63,998 nt of DNA from Promethearchaeota archaeon (lineage in GTDB: Archaea; Asgardarchaeota; Lokiarchaeia; Sigyniarchaeales; SOKP01): NCBI GenBank assembly GCA_016840165.1, contig JAEOSU010000031.1:1-63998 (forward strand). The letters run 5' to 3'. Of this stretch, positions 1-63,998 are shown piece after piece. Both the position numbers and the translations under genes were made by a program. The stretch's first letter is position 1, and the number at the start of each line of letters is the position of its first letter. The notes under the pieces were generated by a model. It did no database searches. It was not told the DNA's origin and saw only the letters and a list, made by a program, of their open reading frames with translations.

Positions 1-30
1 AAATTAATCTTATAACTTAATTAAGATTCG

Positions 31-612
31 GTGTTAAAAATGAGACATAAAGTTAAAGTAATTATAATATCTGTATTCGTAATTGTATCCTTAATTGTTA
101 CTATGACATTTGTATTTAATCTTCATCCAATAGTTCAAATATTTTTGATTATTTCTTTTACAATGGTAGATTTGTTAATTTCTGCATATTATTTAGGGAA
201 AGCTAAATTAACAATCAATGTCAATCAATTTCGAGGGAGTGGAACTCAAAAGGATCCCATAATAATTGAAAAGATTGAAAGTGAGTATCCATTTCCGATG
301 ATAATCGGATTGAAAAAGCATTGCATCATCCAAAATGTCGAAACATCATACCTTGAAATTGAAAAGTCAGAAAATATCTTAGTAAAAGACTCTACATTTG
401 ATGATTTAGTCATAACGGATTCTAATCATATAATTTTGTCTAATATAAAAATACGTGAATATTTAGCCATTCAAAAAACACGAGAATTATCTCTCTTTTC
501 TTCCGAAGTGAATTTATTGCACCTTAAAAGAACCAATTTTATCAAAGTGGATAATTGTTCTATAGTATCTTTAAAGAAAACATTGAGGAACGATAATTTG
601 AGGATAACTTGA
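31..612 (+). CDS. Membrane protein with C-terminal right-handed beta-helix-like repeats
   Basis: Two N-terminal hydrophobic helices, GSGTQKDPIII motif, then periodic I-x-x-S-x-N-I-type repeats. Confidence 0.6.
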   Translation: MLKMRHKVKVIIISVFVIVSLIVTMTFVFNLHPIVQIFLIISFTMVDLLISAYYLGKAKLTINVNQFRGSGTQKDPIIIEKIESEYPFPMIIGLKKHCIIQNVETSYLEIEKSENILVKDSTFDDLVITDSNHIILSNIKIREYLAIQKTRELSLFSSEVNLLHLKRTNFIKVDNCSIVSLKKTLRNDNLRIT

Positions 613-797
613 ATTGGGAACTATTAATACATTCAAAAAAAAGGAGATTAACAATCTCCATAATTTAAGGTTCACATCTAAACTGAAAAATCTTATTATT
701 ATTAGTAATCATATTGAAGATGACTTCGAATTCCTTAATATTGCGTTCTCGATGAATGATCCAAAAGAATGGGATTCTTTATCGAATCTTTAAAAAT

Positions 798-856
798 ATA
801 TATCGGAACAATTATCTCCAAAAAGGAACGTATTGGTACTAGATCAGAAGGTCCGG
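798..856 (+). repeat. Direct repeat copy 1 (59 bp), a duplicate of the 5' part of gene 7601..7900
   Basis: atatatcggaacaattatctccaaaaaggaacgtattggtactagatcagaaggtccgg matches 7624..7682 with 2 mismatches. Confidence 0.95.
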
Positions 857-867
857 CTAAATGATTT

Positions 868-3800
868 TTAACGGGGATTTAAAAAAAAAAGGGATTTAAA
901 AGTATTATATTTAAATTTTTGGAGTTTATTTTTTCTTCTATTTATTACGTTTAGAATTAAGAGACTAATTAAACCGATTAATAGGAAGATACTATATAAA
1001 TGAGTTCCAGAATATCCATTAGTATATATAATTGTTAAGCTTCTATAATTATTAGCTTCGAAATATAAGTTCTGGGAAGTTTCTATTATAGTATTAGTAT
1101 ATTTTAATAGTTCATTGCAGAGTAACCGTAATTCTTTCTGGAAGTTATCGTTAATGACCCATGGACTCTTAAACAATCCATTACCAAATGGGTTTTCATT
1201 TTCATCAGTTTTTAATCCAGTTAATTTAGGTTTAATATCATGTAAAAGTTTATGATAAGCATCTTCAAAAAGGTTCTCTGCTATTAATGCTTTCAAAGCA
1301 TCTAATTTTTTAACCATTGTAGTTCTTTCATTTTTCTTCCACCACCAATCATCAGCACTTTCATAAATACACGCGATTAATTGATCAATCTCCCATATAA
1401 TATATTGCTTCATATCTTCGAATGAAGTGATGAACGTTCCACTAATTAATGAAGATAATGAATCTTCAATTCTATCCTCATCAGCGTCCCAAACTTCAAT
1501 CTCTACATAATGTATACCGAAATCCATGATCCAATAATTAAATATATCAAAGTTATACAAATTTTCTGAGAACTCATCATATGTAATTGTAAATTTATTG
1601 TCAATTCCAATCATTACTTCCTTTACCCCTGATGTATCAAACACTTCAAAGAATATAGATATATCATGGATCGTATCAGATATAATCAAATTTGATAATA
1701 TGGGAGAGTTAATATCATCATCATTTATATAACAAGAAACTAATGGGTGAATTGTGGTTAATTGATCTATATCTCCCAGATCAAGATCTGCATCAATTGC
1801 ATATCCTTCGCAAGTATGTGTTCCTAATTCATTATTAATAGGAATTAGAATTTCTACTGAATTATTAAAATCAAAATCATCTTGGGTAAAATTTAATTGT
1901 TCTCCGTCTATAATAAGAGAAATTTTCTGTATTCCCGATTCATCTTCTGCTATAATTCTCCAAAACCCTGGTACTTCATCTGAGATACAATTAATTGCTT
2001 CGATGGTAAATAATGGAGAATTTAAGTCATCATCGTTTATAGAAATGATTGCTGGCAAATGCTTATAAACGTGCTCAGATTTAATATTAACGATAAATAT
2101 CCTCTTACCTGTATTAATTGGATACAATATTATATTGAACGATTTTGTCTGACCAGGGGTTAAAGTAAAAATATTCTCTTCCAGATAGTATGATGCGATT
2201 CCGATATCAGTACAAGTGATTGTATACTCTTCCTCACTATTCCCTAAATTGGTTATCGTAAACTGATAACTACATGTTTCATTATCGAAAATCGTTATGT
2301 CTGGATTGCTACATTGGAAATCTAACTCGTAAAACTTTGCAACAACGAAGGAACTTTGATAGGTATGGAGAACAATATCATGATATAGATCCTTTAAAGT
2401 AAGATTGAAATAATAGATGCCTGCTATAGTATTATGATTTCTTGGTGGTTTAATTAATAAGCATCGCCTCGTTTCTCCGGGAAGAATTTCAAAACTTAGA
2501 ATTGAGTTTTCAAATTCCTCAGGATAAAGCCCTTCAACAATAAAGTCTTCTGGAATTCCTTCAACAACGAATTGAACGATTTCTGATTTTGTGCCTTGGT
2601 TAGTCACATTAACTAAGCAAACTGTTTCTCCTGGTACTATTTCTTCTATTGGAGTAAAAACGTTCATTGTAACATTAGTATAACCTGGTACACTAAATGG
2701 AACATCTTTTTGATATATTATCGTGTCGTTCAAGTACACTGTCAACTTAAAATAATAAAGTCCCATGATAAGGATCTGATCTGTATCTTGAATAGTTAAG
2801 ATCATATTGGAAGCAAGGTTTTGGAATAATTGAGATGGATTGATTAAAAATCCATTAGGTGGTTCAATTATGATATTAACTTGAGGATTATCGGCTCCTT
2901 TCAAATTTAATTTGAGATCTAAATCTGCCCTTCCTGTTAATGGGTTAACAGTGAATATTTCCTGACCTAAATCAAAATTTATATTAGTTTTAATAGGTAA
3001 TTCACTTCTTAGTTGTTGATATAATACGGCGTCACCTAATTGTTCTAATTTGTCATATATCCAAGATTTTTCAAATACTATTACTCCATTGGATTCTGAG
3101 TAAGAAACCAAGTTTATATATTTTTCTTCTTGATTTTCAAGCGTTTCACGAATAGACTCAGGTATAAGAGTTTCTGCTCGAAAACCTTCATCAAAATATT
3201 TTTCAATAAGATACATGAATTCCTCGTTATCTTGTGTTTGGATTTTAGAATACGTATCATTATATTCTTGTTTTCTTAAATTAATATTTTCTAATTCCGC
3301 AGGAACTATATTTGCCTGTTCCTGGGTTTGAGTAATTATTTCTGTTGCTATATCATAGGCATCTTTATATTGATAGCTATTAATCGATTGATTGAATTTC
3401 TCCTTTAATTTTTCCACATTAATTATTTGTATAGTGTCATCGTAAAACTCCGAAATATTATTATCTAAAACTGGTAATCCGGTTTCAACTATTTCAACCA
3501 AATCTTCGCCTCTAATATAAGTACTTCTTAAAGGTAGGACATGGGGAGGAAAAGGCAAAAAATAAACTCTATTTACATCCATATAAAATTGGTATCTAAA
3601 CTTTAAATTAACAGTCGGAGCAATAATTTCGGTATTGAACTCTTCATTATATAGATCAACTAGTTTCCAATAATTATAGCAATCTTTACCTCCTAAAAGA
3701 CCCCATCTTCCTTTCCAGTTATCATAAGGGCTAACCCAACCTTCTTCACCTTCTAATCGAAATCTTGCCCACGCCCATATAAAATCAGTAGAAACAAATA

Positions 3801-6800
3801 CAATAATAAACTTGAAATTTACCTCATCTCCGACTTCTAAGCTTCCATGTCTTCTGATATTCAACTTCGTTTCATTTGAAAAAGTAATTCTACTGAAAGA
3901 TGCATCATATTCGATGTAATTAAGACCTGCTGTTAACAATTGGCATGCTATGGTTGCGCCTATCATCATTAATCCTATTATTAAACCCCAAATCGTTTCC
4001 CAAAAATGAGCACATAATATTGTTCCAATAAACATACCAACTTGAAAAATTATGTCCAATAGTTGAATTGTAAATTCGGCACTATCTATAAATCGTTTAT
4101 TAATAACTTTTTCTATAAATGTACCAACTTCTATAAGAATTATTATAATACCAATAATTATATTTATTTTAGATAAATATTTAGTAAGTTTTGTTGCCGT
4201 TTCCGCCGTTTTGGCTGCAAAAAAGCGAGTCAATTCATAGATCCCAATAAAAATAGAAATACAATCCACAGCAATATTAAAAATTTCAATTGAGATTTTA
4301 TGTATATATTCTACCGTCATGTCGCTATACCCATTCTTTTGCTTTAATAGTAAGACCATTTCAATAATATCGGTGACAAGTGCAAGAATTGATAACGCTA
4401 TTCTTGCTATATAAATGCCCTTTGCGATCTTTAATTGCATATTTTGTTTACTTATAAGTGCATTAATAGCGTCCTTCGTTTCCAAGGAAGGATGGATTGT
4501 ATCGAGATTAAAGACTAGTTTTCTTGCTGCTAAATTCCAACTTGATAATTTAGCAGTAAATATTATTCTATCAATCTCTTCAGCAAGCTCTTTTAAGGTT
4601 AATTTTTTGATTGATTTAAAAATGAAATCGGTTAAAGAATCTTCAATCAATCTAAGGGCATTAAATTTTTCATCAATACTCATGGAAAAGGATTTTAACG
4701 ATAAATATTCACCACTTTCATCTCTATAGTTATCCAAAATATTGCTAAAACCTTGAAAAAGCTCGTGAAAATCATCTTCTTCATTTGACTGATAGGAAAG
4801 CAGTTCCTGATGCAAGTCTTTTAGATTAAGTCGTAAAGTATTCAAATGATCTTGAAAGATCGATAGTTTTGAAGGATTTGAGTTTAATTTTTCGAAGAAC
4901 AATTTCCCCGACTCAATTTCCCCAGCTCGATTATCAAAAATTAATTTACAGAAATCTCTTTCAGGATCAAAATTTAGATGATAATCATTATTTATCTCTT
5001 CAATATATATTGATTTTTTTAAAATTATGCTCTCATTCAAATTTTGGTCAAGACAATAGGGAATTTCAGTAACTGGAAGTTGTTCACTGACTGCTTCTAT
5101 TATAGTTAAAACTTTAAAATTTGAAAAAGATTCTATTTTAACATCAATAGGCATTCCATATAATAATGAAAAGTTATCAGGGGTATTTTGGTATAATACT
5201 TTATAATCTGCTTGATTTTTCTGCTCAACTGTTTGACTATTATTTTCAGCTTGACTGTATACATAAAAACTAAAGTATCCTTGATAGTCAAAGTTGTTTA
5301 TATGACTTTTTTCATCATTTTTGACAATTATATCATGAAGAATGTCATGAATATCCTGCAACCCACTTGAATAAAATACTATTTGCTCATTTTCAGGTAT
5401 TTTATTATTTGTATAATAATTTTCAACTATGTTCATTAGTTTGGTGCCTATATTAAAATAATCCACTGTACCTTGACTAATAATATCATTCAAAACATTG
5501 TTATCTTGTGAGATGCTCAGGTTTGGGTTTTGGGATAAGAGCCAGAGTGTCTGGCTTTCAATAAAGTCATCCGGAGATCCTACTATATAATTAAAGGAAC
5601 CTGTTTCTCTATGAGTTATTGATTGTAGAATTATGTCTTCTTCGAAATCATAGAAATGCAGAATTTCTGTAGCATTTTCCTTATTCCATGTTATTAACCA
5701 TATAAAGTCAAATCTTAAATCAAGAATTCCATCTTCTTTAGCTAAATGGTTTTTTGGAATGTTGAATTGATATTCGAAAATATTATCCGCTGGTCTAGGG
5801 AAAATAAATGCGGTTTCATTATTGGTTTGTAACCCTTTTGGTAAAGGATCTCCTTCCTTCCCAAAGTTTGATTCTATTAAAGAATAAGTACTTATATTTT
5901 TGCCCCACAATTCAGTTAATTTTATATTTGTCAATTGTTCTATTGGTGATTGATCATCTAATTGAAATTGGTGTCCAAATAATCTTAAAACTGCATAAAT
6001 TGAGACATTAAGTGTATCTCTCCACATTAGTGGCGTATCATATGTAGAATAATCTTTTTCTGGTTTCTTTATTTGAATAGTGATTATTGAATTATTTTCA
6101 TATTTAGTTGGAATTAGAAATTGATGAATTTTATCTTTTTCAAGAATTAATGACGCTTTTGGTGAGGCATCATAATTATCTGGTAAACCATCTTTATCTG
6201 TATCTGCTGTATCTATTCCCAGTTCATTGACATCTTCCTCGATATCTTTTATCCCATCCGCATCACCATCTCTAAGTTCAGAGGGTGTTATAAGCGTAAT
6301 ATTTTTTCCATTAAGCTTAAAGTTAATTCTATTTAAACCAGATTTATATTTATATTGTATATAATGCCATCCCTTATTGGATATGGGGACAGTATATGCA
6401 TCGATTGAGGTATTTGGATAGTTAGCATGAAGAATTATATTGTTCATTAAAGTATTATTACCATCAATTTTAAAATCAATAAATTCTCCATCATAAACTT
6501 CAATTTTCAGACTATGAATATTATCAGATGGAATATAAAAATTGAAAAATCCGTCTTTTAATTCTTCAATAGAGTTCTCGGAAGAATTCCAGTACATATT
6601 ATTATCCCCTTTTTGAAAGAAACCCCAGACATCAGCAATTGTAGGATCTAAATCGAAAAGCAATTCTTTTTGAACCTCTTCAACATCAGATAAGTCATCA
6701 TTATCCCAATCAGAATTAACTATTATTTTGTAATTAACAGTACCATTCCCCTTTAATATTAAATCATGAACTCCTGGCTCAATAGTGATAGAAAATTGAC

Positions 6801-7377
6801 AGTATGCTCCTTTCTCAACGAAATAACTGTAGAGTTGGCTATCAATTTCGGGATAATCTGCTATATCATACACTTTTTTGTGAATATGACCGTCTAATTT
6901 TACAAAAAGCCAATTATACGAGAAATTTGGTTGTAGCAATATTGAAATAGGCCCTCCTGCTTCGAATTGTATGATTGTCTCTTCATCTAAGGAAGTGTCA
7001 ACACTTCCTTCTGATAAAAAAAGAGGTTCAATTGAAAGTGTTTTTATAAAGTATGAAGGGTTTTCCGGTAATATAATACTATGAACTTCAAAATCATCAG
7101 AAAAACAAATTGGAATTATATTTAATCCGTAGCTCAAGAGATACTCCTTTCCATCAAGAGTTAAATTAATAAAGTCAATATTTTCAATTTCAGCCACTAA
7201 ATAGCATTCCCCTTTTCCTATAAATTTGTAATTCAAATTAGCTGGATTTTTTAAAAATAGATATTGTGATGGTATTTCCTCGTTATTTGCTTTCAGGAAC
7301 GGGATTATCTCATTCATCAAGATTATTAATATTATGCTTGCTACCAAAATCTTTAACTTGTTTTTATATTTTTTCAA
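868..7377 (-). CDS. Giant secreted, C-terminally anchored surface protein (Ca-binding DxDxDG motifs, central hydrophobic helices, Ig-like domains)
   Basis: 2169 aa; signal peptide; DWDNDDLSD, DGDADGIKD and DTDKDGLPD motifs; VTNQGTKSE and ITNLGNSEE Ig/CARDB-like motifs; C-terminal TM followed by RRKNK. Confidence 0.75.
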   Translation of the reverse strand: MKKYKNKLKILVASIILIILMNEIIPFLKANNEEIPSQYLFLKNPANLNYKFIGKGECYLVAEIENIDFINLTLDGKEYLLSYGLNIIPICFSDDFEVHSIILPENPSYFIKTLSIEPLFLSEGSVDTSLDEETIIQFEAGGPISILLQPNFSYNWLFVKLDGHIHKKVYDIADYPEIDSQLYSYFVEKGAYCQFSITIEPGVHDLILKGNGTVNYKIIVNSDWDNDDLSDVEEVQKELLFDLDPTIADVWGFFQKGDNNMYWNSSENSIEELKDGFFNFYIPSDNIHSLKIEVYDGEFIDFKIDGNNTLMNNIILHANYPNTSIDAYTVPISNKGWHYIQYKYKSGLNRINFKLNGKNITLITPSELRDGDADGIKDIEEDVNELGIDTADTDKDGLPDNYDASPKASLILEKDKIHQFLIPTKYENNSIITIQIKKPEKDYSTYDTPLMWRDTLNVSIYAVLRLFGHQFQLDDQSPIEQLTNIKLTELWGKNISTYSLIESNFGKEGDPLPKGLQTNNETAFIFPRPADNIFEYQFNIPKNHLAKEDGILDLRFDFIWLITWNKENATEILHFYDFEEDIILQSITHRETGSFNYIVGSPDDFIESQTLWLLSQNPNLSISQDNNVLNDIISQGTVDYFNIGTKLMNIVENYYTNNKIPENEQIVFYSSGLQDIHDILHDIIVKNDEKSHINNFDYQGYFSFYVYSQAENNSQTVEQKNQADYKVLYQNTPDNFSLLYGMPIDVKIESFSNFKVLTIIEAVSEQLPVTEIPYCLDQNLNESIILKKSIYIEEINNDYHLNFDPERDFCKLIFDNRAGEIESGKLFFEKLNSNPSKLSIFQDHLNTLRLNLKDLHQELLSYQSNEEDDFHELFQGFSNILDNYRDESGEYLSLKSFSMSIDEKFNALRLIEDSLTDFIFKSIKKLTLKELAEEIDRIIFTAKLSSWNLAARKLVFNLDTIHPSLETKDAINALISKQNMQLKIAKGIYIARIALSILALVTDIIEMVLLLKQKNGYSDMTVEYIHKISIEIFNIAVDCISIFIGIYELTRFFAAKTAETATKLTKYLSKINIIIGIIIILIEVGTFIEKVINKRFIDSAEFTIQLLDIIFQVGMFIGTILCAHFWETIWGLIIGLMMIGATIACQLLTAGLNYIEYDASFSRITFSNETKLNIRRHGSLEVGDEVNFKFIIVFVSTDFIWAWARFRLEGEEGWVSPYDNWKGRWGLLGGKDCYNYWKLVDLYNEEFNTEIIAPTVNLKFRYQFYMDVNRVYFLPFPPHVLPLRSTYIRGEDLVEIVETGLPVLDNNISEFYDDTIQIINVEKLKEKFNQSINSYQYKDAYDIATEIITQTQEQANIVPAELENINLRKQEYNDTYSKIQTQDNEEFMYLIEKYFDEGFRAETLIPESIRETLENQEEKYINLVSYSESNGVIVFEKSWIYDKLEQLGDAVLYQQLRSELPIKTNINFDLGQEIFTVNPLTGRADLDLKLNLKGADNPQVNIIIEPPNGFLINPSQLFQNLASNMILTIQDTDQILIMGLYYFKLTVYLNDTIIYQKDVPFSVPGYTNVTMNVFTPIEEIVPGETVCLVNVTNQGTKSEIVQFVVEGIPEDFIVEGLYPEEFENSILSFEILPGETRRCLLIKPPRNHNTIAGIYYFNLTLKDLYHDIVLHTYQSSFVVAKFYELDFQCSNPDITIFDNETCSYQFTITNLGNSEEEYTITCTDIGIASYYLEENIFTLTPGQTKSFNIILYPINTGKRIFIVNIKSEHVYKHLPAIISINDDDLNSPLFTIEAINCISDEVPGFWRIIAEDESGIQKISLIIDGEQLNFTQDDFDFNNSVEILIPINNELGTHTCEGYAIDADLDLGDIDQLTTIHPLVSCYINDDDINSPILSNLIISDTIHDISIFFEVFDTSGVKEVMIGIDNKFTITYDEFSENLYNFDIFNYWIMDFGIHYVEIEVWDADEDRIEDSLSSLISGTFITSFEDMKQYIIWEIDQLIACIYESADDWWWKKNERTTMVKKLDALKALIAENLFEDAYHKLLHDIKPKLTGLKTDENENPFGNGLFKSPWVINDNFQKELRLLCNELLKYTNTIIETSQNLYFEANNYRSLTIIYTNGYSGTHLYSIFLLIGLISLLILNVINRRKNKLQKFKYNTFKSLFFLNPR

Positions 7378-7600
7378 TATATTTCCCTTTATTTTTTTTT
7401 TTTTAATTTCAAATTACTATTAGTCCATTCAAATTCAAATTTAGATAAATCTAAATATTGAATTAGAAATTCTATTTTCAATTAAATTTCGCTTAAAAAT
7501 TGTGAATATATGAAAATATTTAACACTTTTGTTAAAATTGATCTCACCTTACCTATTTTGAGGTCAGAAAAATCATAAACTTTTTTCTTAATATTTATCT

Positions 7601-7900
7601 GTGATCTATATGGAATTAAACACATATATCGGAACAATTATTTCCAAAAAGGAACGTACTGGTACTAGATCAGAAGGTCCGGAATATTATATTGATTTAG
7701 TAGTGCCTAATGATTTTGGTCAGACGGAGTTAGCCATTAGAAAAGAGGTCCCCTTATGGCAGGAAGATCCAATTTTACAACCTCATGTTGGACAAAAAGT
7801 TCAGTTGAGAGGAGAGCCAATATATACTAACCATGTTAAATTTGAAGGGACTCTCAAATCAGAAGGAATAATCTATAAAGAAATAAAACCAATCGGTTAA
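7601..7900 (+). CDS. Small hypothetical protein, beta-rich (possibly OB-fold-like)
   Basis: 99-aa ORF, ATG at 7610 is a likely start; VGQKVQLRG pattern. Confidence 0.6.
   Translation: MIYMELNTYIGTIISKKERTGTRSEGPEYYIDLVVPNDFGQTELAIRKEVPLWQEDPILQPHVGQKVQLRGEPIYTNHVKFEGTLKSEGIIYKEIKPIG
7624..7682 (+). repeat. Direct repeat copy 2 (59 bp)
   Basis: 57/59 identical to 798..856. Confidence 0.95.
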
Positions 7901-8072
7901 ATATTCTTGCCAATAACCAAAAAATTAGTTTTTCCTAGGTTTAAAACCTAACTTTATATTAAGAAATGTATAGTCTATACATGCCAAATATTAGAAGACA
8001 AAAGAATGAATGAAACTATTACCACTAGTTTAAACTTTTAAGTAGATAAAAAAAAAATAAGTTATGTTTTGA

Positions 8073-11036
8073 TTATATTTCATAACCAATAAAGATAATA
8101 CCTCGCCCACTCGCAAATGATTGATGTCTATCCTTAAAGATCCAGACGACAATCCTGCTAAAATCGCTTGTACCTGCATAATAATCATAGTAATAACGTA
8201 AATTCTTATATTGGATATTGAATAGGAGTGCTTTATCACCTACTCTAAAATAGATGGTTTTATCATTGATAAAGATAGTCGCTTTTTCACAATTTCGATA
8301 TGTATACCTTCCTATCGCTCCATATCCTTCAAGCATTCTTCGATTTGTTAACCATTCATAAGTTGGTTTGCTTACATCATTTTCGGAATATTCTCCTGAA
8401 TAAACATCTAAATGCCCATAACCCCATAAATATACTCCTGTAAAATCAGGATTAGCAATTCCTGGTCTGAAAGGTCCCCAGTAATTAAGTCCAAAAATTT
8501 CACTAGTGAATGCTAACAAGGGAACATCGATTTCGATAAAATGATCATCGAAATCATAAGTAACATATGGACAATTATCCCAGTTTAAAATTGCACTACT
8601 CTCACGACTTAATCTTGCAGGCCAGTATCTATCAAATGTAGCATCAATATGTATCATTACCAATGGATCACCATAACCGTCAACGATGTTAGTAACCGCC
8701 CCTTTCCCCCATGCGACATAAAGCATATATGCTGCCCATTCAGATATATTATTCCACGGTTCTCCTGTAAGAGGGCTAACTTCGGGAAGTAAAGGTGTGC
8801 CGGGTGGAAATTCTGCAGGGGCACCAGGGTATGCGTCAGCATATTTCATCACAAAAATTGATCCCGGTGTGCCTCCAACTTCACTATACCACATTCCCGT
8901 ATCAATCATTTCTTCTATCTCTTTAGTTAGATTGTAGGAATTAGTCACTATTTCTGGAATCTTTCCCCCCGCTCCTCCATCACGTAAAAGAATCCCTTTT
9001 AAATCTTCTTCCCAGTATATTGATGCATAATTCATTGCAGCACTTCCTCCAAAACTATCACCCGCTATGTAAATTTTCTCAACTCCCGATGTTGCTTTGA
9101 TGAACTCAACAGCCTCTTTTATATCATTTATCCAAATATCCCAGCCCCAATTAGCCATAAATGAAAGATCCTCAGGTTCTAAGTATTGATTAACAAAATG
9201 AGTTCTATAATCTAAAGCATAAACTTCGAAATCTCTATTAGCCAAATAATATGCAAAAGTATGTGATTCATCTTTAGTCCAAGGATCACTAAGAGGATTT
9301 GATGTTAATTGTTCTCCATTACTCCAAGTTCCAGGTAGCATAAAAACGACAGATTTAGGTTCAATACCCTCTTTTACAACTCTATGTAGGCCGATTTTAT
9401 CATAACTACCATAAGGTGATCTAGTTAATTGCCAAATTGATTCCTTTAATTCGGGATAGAGTTTGATATCTCTGTTATTTATTGTATTCACCCATTTTAA
9501 TAGAGCTGCAGGGGTAACATCGAGATCATTAATGATATCAATGAACATCTTAGTTGTGGGTACTAGTTCTTCTTTAGCAACTGTCTCGAGAGTGTCATAT
9601 TGAGTAAATTGTGGAGCATTATGAGAGATATAGTTAATAGTGGGAATACCTAAAGCATGGAATTTTCCCCCCTCTCCTGGAACTGCAAAAGCTCCTGGTA
9701 AGATTGAGGTTCTTTCCATATCATTATTTACTATCGCCTTAGATGCGTAGGAAAATATATACTCATTAGCAGAATAAGTCGGACCCGATACAAACATTCC
9801 CCTTGGGGCAACTTGTCCTGTTTCAAAAAATTCTCCATCGACAACTTTAATTTGTTTTCCAATCATTTCAATATTTATGGCACAAGCAACTTTGGGTAAG
9901 ATGTTAAATGCATAGCAATCATAGCTATCCCAAGATGCTTTTTTACCAAAATGACTACCAAACAAGACAAATAATAAAGTTTTTTCTCTTAAACATTTGG
10001 GAATCTGACCAAAATAATCTGCTAAAGCCATAACAACAGATGCTCCTGAAGCCTCGTTTGTCGCCCAACCATCATGATGAGACAGAATTATTATTACATC
10101 GTCACTTTTTCCTGGTAATGAACCATATACATTATATGTTTCTCCTACTTTCTTCTCTCCAGTTAAAACAATAGTTGCTGTTATTGCTCCTGGTTCTACT
10201 TGAATCTTTGAATCTGCTTCCATTGTTGGGTTCAATAGTTCTTTTAAAATAATGCCATCACTCTTACTTATGGTTAAACCGGGTAAAGACTCATCACCAT
10301 ACCAATGAAGATATTGATTGACATAATCTGCCATAAAATTAATTATTCCAATAAATCCTACAGCACCATATTCACCAGCTAGTTCATATGATGAGTCTAA
10401 ATTAGCTAAAGGCCAGTTCTCCGTAGCCATAGGATCATTTTCAAAGGTGTTGTCAGGATCCCATTCGAATAAGATTAATGGTTCAAGAAGCGCTCTTGGC
10501 CACGGTGCTGCTAAAAGGTCAACAAGGACAATTTTACCTGCGACACCACCATTTGCTTCGGCTTCTTCAAATTCAGCGTCAGATCCTGTACCTAAATAGA
10601 TTATATCGGCTGTGATTCCTTCAGGAGGAGTAAATGCAGTATAACGCAAGAAATAAGACGGTATCGATTTATCTTCGTCACCAGCATGCACAGTCAAGCT
10701 CCATTCCTTTGGAAAACAAAGAGGTGCAGGTACATGTTCAATAAAAGTATCTTGTAATCCTGATTCCTCAAATTTTTGTAGAATATAATTTGCCCCTTCT
10801 AGTTCAGAGGGGGTTCCAGGCATTCGATATCCATATTCCCCAGATGTTCCAATTTCATAGATATCCTCAACCCAACTAAAGATTTCATCTTCGGAAGCTA
10901 CACGTGGTCCATAACATCTTCTACAAGGCGGATAATTTCCCCATGCAACTACAGGATTCGCAATTACAAATATTCCTAAAATTACTAAAGTCGTAACTAA
11001 AAATAAGGTTTGTTTTTTAATTTTCATCTTATTCAT
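8073..11036 (-). CDS. Secreted PA-domain/M28-like peptidase fused to an alpha/beta hydrolase
   Basis: Signal peptide; PA domain (GVAGKIVLV, GAVG); SHHDG and NIEMIG; second half has ALDYR, GDSFGG nucleophile elbow and GHLD. Confidence 0.75.
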   Translation of the reverse strand: MNKMKIKKQTLFLVTTLVILGIFVIANPVVAWGNYPPCRRCYGPRVASEDEIFSWVEDIYEIGTSGEYGYRMPGTPSELEGANYILQKFEESGLQDTFIEHVPAPLCFPKEWSLTVHAGDEDKSIPSYFLRYTAFTPPEGITADIIYLGTGSDAEFEEAEANGGVAGKIVLVDLLAAPWPRALLEPLILFEWDPDNTFENDPMATENWPLANLDSSYELAGEYGAVGFIGIINFMADYVNQYLHWYGDESLPGLTISKSDGIILKELLNPTMEADSKIQVEPGAITATIVLTGEKKVGETYNVYGSLPGKSDDVIIILSHHDGWATNEASGASVVMALADYFGQIPKCLREKTLLFVLFGSHFGKKASWDSYDCYAFNILPKVACAINIEMIGKQIKVVDGEFFETGQVAPRGMFVSGPTYSANEYIFSYASKAIVNNDMERTSILPGAFAVPGEGGKFHALGIPTINYISHNAPQFTQYDTLETVAKEELVPTTKMFIDIINDLDVTPAALLKWVNTINNRDIKLYPELKESIWQLTRSPYGSYDKIGLHRVVKEGIEPKSVVFMLPGTWSNGEQLTSNPLSDPWTKDESHTFAYYLANRDFEVYALDYRTHFVNQYLEPEDLSFMANWGWDIWINDIKEAVEFIKATSGVEKIYIAGDSFGGSAAMNYASIYWEEDLKGILLRDGGAGGKIPEIVTNSYNLTKEIEEMIDTGMWYSEVGGTPGSIFVMKYADAYPGAPAEFPPGTPLLPEVSPLTGEPWNNISEWAAYMLYVAWGKGAVTNIVDGYGDPLVMIHIDATFDRYWPARLSRESSAILNWDNCPYVTYDFDDHFIEIDVPLLAFTSEIFGLNYWGPFRPGIANPDFTGVYLWGYGHLDVYSGEYSENDVSKPTYEWLTNRRMLEGYGAIGRYTYRNCEKATIFINDKTIYFRVGDKALLFNIQYKNLRYYYDYYAGTSDFSRIVVWIFKDRHQSFASGRGIIFIGYEI

Positions 11037-20951: not shown

Positions 20952-21968
20952 ATGTTATATAAACAACAAAATGTTAAATTAGGGTACATAGTTATGAAAG
21001 CAATTATATGGACAGATTATGGACCACCAGATGTACTTCAACTTAAAGATATTGAAAAACCTACTCCCAAAGATAATGAAATCTTAATCAAGATACGTGC
21101 GACCTCAGTAACAGCAGGAGATTGTGAGATGCGGGCGATGAAGGTTGGTTTGTTATATAGATTTTTTATGCGACTATTTATTGGTCTTAGAAAACCAAAG
21201 AGAATAACTATATTAGGAATGGAGTTAGCCGGGGAGATAGAGAAAGTGGGAAAAGAGGTTGAATCATTTAAGGAAGGGGACCAAATTTTTGCAGCTACCG
21301 ACTTTAGTAATGTAGGAACTTATGCTGAATATATAAGTCTACCTGTAGAATCTAAGGGTGGGGTGGTTGCTATAAAGCCAACCAATATTAGTTTTGAAGA
21401 AGCGGCTGTTGTTCCTGTTGGCGGTCTTGAAGCATTACATTTTATAGGAAATGGAAATGTTAAAAATGGACAAAAAGTTTTAATAAATGGGGCTGGGGGA
21501 AGTATAGGTACTTTTGCGGTTCAACTTGCTAAGTACTTTGGGGCGGAAGTGACCGGTGTAGATGGTACAGAGAAATTAGAAATGCTTCGTTCTATAGGTA
21601 TTGACCATGTTATTGATTACACTCAAGAAGATTTCACAGATAGGGATGAGAGATATGATGTTATTTTTGATGTAGTTGGTAAGCGAGCTTTTTCAGACTT
21701 TAAAAAATCGCTAAAGAAAAAAGGGCTACTTCTTTTTGCTAATCCTAAACTATTACATAAACCTCGAGGTCGATTTTCACCAATAAAAGTAAAAGCTGGG
21801 ACATCAAGCCCAACGGAGAAAGATCTACTCTTTCTTAAAGAACTCATCGAGGCGGGAAAACTAAGATCGATTATTGATAAGATCTATCCATTAGAAGAAG
21901 CTGTAGAGGCTCACAGATATGTTGAGACGGGACAAAAGAAGGGACACGTTGTTATCACTGTTAAATAG
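20952..21968 (+). CDS. MDR-family NAD(P)-dependent oxidoreductase (quinone oxidoreductase-like)
   Basis: YGPPDVL, GMELAG, INGAGGSIG, EAHRYVE. Confidence 0.9.
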   Translation: MLYKQQNVKLGYIVMKAIIWTDYGPPDVLQLKDIEKPTPKDNEILIKIRATSVTAGDCEMRAMKVGLLYRFFMRLFIGLRKPKRITILGMELAGEIEKVGKEVESFKEGDQIFAATDFSNVGTYAEYISLPVESKGGVVAIKPTNISFEEAAVVPVGGLEALHFIGNGNVKNGQKVLINGAGGSIGTFAVQLAKYFGAEVTGVDGTEKLEMLRSIGIDHVIDYTQEDFTDRDERYDVIFDVVGKRAFSDFKKSLKKKGLLLFANPKLLHKPRGRFSPIKVKAGTSSPTEKDLLFLKELIEAGKLRSIIDKIYPLEEAVEAHRYVETGQKKGHVVITVK

Positions 21969-22136
21969 GAAAAATGTCCAAAAATAATTTAAATTAATTA
22001 AAAACTCTTTTTGATTTTCATAAAGAATAAGGGATAAAATCATATCTCAATTGGGATTCAAAACTTATAAGATCAAAAATAATTAAATATAATTCATGTC
22101 TAAATGTATTTTAAAGCTGAATAGAAAAATCTGAGT

Positions 22137-23483
22137 TTGAATATGGTAAAATGTGCTTTTTGTAAAAAAGAAACAGGATATCTTCCATTTCATTGTAAAT
22201 ATTGCGGAAACTCGTTTTGTAGTGAGCATCGGCTCCCTGAAAACCATAATTGCACATTTGAGATCCCGAATAGAGAAGTTGATAAAAAATCGAGCAAATC
22301 ACCATTTAATGATAATCATATTGAAGAGAAAAAGGTTAGAGAGTTCAGTTTAAAACCAAAACTACAATTTGACGATGATTCTGTCGTCCTAAAAGATCAG
22401 GACTTTATGTTAATAAGACATGGGGATAAACTCGTTGCTGATGTATATAGAGATTCAAGTTCTCCATTTATATTGCCTGATCAAATGCCCCCAATTGGGA
22501 TAATACGAAAAATATGGGATTTCATTGAAAATTCAAAAGAAAAGAAGTTTAACGCTATTTTAATCGAATTAATTGATAATCTATCAGAATCCAACTTTAA
22601 TCTCGTCCCAGAGGAAATAAAGTTTTTACTCGAATGGTCCATAGAAGAAGAGAAATACGGGCTTTCCCCGTATATGATACATCTAACCCTCTCCGAGAGA
22701 CGAAAATTTGAAAATCAAAAAGTGGAAATAACGGGTCCAACAGATCCTAATGGAGAAACGATTTACTACTATCCATTTAATCCTACAACGTTTCATTATA
22801 CAACCCTTAATCAACCTGATTATATATTTACTGATCAAAGTTTTATTAGTATGTATAGGGGGCATATATCCGGATTAGTTATTCAAGGTGCCTTAGAACT
22901 TCCTGAATCTTTAAGGAATCTTTCGAGACTCAAGTTTTTATGCATTACCGACCTAGCACTTAAAAGTCTTCCACATTCATTTAAAAATCTTACAAATTTG
23001 CGGTATCTATACTTTTATAATACCGAATTGGAAGGATTTCCAGAAAATATAACTAAATTCCCTAAACTAAGAGGACTTGGATTACAAGGTATAAAGTTAG
23101 ATTATATTCCTGAAATGGTTAAGAGAATAGCTTATAAATATTATTCACGGACATATATAAAGGAAGGGGTTAGTAAAGACGATGCTAACGTGTTAGGGCT
23201 TCTTGAAATCTTAACAGGAATACAGATTGTTCCTTTTGATATAGCTTGGAGTACATCTACCTTGCCTACGCATTATCAATTGAATGAACAAGGAAAGATT
23301 ACCTCTCTTTGGTTTAATGACCCAACTTGGGATTCACCATTAACATATATACCAGAGGAACTTCAGAAATTAGACCATCTTGAAGATTTGACTATCGAAA
23401 CGTTTTCGGAAGATAAAATCACTATTCCTGAATCACTTAAATTTTTTTTAAAATCTATCAAATTCGAATTTTATCGAAATTAG
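22137..23483 (+). CDS. AN1-type zinc finger + leucine-rich repeat protein
   Basis: CAFC...CKYCGNSFCSEHRLPENHNC; LPESLRNLSRLKFL and LPHSFKNLTNLRYL repeats. Confidence 0.85.
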   Translation: MNMVKCAFCKKETGYLPFHCKYCGNSFCSEHRLPENHNCTFEIPNREVDKKSSKSPFNDNHIEEKKVREFSLKPKLQFDDDSVVLKDQDFMLIRHGDKLVADVYRDSSSPFILPDQMPPIGIIRKIWDFIENSKEKKFNAILIELIDNLSESNFNLVPEEIKFLLEWSIEEEKYGLSPYMIHLTLSERRKFENQKVEITGPTDPNGETIYYYPFNPTTFHYTTLNQPDYIFTDQSFISMYRGHISGLVIQGALELPESLRNLSRLKFLCITDLALKSLPHSFKNLTNLRYLYFYNTELEGFPENITKFPKLRGLGLQGIKLDYIPEMVKRIAYKYYSRTYIKEGVSKDDANVLGLLEILTGIQIVPFDIAWSTSTLPTHYQLNEQGKITSLWFNDPTWDSPLTYIPEELQKLDHLEDLTIETFSEDKITIPESLKFFLKSIKFEFYRN

Positions 23484-23548
23484 TTATTTGGAAGCTAAAG
23501 TTGACCTAAAAACCATTTATTTTTCCATTGCATAAAACTATTTTGGGA

Positions 23549-23743
23549 CTAATTTTCTTTTTTAATTCTTTTATAATCGGCAACCGCATAATGCCAAATT
23601 GCTTCGATTAAAAAGAAAAGTGCCAAAAACCCAAAAACAGTGGACCACCATTCTGCTTTAAAAAAGGACCAAATTAGTACCATTATCATGCCAGTAATCA
23701 ATAATATTGAACCATGGAATTCCAATTGAGTAATTCTATTCAT
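23549..23743 (-). CDS. Small two-TM membrane protein
   Basis: Two hydrophobic helices, basic tail, GAGG upstream. Confidence 0.6.
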   Translation of the reverse strand: MNRITQLEFHGSILLITGMIMVLIWSFFKAEWWSTVFGFLALFFLIEAIWHYAVADYKRIKKEN

Positions 23744-23923
23744 TTTTTTAACCTCATTACTGATTTCATTTGATTTTGATTTTATTATTTAAATAGAATT
23801 TCAATTTCTATTAAAAAGATTACGAACCCAGTTTCTTTATCTTAGCTTTGATTACTACTCTTTACTGAATTCATGAGTAGAAATAAAGAATTTTAAAAGG
23901 TAATAGAGAATTATGGTAATCAT

Positions 23924-24616
23924 ATGATAAAAAAAGGAATTTTAAAAGGTGCCAACCGAAAGGAAACGAGCTGGGAAAGAGCAAAAGTAGCCTTAAAAGA
24001 ACCATTTGAAGAAGCATTAGATACATTTAGAAAAGAAGTACTGAGTCGAGAAGATTTTGATCCTACTGCCTTATTACAATTTGGGTTTTTTATGTCTATG
24101 GCTGTTATAAATATACTCAAAGAAGCTGAATCGGAATTAGGAAAAAAAGGACAAGAGGTTATAATTAATGCGCTAATTAATACCGGTTATGATGTGGGAC
24201 GTCAAATGATTGATCCTGAGAAAATCCCAAAAAATATTTCGGATATAGAATTAATGAGTTATTTAGCGACAATAATTAACACGCAAGCATGGACTTCAAT
24301 TGAAGATCCTCGAATTGATAATGAGGATAAATGCTCTTTTGATATTCTCTGGTGTCCTCTCCAAGATGTTTACTCTGCGTTTGATTGTAGAGTCCAGAGA
24401 TATTTGGTCCAGGGGATTGTTAATTACTTTCGGGAAAGTGTATTTGATAAAAGCGATTTTCAAATTTATTTTAAATCAACTATTCCCACAGGAGCTGAGT
24501 GCTGTGAATTTGTCATTGAAAGAAAGAAGCCGGGAGAACCTGACAAGTGGGAAACATATTCGAAACAACTTGAAGAAAAAGCTTTAAAAAGTAAAAAATC
24601 GAAAAAAGATATGTGA
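23924..24616 (+). CDS. V4R/ATC-hydrolase-like Cys-containing protein
   Basis: WCPL...DC...TIPTGAECCEF pattern. Confidence 0.6.
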   Translation: MIKKGILKGANRKETSWERAKVALKEPFEEALDTFRKEVLSREDFDPTALLQFGFFMSMAVINILKEAESELGKKGQEVIINALINTGYDVGRQMIDPEKIPKNISDIELMSYLATIINTQAWTSIEDPRIDNEDKCSFDILWCPLQDVYSAFDCRVQRYLVQGIVNYFRESVFDKSDFQIYFKSTIPTGAECCEFVIERKKPGEPDKWETYSKQLEEKALKSKKSKKDM

Positions 24617-24619
24617 AAT

Positions 24620-26680
24620 TTAAAATTGGGTTATAACAGCACAGTGATCAGAGCCAATTGAACAGTATACGGTACTTGTTATTGGTATTAAATCAGGGGA
24701 ACATAGAATATAATCTATTCGTTTTTGAGGTTCCAAATTATCGTCAAAATCGCCAGTATAGCCTGGATCTGAGTTTAAATAGCGATATGTATCTGTAAAA
24801 TTAAGAACTGAGGTGGTATTGATAAGGTTATATTCGCTACTTGATGGTTCTAAATTCAAGTCACCCATCCAAACTGTCCTTTCAAAGGTGGGTTCTTTTT
24901 CTATTTCAGCTACAATATATGGGATTTGAACAAGGCGATCCTCTGAATCTGTTGATAAATGAGTTACATAAATTGTCCAAATAGAAGAATTTATTAAAAT
25001 ATTGGTTTTAATCAATACACGAGGTTGTCCATCGGCAGCAACTATGGGTAATTGGATAACTTGGGCACTTATAATAGGGTACTTACTTAAAATAACATTT
25101 CCATAATGTTTATATAGTGTTGGCCCATAAACGTAATACATATTTAGTTTATGAGCAAAATAAGATGCAATATCTATACTAGCTGTTTTTATAAGGCGTA
25201 CATCTACTTCATTTAACCCTAAGATATCTGGATCTTGAGTCTTAATATCTTGGACTAAGCGATCTAAATCGAATAGATCGTCGGTACCAATCGCATTATG
25301 GATATTCCATATCATAAATTTAGGATTCTCATCTATGCTTGAGGGAAAAGGGTGTGATAGAACTACAGTAGTAAGCGATAAACTTGTAATAATTAATAGA
25401 ATAAAATATGCGAGTCCAAATCGTTTCAGTTGATTATTAGACTGTAAATCTGCTCTGAAGCTGAAATCGATTGTTCTTAATTCTAAAACAATGATAAAAA
25501 AAGTTGCTATGCTTATCTGGATTATATTGTCTATTAATAATGATATATACTCATACCATAGGATTTGGACATGAATGATAATAAAGAGAAAGCTCGTTAT
25601 AAAAAAAATAATAACACCTAATAACAATCTTCTTGGATTTTTTAAGCTATAAAGCGTAAAAAGATATCGGAAATAAAATGTAATAGAAAAAACTGCAAAA
25701 ACTGTAAAAATAGATATATAGATTGTTGATATGAGCGAATTATCTCCTTCAATGACAAATAAAGCTAAAAATGTTAATAGACTCGAAATTATAAACGTGC
25801 TAATGATGATAAATTTAAGATTTTTTATATCTATTCTTCTCATGATAATTTCTATAATGAAGTAGCTTATTATCAATGTGAATAAAATCAGAAAGATATA
25901 ATATGTGAATCCATAGCTCGGCCAAATCAGAAAAGGTATGGAAATAATCTGATTGTAATTTAAATTAATAATATCGTATGCTGAGAGGGCCATGGGATTG
26001 AAGATTAACATTGTAGAATAAATAAATATTGCTCCTAATATAAAAAAATGAATTAGTGATACCTCCTTTTTACTAGACCCAGCATTGTTCTCTTCTTTCT
26101 TAACTTGATCCGGATAAAATCGTTTTGGAAAAAAGAGTAAATGATTTAATACACATAAAATGACTCCAAAAGCAAATGTAGTACCTATTTTACTCGGATT
26201 GTATGTTAAATTTGAAGAGATATCAATAATTAAAAATATGAATTGAATGGTTATGCCAATAATGATTGCTCCAAAAAATTTGCCATAATTCATATCAAAG
26301 GGATTACTGATTTCATGGAGTCTAATTAGCCCTAAAAAAAACAACAGACATGAGAAAACCATTACAAAATCACAAATTAGTAAAATGCTGGGGATAATAA
26401 CGAATTGGGTTAGCAAACGAAGTATCACGATTATATAGACCAATAGATAGGGTTTATACGTTCTTTTAAATCTTTTTGACATCAATAAGAAGTATTCAAC
26501 AACAATTATAATGAGAATTATTAAAATAGGAGGAAAAATTTTCAAAATGTCAGAAAGATTCATGAAAATGAAGGCATTAATATTTAGAATTAAATTAGAA
26601 AACGCTTCTAAAAAGAAATAGAAAATAAGGGCTATTAAAGCAACTATCGATTCATTTCGCCAATTCATAATATAAACCAA
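24620..26680 (-). CDS. Multi-pass membrane protein with C-terminal EEP (endonuclease/exonuclease/phosphatase) domain, CWH43-like architecture
   Basis: About 12-13 TM helices, then WNIH, LGLNEVD, GNVILSKYPI, THL, GDLN, RIDYI and SDH. Confidence 0.8.
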   Translation of the reverse strand: MVYIMNWRNESIVALIALIFYFFLEAFSNLILNINAFIFMNLSDILKIFPPILIILIIIVVEYFLLMSKRFKRTYKPYLLVYIIVILRLLTQFVIIPSILLICDFVMVFSCLLFFLGLIRLHEISNPFDMNYGKFFGAIIIGITIQFIFLIIDISSNLTYNPSKIGTTFAFGVILCVLNHLLFFPKRFYPDQVKKEENNAGSSKKEVSLIHFFILGAIFIYSTMLIFNPMALSAYDIINLNYNQIISIPFLIWPSYGFTYYIFLILFTLIISYFIIEIIMRRIDIKNLKFIIISTFIISSLLTFLALFVIEGDNSLISTIYISIFTVFAVFSITFYFRYLFTLYSLKNPRRLLLGVIIFFITSFLFIIIHVQILWYEYISLLIDNIIQISIATFFIIVLELRTIDFSFRADLQSNNQLKRFGLAYFILLIITSLSLTTVVLSHPFPSSIDENPKFMIWNIHNAIGTDDLFDLDRLVQDIKTQDPDILGLNEVDVRLIKTASIDIASYFAHKLNMYYVYGPTLYKHYGNVILSKYPIISAQVIQLPIVAADGQPRVLIKTNILINSSIWTIYVTHLSTDSEDRLVQIPYIVAEIEKEPTFERTVWMGDLNLEPSSSEYNLINTTSVLNFTDTYRYLNSDPGYTGDFDDNLEPQKRIDYILCSPDLIPITSTVYCSIGSDHCAVITQF

Positions 26681-26807
26681 AATTCTATTATTAAATAAAA
26701 ATTTGTTTCAATTCTATTAAAATCTTTAATTTTGTAAACTAATAATTAAGCTGAGAGATAGCTAAAAATTATAAAACAAAAAAAAAGAAATTTTATAAAA
26801 TATCTTT

Positions 26808-27206
26808 TTACTCCTTGTTTTCTTTCATAAAGAAAAATCCATTGAGGACTATTAATATAATCATTACTATTGTATCTAACCAATGAAAGACAAGATTTGT
26901 TGGTGAACGAGTTACGTATAAAGCTGATGATATATTGCCAATTGCGGTAATTATAAGGAAAATAATTGTGACCAGAACGAAAAGTTTAATTTTTTCCCAT
27001 TCTTTCATCAATAGAGAGAAAATAACTCCAATTCCAAGAGTTAGAATAGCCCCACCGAAAAGTCGCCAGAAATGAGGGTCGTAAAATGGAGCATCGTTTA
27101 AATTGTAGACAATATCTGGAAGAAAAATATAGAGGATCCCATAAACTAAAGCTACAATAAGGTCGATAATTAACATTATTTTAAATAATTTTGATATTTC
27201 TGCCAT
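26808..27206 (-). CDS. Four-TM membrane protein
   Basis: Four hydrophobic helices in 132 aa. Confidence 0.7.
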   Translation of the reverse strand: MAEISKLFKIMLIIDLIVALVYGILYIFLPDIVYNLNDAPFYDPHFWRLFGGAILTLGIGVIFSLLMKEWEKIKLFVLVTIIFLIITAIGNISSALYVTRSPTNLVFHWLDTIVMIILIVLNGFFFMKENKE

Positions 27207-27325
27207 TATAATTTCACATTAGATTTCTTTTAATAAAGAGTGTGAATATGAATAAGAAAAATGAAAATAAAAAGATTTACAAAAATGTAAAGCTCTATTA
27301 TTTAACAAGATTTTCTAGAGATAAA

Positions 27326-28408
27326 TCAGTGTACGGGGTTTATAGGATAATGTCCATATTTCTCAATTGCTTTTGGAATCGCTAAGATATTGGGAATAGC
27401 CACACCCCAAGGTAGGCTGCAAACAGGACAGCAAATATATCTTCCCTCAGGAGCTAAGTTTAAGATGTTTTCTTTCACTTTTTCTTCGACATCAGCGGGA
27501 GTTCCGGTGAGCAATTCTCGGCTTACATCTATATTAGCCCCTATTATCGCAATTTTTGGATGTTTCTTCCTAAAATCGATCCAATATTCAATGTCTAACG
27601 GATGGCTACCATTAACTGCAATAAAATCTATTTCTTTAACAACCTCTGTAAAATATGGTGCAGTTCCACAATTATGAAGCATGAAAGGAACCTTTATTTT
27701 CTCCATCATCCGTTTAATAAAATCTCCTTCATAGCGCATAGAATCTTGAAAACTCATCATATGGCGGTTGAATGCGTATCCTGCAATAAATACATTAGGT
27801 GGCATTCCTACAATTTCGAGCCAATTCTCATAAAGATCCATTTGAGACTCATAGATTTTTTCGCACAGTTTGAGTAATAAATCCGGATTTCGTCGCATAT
27901 CCTTATAGGCTTCTATACCGCGCAACTCCTGGACAACCGACCAGATACTTAGGCTGATTACTTGGGGAAATTTAATTTTATCTTGAATCATTTTTGCAGC
28001 TAATAAAGAATTTTGCCACAATTCATTTTTGCTATGATCTGGGATTTCTAGATTTTCAATATCTTCTTCAGTTTTACAAATTTCTCCTTGTTTACACATT
28101 AGAGGTTGATAATCAAACCACTTAATTGCATCTAATTTGTTGTTGGCTTCCGCAAAAGCTAATCCTTCAATTGGTCCTGCGTAGGCACTTGGAACATTTA
28201 TAGAATCGGTGTTTAAAAACTCAAAAGTGCTTATAATCGCATTGGCATAGACCTTTGGGGAACTATATAATTCCTTTACTGTTTTACCAGTGACTCGACA
28301 AATCATCTGTTCCCCGGCAAATGCGAGAAATGGAACTTTATCAACTCTTTTTGAACCTGCTATCGTCTTAAATATTCGATTTACAGAAGCAATCCAATCT
28401 TTTACCAA
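27326..28408 (-). CDS. Uroporphyrinogen decarboxylase-fold methyltransferase (MtaA/CmuA-like)
   Basis: HNCG Zn motif plus C-terminal Cys (PVCSL); directly downstream of a corrinoid protein gene. Confidence 0.8.
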   Translation of the reverse strand: MVKDWIASVNRIFKTIAGSKRVDKVPFLAFAGEQMICRVTGKTVKELYSSPKVYANAIISTFEFLNTDSINVPSAYAGPIEGLAFAEANNKLDAIKWFDYQPLMCKQGEICKTEEDIENLEIPDHSKNELWQNSLLAAKMIQDKIKFPQVISLSIWSVVQELRGIEAYKDMRRNPDLLLKLCEKIYESQMDLYENWLEIVGMPPNVFIAGYAFNRHMMSFQDSMRYEGDFIKRMMEKIKVPFMLHNCGTAPYFTEVVKEIDFIAVNGSHPLDIEYWIDFRKKHPKIAIIGANIDVSRELLTGTPADVEEKVKENILNLAPEGRYICCPVCSLPWGVAIPNILAIPKAIEKYGHYPINPVH

Positions 28409-28426
28409 TTTACTATCGCCCCCGAT

Positions 28427-29062
28427 TTAAATTAATTTTTTTATTTTTTTTACTCCTTCCCAGCCATCTTTGGCAAATTCGTCTGCTCCGATCATTTCAC
28501 ACGATTCTTTGGATAAAATTCCACCACCAACGATTATTCGAGAGAGGATATTTTCTTTTTTAAGTAAATTAACAGTTTCAATCATTTTAGATATGCTCAT
28601 TGTCATTAATCCACTTAATCCTATTAGAATGGGATTTATTTCTTTTGCTTTTCGGAGAAACTCTTCTGGTGGAACATCTGAACCTAAATCAACAATATCA
28701 AAACCTTGTCCTTGCAAGAGGGAAACTACCAAGCTTTTCCCTATATCATGGATGTCCCCTTCCACTGTACCAATTAAGATAGTCCCTTTAGGTTCTATTA
28801 CCATTTCTTCATTTAATGATTTTTTTAATCGTTCTGTAGCGGCATTAATGGCATCACCAGTCATTAGTAAATCAGGAAGAAAGTATTCATCCTCCTCATA
28901 TAACTTTCCAGCGTCTTCAGCACCTTTAAGAATTGCTCTATTCAAGATATCCTTGGCTGATATTCCCAATTCAATAGATTCATCAACGATTTCAACAGCT
29001 TTGTTTGAATCTCCTTTTACGATTGCGTTTTCTAAATTTTCTAACAATTCTTCGGCTTTCAT
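28427..29062 (-). CDS. Corrinoid (B12-binding) methyltransferase protein
   Basis: Cap domain YFLPDL; GDIHDIGK; LSGLMT; IVGGG. Confidence 0.92.
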   Translation of the reverse strand: MKAEELLENLENAIVKGDSNKAVEIVDESIELGISAKDILNRAILKGAEDAGKLYEEDEYFLPDLLMTGDAINAATERLKKSLNEEMVIEPKGTILIGTVEGDIHDIGKSLVVSLLQGQGFDIVDLGSDVPPEEFLRKAKEINPILIGLSGLMTMSISKMIETVNLLKKENILSRIIVGGGILSKESCEMIGADEFAKDGWEGVKKIKKLI

Positions 29063-29338
29063 GATTAATATAATATTAGTTCAATCCATCAATTTAAAAA
29101 TGTATTTGTTTTATGTATTCTAAAAAAGAAATAGAATTTGCCTTCTGTCTTATTAAACAATAGAAGATTAGAGTTTTTTTAATTCTTGAGATATTTTGGT
29201 GTTATGTCAGAATTCTTAATCTACAGTTTTCAGTTCTGAATTTTAAGACTAAGAAAGAATATTTATAGCTGTCCAATCGAAATCTATTTTAGTTTACAAA
29301 CAGATAATTACATACTCTTAAATTTTAATCTGATTAAT

Positions 29339-30349
29339 ATGCTAAAAGCTCGGAAAAAGATAATTTTAATAAGTTTAACCATTATTGTCTCAGTTGTCGC
29401 GGTAACAATTTCGCTAATTTTTTTATTCAGATATATTCCCATAAATACACGAGAATTAGGACAAATTAATACGGGAGGACAAGCAATTGATGTGGATATT
29501 GAAGGAGAAATAGCCTATGTAGTCGATATGATGGATTATAACCCAGGTGGGTTAGTTTTCATTAATGTGAGTGATCCTTATCATCCTAACCAATTAGGCT
29601 CTTTTTATGATGGAGGTGTGTTAAGGGCGGTAGATGTCGCAGGTACAATTGGTTTTTTAGCCAATCAGATAAATGGGTTGGAAGTAGTTAATGTAAGCAA
29701 TCCCTTGTTTCCTATAAAGCTAGATTCTTATGCGGGAAGCGTTTTCGACGTACAAGTTAAGGGGGAACTAGCCTATTTGGCAGATTGGAATAATGGTCTT
29801 ATCATACTGAATGTGAGTAATCCTTCAGACTTAACATTTATTAGTCAATTTCCTATCTCTGGTGCATGCATTCATGTTGATATTTATGAAGATATTGCCT
29901 GTATAAGTGATCATTATGGAGATTATACCGCAATAAGATTAATTAATGTCAGTGATCCATTAAATCCTTTTCAAATTGGATCCTATGCTCCTAATGGGGT
30001 TGATTTTTGGAATCCGATTATAGAGGGCGATTATGTATATGTAGGAAACCATGCTATAGACGGAGGGGGCTTACATATCATAGATATATCCAATCCCTCT
30101 AATATTCATCAAGTTGGATTATATCATGGAGGAGGATCTATTTTCGCAGCTTGTATCCATGACACAAAGATTTTTTGTGCAAACTATGAGATGGGATTAG
30201 AAGTCTTAGATATGGTGAACCCAGTTAACTTGCAAAAGATTGGACAGTATTTTGATGGAGGTCACGCCCATGATGTAGCTGTGGTCAACAATCGTGCGTA
30301 TGTAGCTGATCATAATGATGGGCTAGAGATAGTTGAGATCTTAAATTAA
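29339..30349 (+). CDS. Membrane-tethered LVIVD-repeat beta-propeller
   Basis: N-terminal TM; repeated AYVAD...GLxIxNVSNP. Confidence 0.85.
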   Translation: MLKARKKIILISLTIIVSVVAVTISLIFLFRYIPINTRELGQINTGGQAIDVDIEGEIAYVVDMMDYNPGGLVFINVSDPYHPNQLGSFYDGGVLRAVDVAGTIGFLANQINGLEVVNVSNPLFPIKLDSYAGSVFDVQVKGELAYLADWNNGLIILNVSNPSDLTFISQFPISGACIHVDIYEDIACISDHYGDYTAIRLINVSDPLNPFQIGSYAPNGVDFWNPIIEGDYVYVGNHAIDGGGLHIIDISNPSNIHQVGLYHGGGSIFAACIHDTKIFCANYEMGLEVLDMVNPVNLQKIGQYFDGGHAHDVAVVNNRAYVADHNDGLEIVEILN

Positions 30350-30417
30350 TTTTATTTTTATCCACTAATGATGCATTAATATTATCAACTAAAGATTTAG
30401 AATTAATATCAGCTCGA

Positions 30418-32079
30418 TTAATCTACTTTTCTCAGTTTTGAAGTAGTAATTGGAGTTGAGTAGCTTTTTAAGAAGACTGAATTATATTTTTGGAAAAATT
30501 CCTCTTTTCGTTTAAACAACAATTTAGTATCTTCTTTTTTAACCTTTCCTGAAGCCCAAAAGATGTGACCAGATTGCATTGTATCGAATAGATCAGCATT
30601 TTTTATAATATTCCCTTCCTTAATGACATATACAATATGGCTCAAGGCGCCTCTAATTTTCTCATAATCTTTTTCTGGGTTTATTTCTTGGGGATTTAAA
30701 TCAATAATATTAAGATCTCCATCATTGCCCTCTGATAAACTTCCCTTTATATCAGAAATACCTAAAGATCTTGCTGGACTTGCTCGAGTAATGGTGATTA
30801 AATCCTGAAAAGAAAGGATCTGGTCATTATTCACAAATGAATGATTTTTTAGAAAATCCTTGTTCATATCTTTCATATAATCTTCCCGTGCTTTATTGCT
30901 TAACAATAGAGAGGCAATCACTGGTATATCGAACACATCAGCGTAATTGGGATAATTTATGGAAAATTGTATTTGCCATTTATTTTTAACTTTAAAAGCT
31001 ATTTCATAGGCATTTGCCCACATATTGCAATGATTATAATTTTGCTTATCAAATTTTCTTAAGGTTGCGAAGAAGTCTCCTTCAAATTCCGTGGCAAATC
31101 GTACCACTTCATATGAATTGTTTTGGTTATTCAAATTGTTAATTAATCTTCTATCAGAAGTAACTAATGGATTTATAGTATTAAATCCTATAAAACCAAG
31201 GTCGAGGTCGTAGTTTTGATGGTCATTATAAAAGTTGATCAATTCAGTATTATCTCCATCAACATTGTAAGAAGAAGCGTGCGCTAAATGGAAAATCTCA
31301 TTTCGAGGTCCTTTTGGAGTAAGACCTAATCCATTTAATTTTTGTAACAGCTCATTTAAGTTATTTTTACCTATATTTGATTCATATCCTTCAATGTGAG
31401 CATGTAAAGCATGAGGGAGTTCAAGGTCTTCAACAAATTTTAAAAGATTCTCATAAACATCCATCGGAGTAAAATTATACAACCGTCCTGTTTCCTTGAG
31501 GCTTTCTCTCAATGCTTTCCAGTTCCAATTCTCACTTTCAAAGGGATTATATACTTTAATTCCGAGAGCTTTAGTTTCGTTGAGGAGATATGATAAAAAG
31601 GCCGAACCATCTTCAACAATTCCTCTCTGAAATTCAAGTTCTAAAGGCCAGAAGTTACTGACATTTAATAAAAAAGCCGTATCTAATACTGGTATGTGTA
31701 TTAAGTCGAAAAGAGTATGCTTGCTTAAGCATGGATATACATTTGCTTCCAATACAAAAGTAAATCCGTTAGTAAGATAAGATTTCGCAATATGCTCTAA
31801 AGTTAAACCCTTCCAATAAGAAGTGAACTCATTATCTCGAGATCCTAACATTCGAGCCCAATTAAGCTGTTGCGAAGCAATATGTGAATGCATATCTATA
31901 GCAGCAGGAACAACGGACTTACCAGAGGCATCTATTTCTTGTACATCAGTATTATTTGTGAATTTACTAACAACTTTTCCATTTTCAATAAGGATATCTT
32001 TTACTTCACCTTCAATCTGATTTATCGGATCATAGACCATTCCATTTTTTACGAGTAATTTCGCCACTATTTTAAACAC
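30418..32079 (-). CDS. fwdA: Formylmethanofuran dehydrogenase subunit A-like amidohydrolase (divergent)
   Basis: KNGMVYDP, DMHSHIA, KVYNP, ITRASPARSLG; cluster context. Confidence 0.85.
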   Translation of the reverse strand: MFKIVAKLLVKNGMVYDPINQIEGEVKDILIENGKVVSKFTNNTDVQEIDASGKSVVPAAIDMHSHIASQQLNWARMLGSRDNEFTSYWKGLTLEHIAKSYLTNGFTFVLEANVYPCLSKHTLFDLIHIPVLDTAFLLNVSNFWPLELEFQRGIVEDGSAFLSYLLNETKALGIKVYNPFESENWNWKALRESLKETGRLYNFTPMDVYENLLKFVEDLELPHALHAHIEGYESNIGKNNLNELLQKLNGLGLTPKGPRNEIFHLAHASSYNVDGDNTELINFYNDHQNYDLDLGFIGFNTINPLVTSDRRLINNLNNQNNSYEVVRFATEFEGDFFATLRKFDKQNYNHCNMWANAYEIAFKVKNKWQIQFSINYPNYADVFDIPVIASLLLSNKAREDYMKDMNKDFLKNHSFVNNDQILSFQDLITITRASPARSLGISDIKGSLSEGNDGDLNIIDLNPQEINPEKDYEKIRGALSHIVYVIKEGNIIKNADLFDTMQSGHIFWASGKVKKEDTKLLFKRKEEFFQKYNSVFLKSYSTPITTSKLRKVD

Positions 32080-32461
32080 CTCTAATCTTACTAATTATAT
32101 CCTCGTATTTTGTTACTGCTTCGTCTGTAGCTTTGACGTTTACCTTAATATTTTTAAAAAATAATTCATCATCTTCAACTTTGGTGAGTTGATTTGCCCA
32201 AATTGATACTGGTAATAAAATACTTCCCTCAGGCACATCTTCATCTTCTAAAGCTTTAACTACTATCGAGCCCTCGTCATTTCTTATGTTTAAGTACTCC
32301 TCATTTTTTAGATTTAACTCTTTCATATTCGTTGGGTTAAGAAATGCGATAGCCAAATTTTCTTCTAGAGATTTAGTATCTCCAAAGGCAAATTCTTTCG
32401 TTTGATCATTATCAACTTTTCGCACAGTATTCAAAATCAATTCCATATTACATTCCTCCAT
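32072..32461 (-). CDS. fwdD: Formylmethanofuran dehydrogenase subunit D-like
   Basis: LNTVR...Q, WANQL, FKNIKV; overlaps both neighbours. Confidence 0.8.
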   Translation of the reverse strand: MEECNMELILNTVRKVDNDQTKEFAFGDTKSLEENLAIAFLNPTNMKELNLKNEEYLNIRNDEGSIVVKALEDEDVPEGSILLPVSIWANQLTKVEDDELFFKNIKVNVKATDEAVTKYEDIISKIRGV

Positions 32462-33752
32462 TAGCTAGTTTACTTATTATTTTATTCAATAGTTTTGCAT
32501 CCGAAGTAAGGTTACTAGGGGGATTTACTATTTTTTCTAACTGAATAGGGACTTGATCTAAGCGAAATGCTAACCCCTCACATTCGATACCAGTTATGGC
32601 CGTAGGAAGAATGATATCAGCAATTTTAGCAGTAGCCGTCATCTGGTTGTCAATAAGGATAATAGGCTTTTTTGCAAGTTTTGAGCTTAAAGAATAAGGA
32701 AGATGTGAAATAGGATCTGTTCCAACAATTATTGAATAATCAAAATCATTAGTATTGATTTTTGAAACTAAAGTATGGTTGGAATCAACAAGCTTTTGAT
32801 CTTTAAATTGTAAACCTCCTATTTTTCCCGCTAAAGAAAGTGCTACATGATCAAAACCCGCCATATTATAATGACCCCCCATCATAATCAAGGACATTCG
32901 TCCTTTTTCTTGCTTTGAATTGATAAGCTGAATAAACTCTAAGATCTCACGAATAAATTGATTATTTTTATCACTCTTTAATATCCCCTGCCCTAAGAAG
33001 ATCACACCGTTTTCAGTACCCATAATATGGAGGAGTATTCTCTTCAGATCCTCTTGATCTATACCCGCGACTCCTTCTGAGGGAATAGAATCGGATTGAC
33101 AACATTCTTCCTTAAGTGCTCTGACAAGCTCAATATCACTTCCCGGTTTAATTCTTAAAGCTATGTCTCGTACTCCCATAACATTAAACGAGGCTGACTT
33201 TACGGGATCGATTATTACTAGCGTTTTTATTTCTCTCCCTGTCATACGAAACTTACCCCTTGAAAAGAGAGTCTTATTCAAAAGACGAGGAATAGTTTCA
33301 GCGGGATTTGCTCCCCATAGGATTAAAAGGTCTGCTTTATTGATTAATTCTGTAATTGTGGTAAGATTAATACCAAATTCTTTTGCAATTCCAAGGACTT
33401 TCCCTTGACAAATTGATGCGTTTGAATCAATAAATCCATTTATGGTTTTAGCTAACTCAATACCTTTGGCTTGCGCCTCACAACTTGAATTCGAAAACCC
33501 ATAAAGTAGAGGATTAGATGCATTTTTAACGATTTTTACTGTTTCATTTATTGCTTCCTCCCAACTAATCTTTTTTAGTTCATTATCTTTACGAATCAGA
33601 GGAGAAATTATGCGATTTTTGGCTGTAACTCGATCAAATCGTTCCTTTCCTTTCAAACAAGCTCCAATAACCTCATCTATAAAGAGGCCATCGGATCGAA
33701 TCATAATATCATCACATAGAAGTGAGCATCCAGAACAAGTATAACGTTTCAA
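32448..33752 (-). CDS. fwdB: Formylmethanofuran dehydrogenase subunit B-like (divergent active site)
   Basis: CSGCSLLCDDI...C, NKADLLILWGANP, GHYNM, GIECEGLAFRLD. Confidence 0.87.
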   Translation of the reverse strand: MKRYTCSGCSLLCDDIMIRSDGLFIDEVIGACLKGKERFDRVTAKNRIISPLIRKDNELKKISWEEAINETVKIVKNASNPLLYGFSNSSCEAQAKGIELAKTINGFIDSNASICQGKVLGIAKEFGINLTTITELINKADLLILWGANPAETIPRLLNKTLFSRGKFRMTGREIKTLVIIDPVKSASFNVMGVRDIALRIKPGSDIELVRALKEECCQSDSIPSEGVAGIDQEDLKRILLHIMGTENGVIFLGQGILKSDKNNQFIREILEFIQLINSKQEKGRMSLIMMGGHYNMAGFDHVALSLAGKIGGLQFKDQKLVDSNHTLVSKINTNDFDYSIIVGTDPISHLPYSLSSKLAKKPIILIDNQMTATAKIADIILPTAITGIECEGLAFRLDQVPIQLEKIVNPPSNLTSDAKLLNKIISKLANGGM

Positions 33753-33788
33753 ATTTATCCCTTATTTTAAAATAGTTAAAAAATTAAA

Positions 33789-34256
33789 TTATACATATTC
33801 GATTTTTATGGCTTCACGTGGGCAGTATGTTTCACAGACACGACATTCCCGTTCTCGTCCTTCAGCTTCAATCCTACGACAATGCTGAATTTCTAATAAC
33901 TCACATTTTCCAGAAACTACCTGAAATAGCTGATGCTTTTCTGGAGGATAGTCTGGTGCCTTTCCACTTAAACTTGGAGGGCAATATCGCGCATTAACGG
34001 GACAAACAGTCACGCAAATACCACATCCATCACACAAATCCGAATCAACATTAATTCTTAACTCTTTTTCTTGCCCCTCCTCAGATCCAATTAGTTCTTT
34101 GAGCTTTTCATATTGTTTCTTATATTTTGGTTGTAATAAAGGAGGACAATCATCGATTTTTACTTTTCCCTGCAATAGATCTAAGGCAAAGGCCATACAA
34201 GTCGGCTTACCGCACTCTTTACAATTTGTTTTTGGTAGGTACTTGTACAATTCCAT
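33789..34256 (-). CDS. fwdG: FwdG-like ferredoxin with N-terminal FeS domain
   Basis: LPKTNCKECGKPTCMAFA; CDGCGICVTVCP; CRVCETYCP. Confidence 0.75.
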   Translation of the reverse strand: MELYKYLPKTNCKECGKPTCMAFALDLLQGKVKIDDCPPLLQPKYKKQYEKLKELIGSEEGQEKELRINVDSDLCDGCGICVTVCPVNARYCPPSLSGKAPDYPPEKHQLFQVVSGKCELLEIQHCRRIEAEGRERECRVCETYCPREAIKIEYV

Positions 34257-34467
34257 AAAATTTTGTACTGGCGTTTGTAATCATCCATGAAAAGTTGATT
34301 CTATCAATTATGTAATAATATTCGAGATTTTATTAATCTCTTTAGATTATTTGAAATAAATCGATTGAATTCCCACTTAATTATTGCTTCTATAGGATTT
34401 AAAAAGAATTAAATTCTATTACTGAAATAGTATAATATTACAAAAAACAAGAAAAAAAAGAAGAAGA

Positions 34468-35313
34468 TTGTATATGGTTGATAGGTTAAATATCGCAGCG
34501 ATTTTTGCCCACCCAGATGATTTAACTTTTCTTGCTGCAGGATCTGTCGCACGATGGGCATCAGAGGGTCACAAAATTTACTCTATTTGTTGTACAAACG
34601 GCGAGGTAGGAACTTTAAGGCGCGATATTACAAAAAAAGATGTGGCTAAGAAGCGAGAGGAAGAATTAGATGCAGCGAATAAGATTCTAGGAATCAAAAA
34701 GAATTACATGTTGGGGTATCCAGATGCAGGATTTATTAAGGGTGAGGAACTCAGAAAAAATTTAGTCTATCATGTTCGCAAATTAAAAATAGATAGAATA
34801 ATTACCCTCGATCCTTGGGTTAAGTATGAAGTACATCCCGATCATGTTATTGTTGGCCGAATGGCAGCAGAAGCGGGAGCATTTTCTACCTTTCCTTTAT
34901 TATATGAAGATCAACTTAAAAATGGTTTAGAGCCATATAATTGTTCAGAAGTATGGTTTATGGGACTATTGGGGCATGCACCTAACGCTATTGTTGACAT
35001 TTCTCAAGTAATGGAAAAAAAAGTTCAGGCTGCTTTGCAATTTGAATCCACTTTTGAAATAATTAAAAATATATTTGGTATTCAAGTAGATCTTAATAAT
35101 ATTACAGACCTGAATAAAGTTAAAATTGAAAAAAACCTTAAACGATTATTTCAATCTATAGGAACTGCTATAGGGAAAAAGTATGGTGTTGGTATTGCTG
35201 AAGCTTTTTATGTTCAAAAAACTGAACCAGGGCATTTCGATAATTTTCAAGAGATTCTTTCTGAAATTTTAGGAAATTCTTTAGCTCCTCCTAAAATCTA
35301 TCGGAGGGATTAA
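34468..35313 (+). CDS. PIG-L/LmbE-family deacetylase
   Basis: AHPDD and HPDH motifs. Confidence 0.9.
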   Translation: MYMVDRLNIAAIFAHPDDLTFLAAGSVARWASEGHKIYSICCTNGEVGTLRRDITKKDVAKKREEELDAANKILGIKKNYMLGYPDAGFIKGEELRKNLVYHVRKLKIDRIITLDPWVKYEVHPDHVIVGRMAAEAGAFSTFPLLYEDQLKNGLEPYNCSEVWFMGLLGHAPNAIVDISQVMEKKVQAALQFESTFEIIKNIFGIQVDLNNITDLNKVKIEKNLKRLFQSIGTAIGKKYGVGIAEAFYVQKTEPGHFDNFQEILSEILGNSLAPPKIYRRD

Positions 35314-36233
35314 AAATTTTTCAATTCCTTTTTCAAATTTTTGTATATTTCTTTTATTGAAATACTTGCTTTTGAATTAGGAGCATAGTCAACAACGGGT
35401 TCGGCATAAGACATGGCCTCGGGTATAGCATAATCAAAATTAATTTTCCCCAAGATCTTATATTTTGTATCTTTTATGTACTTTTTAAATTTTTCTTGAA
35501 AAGGACTCTTTAAATCTGCTTTATTTACGACAATACTAAATGGAATTTTAAATTGGTCAACGAGTTCTAAAATTCGAACAAGATCGTGGAGCCCAGATGG
35601 CGTAGGTTCTGTTATCGCAATAACATAATTAAGACCGGTCAACATTGCGATTACTGGACATCCAATTCCAGGAGGACCATCGACTATTGTCAAGTTAGAA
35701 CTCTGATACTTATCTGAATGTTTTGCAAACTCCTTCACTTCAGAAACTAGCTTTCCTGATGTTGTGCTCCCTAATATAGTTTTGCCAAAAATCAGTAAGG
35801 AACCATACTTATTATCATAGGATATAATCTCACCGCTTTTTACAGGATGAATCTCGAACGCATGTTCTGGACAAAGTGTTTTACAAGCACCACACCCTTC
35901 ACATTTTAAATAATCAATGTTTGGAATCTCTTTTTCTTCATCCCAAGTGAGTGCATTAAACTCACAATAATGATCATCAATACACGACCTACAGTGAACA
36001 CATTTATCCGGGATAAAGGTTGCCTTGATGGTGGTATATGTATCGTCTTTTTGAGGCTCAATATCGGAGTCTGGGGGTAATATTATCGAAAGATTAGGAG
36101 CATCAACGTCGCAATCGAGAATAATTGGAGTGAATTCCTCGTCATTACCCGCGAGAGAGGCCAATGATGCGGTTAATGAGGTTTTTCCTACTCCACCTTT
36201 ACCTGATACAATTCCTACAATAATATTATCCAA
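35310..36233 (-). CDS. MinD-superfamily P-loop ATPase with inserted ferredoxin
   Basis: SGKGGVGKT, DCDVDAPN, two 4Fe-4S motifs, DGPPGIGCP, TEPT. Confidence 0.9.
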   Translation of the reverse strand: MDNIIVGIVSGKGGVGKTSLTASLASLAGNDEEFTPIILDCDVDAPNLSIILPPDSDIEPQKDDTYTTIKATFIPDKCVHCRSCIDDHYCEFNALTWDEEKEIPNIDYLKCEGCGACKTLCPEHAFEIHPVKSGEIISYDNKYGSLLIFGKTILGSTTSGKLVSEVKEFAKHSDKYQSSNLTIVDGPPGIGCPVIAMLTGLNYVIAITEPTPSGLHDLVRILELVDQFKIPFSIVVNKADLKSPFQEKFKKYIKDTKYKILGKINFDYAIPEAMSYAEPVVDYAPNSKASISIKEIYKNLKKELKNF

Positions 36234-36252
36234 TTCTTTGCCTCAACTCATT

Positions 36253-37212
36253 TTAATTTAATTCTTTAATATTTATCCAAATCTTTATTTTTCCATAGAT
36301 TTCCATGAAAGCTTTATAGGCAGGCCCCATTTTCTCACTATTTTTCTTATTTTCCATTAAAGGTACTCCGGCGCAATATGAATTTACGACCTCATCATGT
36401 AAAGGTATTTTCCCAAGAATGTCTAATTGAAGACTATTAAGCTCGTTAAAGAATTGGTTTTTATATCCTAATAAGGTACTCCGATTTACTATTACCTTGT
36501 ATTCCTTACCAAGCAATGTAATTAGTTCATTAATCCGAATTAAATCTGATAAACCAAAACGCGTAGGTTCCGTCACAGGGATTACATAATCTGCTTTTTC
36601 AATTAATTCTTCCACATCACAATGTGCTCCGGGAGCAGTATCAATAATCACTACATCATAACCGTCTTCAGCATCATTAATCTTCGTGTCTAATTCTTCC
36701 AACAAGGATTCAATAACAGATGCCGATCGTGCTTCTCCGGGCTTTAATTCTCCCACTAAAAGGTCGAGTCCCATTTCCATTAATTCATATATCCATCCTA
36801 CCGTTTTATAATCAGCCTCGATAGCTTCTGTAGGGCAAATCTTATAACATAGTTTACATCCAGAGCAAACTGCTAAAATTGGAATAGGAAAAGAATCTTT
36901 CACATGAAGAAGCGCATGAGGTACACAGTTTTGAGCACAGAGTCCGCACTTAGTGCATTTTTCTTCGTTTATCGATGGTTTAAAAAATAATACTTCCTCT
37001 CTCTTTCCTAATTCCCCTCCTAATAACAAATAGGTATTAGGATTTTCACTATCACCATCGATTAATAAAGTTTTATATCCCTCATTCTTAAACATTATAG
37101 CTAAATTCACTGCTACAAGTGTTTTCCCAGTTCCACCTTTTCCTCCAGTCACACAAATAATTATTGGTTTACTTGCCATTCTGCTTAAATATGTTGTTGT
37201 TTTTGAATTCAA
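36253..37212 (-). CDS. MinD-superfamily P-loop ATPase with inserted ferredoxin (partner paralog)
   Basis: GGKGGTGKT, CTKCGLC, CSGCKLC, TEPTRFGLSDL. Confidence 0.9.
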   Translation of the reverse strand: MNSKTTTYLSRMASKPIIICVTGGKGGTGKTLVAVNLAIMFKNEGYKTLLIDGDSENPNTYLLLGGELGKREEVLFFKPSINEEKCTKCGLCAQNCVPHALLHVKDSFPIPILAVCSGCKLCYKICPTEAIEADYKTVGWIYELMEMGLDLLVGELKPGEARSASVIESLLEELDTKINDAEDGYDVVIIDTAPGAHCDVEELIEKADYVIPVTEPTRFGLSDLIRINELITLLGKEYKVIVNRSTLLGYKNQFFNELNSLQLDILGKIPLHDEVVNSYCAGVPLMENKKNSEKMGPAYKAFMEIYGKIKIWINIKELN

Positions 37213-37220
37213 ACTTTATC

Positions 37221-37676
37221 TCAGCGCATTGAACGGCGTCCCATCCCCTGACCGCCTCCCATGCCTCGACCGCCTCCCATACCTCGACCACCACCCATCC
37301 CCTGATGGGCTGATACATTCGCATTTGAGATAATCGATAATTTATCCTCTATATATAGATCAATTACCTCTCTCACGGTCATTGTTTGGTTAGGTGCTTG
37401 ATACATCGGGATATTTAAAGCATTTAACGATTGAGCAGCATTTGGTCCTAAAAATCCAATTATTACTGCCTCGGCACCATTATTACCGATCAATTGAGCA
37501 GCATGAATTCCAGCTCCACCCATTTGACCAACAGCAGTGTTTGATATCGCTTTTACTTCCACAATCTTCTTATCTTCAACATGTACGAAAGTGAAACTCG
37601 GACATCGTCCAAAACGACTATTCATCATCTCTTTTAATCCCCCATTTCCATCTGAGGGAACTGCAATTATTACCAT
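37221..37676 (-). CDS. NifB/NifX-family metallocluster-binding protein with Gly-rich tail
   Basis: SRFGRCPSF, GGAGIHAAQ, GPNA; GMGGGR-type repeats. Confidence 0.88.
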   Translation of the reverse strand: MVIIAVPSDGNGGLKEMMNSRFGRCPSFTFVHVEDKKIVEVKAISNTAVGQMGGAGIHAAQLIGNNGAEAVIIGFLGPNAAQSLNALNIPMYQAPNQTMTVREVIDLYIEDKLSIISNANVSAHQGMGGGRGMGGGRGMGGGQGMGRRSMR

Positions 37677-37712
37677 TTTAATCCAACTGTTTTTTATGAT
37701 TATTTATTATAT

Positions 37713-37749
37713 TGAATTATTATTCAAAATAAAAGTGAATTTTTATTCA
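37713..37749. promoter_or_regulatory. Two tandem palindromes TGAAT-N4-ATTCA (putative operator)
   Basis: TGAATTATTATTCA at 37713..37726 and TGAATTTTTATTCA at 37736..37749, between the divergent nifX-like and mrp genes. Confidence 0.6.
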
Positions 37750-37983
37750 AAAAAATAAATATTTACTCATATAAAAAATTATTGAATATAATCCATGTGA
37801 TTATTAAAATTTTAAGAATAATAATTCATTATATTTGGTAATTAAATTCCACTTAAAATGATTCAATTATAATTGTAGTACATTGATTTATTTCAAATTA
37901 TTAACCATAAGTTAATGAGTAATTAAGACTGTTTTTAGTTATGACTAAAACATTGAGAAATATATACCTATGAAGTGTGAAAA

Positions 37984-38853
37984 ATGAGTGATGAGATACC
38001 TGATATCGATTTAAAAAAAACTGTAGATGAAGGGCGCAAGGATGCAATGGAACAGCGGATGGAACGAATTAAGGAAAATATGTCCAAGATAAAGCATAAA
38101 ATTGTAGTGATATCTGGAAAAGGCGGAGTAGGAAAGACAACCGTGGCGGTTAACCTTGCAATTAGCTTAGCTAGTATTGGATTACGTGTTGGAATTTTAG
38201 ATGTTGATATAACGGGTCCAAATGTAAATAAAATGCTTGGAATCAGTCCTGAGATCCGACCTCGAGTCGATCCTGATGGTCAACGCTTTTACCCAGTTGA
38301 TGGTCCTTTAAGCACTAAAGTAATGAGTATGGCCTTTCTTACCCAAGATTCTGATACACCTGTGATTTGGAGGGGTCCAATGAAGATGGGTGCCTTACGT
38401 CAATTTTTGGGAGAAGCTGTGTGGGGAGACCTTGATTATTTAGTTTGTGACTTACCTCCAGGTACATCCGATGAGACTTTAGATATACTCCAACTTATAC
38501 CTGATGAAAATGTTGTTATTGTATCAACACCACAAGAAGTGGCATTAATGGATGCCCGTAAAACAATTGCTATGGCAAATACTATGGAGAGACATGTCCT
38601 TGGGATTATAGAGAATATGTCCGGATTTAATTGTCCTTATTGTGGTGAATTTATAGACCTTTATCCTCCTGGTGGTGCTGAAAAGGCCTCAAAGGATTTT
38701 AACGTACCCTTATTAGGAAAAATACCTTTCGAAATAGAGGTTAGCGAGCAAGGAGACCGTGGATTACCGTTTGTTCTTAAATATCCTGATGGTGCGAGTG
38801 CTAAAGCATTTAAATCCATCGTGAAAAGAATACGCGAGCTTGTAGAAAAATAA
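37984..38853 (+). CDS. mrp: Mrp/NBP35 (ApbC) Fe-S cluster carrier ATPase
   Basis: SGKGGVGKT, IWRGP, DLPPGTSD, ENMS..CPYC. Confidence 0.93.
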   Translation: MSDEIPDIDLKKTVDEGRKDAMEQRMERIKENMSKIKHKIVVISGKGGVGKTTVAVNLAISLASIGLRVGILDVDITGPNVNKMLGISPEIRPRVDPDGQRFYPVDGPLSTKVMSMAFLTQDSDTPVIWRGPMKMGALRQFLGEAVWGDLDYLVCDLPPGTSDETLDILQLIPDENVVIVSTPQEVALMDARKTIAMANTMERHVLGIIENMSGFNCPYCGEFIDLYPPGGAEKASKDFNVPLLGKIPFEIEVSEQGDRGLPFVLKYPDGASAKAFKSIVKRIRELVEK

Positions 38854-38987
38854 TTTAAACTTTTTTTCTTCTTCTTTTTTTTGAATATTACATTTAATAT
38901 TTGATCTTATTGTACAAAAAATATTCGCATATTATATAGTCTGATAAATATGCAAATAGTTAAAACTAATAACTATTATTATGATAT

Positions 38988-39527
38988 TTGGCTGAAAAAT
39001 TTCTTATAAACAAGGTAAGGGAAACTAAAATCAAAATGCAAGTTCATCCTGAAGTCTCAAAATTAATAAAAGGAATTGTTATATGTAAAGAAACAGGGAT
39101 TTACCTTTTAGATTTTATTTTAGATACGGAAATAAATCCTCTTTTATTGTCATCTTTCGTTGGGGCTCTTTCACTGTTTGGAGAGGAAAATATGGGAAGA
39201 ATCGAAGAAATTACGATTAAAGGACTTGATATCCAGATGATTATCGTCAATAAATACAATCTTACCCTAATTGCAATAATGGATAAGGATTTTGTGAAGC
39301 ATAATATTCGAAAAGAAGCAGAAAAGTCCTTAGATATGTTTTATAATCTCTATTGTGATGAGATAGGTGAGTGTGTTGACACGAATGCTTTTGACCCCTT
39401 TAAAGAAGTTTTAATACATCAAATAAATAAGTATTTTGAAAATCTTGAAAACTCAGAGAATAAATCTGAAATCAAAGATTTTGGTTTTTTCACTGAAGCG
39501 ATCGCTAAATTAAAAAATCATTCCTGA
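38988..39527 (+). CDS. Longin/roadblock-like domain protein
   Basis: GIVICKETGIYL...LLSSFVGALSLFGEE...IEEI pattern typical of Asgard longin-like proteins. Confidence 0.6.
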   Translation: MAEKFLINKVRETKIKMQVHPEVSKLIKGIVICKETGIYLLDFILDTEINPLLLSSFVGALSLFGEENMGRIEEITIKGLDIQMIIVNKYNLTLIAIMDKDFVKHNIRKEAEKSLDMFYNLYCDEIGECVDTNAFDPFKEVLIHQINKYFENLENSENKSEIKDFGFFTEAIAKLKNHS

Positions 39528-40412
39528 TTAGAAATCTGCGTTTTTTTTCTTAAATATTAAGTCTCCAAGATTTACTTGAAATATTCTTTCCATTAATACA
39601 CATTTTGCTTTAAGCAAATAATATACCTCTTTTTGGGGAATTGGAAGTTTATATAAACTCTCAAAATTTCCTTGTCCTTTTGATAACATCATTCCTCCTT
39701 TGAGGTAAAAGTAATGTTTAAATTCTTCAGTAGAAGTGTTTAAATCAACACCTGGAGTGGGACTAGATTCTATGACTTTAACTAAGTTATCTAAACCTAC
39801 CATTTGGGCATCATCAAGAGTGACATCATTAATAATTGGAGCAGAACGGACAGAATATATAATCTCCAAATCAGGTAAAAGTTTTATGATTGTTTCAATT
39901 AGTAATTTATCAAATACAATCTCACCACAATTATCTCCAAGAATGAGTAGATGCTTTGCGTTCTCTAATGAATATTTAAATTGAGCATAATCATTAATGA
40001 CGAACTTATCGCTCGAAAAAGTTTTCATATCATCAATAAACTCAATTTTGTGTTGCGTCGCCATATCCACCGTATTTCCCAGCGCAGAAATAATGAGTGC
40101 TTTCAATAGGGGATCCTCAGCATTTTTTACAATATTTTGAGCTTCCTCGTAAAATTCTAATGCTATTTGGTTATATCGCTTTTTCAAATCGAAGTATGGA
40201 TCCTTGATACCTAAAGTTTCAGCTACTAGTCCATATGCGGTTTTTCCAATAATAGGAGAAGCCGTGTCATTTATATCAACCTTTATGAGATATTCCATTA
40301 ACTTTTTCTGAGCACTTAATACTTTTTCCCGGGAAATATCCGGTTTTACTAACTTAAATGCCCGTAATACTTGATTAAACAAGCATCCAATACATTCGGG
40401 TTCTAATTGCAT
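39528..40412 (-). CDS. DUF89/ARMT1-like damage-control phosphatase
   Basis: ECIGC, DPY, DNCGEIVFD, INDVT, KGQGNFESL. Confidence 0.9.
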   Translation of the reverse strand: MQLEPECIGCLFNQVLRAFKLVKPDISREKVLSAQKKLMEYLIKVDINDTASPIIGKTAYGLVAETLGIKDPYFDLKKRYNQIALEFYEEAQNIVKNAEDPLLKALIISALGNTVDMATQHKIEFIDDMKTFSSDKFVINDYAQFKYSLENAKHLLILGDNCGEIVFDKLLIETIIKLLPDLEIIYSVRSAPIINDVTLDDAQMVGLDNLVKVIESSPTPGVDLNTSTEEFKHYFYLKGGMMLSKGQGNFESLYKLPIPQKEVYYLLKAKCVLMERIFQVNLGDLIFKKKNADF

Positions 40413-40516
40413 TTTATATTCTGATAATAGATTTAATCCTTATTGAGTTTCAAAATTAAACACAAAACAAAAATATTAGTAAAAATAAAAGAAAAAGAAA
40501 AAGAAAAAAAAAAGGA

Positions 40517-41893
40517 TTATAATTCTGCGATTTTCATTTGCCGAGCTAACTTCTCCTCATCAGTAAGTTCGACTTCTCCGCGCTTTACAAAGAACATTAG
40601 AATAAACGCTATGAGAAGGAAGATAACTCCATTTAGAAACAGAGTTTCTTTTCCGAAAACGTCTCTTAATAAACCTATTAATGCAGGTCCAAAGATAGCC
40701 GCTAAAACGCTGAAAAAGTAGTATAATCCTGTATACGTGCCAATCTTCCTTATACTCGGCGCCAGTTCCCATACAATAACTATCGAATTAACATTGACAA
40801 ATGCCCAGCCAATACCAAAAAAGATCAATATTATTATCGTAACTAACTGCGTTCGCACTAAAAATCCAATTAGTAAAGCAACAATCATAATGACTAATCC
40901 TATTTTAATGCATGTTCGTCTGCCAATCTTGTTAGCAAATAATGATAAAGGAAAAGCAGCGATAATAAATGGAATTGCTACAGCGTTAAATATGAAACCC
41001 GCTAAGGTTCCAGGAAAGTTTAAGACTCCGTTTGGCTCACTCACTGGTCCGGCATATATAGAAAATAAAGCTTCCATCCCTTGATAAGCTATAAACCAAA
41101 AAAATATCGCAAGTAAGATAAAAAGCGTGCTTTTATCCTTCTCTTTAAAAAGATCTCGAAAACTCTCAATAAGCGTCATCTTTTCCTTGGTTTCATGGAC
41201 TTTTTTCCCTTCTTTCGCTTCAGTTTCAATTAACAGTTGATAACTATATGATTCTTTTTCGTGAATAGTAAAGAATAGAATAACCACGGCTACTAGCATT
41301 ATTACGGCGGCAATAATAAAAGGTAGAAACACATTAATACCGATAAATAAACTGAGCGAGAAGGCAAAAACGGCACCAATACCTCCCATAATATTGATAA
41401 TTGCATTTCCCTTACTTCTATTGATCGGTTTTACAAAATCGGGCATTAATGCTACGGCTTGAGATCGATAAAATCCCATACTTATGCCAAAGCAGAAAAT
41501 CCAGAGAAGGAGTAGCCATAATTGACCAGTACCACCACTTCCTTCAAATCCTATGGGAAAACCAGTAGGAATCAGCATGAAAAAAATAGCTGAAAGAACT
41601 ACACCAATGACTATATATGGCATTCGGCGTCCGTATTTTGATCGAGTATTGTCAGATATGTTCCCCATAATTGGTTGAATTATTACCCCAATGATATTAT
41701 CGATTGCCATGATAACACCAACAACGAAACCAGATAGTAGTAAAGTTCCAAAATAATCAGCGCTATTTAATGCTCTATTTACTTGAGTATTGTATAAACT
41801 CCATGAAAATGTAGTAAAAAAAGCCAAACCAATTAGAAAGGTTTGTCCAGGTCTAAATTTGTCTTTAGATTTTTCTTCTGTCATCATTCTCAC
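40517..41893 (-). CDS. MFS sugar transporter (SLC45/MalT-like)
   Basis: 12 TM helices; SDNTRSKYGRRMPYI; ALMPD. Confidence 0.9.
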   Translation of the reverse strand: MRMMTEEKSKDKFRPGQTFLIGLAFFTTFSWSLYNTQVNRALNSADYFGTLLLSGFVVGVIMAIDNIIGVIIQPIMGNISDNTRSKYGRRMPYIVIGVVLSAIFFMLIPTGFPIGFEGSGGTGQLWLLLLWIFCFGISMGFYRSQAVALMPDFVKPINRSKGNAIINIMGGIGAVFAFSLSLFIGINVFLPFIIAAVIMLVAVVILFFTIHEKESYSYQLLIETEAKEGKKVHETKEKMTLIESFRDLFKEKDKSTLFILLAIFFWFIAYQGMEALFSIYAGPVSEPNGVLNFPGTLAGFIFNAVAIPFIIAAFPLSLFANKIGRRTCIKIGLVIMIVALLIGFLVRTQLVTIIILIFFGIGWAFVNVNSIVIVWELAPSIRKIGTYTGLYYFFSVLAAIFGPALIGLLRDVFGKETLFLNGVIFLLIAFILMFFVKRGEVELTDEEKLARQMKIAEL

Positions 41894-42052
41894 ATTTCTT
41901 TAATTTTTTTTGTATGTTTTTTTGTATATATTAAATTGATTAAACTTGTTTTTGTTGTTAAAGTATAAAAAAATATATGTGATAATAATTCGCTGATCTA
42001 ATTTAAATATACGATATTGTTTAAATAATGAAAAAGTAAAAAAAAATGATAC

Positions 42053-42205
42053 TTAAAATTCAATACGCACTTGAAGATCATTCATATCTTCAGGGATTTT
42101 TTTGAGAGTGTTCACAAAAGCCGTGAGGATATTTGTGAGCATTTTTGACATAATCGGATTGAGAGGTATTTCTTTTTCATTGACTTTAAGAGAAATATTT
42201 TTCAT
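42053..42205 (-). CDS. Unannotated 50-aa protein resembling the C-terminal module of archaeal MobB-type proteins
   Basis: Translated by hand: MKNISLKVNEKEIPLNPIMSKMLTNILTAFVNTLKKIPEDMNDLQVRIEF*. Confidence 0.6.
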   Translation of the reverse strand: MKNISLKVNEKEIPLNPIMSKMLTNILTAFVNTLKKIPEDMNDLQVRIEF

Positions 42206-42285
42206 ATTTGTAATATCAACAAGATGTATTTTAAAGTTTAATATTATGGTTTAAAAAAAGGAGAACTAGAAAAAAAGATTGAACT

Positions 42286-42639
42286 TTATTCTTTTGATTC
42301 TAGTTCGGTAATTCGGCGAGAGATATCTTCTATTGCGCTTTGCATTCCTTTCATTTCAGATTCTAAATATTCTTTTTCTTGTTTAAGCATACCTAGCTGA
42401 TCTGTAGAGGTGATTGGTTGTACTGGTGTATAAACTGGAGCAGGTACGTAATACGGGTCTCTATATCCCCATCCCCCACCTCGACCATACCCTCTACCAA
42501 AACCACGTCCAAAACCTCTACCGCGACCCCAGCCACCACCTCGAGTGTATCCTGGAGTACTGTATCCTGCACAATAGCCTAGAGCTCTCCCTGTTCGTGG
42601 ACCTAATCCAGAAGGTCCAGTTCTATCTCCACCGGGCAT
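42286..42639 (-). CDS. DUF5320-family Gly/Arg-rich protein with C-terminal coiled coil
   Basis: MPGGDRTGP.G.GPRTGR.LGYC; GRG repeats; coiled coil. Confidence 0.85.
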   Translation of the reverse strand: MPGGDRTGPSGLGPRTGRALGYCAGYSTPGYTRGGGWGRGRGFGRGFGRGYGRGGGWGYRDPYYVPAPVYTPVQPITSTDQLGMLKQEKEYLESEMKGMQSAIEDISRRITELESKE

Positions 42640-42668
42640 TTATAAAATCATCTCCATTTGAATTATTT

Positions 42669-42740
42669 TGAATTATTATTCATAATTCTACATATAATAA
42701 TTAGTTATTACCATATATAAATATTTTGAATAATTATTCT
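42669..42740. promoter_or_regulatory. TGAAT-N4-ATTCA palindrome(s) flanking a minus-strand TATA-like box
   Basis: Perfect site at 42669..42682, one-mismatch site at 42727..42740, TTTATATA on the minus strand near 42714..42721. Confidence 0.55.
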
Positions 42741-42830
42741 ATGGCAACGAGATCCCTTCAAACATACAATTATGGAGACTTTTAAAAATAATGGTAAATA
42801 AATTGTTTATTTACGAGTATAGACTTTATA

Positions 42831-45230
42831 TTAAAAATCATATTGATAGCGATCAATAATATCATCTTGTATTGGCTTTCCTAAGTCGATGAATGTTGCA
42901 TTATATCCGCCTACCTTTACGATTAAGTCTTGAAAATTTTCTGGATGTTTCTGAGCCTCCCTTAATGTGTCTGATGAGACAACAGTTGGTTGAATCTGCA
43001 TGCCTCCTGCGTGAAAGAAGGCTTTAAGTAGAAAATATAATTTATCTAAGTTTTCATTAGTATCAATATTTTGAGGATGGAATCGCACGTTTAACGCAAT
43101 ACCGTTGGTTGCAAAATCATAATTCAATTTTGCAGCAGAGTTTAATACGCCCGTAATTCCATTTTTTTCCGAATTATTAACAGGGGAGAGACTATTGGAT
43201 ATTGCTTGCATTGCTTTCCTCCCATCTGCGGAGGGTCTTGTGAAAAATCCTTCCATAACATGGATTCCCATTGAATATGCCCCCGCACTAAATCTTCCTC
43301 CTCTTAAGGGAGTATATTTTGCTACTTCCTGAGAAAATTTGTCCCATAAATCGGTGGCAAGAGTATCTATATCTTCCTTACCATTTCCCCACTTATGATA
43401 TTTGTTTATAAGCCTTTGTCTGAAATCCTCGTGATTATGGAAGTTTGAGTTTAAAATCTCAATGAAATCTGATAGTGTCATCTGTTTCTCTTCATAGACA
43501 ACTTTTTTTATGTTATATAATGAATTGACTAACGTAGCGAAACCATAGGCGGTTATTGAAGAGAAATTATATTTTGCCCCTCCACATACATGATCTTTAC
43601 CAGTCTCCATACATCCATCGAGCATTGCCGAAACAAAAGGGTGTTGAAAATATTTCATAGCTTCAGCATCACCTATATTCGCAATCTCTGCTGATCTTTT
43701 GATGTTGAATTGAAGCTGACGGATAAATGCGTTATAAAAATCTTCATAAGTTGTAAAATGTGAAGGATCTCCTGTTTGGAGTCCATCTATTTTCTTTGTT
43801 AAATTACTATATCCATTGTTTAAAGTAAGTTCTAATACCCCAGGAAGATTCATAAACATTCTCCCAGTTGCTGCAAAGCTATTACCTTGACCCGTAGGCT
43901 CTACGCATCCGATTATAACATAATTTCTGGCATCCTCCAAAGAATATCCTGCTTTCTTAAGCGCGGGAACGAGAACTTCATCATTATAAAAAGCAATACC
44001 AGAAGTAGACTTGTACACTTCTAAAGCATGTTTAAAGAATTGTTCCGGAGTGTGTTCATGGATTCGTATTGATAAATCGGTAGAAAACACCTTAACATTA
44101 TTATAGGCGTCAAGAAAAAGATACGAGAGCTCATTGACTGTATCCTTTCCACTTGAATCCATCCCTCCGATAGTAATTGTTTGAGTATTTTGACCAAGAG
44201 CATTTGCCACCATCGTAAAATCAGTTGGTAATAAAGTCACGTTCCAAGTAAGCTTTAGATTTAGTTCTTCAATTAGTTCTAATGCAAAATCTTGGGTAAG
44301 AGTTCCATTGTGAAGATCTCTTTCGTAATATGGCCATAAAATCTGATCTAACCGTCCTAAAGCTAAGACGCTTCGTTGATAAATAATGTTTGCTATATTT
44401 TGTGAAAACCAGATAAATTGCACTGCTTCAAAAAATGTTTCTGGAGGGTGTTTTGTAAATTTGTGCATCATATCTCCAATTAATTCTAATTCTCTTGCAC
44501 GTTTTCTATTATTATGCTTGCTTACCATACCATAAGCGAGATCTGAATATCTCTGAGCGAAATTTATTGCTGCATGATAATAGATTTTCACGGCTTCATA
44601 AAATTGCTGCTTTTCTTGGAAATCAGGATCTTTTTGGTTTAAATTATTCTGGTACTTATTTGCTTCTTCGATGATACCATTGTATCCTACACTTAGAAGT
44701 TTTTCATAGCCCGCACACAAATGTCCTTCGGTCGTTCCTATATGGATTGCGATATTAGGCGCTAAAGCATCTATTAAACCATCCCCGGAAATATAGCCTT
44801 CTTTTAATAACCGCTTCAAGATTCTGCTGCCAATAAGGGATTTATCTTTCCAATAAGGAAGTAGCTCTAATAACTCTAATATTTCCGTTTCTTCAATGAA
44901 GAACGGTTGCAGAGGCCGTCGTTTTAATTTTTTATAGGTTATTCGTTTTTCTAAGCTATTATCGTATCTTTGGAGATCAAGATTAATTTTCTCACCAAGG
45001 TTTTTACTTGTTTCATTTCCTACCAATAAATCATCTTCTCGGATGAATATAGTCATATTTTTTAACGTGTGAGCTATAGCTTTTGCCCTTTTGGTAATCT
45101 CAGGATCATTAGGATATTCTTTATAAATCTCGGTAAAATATTTCATCCGTTCAATGCATAGTTCATATTTGCTAGATAAAAGATTGTTTTTTAATCTAAT
45201 TATTCGGTCGCAATGACTTTTCATTGTCAA
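42831..45230 (-). CDS. Glycyl radical enzyme (PFL2/dehydratase-like), substrate unknown
   Basis: GRLDQIL, GCVEP Cys loop, LIVKVGGY Gly loop. Confidence 0.9.
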   Translation of the reverse strand: MTMKSHCDRIIRLKNNLLSSKYELCIERMKYFTEIYKEYPNDPEITKRAKAIAHTLKNMTIFIREDDLLVGNETSKNLGEKINLDLQRYDNSLEKRITYKKLKRRPLQPFFIEETEILELLELLPYWKDKSLIGSRILKRLLKEGYISGDGLIDALAPNIAIHIGTTEGHLCAGYEKLLSVGYNGIIEEANKYQNNLNQKDPDFQEKQQFYEAVKIYYHAAINFAQRYSDLAYGMVSKHNNRKRARELELIGDMMHKFTKHPPETFFEAVQFIWFSQNIANIIYQRSVLALGRLDQILWPYYERDLHNGTLTQDFALELIEELNLKLTWNVTLLPTDFTMVANALGQNTQTITIGGMDSSGKDTVNELSYLFLDAYNNVKVFSTDLSIRIHEHTPEQFFKHALEVYKSTSGIAFYNDEVLVPALKKAGYSLEDARNYVIIGCVEPTGQGNSFAATGRMFMNLPGVLELTLNNGYSNLTKKIDGLQTGDPSHFTTYEDFYNAFIRQLQFNIKRSAEIANIGDAEAMKYFQHPFVSAMLDGCMETGKDHVCGGAKYNFSSITAYGFATLVNSLYNIKKVVYEEKQMTLSDFIEILNSNFHNHEDFRQRLINKYHKWGNGKEDIDTLATDLWDKFSQEVAKYTPLRGGRFSAGAYSMGIHVMEGFFTRPSADGRKAMQAISNSLSPVNNSEKNGITGVLNSAAKLNYDFATNGIALNVRFHPQNIDTNENLDKLYFLLKAFFHAGGMQIQPTVVSSDTLREAQKHPENFQDLIVKVGGYNATFIDLGKPIQDDIIDRYQYDF

Positions 45231-45295
45231 AGTATTTACTCTTCACCATATATTAAGATAATTAAAAATTAAATAATTGTAATTAATATTTTCTT

Positions 45296-45823
45296 TTACC
45301 AATTTCGTCTTAATTGGTTTTTCATTATCTTTTGAACAGCTTTAATTGCCCAAATAACATAATTATAACATGTTGTTGACCAACAATTATCCTTTTGATA
45401 TTGCATAAACCCATTAGGTTCGCTGAAATCATATCCACATAATTGAGCACAAATTACTGATCCAAATTCCTTTTCAAATTCAGATGCAAATTTAGCCGCT
45501 TTTAAATATGCAATTGGAATTTTTTTATTACGCATTCGTTTTTTTCCGCCTAAAATTATACCAATTGCCGCACAACCCCCACAAACTGCACCACACGCTC
45601 CTTGCCATCCTTCTTTTGATTTATAACCGCCAAATCCCCCTGCTAAAGGAATAATTGCATTGTTCAATAAACCATTTTTAATTCCCAAGATATCCATAAT
45701 ATTGCTGAGTGTTAATTCCGCACAATTAACTCCCTTTCGTAGTTCCGGTAAGGTTTTTTCTAAGTTTTTAATTTTTTCGGCAAATAAAGTATCAATCTTT
45801 TTCTCTCTCATTTTAAAACCCAT
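45296..45823 (-). CDS. C_GCAxxG_C_C-family putative redox protein
   Basis: NCAE, ACGAVCGG, FGSVIC, TTC. Confidence 0.85.
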   Translation of the reverse strand: MGFKMREKKIDTLFAEKIKNLEKTLPELRKGVNCAELTLSNIMDILGIKNGLLNNAIIPLAGGFGGYKSKEGWQGACGAVCGGCAAIGIILGGKKRMRNKKIPIAYLKAAKFASEFEKEFGSVICAQLCGYDFSEPNGFMQYQKDNCWSTTCYNYVIWAIKAVQKIMKNQLRRNW

Positions 45824-45829
45824 TAGCGA

Positions 45830-46348
45830 TTACTTAGGAATAAATCCATTGTCTAAAATAATCCTTGTAGCCATTTGTGCTACCTTTCCTACAATATCAG
45901 AGCAATAATGCACCATTCTTGAATTAAATGCTTCCTCTTTTTCATCTTCATTCCATAGATTATACGTTCGACCCATGAGAGAGTTTTGGACATCAAAACA
46001 GCGACAAGAGGCATATTTTTCGATATATTCATCATGAAGCTGTTTCACTAAACCATAGGATTTCAATGGTTTGTACATATCTGAAAAGTCTTCTTTTCCT
46101 CGACCAAAAAGATAACTAATTACCATTGATGCTCCAACAAGAGCCCCACAAGAACCATCTCCCGTGAGTCCTAACCCATCTGCTAGTCCACTCGCTGCTT
46201 TGAATACATCCTCATTCCAGATATTTAATGCCTCAAAGATTGCGGCAACTGTAGTTTGAGCACATCCAGTACACGTTTTCTCATATTTATTTCCAAGCTC
46301 ATAAGCTTTGGATAAAATTGTATTCCTATTAATTTCCATAAATCTCAC
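45830..46348 (-). CDS. C_GCAxxG_C_C-family putative redox protein
   Basis: GCAQ, SCGALVGA, SCRC, HYC. Confidence 0.85.
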   Translation of the reverse strand: MRFMEINRNTILSKAYELGNKYEKTCTGCAQTTVAAIFEALNIWNEDVFKAASGLADGLGLTGDGSCGALVGASMVISYLFGRGKEDFSDMYKPLKSYGLVKQLHDEYIEKYASCRCFDVQNSLMGRTYNLWNEDEKEEAFNSRMVHYCSDIVGKVAQMATRIILDNGFIPK

Positions 46349-46481
46349 TTAACTAGTTTATATTCCATTTAACCTTTGATCCTTATATAATTTAAGAGTT
46401 TTATTATAAAAGTTAGTGGTTAAAAAAACAATAAATTTTCTTTAATATTAAATCTAATATAAATCAAAAAAGAGATTTCTT

Positions 46482-47336
46482 ATGAATTTTGAAACAATAA
46501 AATTTGAACTTCGAGAAGATGGCATCGGTATTTTAACCTTGAATCGTCCTGAAAAGTTGAATGCGATGTCTTTTCAAATGATTGAAGACTTACATGCGAT
46601 TTTCGATCATTTAATGGTTAACCTTGACTGTAGAGTTTTAATCCTTAAAGCAGAAGGGAGAGTTTTCTGTGCTGGTTTAGATTTAAAAGAATCGATGGTT
46701 CTTCAATCTAAGAAGAAGCCCCAAGAGTTAAAGGAAAAATTTTTTTACATTAATACACCAGAAAAAGACATTATCAAAGCAAAATTATATGCACAATGGC
46801 GTACCAGTCAACTTATTGTAAAAATGCGAAGAGTAAACCAACCTATTATAGCTCTCGTAAATGGTGCTGCAACAGGCGCGGGATTTACATTTACGCTTGC
46901 TTCAGATATAAGAATCGCATCTGAAAATGCTCGATTTAATAATGCTTTCATTAATATTGGTTTCTCAGGATCAGATTTAGCCTCTAGTTACCATTTACCA
47001 AGGTTAATTGGTATGTCACGAGCGGCAGAGATTTTATACACTGGAAGATTTGTAGATGCCGAAGAGGCAAAAAAGATTGGCTTAGTATTAAAAGTGGTCG
47101 ATGAGAAGAATTTATTGGAAGAGGGAATCCAATTAGCTGAACAATTATTGAAGAAAAGTCCATTAGGACTTCGAATGACTAAACAAGCGGTAAATATCTC
47201 TTTAGATTCTCCAAGTTTAGAGACCATAATGGAATTGGAGAATCGAGCTCAAATGCTATGTTCCACTTCAAATGATTTAACTGAAGGCGCACAAGCATTT
47301 TTTGAAAAACGAGACCCTAAATACCCATTAAAATAA
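46482..47336 (+). CDS. Enoyl-CoA hydratase/isomerase family (copy 1)
   Basis: LNRPEKLNA, FCAGLDL, LASDIRIA, AFFEKRDP. Confidence 0.92.
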   Translation: MNFETIKFELREDGIGILTLNRPEKLNAMSFQMIEDLHAIFDHLMVNLDCRVLILKAEGRVFCAGLDLKESMVLQSKKKPQELKEKFFYINTPEKDIIKAKLYAQWRTSQLIVKMRRVNQPIIALVNGAATGAGFTFTLASDIRIASENARFNNAFINIGFSGSDLASSYHLPRLIGMSRAAEILYTGRFVDAEEAKKIGLVLKVVDEKNLLEEGIQLAEQLLKKSPLGLRMTKQAVNISLDSPSLETIMELENRAQMLCSTSNDLTEGAQAFFEKRDPKYPLK

Positions 47337-47364
47337 GATAAAAAGGTTTAAGGAAGATAAAGTT

Positions 47365-48195
47365 ATGGTTCGCATAGACATTGCGGATATTAAGGATTTA
47401 ATTCAGCAAGATATCAACTCAAAAAAAATAGTTGACCTTATAATAACTATTTTGGAAAAGTCTGAAGATATCGAAACACGATTAGAACTTTTAGAGTTCT
47501 TAGGTGAATATGATTTAAAGCATAGTCCTTATTTTGAATTGGTTGAAAATCATCTAATTTCCGATGGTAAGGAAAAAATAAGAGCGGTTGCTGCTGAAAT
47601 TATCCTCAGAAATTTTATTGACCAAGGATTAGATGCATTAAAATGGACAATCATTAATGAATCGTCTTCTTTAGTCTTGATAACCATCTATAATCTCGTT
47701 AAAGAATCCAGTAATCCGTTTTATGTGATTTTAGAGTCATCTTTATTGGATAAATTTACGACGATTGCTTGTAAATTTAAATTAACCATAGAAGAGATTC
47801 CATTTCTTTTGGATCTGGGAATTAACTTAACGAATCATAATTTTTATATTGGAAATCAAAATTTTCACTTTATTTATGAAAATGATATTCTTTGTATAAT
47901 TAAAGAAGGTCATATTACAGAATTAGGTATATCGTTCATAAACGAAGTTCCAGAAACTATCGGACTTTTAACCCAACTAGAACATTTGGATTTAAGCTAT
48001 GGGTATATCTCAACTCTACCAGATTCAATAAAGCGATTAAAGAATTTGAAATCAATTGATTTAAGCTGGAATGAGTTTGCTGAAGTCCCGAAAGTCTTAA
48101 AAAGCTTAAAAAAGATTAACCAAATTAATATTTCAAATAATCCCATCAAATATATGTCTGATTGGGTTTATAAAATAAATAAATTAACTATTTAA
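47365..48195 (+). CDS. HEAT-like + leucine-rich repeat protein
   Basis: Helical N-terminus; LEHLDLSY, LKSIDLSWN and INISNN repeats. Confidence 0.82.
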   Translation: MVRIDIADIKDLIQQDINSKKIVDLIITILEKSEDIETRLELLEFLGEYDLKHSPYFELVENHLISDGKEKIRAVAAEIILRNFIDQGLDALKWTIINESSSLVLITIYNLVKESSNPFYVILESSLLDKFTTIACKFKLTIEEIPFLLDLGINLTNHNFYIGNQNFHFIYENDILCIIKEGHITELGISFINEVPETIGLLTQLEHLDLSYGYISTLPDSIKRLKNLKSIDLSWNEFAEVPKVLKSLKKINQINISNNPIKYMSDWVYKINKLTI

Positions 48196-48236
48196 ACTAC
48201 ATATAATATAATTTTAAATTAATTAGGAAAAGAAAA

Positions 48237-49082
48237 ATGCAATATAATACTATAAAGTTTGAATTACATGATGATGGTATTGGAATTGTTGCTCTTAATC
48301 GACCTGATAAATTAAATGCGATTTCTTTTGAGATGGAGGAGGAATTACATCAAGTATTAGATCATCTTATGACTAATTTAGATTGTCGAGTTCTTATTCT
48401 CAGAGGTGAGGGTAGAGCATTTTCTGCTGGCACAGATTTACAGGAAGGGTTGATATTAAATTCGAAAAAGAAGCCAGCAGGATATGATAGATTTTATTAT
48501 TTAAACGTTTCAGAACCTTTAAAAAAGAAATTATATCATCAATGGAGAATAAGCCAAATTATAATAAAAATGCGAAAAATATCTCAGCCCATTATTGCAT
48601 TAACTCATGGTGCTGCTGCAGGAGGAGGTTTTGGCTTTGCGATGGCTTCAGATATGAGAATTGGTAGTGATGATGTGAAATTTATAAATGCTTCTATTAA
48701 TATAGGTCTAACTGGTGCAGATGTAGGAGGGTCTTACTTTTTACCCCGATTAATAGGAATGGCTAAAGCATCAGAAATGATGTATTCAGGGAGAGCAATA
48801 GGAGCAAAAGAAGCAGAAGAATGTGGATTCTTAATAAAAGTGGTGAAGAAAGAAGATTTACTTAAAGAAGGTCTTAATTTAGCTCAGGAACTGTTAAAAA
48901 AAAGCCCTCTGGGGTTACGTATGACAAAACAAGCAATTAATCTCTCACTAGATTCCCCCAGTTTAGAGAATATTATACAATATGAAAATAGTTCCATCGT
49001 ACTTTCATTTTCTTCAAAAGATATAAATGAAGCATCGAGTGCATTTTTTGAAAAAAGAGATCCAAAATATTCTTTATCATAA
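48237..49082 (+). CDS. Enoyl-CoA hydratase/isomerase family (copy 2)
   Basis: Close paralog of 46482..47336. Confidence 0.92.
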   Translation: MQYNTIKFELHDDGIGIVALNRPDKLNAISFEMEEELHQVLDHLMTNLDCRVLILRGEGRAFSAGTDLQEGLILNSKKKPAGYDRFYYLNVSEPLKKKLYHQWRISQIIIKMRKISQPIIALTHGAAAGGGFGFAMASDMRIGSDDVKFINASINIGLTGADVGGSYFLPRLIGMAKASEMMYSGRAIGAKEAEECGFLIKVVKKEDLLKEGLNLAQELLKKSPLGLRMTKQAINLSLDSPSLENIIQYENSSIVLSFSSKDINEASSAFFEKRDPKYSLS

Positions 49083-49128
49083 ATAAAAAATACGAAAATA
49101 TCTATTTAGTAATAAGTGGAAATCAGAT

Positions 49129-50295
49129 ATGGAATTTGATAAAGCCAGAAAGCAAATTGAAGAGATAAGCCAAAAAAATATCAATAAGCTACATCAATTA
49201 GCAAAAAGAGTGTGGCAGGTTAAGAATCTTGATCCATTTGAATTGCAAAATAAATGTATGGCAAAGTGGGATGAGTTAAGAGACGAAACTGGAAGTAAAA
49301 TTAATCCTTTAATTCGAGTTGATCAAGATCGACCCGTGACTAATTTGATTTTTGGTTCGGGGAGTTTCTCCACAGGTGAATTTCAAGCGGCTCAATATAA
49401 GAGAGTTAAAGAATATTTAGATAAACCACCTGTCGTTCTTCAAGGGATTGTAACAAATAAATCAGAGAAAAATGGTTGTGATGGGAAAAAAGTAGCATTA
49501 AAGTATGATTTATCATACATATCCTTAGATTTTAGTGATTGGTATCATCAATTCATCGATGATAAGGAATCCAATCCAACCACTGCGACTAGGTATTGGT
49601 TTCAGCCAAATGATCCAAATAAACCCTCCTCGAAAGAAATAGATTATAGATTTAATATTCGGCAAAATCAATTTCATAAAGCATTAGGAAAAGAAATTGA
49701 AAAAAAAGTAACCTATCCTACAGATATCGTGTCTGCTCGAGGGTATAACTTTCAATTTTGCCGAAATATATTTTTACACCAAAAACATACCCTACCAGCT
49801 ATTAATGACACTCATCCAACTGATTTAACTTATATTAATCCTTCAACAAAGGAAAGATTATACCCAGGATGGCAATCAGGAGCGGTTCAGTTAATGTTAA
49901 ATGATAATGTAGAAAAAATTAGAGGGTCACTTATTGGTGTTGATTTTATGGATAAAACTGAACATATATATGAGCTTGATGAAGGCCCAGTTTTAGCAAT
50001 TGGACAAGGAATCAATATGAAATCAAAATCGGATTATGAACCCCGGCAAATTCAAGAAATGATTAAGATTATTGATGATTATTTTTTCTGCACACTTGAA
50101 CCTACGGGACTTATATTAGTATGGGGTATTTCCGAAGAAAAATTGCCAATAACTTACCAGAGTTTATCAGGTGACTTAATAACCGTACAACAGCATGCAA
50201 TTATAGTTGGTGATAAGTTACTTAGCGGGATCGATGCATTTGGCAGTAATTTGGTAAGAAACTTAGTAGATCTTGAGGATTTTATCCTTTCCTAA
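49129..50295 (+). CDS. Divergent formyltransferase-fold (PurN-like) protein
   Basis: FGSGSFST, INDTHPTDL and LDEGP resemble the PurN SGxGS, NxHP and DxGP motifs. Confidence 0.55.
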   Translation: MEFDKARKQIEEISQKNINKLHQLAKRVWQVKNLDPFELQNKCMAKWDELRDETGSKINPLIRVDQDRPVTNLIFGSGSFSTGEFQAAQYKRVKEYLDKPPVVLQGIVTNKSEKNGCDGKKVALKYDLSYISLDFSDWYHQFIDDKESNPTTATRYWFQPNDPNKPSSKEIDYRFNIRQNQFHKALGKEIEKKVTYPTDIVSARGYNFQFCRNIFLHQKHTLPAINDTHPTDLTYINPSTKERLYPGWQSGAVQLMLNDNVEKIRGSLIGVDFMDKTEHIYELDEGPVLAIGQGINMKSKSDYEPRQIQEMIKIIDDYFFCTLEPTGLILVWGISEEKLPITYQSLSGDLITVQQHAIIVGDKLLSGIDAFGSNLVRNLVDLEDFILS

Positions 50296-50356
50296 ACTAT
50301 GGTTTTACATTATTATTAGAAATAATAAAATAAAAAAAAGGAAATTTAGATATATT

Positions 50357-50884
50357 TTATTTTCTAATTTGGACTTTCGGTTGAATTTTTGAAGCTCCAC
50401 CAAAATTGGTGATAACAGGGCAATGGGTGAAAACTTTTTCCATTAGCTCGTTTATTTTTTCTTCTGATGCATTTGCTTTAATTCTTATTACTGGTTCTAA
50501 TTTATCATAGCCCGCGAGTTTACTATCATCAATACCGAAAAGGGCTCCGAGATTAATATGACCACGAGAAAAAACCTTCATTTCCTCAATCTCAATATCC
50601 ATAATTATAGCCCAAAATTTAGTGACAGCGATAATACAAGCACCAACAGAAGCTAGAATTGCTAATAAAGGAGATGGACCTTTGTTAGTTCCACTCAATC
50701 CGCCAGGTGCATCAATAAGTAACTTAAAATCCTCACCTGCTGGATTTCCCATAGTACACATTGTTTGCATTCCTTCAGAAAGCATTTCACATTCAATATT
50801 GAAGTTTTTTTCCCCTGCATTCCAATCTGCCTTAATGGCATCATATGTTTCTTTAAAACTTGGCATTTTTTTCACTATTTCCAT
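50357..50884 (-). CDS. OsmC-family protein
   Basis: IDAP..LSG.NKGPSP, GAC, HCPV. Confidence 0.87.
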   Translation of the reverse strand: MEIVKKMPSFKETYDAIKADWNAGEKNFNIECEMLSEGMQTMCTMGNPAGEDFKLLIDAPGGLSGTNKGPSPLLAILASVGACIIAVTKFWAIIMDIEIEEMKVFSRGHINLGALFGIDDSKLAGYDKLEPVIRIKANASEEKINELMEKVFTHCPVITNFGGASKIQPKVQIRK

Positions 50885-50890
50885 TAATTA

Positions 50891-50904
50891 TGAATAAATA
50901 TTCA
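50891..50904. promoter_or_regulatory. TGAAT-N4-ATTCA palindrome
   Basis: TGAATAAATATTCA, 6 bp upstream of the OsmC-like start codon. Confidence 0.55.
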
Positions 50905-50953
50905 CAACTATTAGGTAGTATAAATCAGCTTAGAATTTAAAATTAATTAAAGT

Positions 50954-51565
50954 ATGATAAAATCCTTTGTAGAACTAAAGATTATATATAAATTAAGATC
51001 TAATATTCTTATCATCAAATTATTAGAGAGTATGATTGAAATGGAAGGGAAAACAGTTGCAGAATCAAGAGTTGAACTTGCCCAAATTATGTATCCCGAA
51101 CATGCAAATCCCGCTGGGAACGTTCACGGGGGTTATATCTTAAAACTTATTGACCAAGCAGGTGCTATTGTCGCAGCAAGACATACGCATTCAAATGTAG
51201 TAACCGCATCCGTGGATAGGATGGATTTCATCTCACCCGCTTATATTGGAAATTTAGTATTTGCTAAGGCGTCGCTTAATTATGTAGGAAGAACCTCGAT
51301 GGAAATAGGTGTGAGAATTGAAGCAGAATGCTTGAAGACCGGAAGACACACCCATATTGGCTCTGCATATTTAACTTTTGTAGCTTTAGATGAAGCCGAT
51401 AATCCTATTGAAATTCCGAAACTCATCCCAGAAACAGAAGAGGAAAAACGAAGATACTCAGAAGCAAAAGAACGAAGAATGAAACGTTTAAAGAAAAGTA
51501 AAATTGCTAGAAATGAGCCCCAACCGTGTATTGTTCGACCTGAAAAATTAGAAAAAACAAAATAA
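50954..51565 (+). CDS. Acyl-CoA thioesterase (YciA-type hotdog)
   Basis: HANPAGNVHGG, VVTASVD, GRTSMEIGV; true start probably near 51041. Confidence 0.9.
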   Translation: MIKSFVELKIIYKLRSNILIIKLLESMIEMEGKTVAESRVELAQIMYPEHANPAGNVHGGYILKLIDQAGAIVAARHTHSNVVTASVDRMDFISPAYIGNLVFAKASLNYVGRTSMEIGVRIEAECLKTGRHTHIGSAYLTFVALDEADNPIEIPKLIPETEEEKRRYSEAKERRMKRLKKSKIARNEPQPCIVRPEKLEKTK

Positions 51566-51724
51566 AATAATTAGTTTATTTGTTCTTTTTGGACATTTAG
51601 AGCCATATTTATAATATAGTATTTTTGCAACCTCTTTGGAGGTATTCTAAATAAATATTTTTATATATTCTAAAATCATAATTTTATGTATTAACTTTTT
51701 TTACAAAATTGGAAGGAAAAATAG

Positions 51725-53359
51725 ATGGCGAAAACAAGAACGATTATTTTAAATATTGTAATATTAATTATAGCACTTATTGTCATTTTCATCATCGTGG
51801 AGATCTTTACCAATTTTTTTGGTCATAGCGAGGAACTTATAAGTTTTTTTAATTCTTTTCTTACGGGAGGTATTTTATCGATGATTTATATGATTCTTGG
51901 TTTGGGACATATTCCACTTTCAATTATTTTCGGAATAATTCTTATCTGGAAAAGGTATAAAATAAAAGTCTACCCGTTTGTCTTAGTAATTTGGATTTAT
52001 CCATTACTTTCTTTTTTACCATTATTTATACCATTTTTCTTTAGGCCAGAGGATATCTCTAGTATGTTCTCATCTAGTTTTATTGTTAGTTCTGCTGCAA
52101 TTATTTTGCCTTCATTAAGTATTTCAATTCTCGCATTATTATGTAAAAGAACGGAAAAAGAACGACAGATGGTTGGCGGAAGAGAAATAAGTATAAGAGC
52201 CCCAACAGTCGCTAGAAGTTTTCCGTTAGAAAGGGAACTAATATTTATTAGTTATGCAACCGTCGATTCAAATTTTTTTCAGATTCCGAGACTTACGCGA
52301 ATATTGACTAGTTATCCAGAGATTGACAAAATTCTTTACTGGGAGTCAGATATGCACGATGATATATATAGATACATGGATTCTAATTTAAAGCGTAGTA
52401 AAATAGTACTTTTATTTTGCTCTAAAAATTCTCTTTATTCCGAATCAGTCAATATGGAATGGAGTTCAGCATTAAAATTGAATAAGCGGATTATCCCTAT
52501 ATTTACAAATCCAGAAAATATACCTGCATTATTAACAACCAAATTAGGAGTTCAATTTAATGTGAATGATCCTTTTTCTTCAATTGAGGATATTTACAAT
52601 ATGATATTAAAGAAATTAGAAGTTGAATCGGTTCGAGAATTTACAAGATATATTATACCAAAATGGATAAAAGCAGAGGATTTTTATCTTCAATTACCCT
52701 CTGAAGAGACGGTTGAAGAAACCTTAAGTTTCGAAAGTGATTTTCCTTCAAGTGAATTAGGAATTCAAATTGGTTCAATTCTGCAGAACAATAATTTTCA
52801 TGTTCCTGGACTGAAAAAAGCTCGAAAAGCAAAGAAAAAGAAAAAAAAGAAAGATACTTCTGAGTTAACTGAGGAACCTGATTTTACTACGTTTACTTCA
52901 TTCGCGGAGTTGCGAGATGATCCCGAGACGATTGCAATTTTAGTTAAAATTGAAAGAATAGCAGATGACAGCAGTAGTGTTTTACTTGATTTAAAAGGAA
53001 AAAGAGATTGGGTGTTAAAAGAAATCTTGAAAGATATTGATTTAAAACTAATTGAACTAAAAAGCAAAACAGAGCTTATTCGTAATTATTCTAATAAAGT
53101 CATATCTTTAATGAAAAACATACCTGATATCGAAAGATTCTTAAGAAAAAATCTGGGTTCGAGTATTAAAAAGGTTGAAGAGCTTATCACACAATATAAA
53201 AACAAAGAATTTGATGAGGAACAATTTATCATTAAAGCTACTCAATCCATAGGAAAGGATTTTATTATTGTGTTCCTTAGAAACATTTCTTTAATCCTTA
53301 AAGAAAAGAAAGAAATGTTAGAGACTAGCCCACCAAGTCAAACTCAAATTGCATTCTAA
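51725..53359 (+). CDS. Multi-TM - TIR - appendage-platform-like - helical module protein
   Basis: About 4 N-terminal TM helices; IFISYATVD...FCSKNS...NMEW TIR; C-terminal half aligns by eye with the C-terminus of 14916..18047. Confidence 0.8.
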   Translation: MAKTRTIILNIVILIIALIVIFIIVEIFTNFFGHSEELISFFNSFLTGGILSMIYMILGLGHIPLSIIFGIILIWKRYKIKVYPFVLVIWIYPLLSFLPLFIPFFFRPEDISSMFSSSFIVSSAAIILPSLSISILALLCKRTEKERQMVGGREISIRAPTVARSFPLERELIFISYATVDSNFFQIPRLTRILTSYPEIDKILYWESDMHDDIYRYMDSNLKRSKIVLLFCSKNSLYSESVNMEWSSALKLNKRIIPIFTNPENIPALLTTKLGVQFNVNDPFSSIEDIYNMILKKLEVESVREFTRYIIPKWIKAEDFYLQLPSEETVEETLSFESDFPSSELGIQIGSILQNNNFHVPGLKKARKAKKKKKKKDTSELTEEPDFTTFTSFAELRDDPETIAILVKIERIADDSSSVLLDLKGKRDWVLKEILKDIDLKLIELKSKTELIRNYSNKVISLMKNIPDIERFLRKNLGSSIKKVEELITQYKNKEFDEEQFIIKATQSIGKDFIIVFLRNISLILKEKKEMLETSPPSQTQIAF

Positions 53360-53479
53360 ATTCAATTTCTTTTAATTTTTTTTTATATATGGAAAAGAAA
53401 ATTATAGATGAATTTCAAAAAAAATTCCTCAAAAAAAATAAAATAATAAAATAAATTACTTAATTATAAGCCATATTTT

Positions 53480-55204
53480 CTATAAAACTCCTGCGTCCTT
53501 GAGAATTTTTTTATGATCGAATGCTAAATCCATAGTTTTAATTTTTTCAATTGGTACTGCTTCAGCGGCTATTGCATCATCTCCTCCCATTATTTTTGAG
53601 AGATCTCGCACAAGTCGACATTTATAAGCATTTGAAACGATTCTTCCTCTTGGATCACGCCCTTTTTGATCATATACTCCAATTTTTCTAATTATTTCAA
53701 CCGCAAGATTAGTTTCTTCTCTTACTTCTCTTATAACCGCTTGTTTTGGATCTTCATTATATTTAATAAATCCTCCAGGTAGAGCGTATTTTCCCTTAAA
53801 TGGGGCATATTTTCTTTTAATTAAGATGACATTATTATTTTCTTGAATAACCGCATCAGCTGTATGTCCATATTTCAAGGCTCTTGTAGCTATTTTTCCA
53901 TATAAGAAATAACCTATTGTTATAAGCAAGAATGTACCTAAAAATATTGATATTATTGTATGAATTAAGGGTGATGGCTCTTCAGTCTCCCCTAATTTTA
54001 ACGCAATCCTAATTGCATTCATAAACTCTACAATAAATCCCGCTCCTAATAATATTTCTAAAAGATAAAGTGCTTTTTTTGTTTTTTTCTGATTTTCTTC
54101 ATTCCTCTTGAGATATAATTCTTGCATTGATTCGTAGAGCATTTGAAACTTATTATTAGTTCGTTCTATTATCGTTTCTAACCGGAATTGATCGATTAAA
54201 TGAGTTAAAACACTTGTATAATGTTGACGGGGATTCCAATCTAATTCGCTATAAATAAGACTCATCTTAGTGTTAATCATTCCTCGTAAAAATCTTAGAT
54301 TTTTCGTCTTCTCTTCGATTTTTTCTAAGCTCATAAACACATCAGAATAGCGTTTCATGAATAACACATCAAGAGAATTATTAATTGACATTAAAGCAAA
54401 TAGGACGGCTCTCATCTTGGGAGTGGGTTCTAAAATATGTTCGTTTATATATCCAAATTCTGGTTCAAAATTCTTTTCTATCATATATATAAAACCAGAA
54501 TTTCTTTTTATATAGTGTAATTCAGTTAAACGATTAGATAAGTTATTCTTAACTCTTCTTTGAAGAGTTTTTTCACTATAATCGCCCCATTGACCCGCAT
54601 ATATATTTGTCCAATATCCAAGAACATTCTTATATTTTTCTATATTTTCCGCACTCCACTGGATTTCAATAGGTAAAGTTTTCTTTGTTATTATGAAATC
54701 ATAAATTGGACTTTCGGTATCAAGAAGAAGAAACTGATTTTCTGGTTTTTTTTGATAATCCTTGAGAATATCAATTACGATAAAAGGAATTTGTTGAATT
54801 AAATCTGGTGTTATTTTTTCTTTATTATATGGCTCATTTTTGTAATACTCTACTTCTAATTTGAAGTATCCCAAAGTGTTATAGACTAAATCTTTATTAT
54901 CTTCAGTATAAGGATTATTTTCATCGATATAAGGAAAGTTTTGAAAAAAGGGTTCCCAATCACACTCTATTACTACAGATTTTGCCATATCTATTAAAAT
55001 ATTCTTCTTTTCCTCAGCATGTGGATATTTTTCTAAAAAAACAAATGATTTTCTTAAATCATTCTCAGATAAATTCTTCAGTTTATTTAACAATAATGCT
55101 TCTATTTCTTCAGCCTTTGTCTCTCCTATAAATTCATTGGTATTTATGAACGCACTTATATACCAATATTCTTTCTCGTAGATAAACCTTAAGTTATCTT
55201 CCAT
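53480..55204 (-). CDS. CorA-like two-TM protein fused to a C-terminal Nudix (ADP-ribose pyrophosphatase-like) domain
   Basis: Long stalk helix running into 2 TMs; Nudix box GFIKYNEDPKQAVIREVREETNL; RDPRG, GDDA and LAFDH. Nudix call is strong, CorA-like call moderate. Confidence 0.72.
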   Translation of the reverse strand: MEDNLRFIYEKEYWYISAFINTNEFIGETKAEEIEALLLNKLKNLSENDLRKSFVFLEKYPHAEEKKNILIDMAKSVVIECDWEPFFQNFPYIDENNPYTEDNKDLVYNTLGYFKLEVEYYKNEPYNKEKITPDLIQQIPFIVIDILKDYQKKPENQFLLLDTESPIYDFIITKKTLPIEIQWSAENIEKYKNVLGYWTNIYAGQWGDYSEKTLQRRVKNNLSNRLTELHYIKRNSGFIYMIEKNFEPEFGYINEHILEPTPKMRAVLFALMSINNSLDVLFMKRYSDVFMSLEKIEEKTKNLRFLRGMINTKMSLIYSELDWNPRQHYTSVLTHLIDQFRLETIIERTNNKFQMLYESMQELYLKRNEENQKKTKKALYLLEILLGAGFIVEFMNAIRIALKLGETEEPSPLIHTIISIFLGTFLLITIGYFLYGKIATRALKYGHTADAVIQENNNVILIKRKYAPFKGKYALPGGFIKYNEDPKQAVIREVREETNLAVEIIRKIGVYDQKGRDPRGRIVSNAYKCRLVRDLSKIMGGDDAIAAEAVPIEKIKTMDLAFDHKKILKDAGVL

Positions 55205-55541
55205 TTTCTTTTGCCCTCAATTTTCTTTTATAAGATAATTGATTAAATTATTATTAAATTGTTATTCTATTTATTACTTTTTTTTTTCTATCCCTTAAAA
55301 GTAAATCCTCCAAATTACATCTAAGGTTTTATAAGGTATTTTTTAAAAACAGGGGAAAATGTAGTAGACGTATTCAAAAGCTTATCTAAGTTAATGCTTA
55401 CAAAATATAAAGATGATTAAAAGATTGAGGTTAAATTTAATCGCATACGTATTCCTTAAACAAGTGTAAAAATTAAATATTTAAATAGTTAAGAAATCTA
55501 ATTAATTTTAATCTAAAATAAATTTAACTTAGAAGTAAAAA

Positions 55542-55988
55542 GTGAATAAGATTATGAGTGAAAGTAAAGTAAAATCATCTAGTAGTGTATTAAACCTATT
55601 ATTAATAATTCTGGGGTTACTGTTTATTTTTATGGCAATATTAAACTTCCTCTTATTAGCAGGTATTTATGTACCAGATTTTCTATCAGGTATTAGTTCA
55701 GAAGAATTGTCAATTTTTGGCAGTCAAGGATTTATTTCCATAGCGTTAGGATTCTGGAGCATTGTAGCTGGTGTTGGAATGTTTAGAGAAGCAGAGTGGG
55801 CAATGGGGCAAGCACTTGTTATTCTTAGTATAATGGTAATTTCTGGTATCTCCCCGATATTTACTTGGATCACAAGTCCTTGGTTGTTTGACATACAATA
55901 TTGGCCGAATTATATTACCTTAATAGCTTTCGTTGGGGGTATCATTGGATTTATCTGGCTGCTAGTTACACGTAAAAGGTATGACTAA
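55542..55988 (+). CDS. Four-TM membrane protein
   Basis: Four hydrophobic helices, basic C-terminus. Confidence 0.72.
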   Translation: MNKIMSESKVKSSSSVLNLLLIILGLLFIFMAILNFLLLAGIYVPDFLSGISSEELSIFGSQGFISIALGFWSIVAGVGMFREAEWAMGQALVILSIMVISGISPIFTWITSPWLFDIQYWPNYITLIAFVGGIIGFIWLLVTRKRYD

Positions 55989-56260
55989 ACTTACTATAAA
56001 TTATCACATGCTCCTAATGGTGTAAAAACCTTAGAATTTTTTATTTTTTCAACTAATTTTTTAAATCTAGCTTAAATATTCTTAAGTATCCAGCATTTAA
56101 TTTTAAATAGTAGAGATTTAATCCATTCCACAATGGATCTAACTATTTTTTTATTAACTCGACAATTTTATCAAAATATTTATATAAAATATTCGGTTAT
56201 TTAACTTTAATTTTTTAGAAATTCAAACTAGAGCTCTAAACATATAAAAGGTGTTTTTAG

Positions 56261-59200
56261 TTGGAAATGGAATTACCTGATAAGAAATTAAAAGAAAGTT
56301 TTGAATATCCTCAGCATTTATACCCAAAAAGAAAAGGACTTGCAAAAGCTTTTCACATGACTCAAAGTTTTGGCCATAGTAGTGATGTAACCTCAGTTAT
56401 TATCTCTCACAAAAGAGATTATATTATTAGTGGTTCAAAAGATAAGACTTTAAAAGTTTGGGAATTTGCAACAGGGAATTTATTAAAAACCATAGAGGCA
56501 CATAATGAGCCTATCTTATCTGTAGCAATCGCTGTAGATGATTCTTATATTTTTACATGCTCTTCAGATCACTTAATAAAAGTATGGGGATTAAGAGCAG
56601 GACATCTTATTAACGAATTTAAAGATCATACTGATTCGGTTACTTCATTAAAAGTAACTTATGATGGAAAATATCTTATTAGCGGCTCTAAAGATAAATA
56701 TGCGATAATCTGGGATATATTAAATGCAAAACCTATCCATAAATACCAACATAAGAGTGGGATAACCTCAATTGATGTGACTAAGGATGGTAACTTATTA
56801 CTCTGTGGAGATGAGGATGGAGTCATCACAATATGGGATTTGAATAAAAATAAATTTGTTCGGACTATAAAAGGACATTCAGGAGCAATAACATCATTAT
56901 CGATTTCCGCTGATTTAGAATATTTTAGCAGTGGATCTGATGATAACACAGTGAGAGTTTGGGACCTTTCAAAAGGAAAACCCCTCCAGATTTACAAAGA
57001 TCATTCTAATGCGGTACGCTGTGTTGCGATATCACCAAAAGGAAACTTATTAGTTAGTGGGTCTGATGATAAAACCATTAAACTACGCAATATAGAAACT
57101 GGTGTTACTCTTAGGACATTAAGGGGATATACTAAAGAAATATTATCTATTGCTTTTTCCCCCGAGGGTGATTATATTGTAACAGGCTCCACAGACAATA
57201 ATATTATGGTTTGGGAAATAATGGAAGGAAAATTAGAAAATACTATTAATGCTCACTCGGATGGCATAAATGTGGTATCTATTTCTCCTGAAGGAAATTA
57301 TGTTGCTTCTGGTTCTAATGATAAAACTGTGAAATTATGGGATATCACAAACCAGAAACTTGTAAGAACGTTTATCGGACATAAAAAACCAATTAGTTCA
57401 ATCGCTTTTTCCCAAAATCAGAAGTTTCTTATTAGTAGTTCTTTAGATAAGGATGCAATTATTTGGGACATAAGTGGTTCAAGGGCACTAACTTCAATAA
57501 ATAAGATTGGAACAAACGTAAACTCTTTAGTGTTTACCCCTACAACCAATCAGATAATGATGGGTTTAAGTAATAATTATTTAAAAATGTGGGATATGAA
57601 TTCAAGGGAATTTATATGGGAATCAAAAGAACATAAAGGTTCTATAACGGATATAAAATTCACTCCAAATGGAAAATATTTCGTTACTTCATCAGAAGAT
57701 AAACATTTGAAGATTTGGGATTTTGTATCTAGAGAAGTAATTAAAGATCTTAGTGGTCATAAAGGAAAAATATTGTCTCTTGATATTGCACCAAATGGTG
57801 CTAAAATCTCCAGCGGCGCTGATGATAATACAGTAAAAATCTGGGACTTTTATACTGGAGATTTAATTAAGAGTCTTGAGAACCATACTAATGAGGTTTC
57901 AAGTATTTCATATTCACCGATAGGGAATTGTTTCATAAGTGGGTCAGGAGATGAAACAATTAAAGTATGGGATAACTCAAAATATGAATTAATTCAGTCA
58001 TTTGAAGGCCATCAGAAACCAGTATCCTCAATTGATATTACTAATGATGGAAAATATGCAATTAGTGGCTCTCAGGATGGAACGTTGAAATTTTGGTCTC
58101 TTACGTTCGGTGGAATATTTAAAAATATTAAAGGTCATACTGAAAATGTTAATTCGGTTGCCGTTTCATCAGACAAACAATATGCCGTCAGTGGATTATC
58201 GAATAAATCATTAATTGTATGGAATCTTTCTAATGGAAATTTAATAAAAACTCTAAAAGGTCATAATGATATAATTAGTTCGGTCGCATTTTTGTCAGGA
58301 GGAAAAAATGTGGTAAGTGCTTCCTATGATAATACCTTAAAAATTTGGGACATTAAAACTGGTGAGGTATTGTGGAATTTGAATGGCCATAACGGACCCG
58401 TGACTTCTGTAGCAGCTTCTTCTGACGGTAAATTTGTAGTAAGTGGCTCAAAAGATAAAACTATTATAATATGGGAGCCTTCTACTGGCAAACTACTAAA
58501 GAGACTAAAAGATCACGCTAGTGGTGTCACATCAGTAGATATTTCTCCTAATGGAGAATTAATCGCAAGTGGATCTGAAGATAATTCAATAAATATATGG
58601 AATATGAAAAAAGGAAAACTAATTCGCACTTTAAAAGGGCATAATGGAGTAGTAACTTCAGTTGCATTTTCACCGGATAGTGAATATCTTGCCAGTGGTT
58701 CAAAAGATCAATCTGTGAAATTATGGAAACTTAATACTGGCGAACTTGATTACTCTTTTGAAAGATTAAATAGTCCTGTGTTGACAGTAACTTTTTCATC
58801 GGATGGTTCCTTTATAGCTTGTGGTACAGAAGATAATTTTGTGAGGGTTTGGGATTTTCATGAGAAATACCAAAGTTCATACTATTACTTGTCAAAAGTA
58901 AATTCAGCAACATTTATTCCAAATACAAATCAAATTATTGCAGGTTATGATTCAGGAGATGTGTTAATATGGGACTTATTAATGGAAGAACAAGAACAAC
59001 TTTTACAAGAACTTCGCGCTAAATTATCGGATATTGAAGAAATGATTAATAATAATAATTATTCAGAGGCTATTGAAAGTTTAAATTATATTTTAGAGAC
59101 TGCAAATGTGTTTAACTTTGAGGAAATAAGATCAATTGCTTTTGAAAAACTAAAAAACTTAAGAGATCCAGAAGAAACACAAAGTAATATTAGAAAAATA

Positions 59201-59926
59201 TTGGAATTCGAATATAAAAATCAGAGAGATATTACTAAAGCTGAGATGGTAAATCAACTTAATATTGAAATTTCAGAGACGGATTATTATACAAGTTTGC
59301 TATCGACTACCATCAATTATGATCCCTCCGAAATACCCCAATTAGAAAGCTTAGGAACAAAAATCCTAAAAAAATTCATCAGTCCCACTTCCTACGATTT
59401 AATTATTAAATTGGAGTATGATTATAAGCGAGCTTTTAAAATTGCTAAATTTCTCTTAGATAGAGGATTTATTCAACATTTTCGAAATTATCCCATTGTT
59501 GGAGAACAAATTGAGGCAGGGAAAAAGATAGAGGATTTAATTATATTTATCAGTTATGCTACGGTTGACGCAGATTTATATAAAGTAGAAGAATTAGCGT
59601 CGAGATTAGAGTCCTATAAGGAAATTAAAAAAGTTTTATACTGGCAAGAACACATGACAGATAATATCATCAAATATATGAGTGATAATTTAGCAAGATG
59701 CAGCACAATGATTTTACTTTGCTCAGAAAATGCTCTTAATTCGAGTCCTGTAGATAAAGAGTGGACTGCTGCAGATGCAATAGGTAAACCAATAATTCCT
59801 GTATTTTTAAAACAAGAACATATACCTCCACTTCTTAAATCAAGATTAGGACTTCAATATGATCTTGTAGATTTTGAGAAAAATATAATGCAGCTTCACA
59901 GTTTAATTTTAAAAAAATGTCAATAA
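56261..59926 (+). CDS. 21-WD40-repeat - helical hairpin - winged-helix-like - TIR protein
   Basis: 21 GH...WD-type repeats counted; C-terminal IFISYATVD...LCSENA...DKEW TIR. Confidence 0.92.
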   Translation: MEMELPDKKLKESFEYPQHLYPKRKGLAKAFHMTQSFGHSSDVTSVIISHKRDYIISGSKDKTLKVWEFATGNLLKTIEAHNEPILSVAIAVDDSYIFTCSSDHLIKVWGLRAGHLINEFKDHTDSVTSLKVTYDGKYLISGSKDKYAIIWDILNAKPIHKYQHKSGITSIDVTKDGNLLLCGDEDGVITIWDLNKNKFVRTIKGHSGAITSLSISADLEYFSSGSDDNTVRVWDLSKGKPLQIYKDHSNAVRCVAISPKGNLLVSGSDDKTIKLRNIETGVTLRTLRGYTKEILSIAFSPEGDYIVTGSTDNNIMVWEIMEGKLENTINAHSDGINVVSISPEGNYVASGSNDKTVKLWDITNQKLVRTFIGHKKPISSIAFSQNQKFLISSSLDKDAIIWDISGSRALTSINKIGTNVNSLVFTPTTNQIMMGLSNNYLKMWDMNSREFIWESKEHKGSITDIKFTPNGKYFVTSSEDKHLKIWDFVSREVIKDLSGHKGKILSLDIAPNGAKISSGADDNTVKIWDFYTGDLIKSLENHTNEVSSISYSPIGNCFISGSGDETIKVWDNSKYELIQSFEGHQKPVSSIDITNDGKYAISGSQDGTLKFWSLTFGGIFKNIKGHTENVNSVAVSSDKQYAVSGLSNKSLIVWNLSNGNLIKTLKGHNDIISSVAFLSGGKNVVSASYDNTLKIWDIKTGEVLWNLNGHNGPVTSVAASSDGKFVVSGSKDKTIIIWEPSTGKLLKRLKDHASGVTSVDISPNGELIASGSEDNSINIWNMKKGKLIRTLKGHNGVVTSVAFSPDSEYLASGSKDQSVKLWKLNTGELDYSFERLNSPVLTVTFSSDGSFIACGTEDNFVRVWDFHEKYQSSYYYLSKVNSATFIPNTNQIIAGYDSGDVLIWDLLMEEQEQLLQELRAKLSDIEEMINNNNYSEAIESLNYILETANVFNFEEIRSIAFEKLKNLRDPEETQSNIRKILEFEYKNQRDITKAEMVNQLNIEISETDYYTSLLSTTINYDPSEIPQLESLGTKILKKFISPTSYDLIIKLEYDYKRAFKIAKFLLDRGFIQHFRNYPIVGEQIEAGKKIEDLIIFISYATVDADLYKVEELASRLESYKEIKKVLYWQEHMTDNIIKYMSDNLARCSTMILLCSENALNSSPVDKEWTAADAIGKPIIPVFLKQEHIPPLLKSRLGLQYDLVDFEKNIMQLHSLILKKCQ

Positions 59927-59994
59927 TTATCTATCTTCACTAAATTTCTTTTTTCTCTTTTTATTTTCAACAAAATCTAAGAAATTAAGAATAA

Positions 59995-60138
59995 TTAACT
60001 ATATTTTTCCTTCCATTTTTTTATTTTATCTTCAGGTTTATCTTTCATTTTACATTTTTTATGGACTTGATCCTGTAAATTCCATTGATCTTCAAGCAAA
60101 TCATCTAATTCATCATCTTCACATTTTTCTTCATCCAT
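59995..60138 (-). CDS. Unannotated 47-aa acidic/basic peptide
   Basis: MDEEKCEDDELDDLLEDQWNLQDQVHKKCKMKDKPEDKIKKWKEKYS*; GAGGG upstream; co-oriented 39 bp after 60178..61308. Confidence 0.45.
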   Translation of the reverse strand: MDEEKCEDDELDDLLEDQWNLQDQVHKKCKMKDKPEDKIKKWKEKYS

Positions 60139-60177
60139 TATAAATCCCTCGTTCTTTTTTGATTTTATTTATTAATT

Positions 60178-63998: not shown

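Follow-up and report, generated by a model that had tools for sequence, protein, structure and literature searches.

The window, by which the whole analysed stretch of 63,998 nucleotides with a G+C content of about 31% is meant, carries on its reverse strand, at positions 53480..55204, a gene for a protein of 574 amino acid residues in which a CorA-like N-terminal domain is followed by a stalk helix, two transmembrane (TM) segments and a Nudix domain. This gene belongs to one of two fused paralogues and is referred to as type A. A convergent gene on the forward strand (51725..53359), 127 bp away, codes for a 544-aa membrane protein with four TM segments and a TIR domain (about 52241-52561). 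On the other side, a divergent gene for a 148-aa protein with four TM segments (55542..55988, forward strand) is followed by a gene for a 1221-aa WD40 protein with three propellers and a C-terminal TIR domain (56261..59926, forward strand; TIR at 59543-59884). The latter lies upstream of the type-A gene on the opposite strand, beyond the 148-aa gene and at a distance of 1057 bp, and the type-A gene is flanked in this way by two TIR genes. Other open reading frames nearby include thioesterase, OsmC, CCG/Fe-S and GFO oxidoreductase genes, and no cas genes were found among them.

About 540 proteins match the 574-aa protein, the best 120 of them with 59-92% identity, and the homologues are annotated as Promethearchaeota or Lokiarchaeota MAG proteins. 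Since nearly all full-length homologues have the common start MEENLRF and a near-constant length (570-578 aa), the gene call of 574 residues is sound. Longer fused forms, such as one with a TIR domain, were searched for and none was found, which is weak evidence.

The first 341 residues (54182..55204, reverse strand) were delimited from an AlphaFold2 model, fold matches and conservation as a predicted cytoplasmic domain made up of an α/β part and then a helical bundle. Residues 342-402 (53999..54181, reverse strand) constitute the stalk helix leading into TM1, as indicated by the model, hydropathy and a family motif, and TM2 (residues 412-436, 53897..53971, reverse strand; model and hydropathy) comes after a short acidic external loop. 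The soluble domain of about 370 residues ending in a long helix, reported in a preliminary description of this DNA, was recovered, the helix quoted there corresponding to residues 342-377 within the modelled helix 342-401. Hydropathy finds exactly two TM segments, as in that description, at 384-402 and 416-434. A KKTKK stretch stands ahead of TM1, the acidic loop GETEEPSP separates the helices and Lys/Arg residues occur past TM2; because of this charge distribution around TM1 and TM2 the N-terminal and Nudix domains are both assigned to the cytoplasm, in agreement with the earlier proposal that they share one side of the membrane.

The full-length AlphaFold2 model, calculated with a shallow alignment, was poor (pLDDT 61.8). 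Residues 1-445, modelled with a diverse 45-sequence alignment, gave a pLDDT of 89.3 and a pTM of 0.81; the predicted order is an α/β domain, a helical bundle, a 60-residue helix (342-401) running into TM1, a 10-residue loop and TM2, the latter as part of a modelled helix 412-444. A Foldseek search of this model against the PDB returned CorA chains as top matches (E 7e-3, probability 0.8-0.98). In the fold searches CorA/Mrs2/ZntB/CmaX was the sole family spanning the α/β domain, the stalk and the TM hairpin; unrelated three-helix bundles reached equal fold scores but covered residues 250-370 only. The third match of a language-model atlas search was a cluster automatically named 'CorA-like protein' (score 0.91), and a stand-alone paralogue bears the UniRef name 'CorA-like Mg2+ transporter'.

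At the sequence level, residues 1-445 were matched by no Pfam, NCBIfam or PADLOC model, the Pfam CorA family (PF01544) gave no match among 45 family members at E values up to 1, and a profile of the N-terminal domain found nothing meaningful among PDB sequences. By hhalign against 27 Asgard CorA sequences only the TM hairpin was aligned, in register with CorA residues 286-346, the match being weak (probability 37%, P 3.6e-4). Judged by the features of the CorA/MIT superfamily (TC 1.A.35), the protein has the cytoplasmic α/β domain followed by a helical bundle, the stalk helix continuous with TM1, the short loop, TM2 and both termini in the cytoplasm, and it has neither the GMN (or GxN) motif at the outer end of TM1 nor a significant match to a family profile. 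Of the earlier claim of a CorA-like membrane domain, the part on the architecture of residues 1-445 thus stands on the fold searches, and sequence homology to CorA could not be demonstrated by hhalign or Pfam. We read the architecture as CorA-like; that the protein belongs to the CorA family itself is not established.

The preliminary description had also placed an FMN triplet roughly where CorA has GMN, and this part could not be sustained. FMN is present in the protein of the window inside TM1 and away from the loop, the site varies across homologues (EF[MVAF][ND], and also EFVN, EFAN and DFFD), and no family member of at least 380 residues has GMN in its C-terminal part. For these reasons FMN is no counterpart of GMN, and its interpretation as an altered GMN filter was ruled out. 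The motif that characterizes TM1 in the family is instead L[FL]GAGF...[ED]F.

The C-terminal domain (residues 446-574, 53483..53869, reverse strand) was recognized by Pfam NUDIX (PF00293; residues 448-570, E 4e-17) as well as by NCBIfam models and PDB sequence matches, and starts about 10 residues past TM2. Its Nudix box (residues 478-500, 53705..53773, reverse strand) reads G478-x5-E484-x7-R492-E-V-R-E-E-T-N-L and departs from the consensus GX5EX7REUXEEXGU only in the penultimate G, replaced by N. The catalytic residues R492, E493, E496 and E497 are intact, so that the complete box announced earlier, together with the RDPRG and LAFDH motifs, is confirmed with that single exception. An intact box is kept by 115 of the 123 fused homologues, with RDPR 18 residues downstream in 114 of these. 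The best NCBIfam models were NadM-Nudix (1.5e-19) and the ADPR-responsive repressor NtrR (9e-14), both with scores below the equivalog cut-offs, which gives a group-level assignment only. The closest PDB sequences include 3i9x, 2yyh, 2qjo (a NadM-Nudix protein) and 3gz8/3gz5. These matches support a Nudix domain of the ADP-ribose (ADPR) type within the NadM/NrtR group, and on this sequence evidence the ADPR-type assignment of the preliminary description holds. According to two reports, this group holds both ADPR pyrophosphatases and non-catalytic ADPR sensors (PMC2330246, PMC9503650). In the distant fused homologues P0122, P0128 and P0134, and partly in P0133, the catalytic residues of the box are lost and the domain is kept; such relatives look sensor-like, which hints at a possible ligand-binding role beyond catalysis.

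The family is confined to Lokiarchaeia-type Asgard archaea, full-length matches being restricted to the GTDB family of the window's genome and one other family of the same order. Type A stands at 63-100% identity and the second fused paralogue, type B, at about 41-53%. In the same genome, type B is encoded at positions 2730-4394 of contig C50 with an intact Nudix box and adjoins histidine-biosynthesis genes. An exhaustive HMMER search yielded 88 representative clusters. Among them are fusions with Nudix, 555-615 aa in length, and also stand-alone proteins of some 380-480 aa, which stop past TM2 and contain no Pfam domain above the curated cut-off. Since such forms without Nudix exist, the module of N-terminal domain and two TM segments is autonomous. 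The stand-alone relatives sit in conserved housekeeping synteny. A SIR2 gene was considered as a conserved partner of the stand-alone paralogue and rejected: it is adjacent in Promethearchaeum syntrophicum and absent at three other loci, in the same or a different context. The Nudix domain, for its part, has stand-alone relatives of about 140-170 aa, 45-53% identical to residues 448-574, which are likely to represent the donor of the fused domain. These small proteins are widespread in the phylum, and the enzyme function is therefore older than the fusion.

The age of the enzyme function bears on the main rival to the effector reading developed below, namely that the protein is a tethered hydrolase with no channel activity. 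In that case a membrane-bound pyrophosphatase of ADPR or a derivative would clear the products of membrane TIR proteins as a signal terminator or safety enzyme, and the CorA-like part would serve as oligomeric scaffold, anchor or regulatory domain. Besides the widespread stand-alone enzyme, the intact catalytic box in nearly all members speaks for it, as do the short distance between TM2 and the Nudix domain, which brings the latter close to the expected position of membrane TIR domains, and the TM helices, which are the least conserved part of the protein. The N-terminal domain is the most conserved part, with an invariant or near-invariant polar cluster at W183-Y252 that includes W183, R225, E228 and H230. 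A module of 445 residues, more conserved than the enzyme domain, would be a costly anchor, the same module occurs alone without Nudix, and the retention of a degenerate Nudix domain in some lineages is left unexplained by a purely hydrolytic role. We regard the tethered hydrolase as possible, with considerable doubt.

In another alternative the protein would be a CorA-superfamily transporter with a housekeeping role in the passage of cations or solutes, tuned by the NAD/ADPR status through its Nudix domain, and the TIR context would reflect lineage-specific synteny or an insertion hotspot. The surroundings of type B and of the stand-alone relatives are as expected for such a transporter, and so is the inheritance of the type-A gene, which, judged from the identity of 60-92%, looks vertical. 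Such high conservation is unusual for a suicide effector, and together with vertical inheritance it argues for a regulated signalling role over a fast-evolving suicide effector. Against a housekeeping transporter stands a canonical CorA with GMN, encoded elsewhere in the same genome.

The linkage to TIR genes was examined at 33 type-A loci with a purpose-built TIR HMM; 25 loci were informative and 8 too short to judge. A TIR gene was found 72-954 bp from the type-A gene in 20 of the 25 informative loci, the remaining five being well flanked and without TIR neighbour, and in a control no TIR gene was found within 8 kb at any of 11 type-B loci. Across the 3.6 Mb of the genome there are only eight TIR_2 matches, two of which flank the type-A gene, and the background is about one per 450 kb. 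TIR genes adjoin the type-A gene far more often than by chance. Since the loci are related by descent, these counts overstate independence, and the variety of partners and orientations is a stronger argument for linkage than the counts themselves. The TIR neighbours have at least eight architectures and occur on both sides and in all orientations. Orthologues of the WD40-TIR gene, which adjoin the type-A gene in many genomes, alone account for four placements: they may share the strand of the type-A gene, either preceding it or following it with the 148-aa gene as a spacer, or they may be oriented divergently or convergently to it. Where a WD40-TIR gene is present, the 148-aa gene in most cases immediately precedes it. 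Other TIR neighbours are a 1074-aa protein with LVIVD/TSP3 repeats, a 1431-aa β-helix/NosD protein, proteins 682, 543 and 349 aa long, a TIR-only protein of 138 aa and the 4-TM TIR protein. The neighbouring TIR domains are membrane-proximal, in TM-TIR forms and in several forms of receptor-like topology, where a hydrophobic segment at the N terminus and a large region of ectodomain type come before a single TM segment and the TIR domain.

The adjacency is also seen far from type A: in another family of genomes, a homologue with 30% identity (genome G165, locus L057) has a 249-aa TIR gene on one side and a gene for a 320-aa zinc-ribbon-TIR protein on the other, and the gene string continues with a SIR2-TPR gene. 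In one genome (G113) the only TIR found adjoins the type-A gene; in another (G156) the type-A gene is present and no TIR of this clade was found with the query used; some genomes carry such TIRs and no type-A gene. The linkage is therefore not obligate, and the five type-A loci without TIR neighbour favour the housekeeping transporter. They count against the effector reading, as does the presence of type B and of the stand-alone relatives among housekeeping genes; so do genome G156, the missing GMN and the sequence comparisons that could not demonstrate homology to CorA. The adjacency recurs with various TIR proteins in various orientations, and once more in the 30%-identical homologue; against so low a background density this is hard to reconcile with a housekeeping transporter, and on balance this explanation appears improbable.

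In the neighbouring TIR domains a Ser-x5-Glu motif is invariant and coincides, when aligned, with the catalytic SxWCxxEL of TIR NADases of known structure, among them Cat1 and a TIR-TPR protein. The alignment shows that they keep the putative catalytic glutamate. TIR and Nudix activities side by side could also act on NAD-capped RNA, the TIR protein stripping nicotinamide from NAD-RNA and the membrane-bound Nudix domain then decapping the ADPR-RNA so formed. The first of these steps is reported for TIR proteins in one study (PMC10937652), and decapping of ADPR-RNA in Archaea in another (PMC10663502). A CorA-like membrane module has no explanation in RNA turnover, the protein contains no RNA-binding domains and its Nudix domain is closest to the NadM/NrtR type acting on free ADPR, which makes a role in RNA decapping very improbable.

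We favour, tentatively and with a probability of roughly 45%, the effector reading, in which the gene product is a membrane receiver or effector of a TIR-based pathway of NAD+-derived nucleotides and a putative channel with a built-in hydrolase. TIR-domain proteins cleave NAD+ to ADPR-type nucleotides, which have a central role in bacterial, plant and animal immunity. In the proposed mechanism, the neighbouring TIR proteins, many of which appear to be membrane receptors themselves or to be paired with a small membrane protein, would upon activation cleave NAD+ on the inner side of the membrane, with ADPR or a nucleotide containing it as the product. The fused protein would bind this nucleotide in its Nudix pocket or at the polar cluster conserved in its N-terminal domain; within a CorA-like oligomer, binding would shift the TM hairpin to another state and alter membrane permeability or ion flux, and hydrolysis of the nucleotide by the intact Nudix box would reset the system. 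Two versions may be envisaged. In one the Nudix domain would be the sensor, following the logic of TRPM2, and the relatives with a degenerate box are in its favour; in the other the polar cluster (W183, E228, R225, H230 and others) would be the sensor and the Nudix domain the off-switch, following the logic of CRISPR CorA-NrN.

A more far-reaching form of the effector reading, which we hold to be unlikely as a whole, is a cascade of Lokiarchaeia-type Asgard archaea in which receptor-like TIR proteins with the topology of Toll-like receptors would turn an external cue into an ADPR-type nucleotide that gates a CorA-scaffold channel-enzyme hydrolysing its own ligand. It would be a prokaryotic functional counterpart, built from unrelated parts, of the animal SARM1/CD38 to ADPR to TRPM2 axis.

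The recurrent adjacency of TIR genes points to an undescribed signalling or defence pathway at the membrane that is probably NAD-derived. Few effector types are known for TIR-made ADPR nucleotides, and none is known from Asgard archaea, where an observation on a host of the Kariarchaeaceae, a lineage other than that of the window's genome, leaves room for undescribed TIR pathways. Among the papers searched, none described a CorA-like/Nudix fusion. If the effector reading is true, the protein would represent a new effector class with a Nudix domain on a CorA-like scaffold, a second CorA-like effector, CRISPR CorA-NrN being the first, that is fused to the destroyer of its presumed ligand, and a testable link from receptor-like TIR proteins to an output at the membrane in the archaea most closely related to eukaryotes.

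The logic proposed for the protein has known counterparts in TRPM2, type II Thoeris and CRISPR CorA-NrN. TRPM2 is an ADPR-gated tetrameric TRP channel with six TM segments and a C-terminal NUDT9-homology domain, catalytically active in some species ('chanzyme'). Both it and the present protein are membrane proteins with a presumably cytoplasmic Nudix domain of ADPR type, a likeness that is one of function only: TRPM2 has the six-TM architecture and a domain of NUDT9 type, whereas here a two-TM CorA-like scaffold carries a domain of NadM/NrtR type, and NUDT9 is absent among the PDB sequence matches to the latter. The effector of type II Thoeris has a transmembrane part, and the likeness lies in a TIR signal generator and an effector that pairs an ADPR-binding domain with TM helices. 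In that system the TIR protein ThsB makes His-ADPR, which is reported to be sensed by a Macro-domain effector (10.1101/2024.01.03.573942, PMC11204291). The sensor there is Macro and not Nudix, with neither a CorA-like module nor a built-in hydrolase. By PADLOC the TM-TIR neighbour matched ThsB only marginally (E 0.033), and the models of ThsA, the SIR2-SLOG or Macro-TM effector, matched neither the fused protein nor the three neighbours scanned.

With canonical CorA/Mrs2/ZntB the protein shares the cytoplasmic α/β and helical domain, the stalk into TM1, the short loop, TM2 and the predicted location of the termini inside; it differs from canonical CorA by about 100 additional residues at the N terminus, an enzyme domain at the C terminus and the absence of GMN and of any Pfam CorA match. 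The Nudix domain has its closest sequence relatives in NadM-Nudix and NrtR, soluble proteins whose fusion partner is an adenylyltransferase or HTH domain, whereas here it is a membrane module. A CorA effector with an NrN/DEDD phosphodiesterase is known from the type III CRISPR system of Bacteroides fragilis, and an nrn-corA fusion from Aliarcobacter butzleri (PMC10600005). The N-terminal domain of the CRISPR CorA has its own fold (PMC10600005). The CRISPR system uses Cas10 as generator, SAM-AMP as signal and a degrading enzyme of DHH/DEDD type; here TIR genes are the neighbours in the absence of cas genes, and the enzyme is a Nudix hydrolase. Both are divergent CorA-like membrane proteins without the classic role in Mg2+ transport, which by analogy would be opened by a nucleotide second messenger acting on the cytoplasmic part, and the obligate link of the CRISPR CorA to a messenger-degrading enzyme, sometimes as a fusion, resembles the Nudix fusion described here.

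Directly upstream of the 1221-aa WD40-TIR gene (window 56261–59926, plus strand) lies a gene for a 148-aa protein with four transmembrane segments (window 55542–55988, plus strand), and this arrangement recurs in most of the loci that possess the WD40-TIR gene. The 148-aa protein may be a membrane anchor for the soluble WD40-TIR protein. A third TIR-domain protein, of 443 aa and without a transmembrane segment, is encoded at window 11352–12680 (plus strand), 41 kb from the gene of the type-A fused protein (CorA-like N-terminal domain, stalk, two transmembrane helices and Nudix domain). In one lineage, the block of the fused, 148-aa and WD40-TIR genes is immediately followed by the gene of NadA, the quinolinate synthase of NAD biosynthesis (L002:12324–13268 and L003:9621–10565).

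A distant fused homologue of 619 aa, 30% identical to the type-A protein, was found at locus L057 (2–5460). Here the fused gene, a 249-aa TIR gene and a SIR2-TPR gene form a co-directional string, with a zinc-ribbon-TIR gene upstream and divergent; with two TIR genes and one SIR2-TPR gene, a single Nudix membrane protein is thus ringed by three NAD-consuming domains. In Promethearchaeum syntrophicum (CP042905.2), the gene of a 940-aa SIR2_2 protein starts 16 bp after DSAG12_02209, a stand-alone paralogue of the N-terminal and two-helix module (L058:6001–10173), and ParE toxin genes are located close to this pair. This island is missing from the syntenic locus L062. The type-B fused paralogue from the same genome as the window (G000:C50:2730–4394; L045:2718–4400, plus strand) is about 50% identical to type A and has an intact Nudix box. 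Its neighbours are peptidase M14, ICMT-like methyltransferase and his genes, and no TIR gene was found in its neighbourhood.

Catalytic Arg/Glu residues of the Nudix box were lost, with the domain retained, in four distant fused homologues (P0122, P0128, P0134 and, in part, P0133), which may represent pure sensor versions; GRDPRG and LAFDH are still present in P0122. Stand-alone Nudix proteins of 137–170 aa, 45–53% identical to residues 448–574 of the fused protein, occur in many genomes from most families of the phylum. A few versions (G171:C69, G008:C19) align from residue 414–419, that is into TM2, and may therefore contain a transmembrane helix.

Bacterial protein clusters in the ESM Atlas, MJ0711_N (PF27233) proteins among them, have predicted folds resembling the N-terminal and two-helix module (TM 0.61–0.68). 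They include a 622-aa Bacillota cluster with an acetyltransferase domain in 31% of its members, so that outside archaea the module may bear other C-terminal enzymes.

Four TIR proteins from Asgard MAGs, all encoded on the minus strand (L087:11857–15078, L068:5531–9823, L078:11884–13929 and L064:6062–7690), show a topology in the style of Toll-like receptors. A hydrophobic segment at the N-terminus precedes a large region of LVIVD/TSP3 or beta-helix/NosD type, after which come one transmembrane helix and, 10–35 residues further, the TIR domain.
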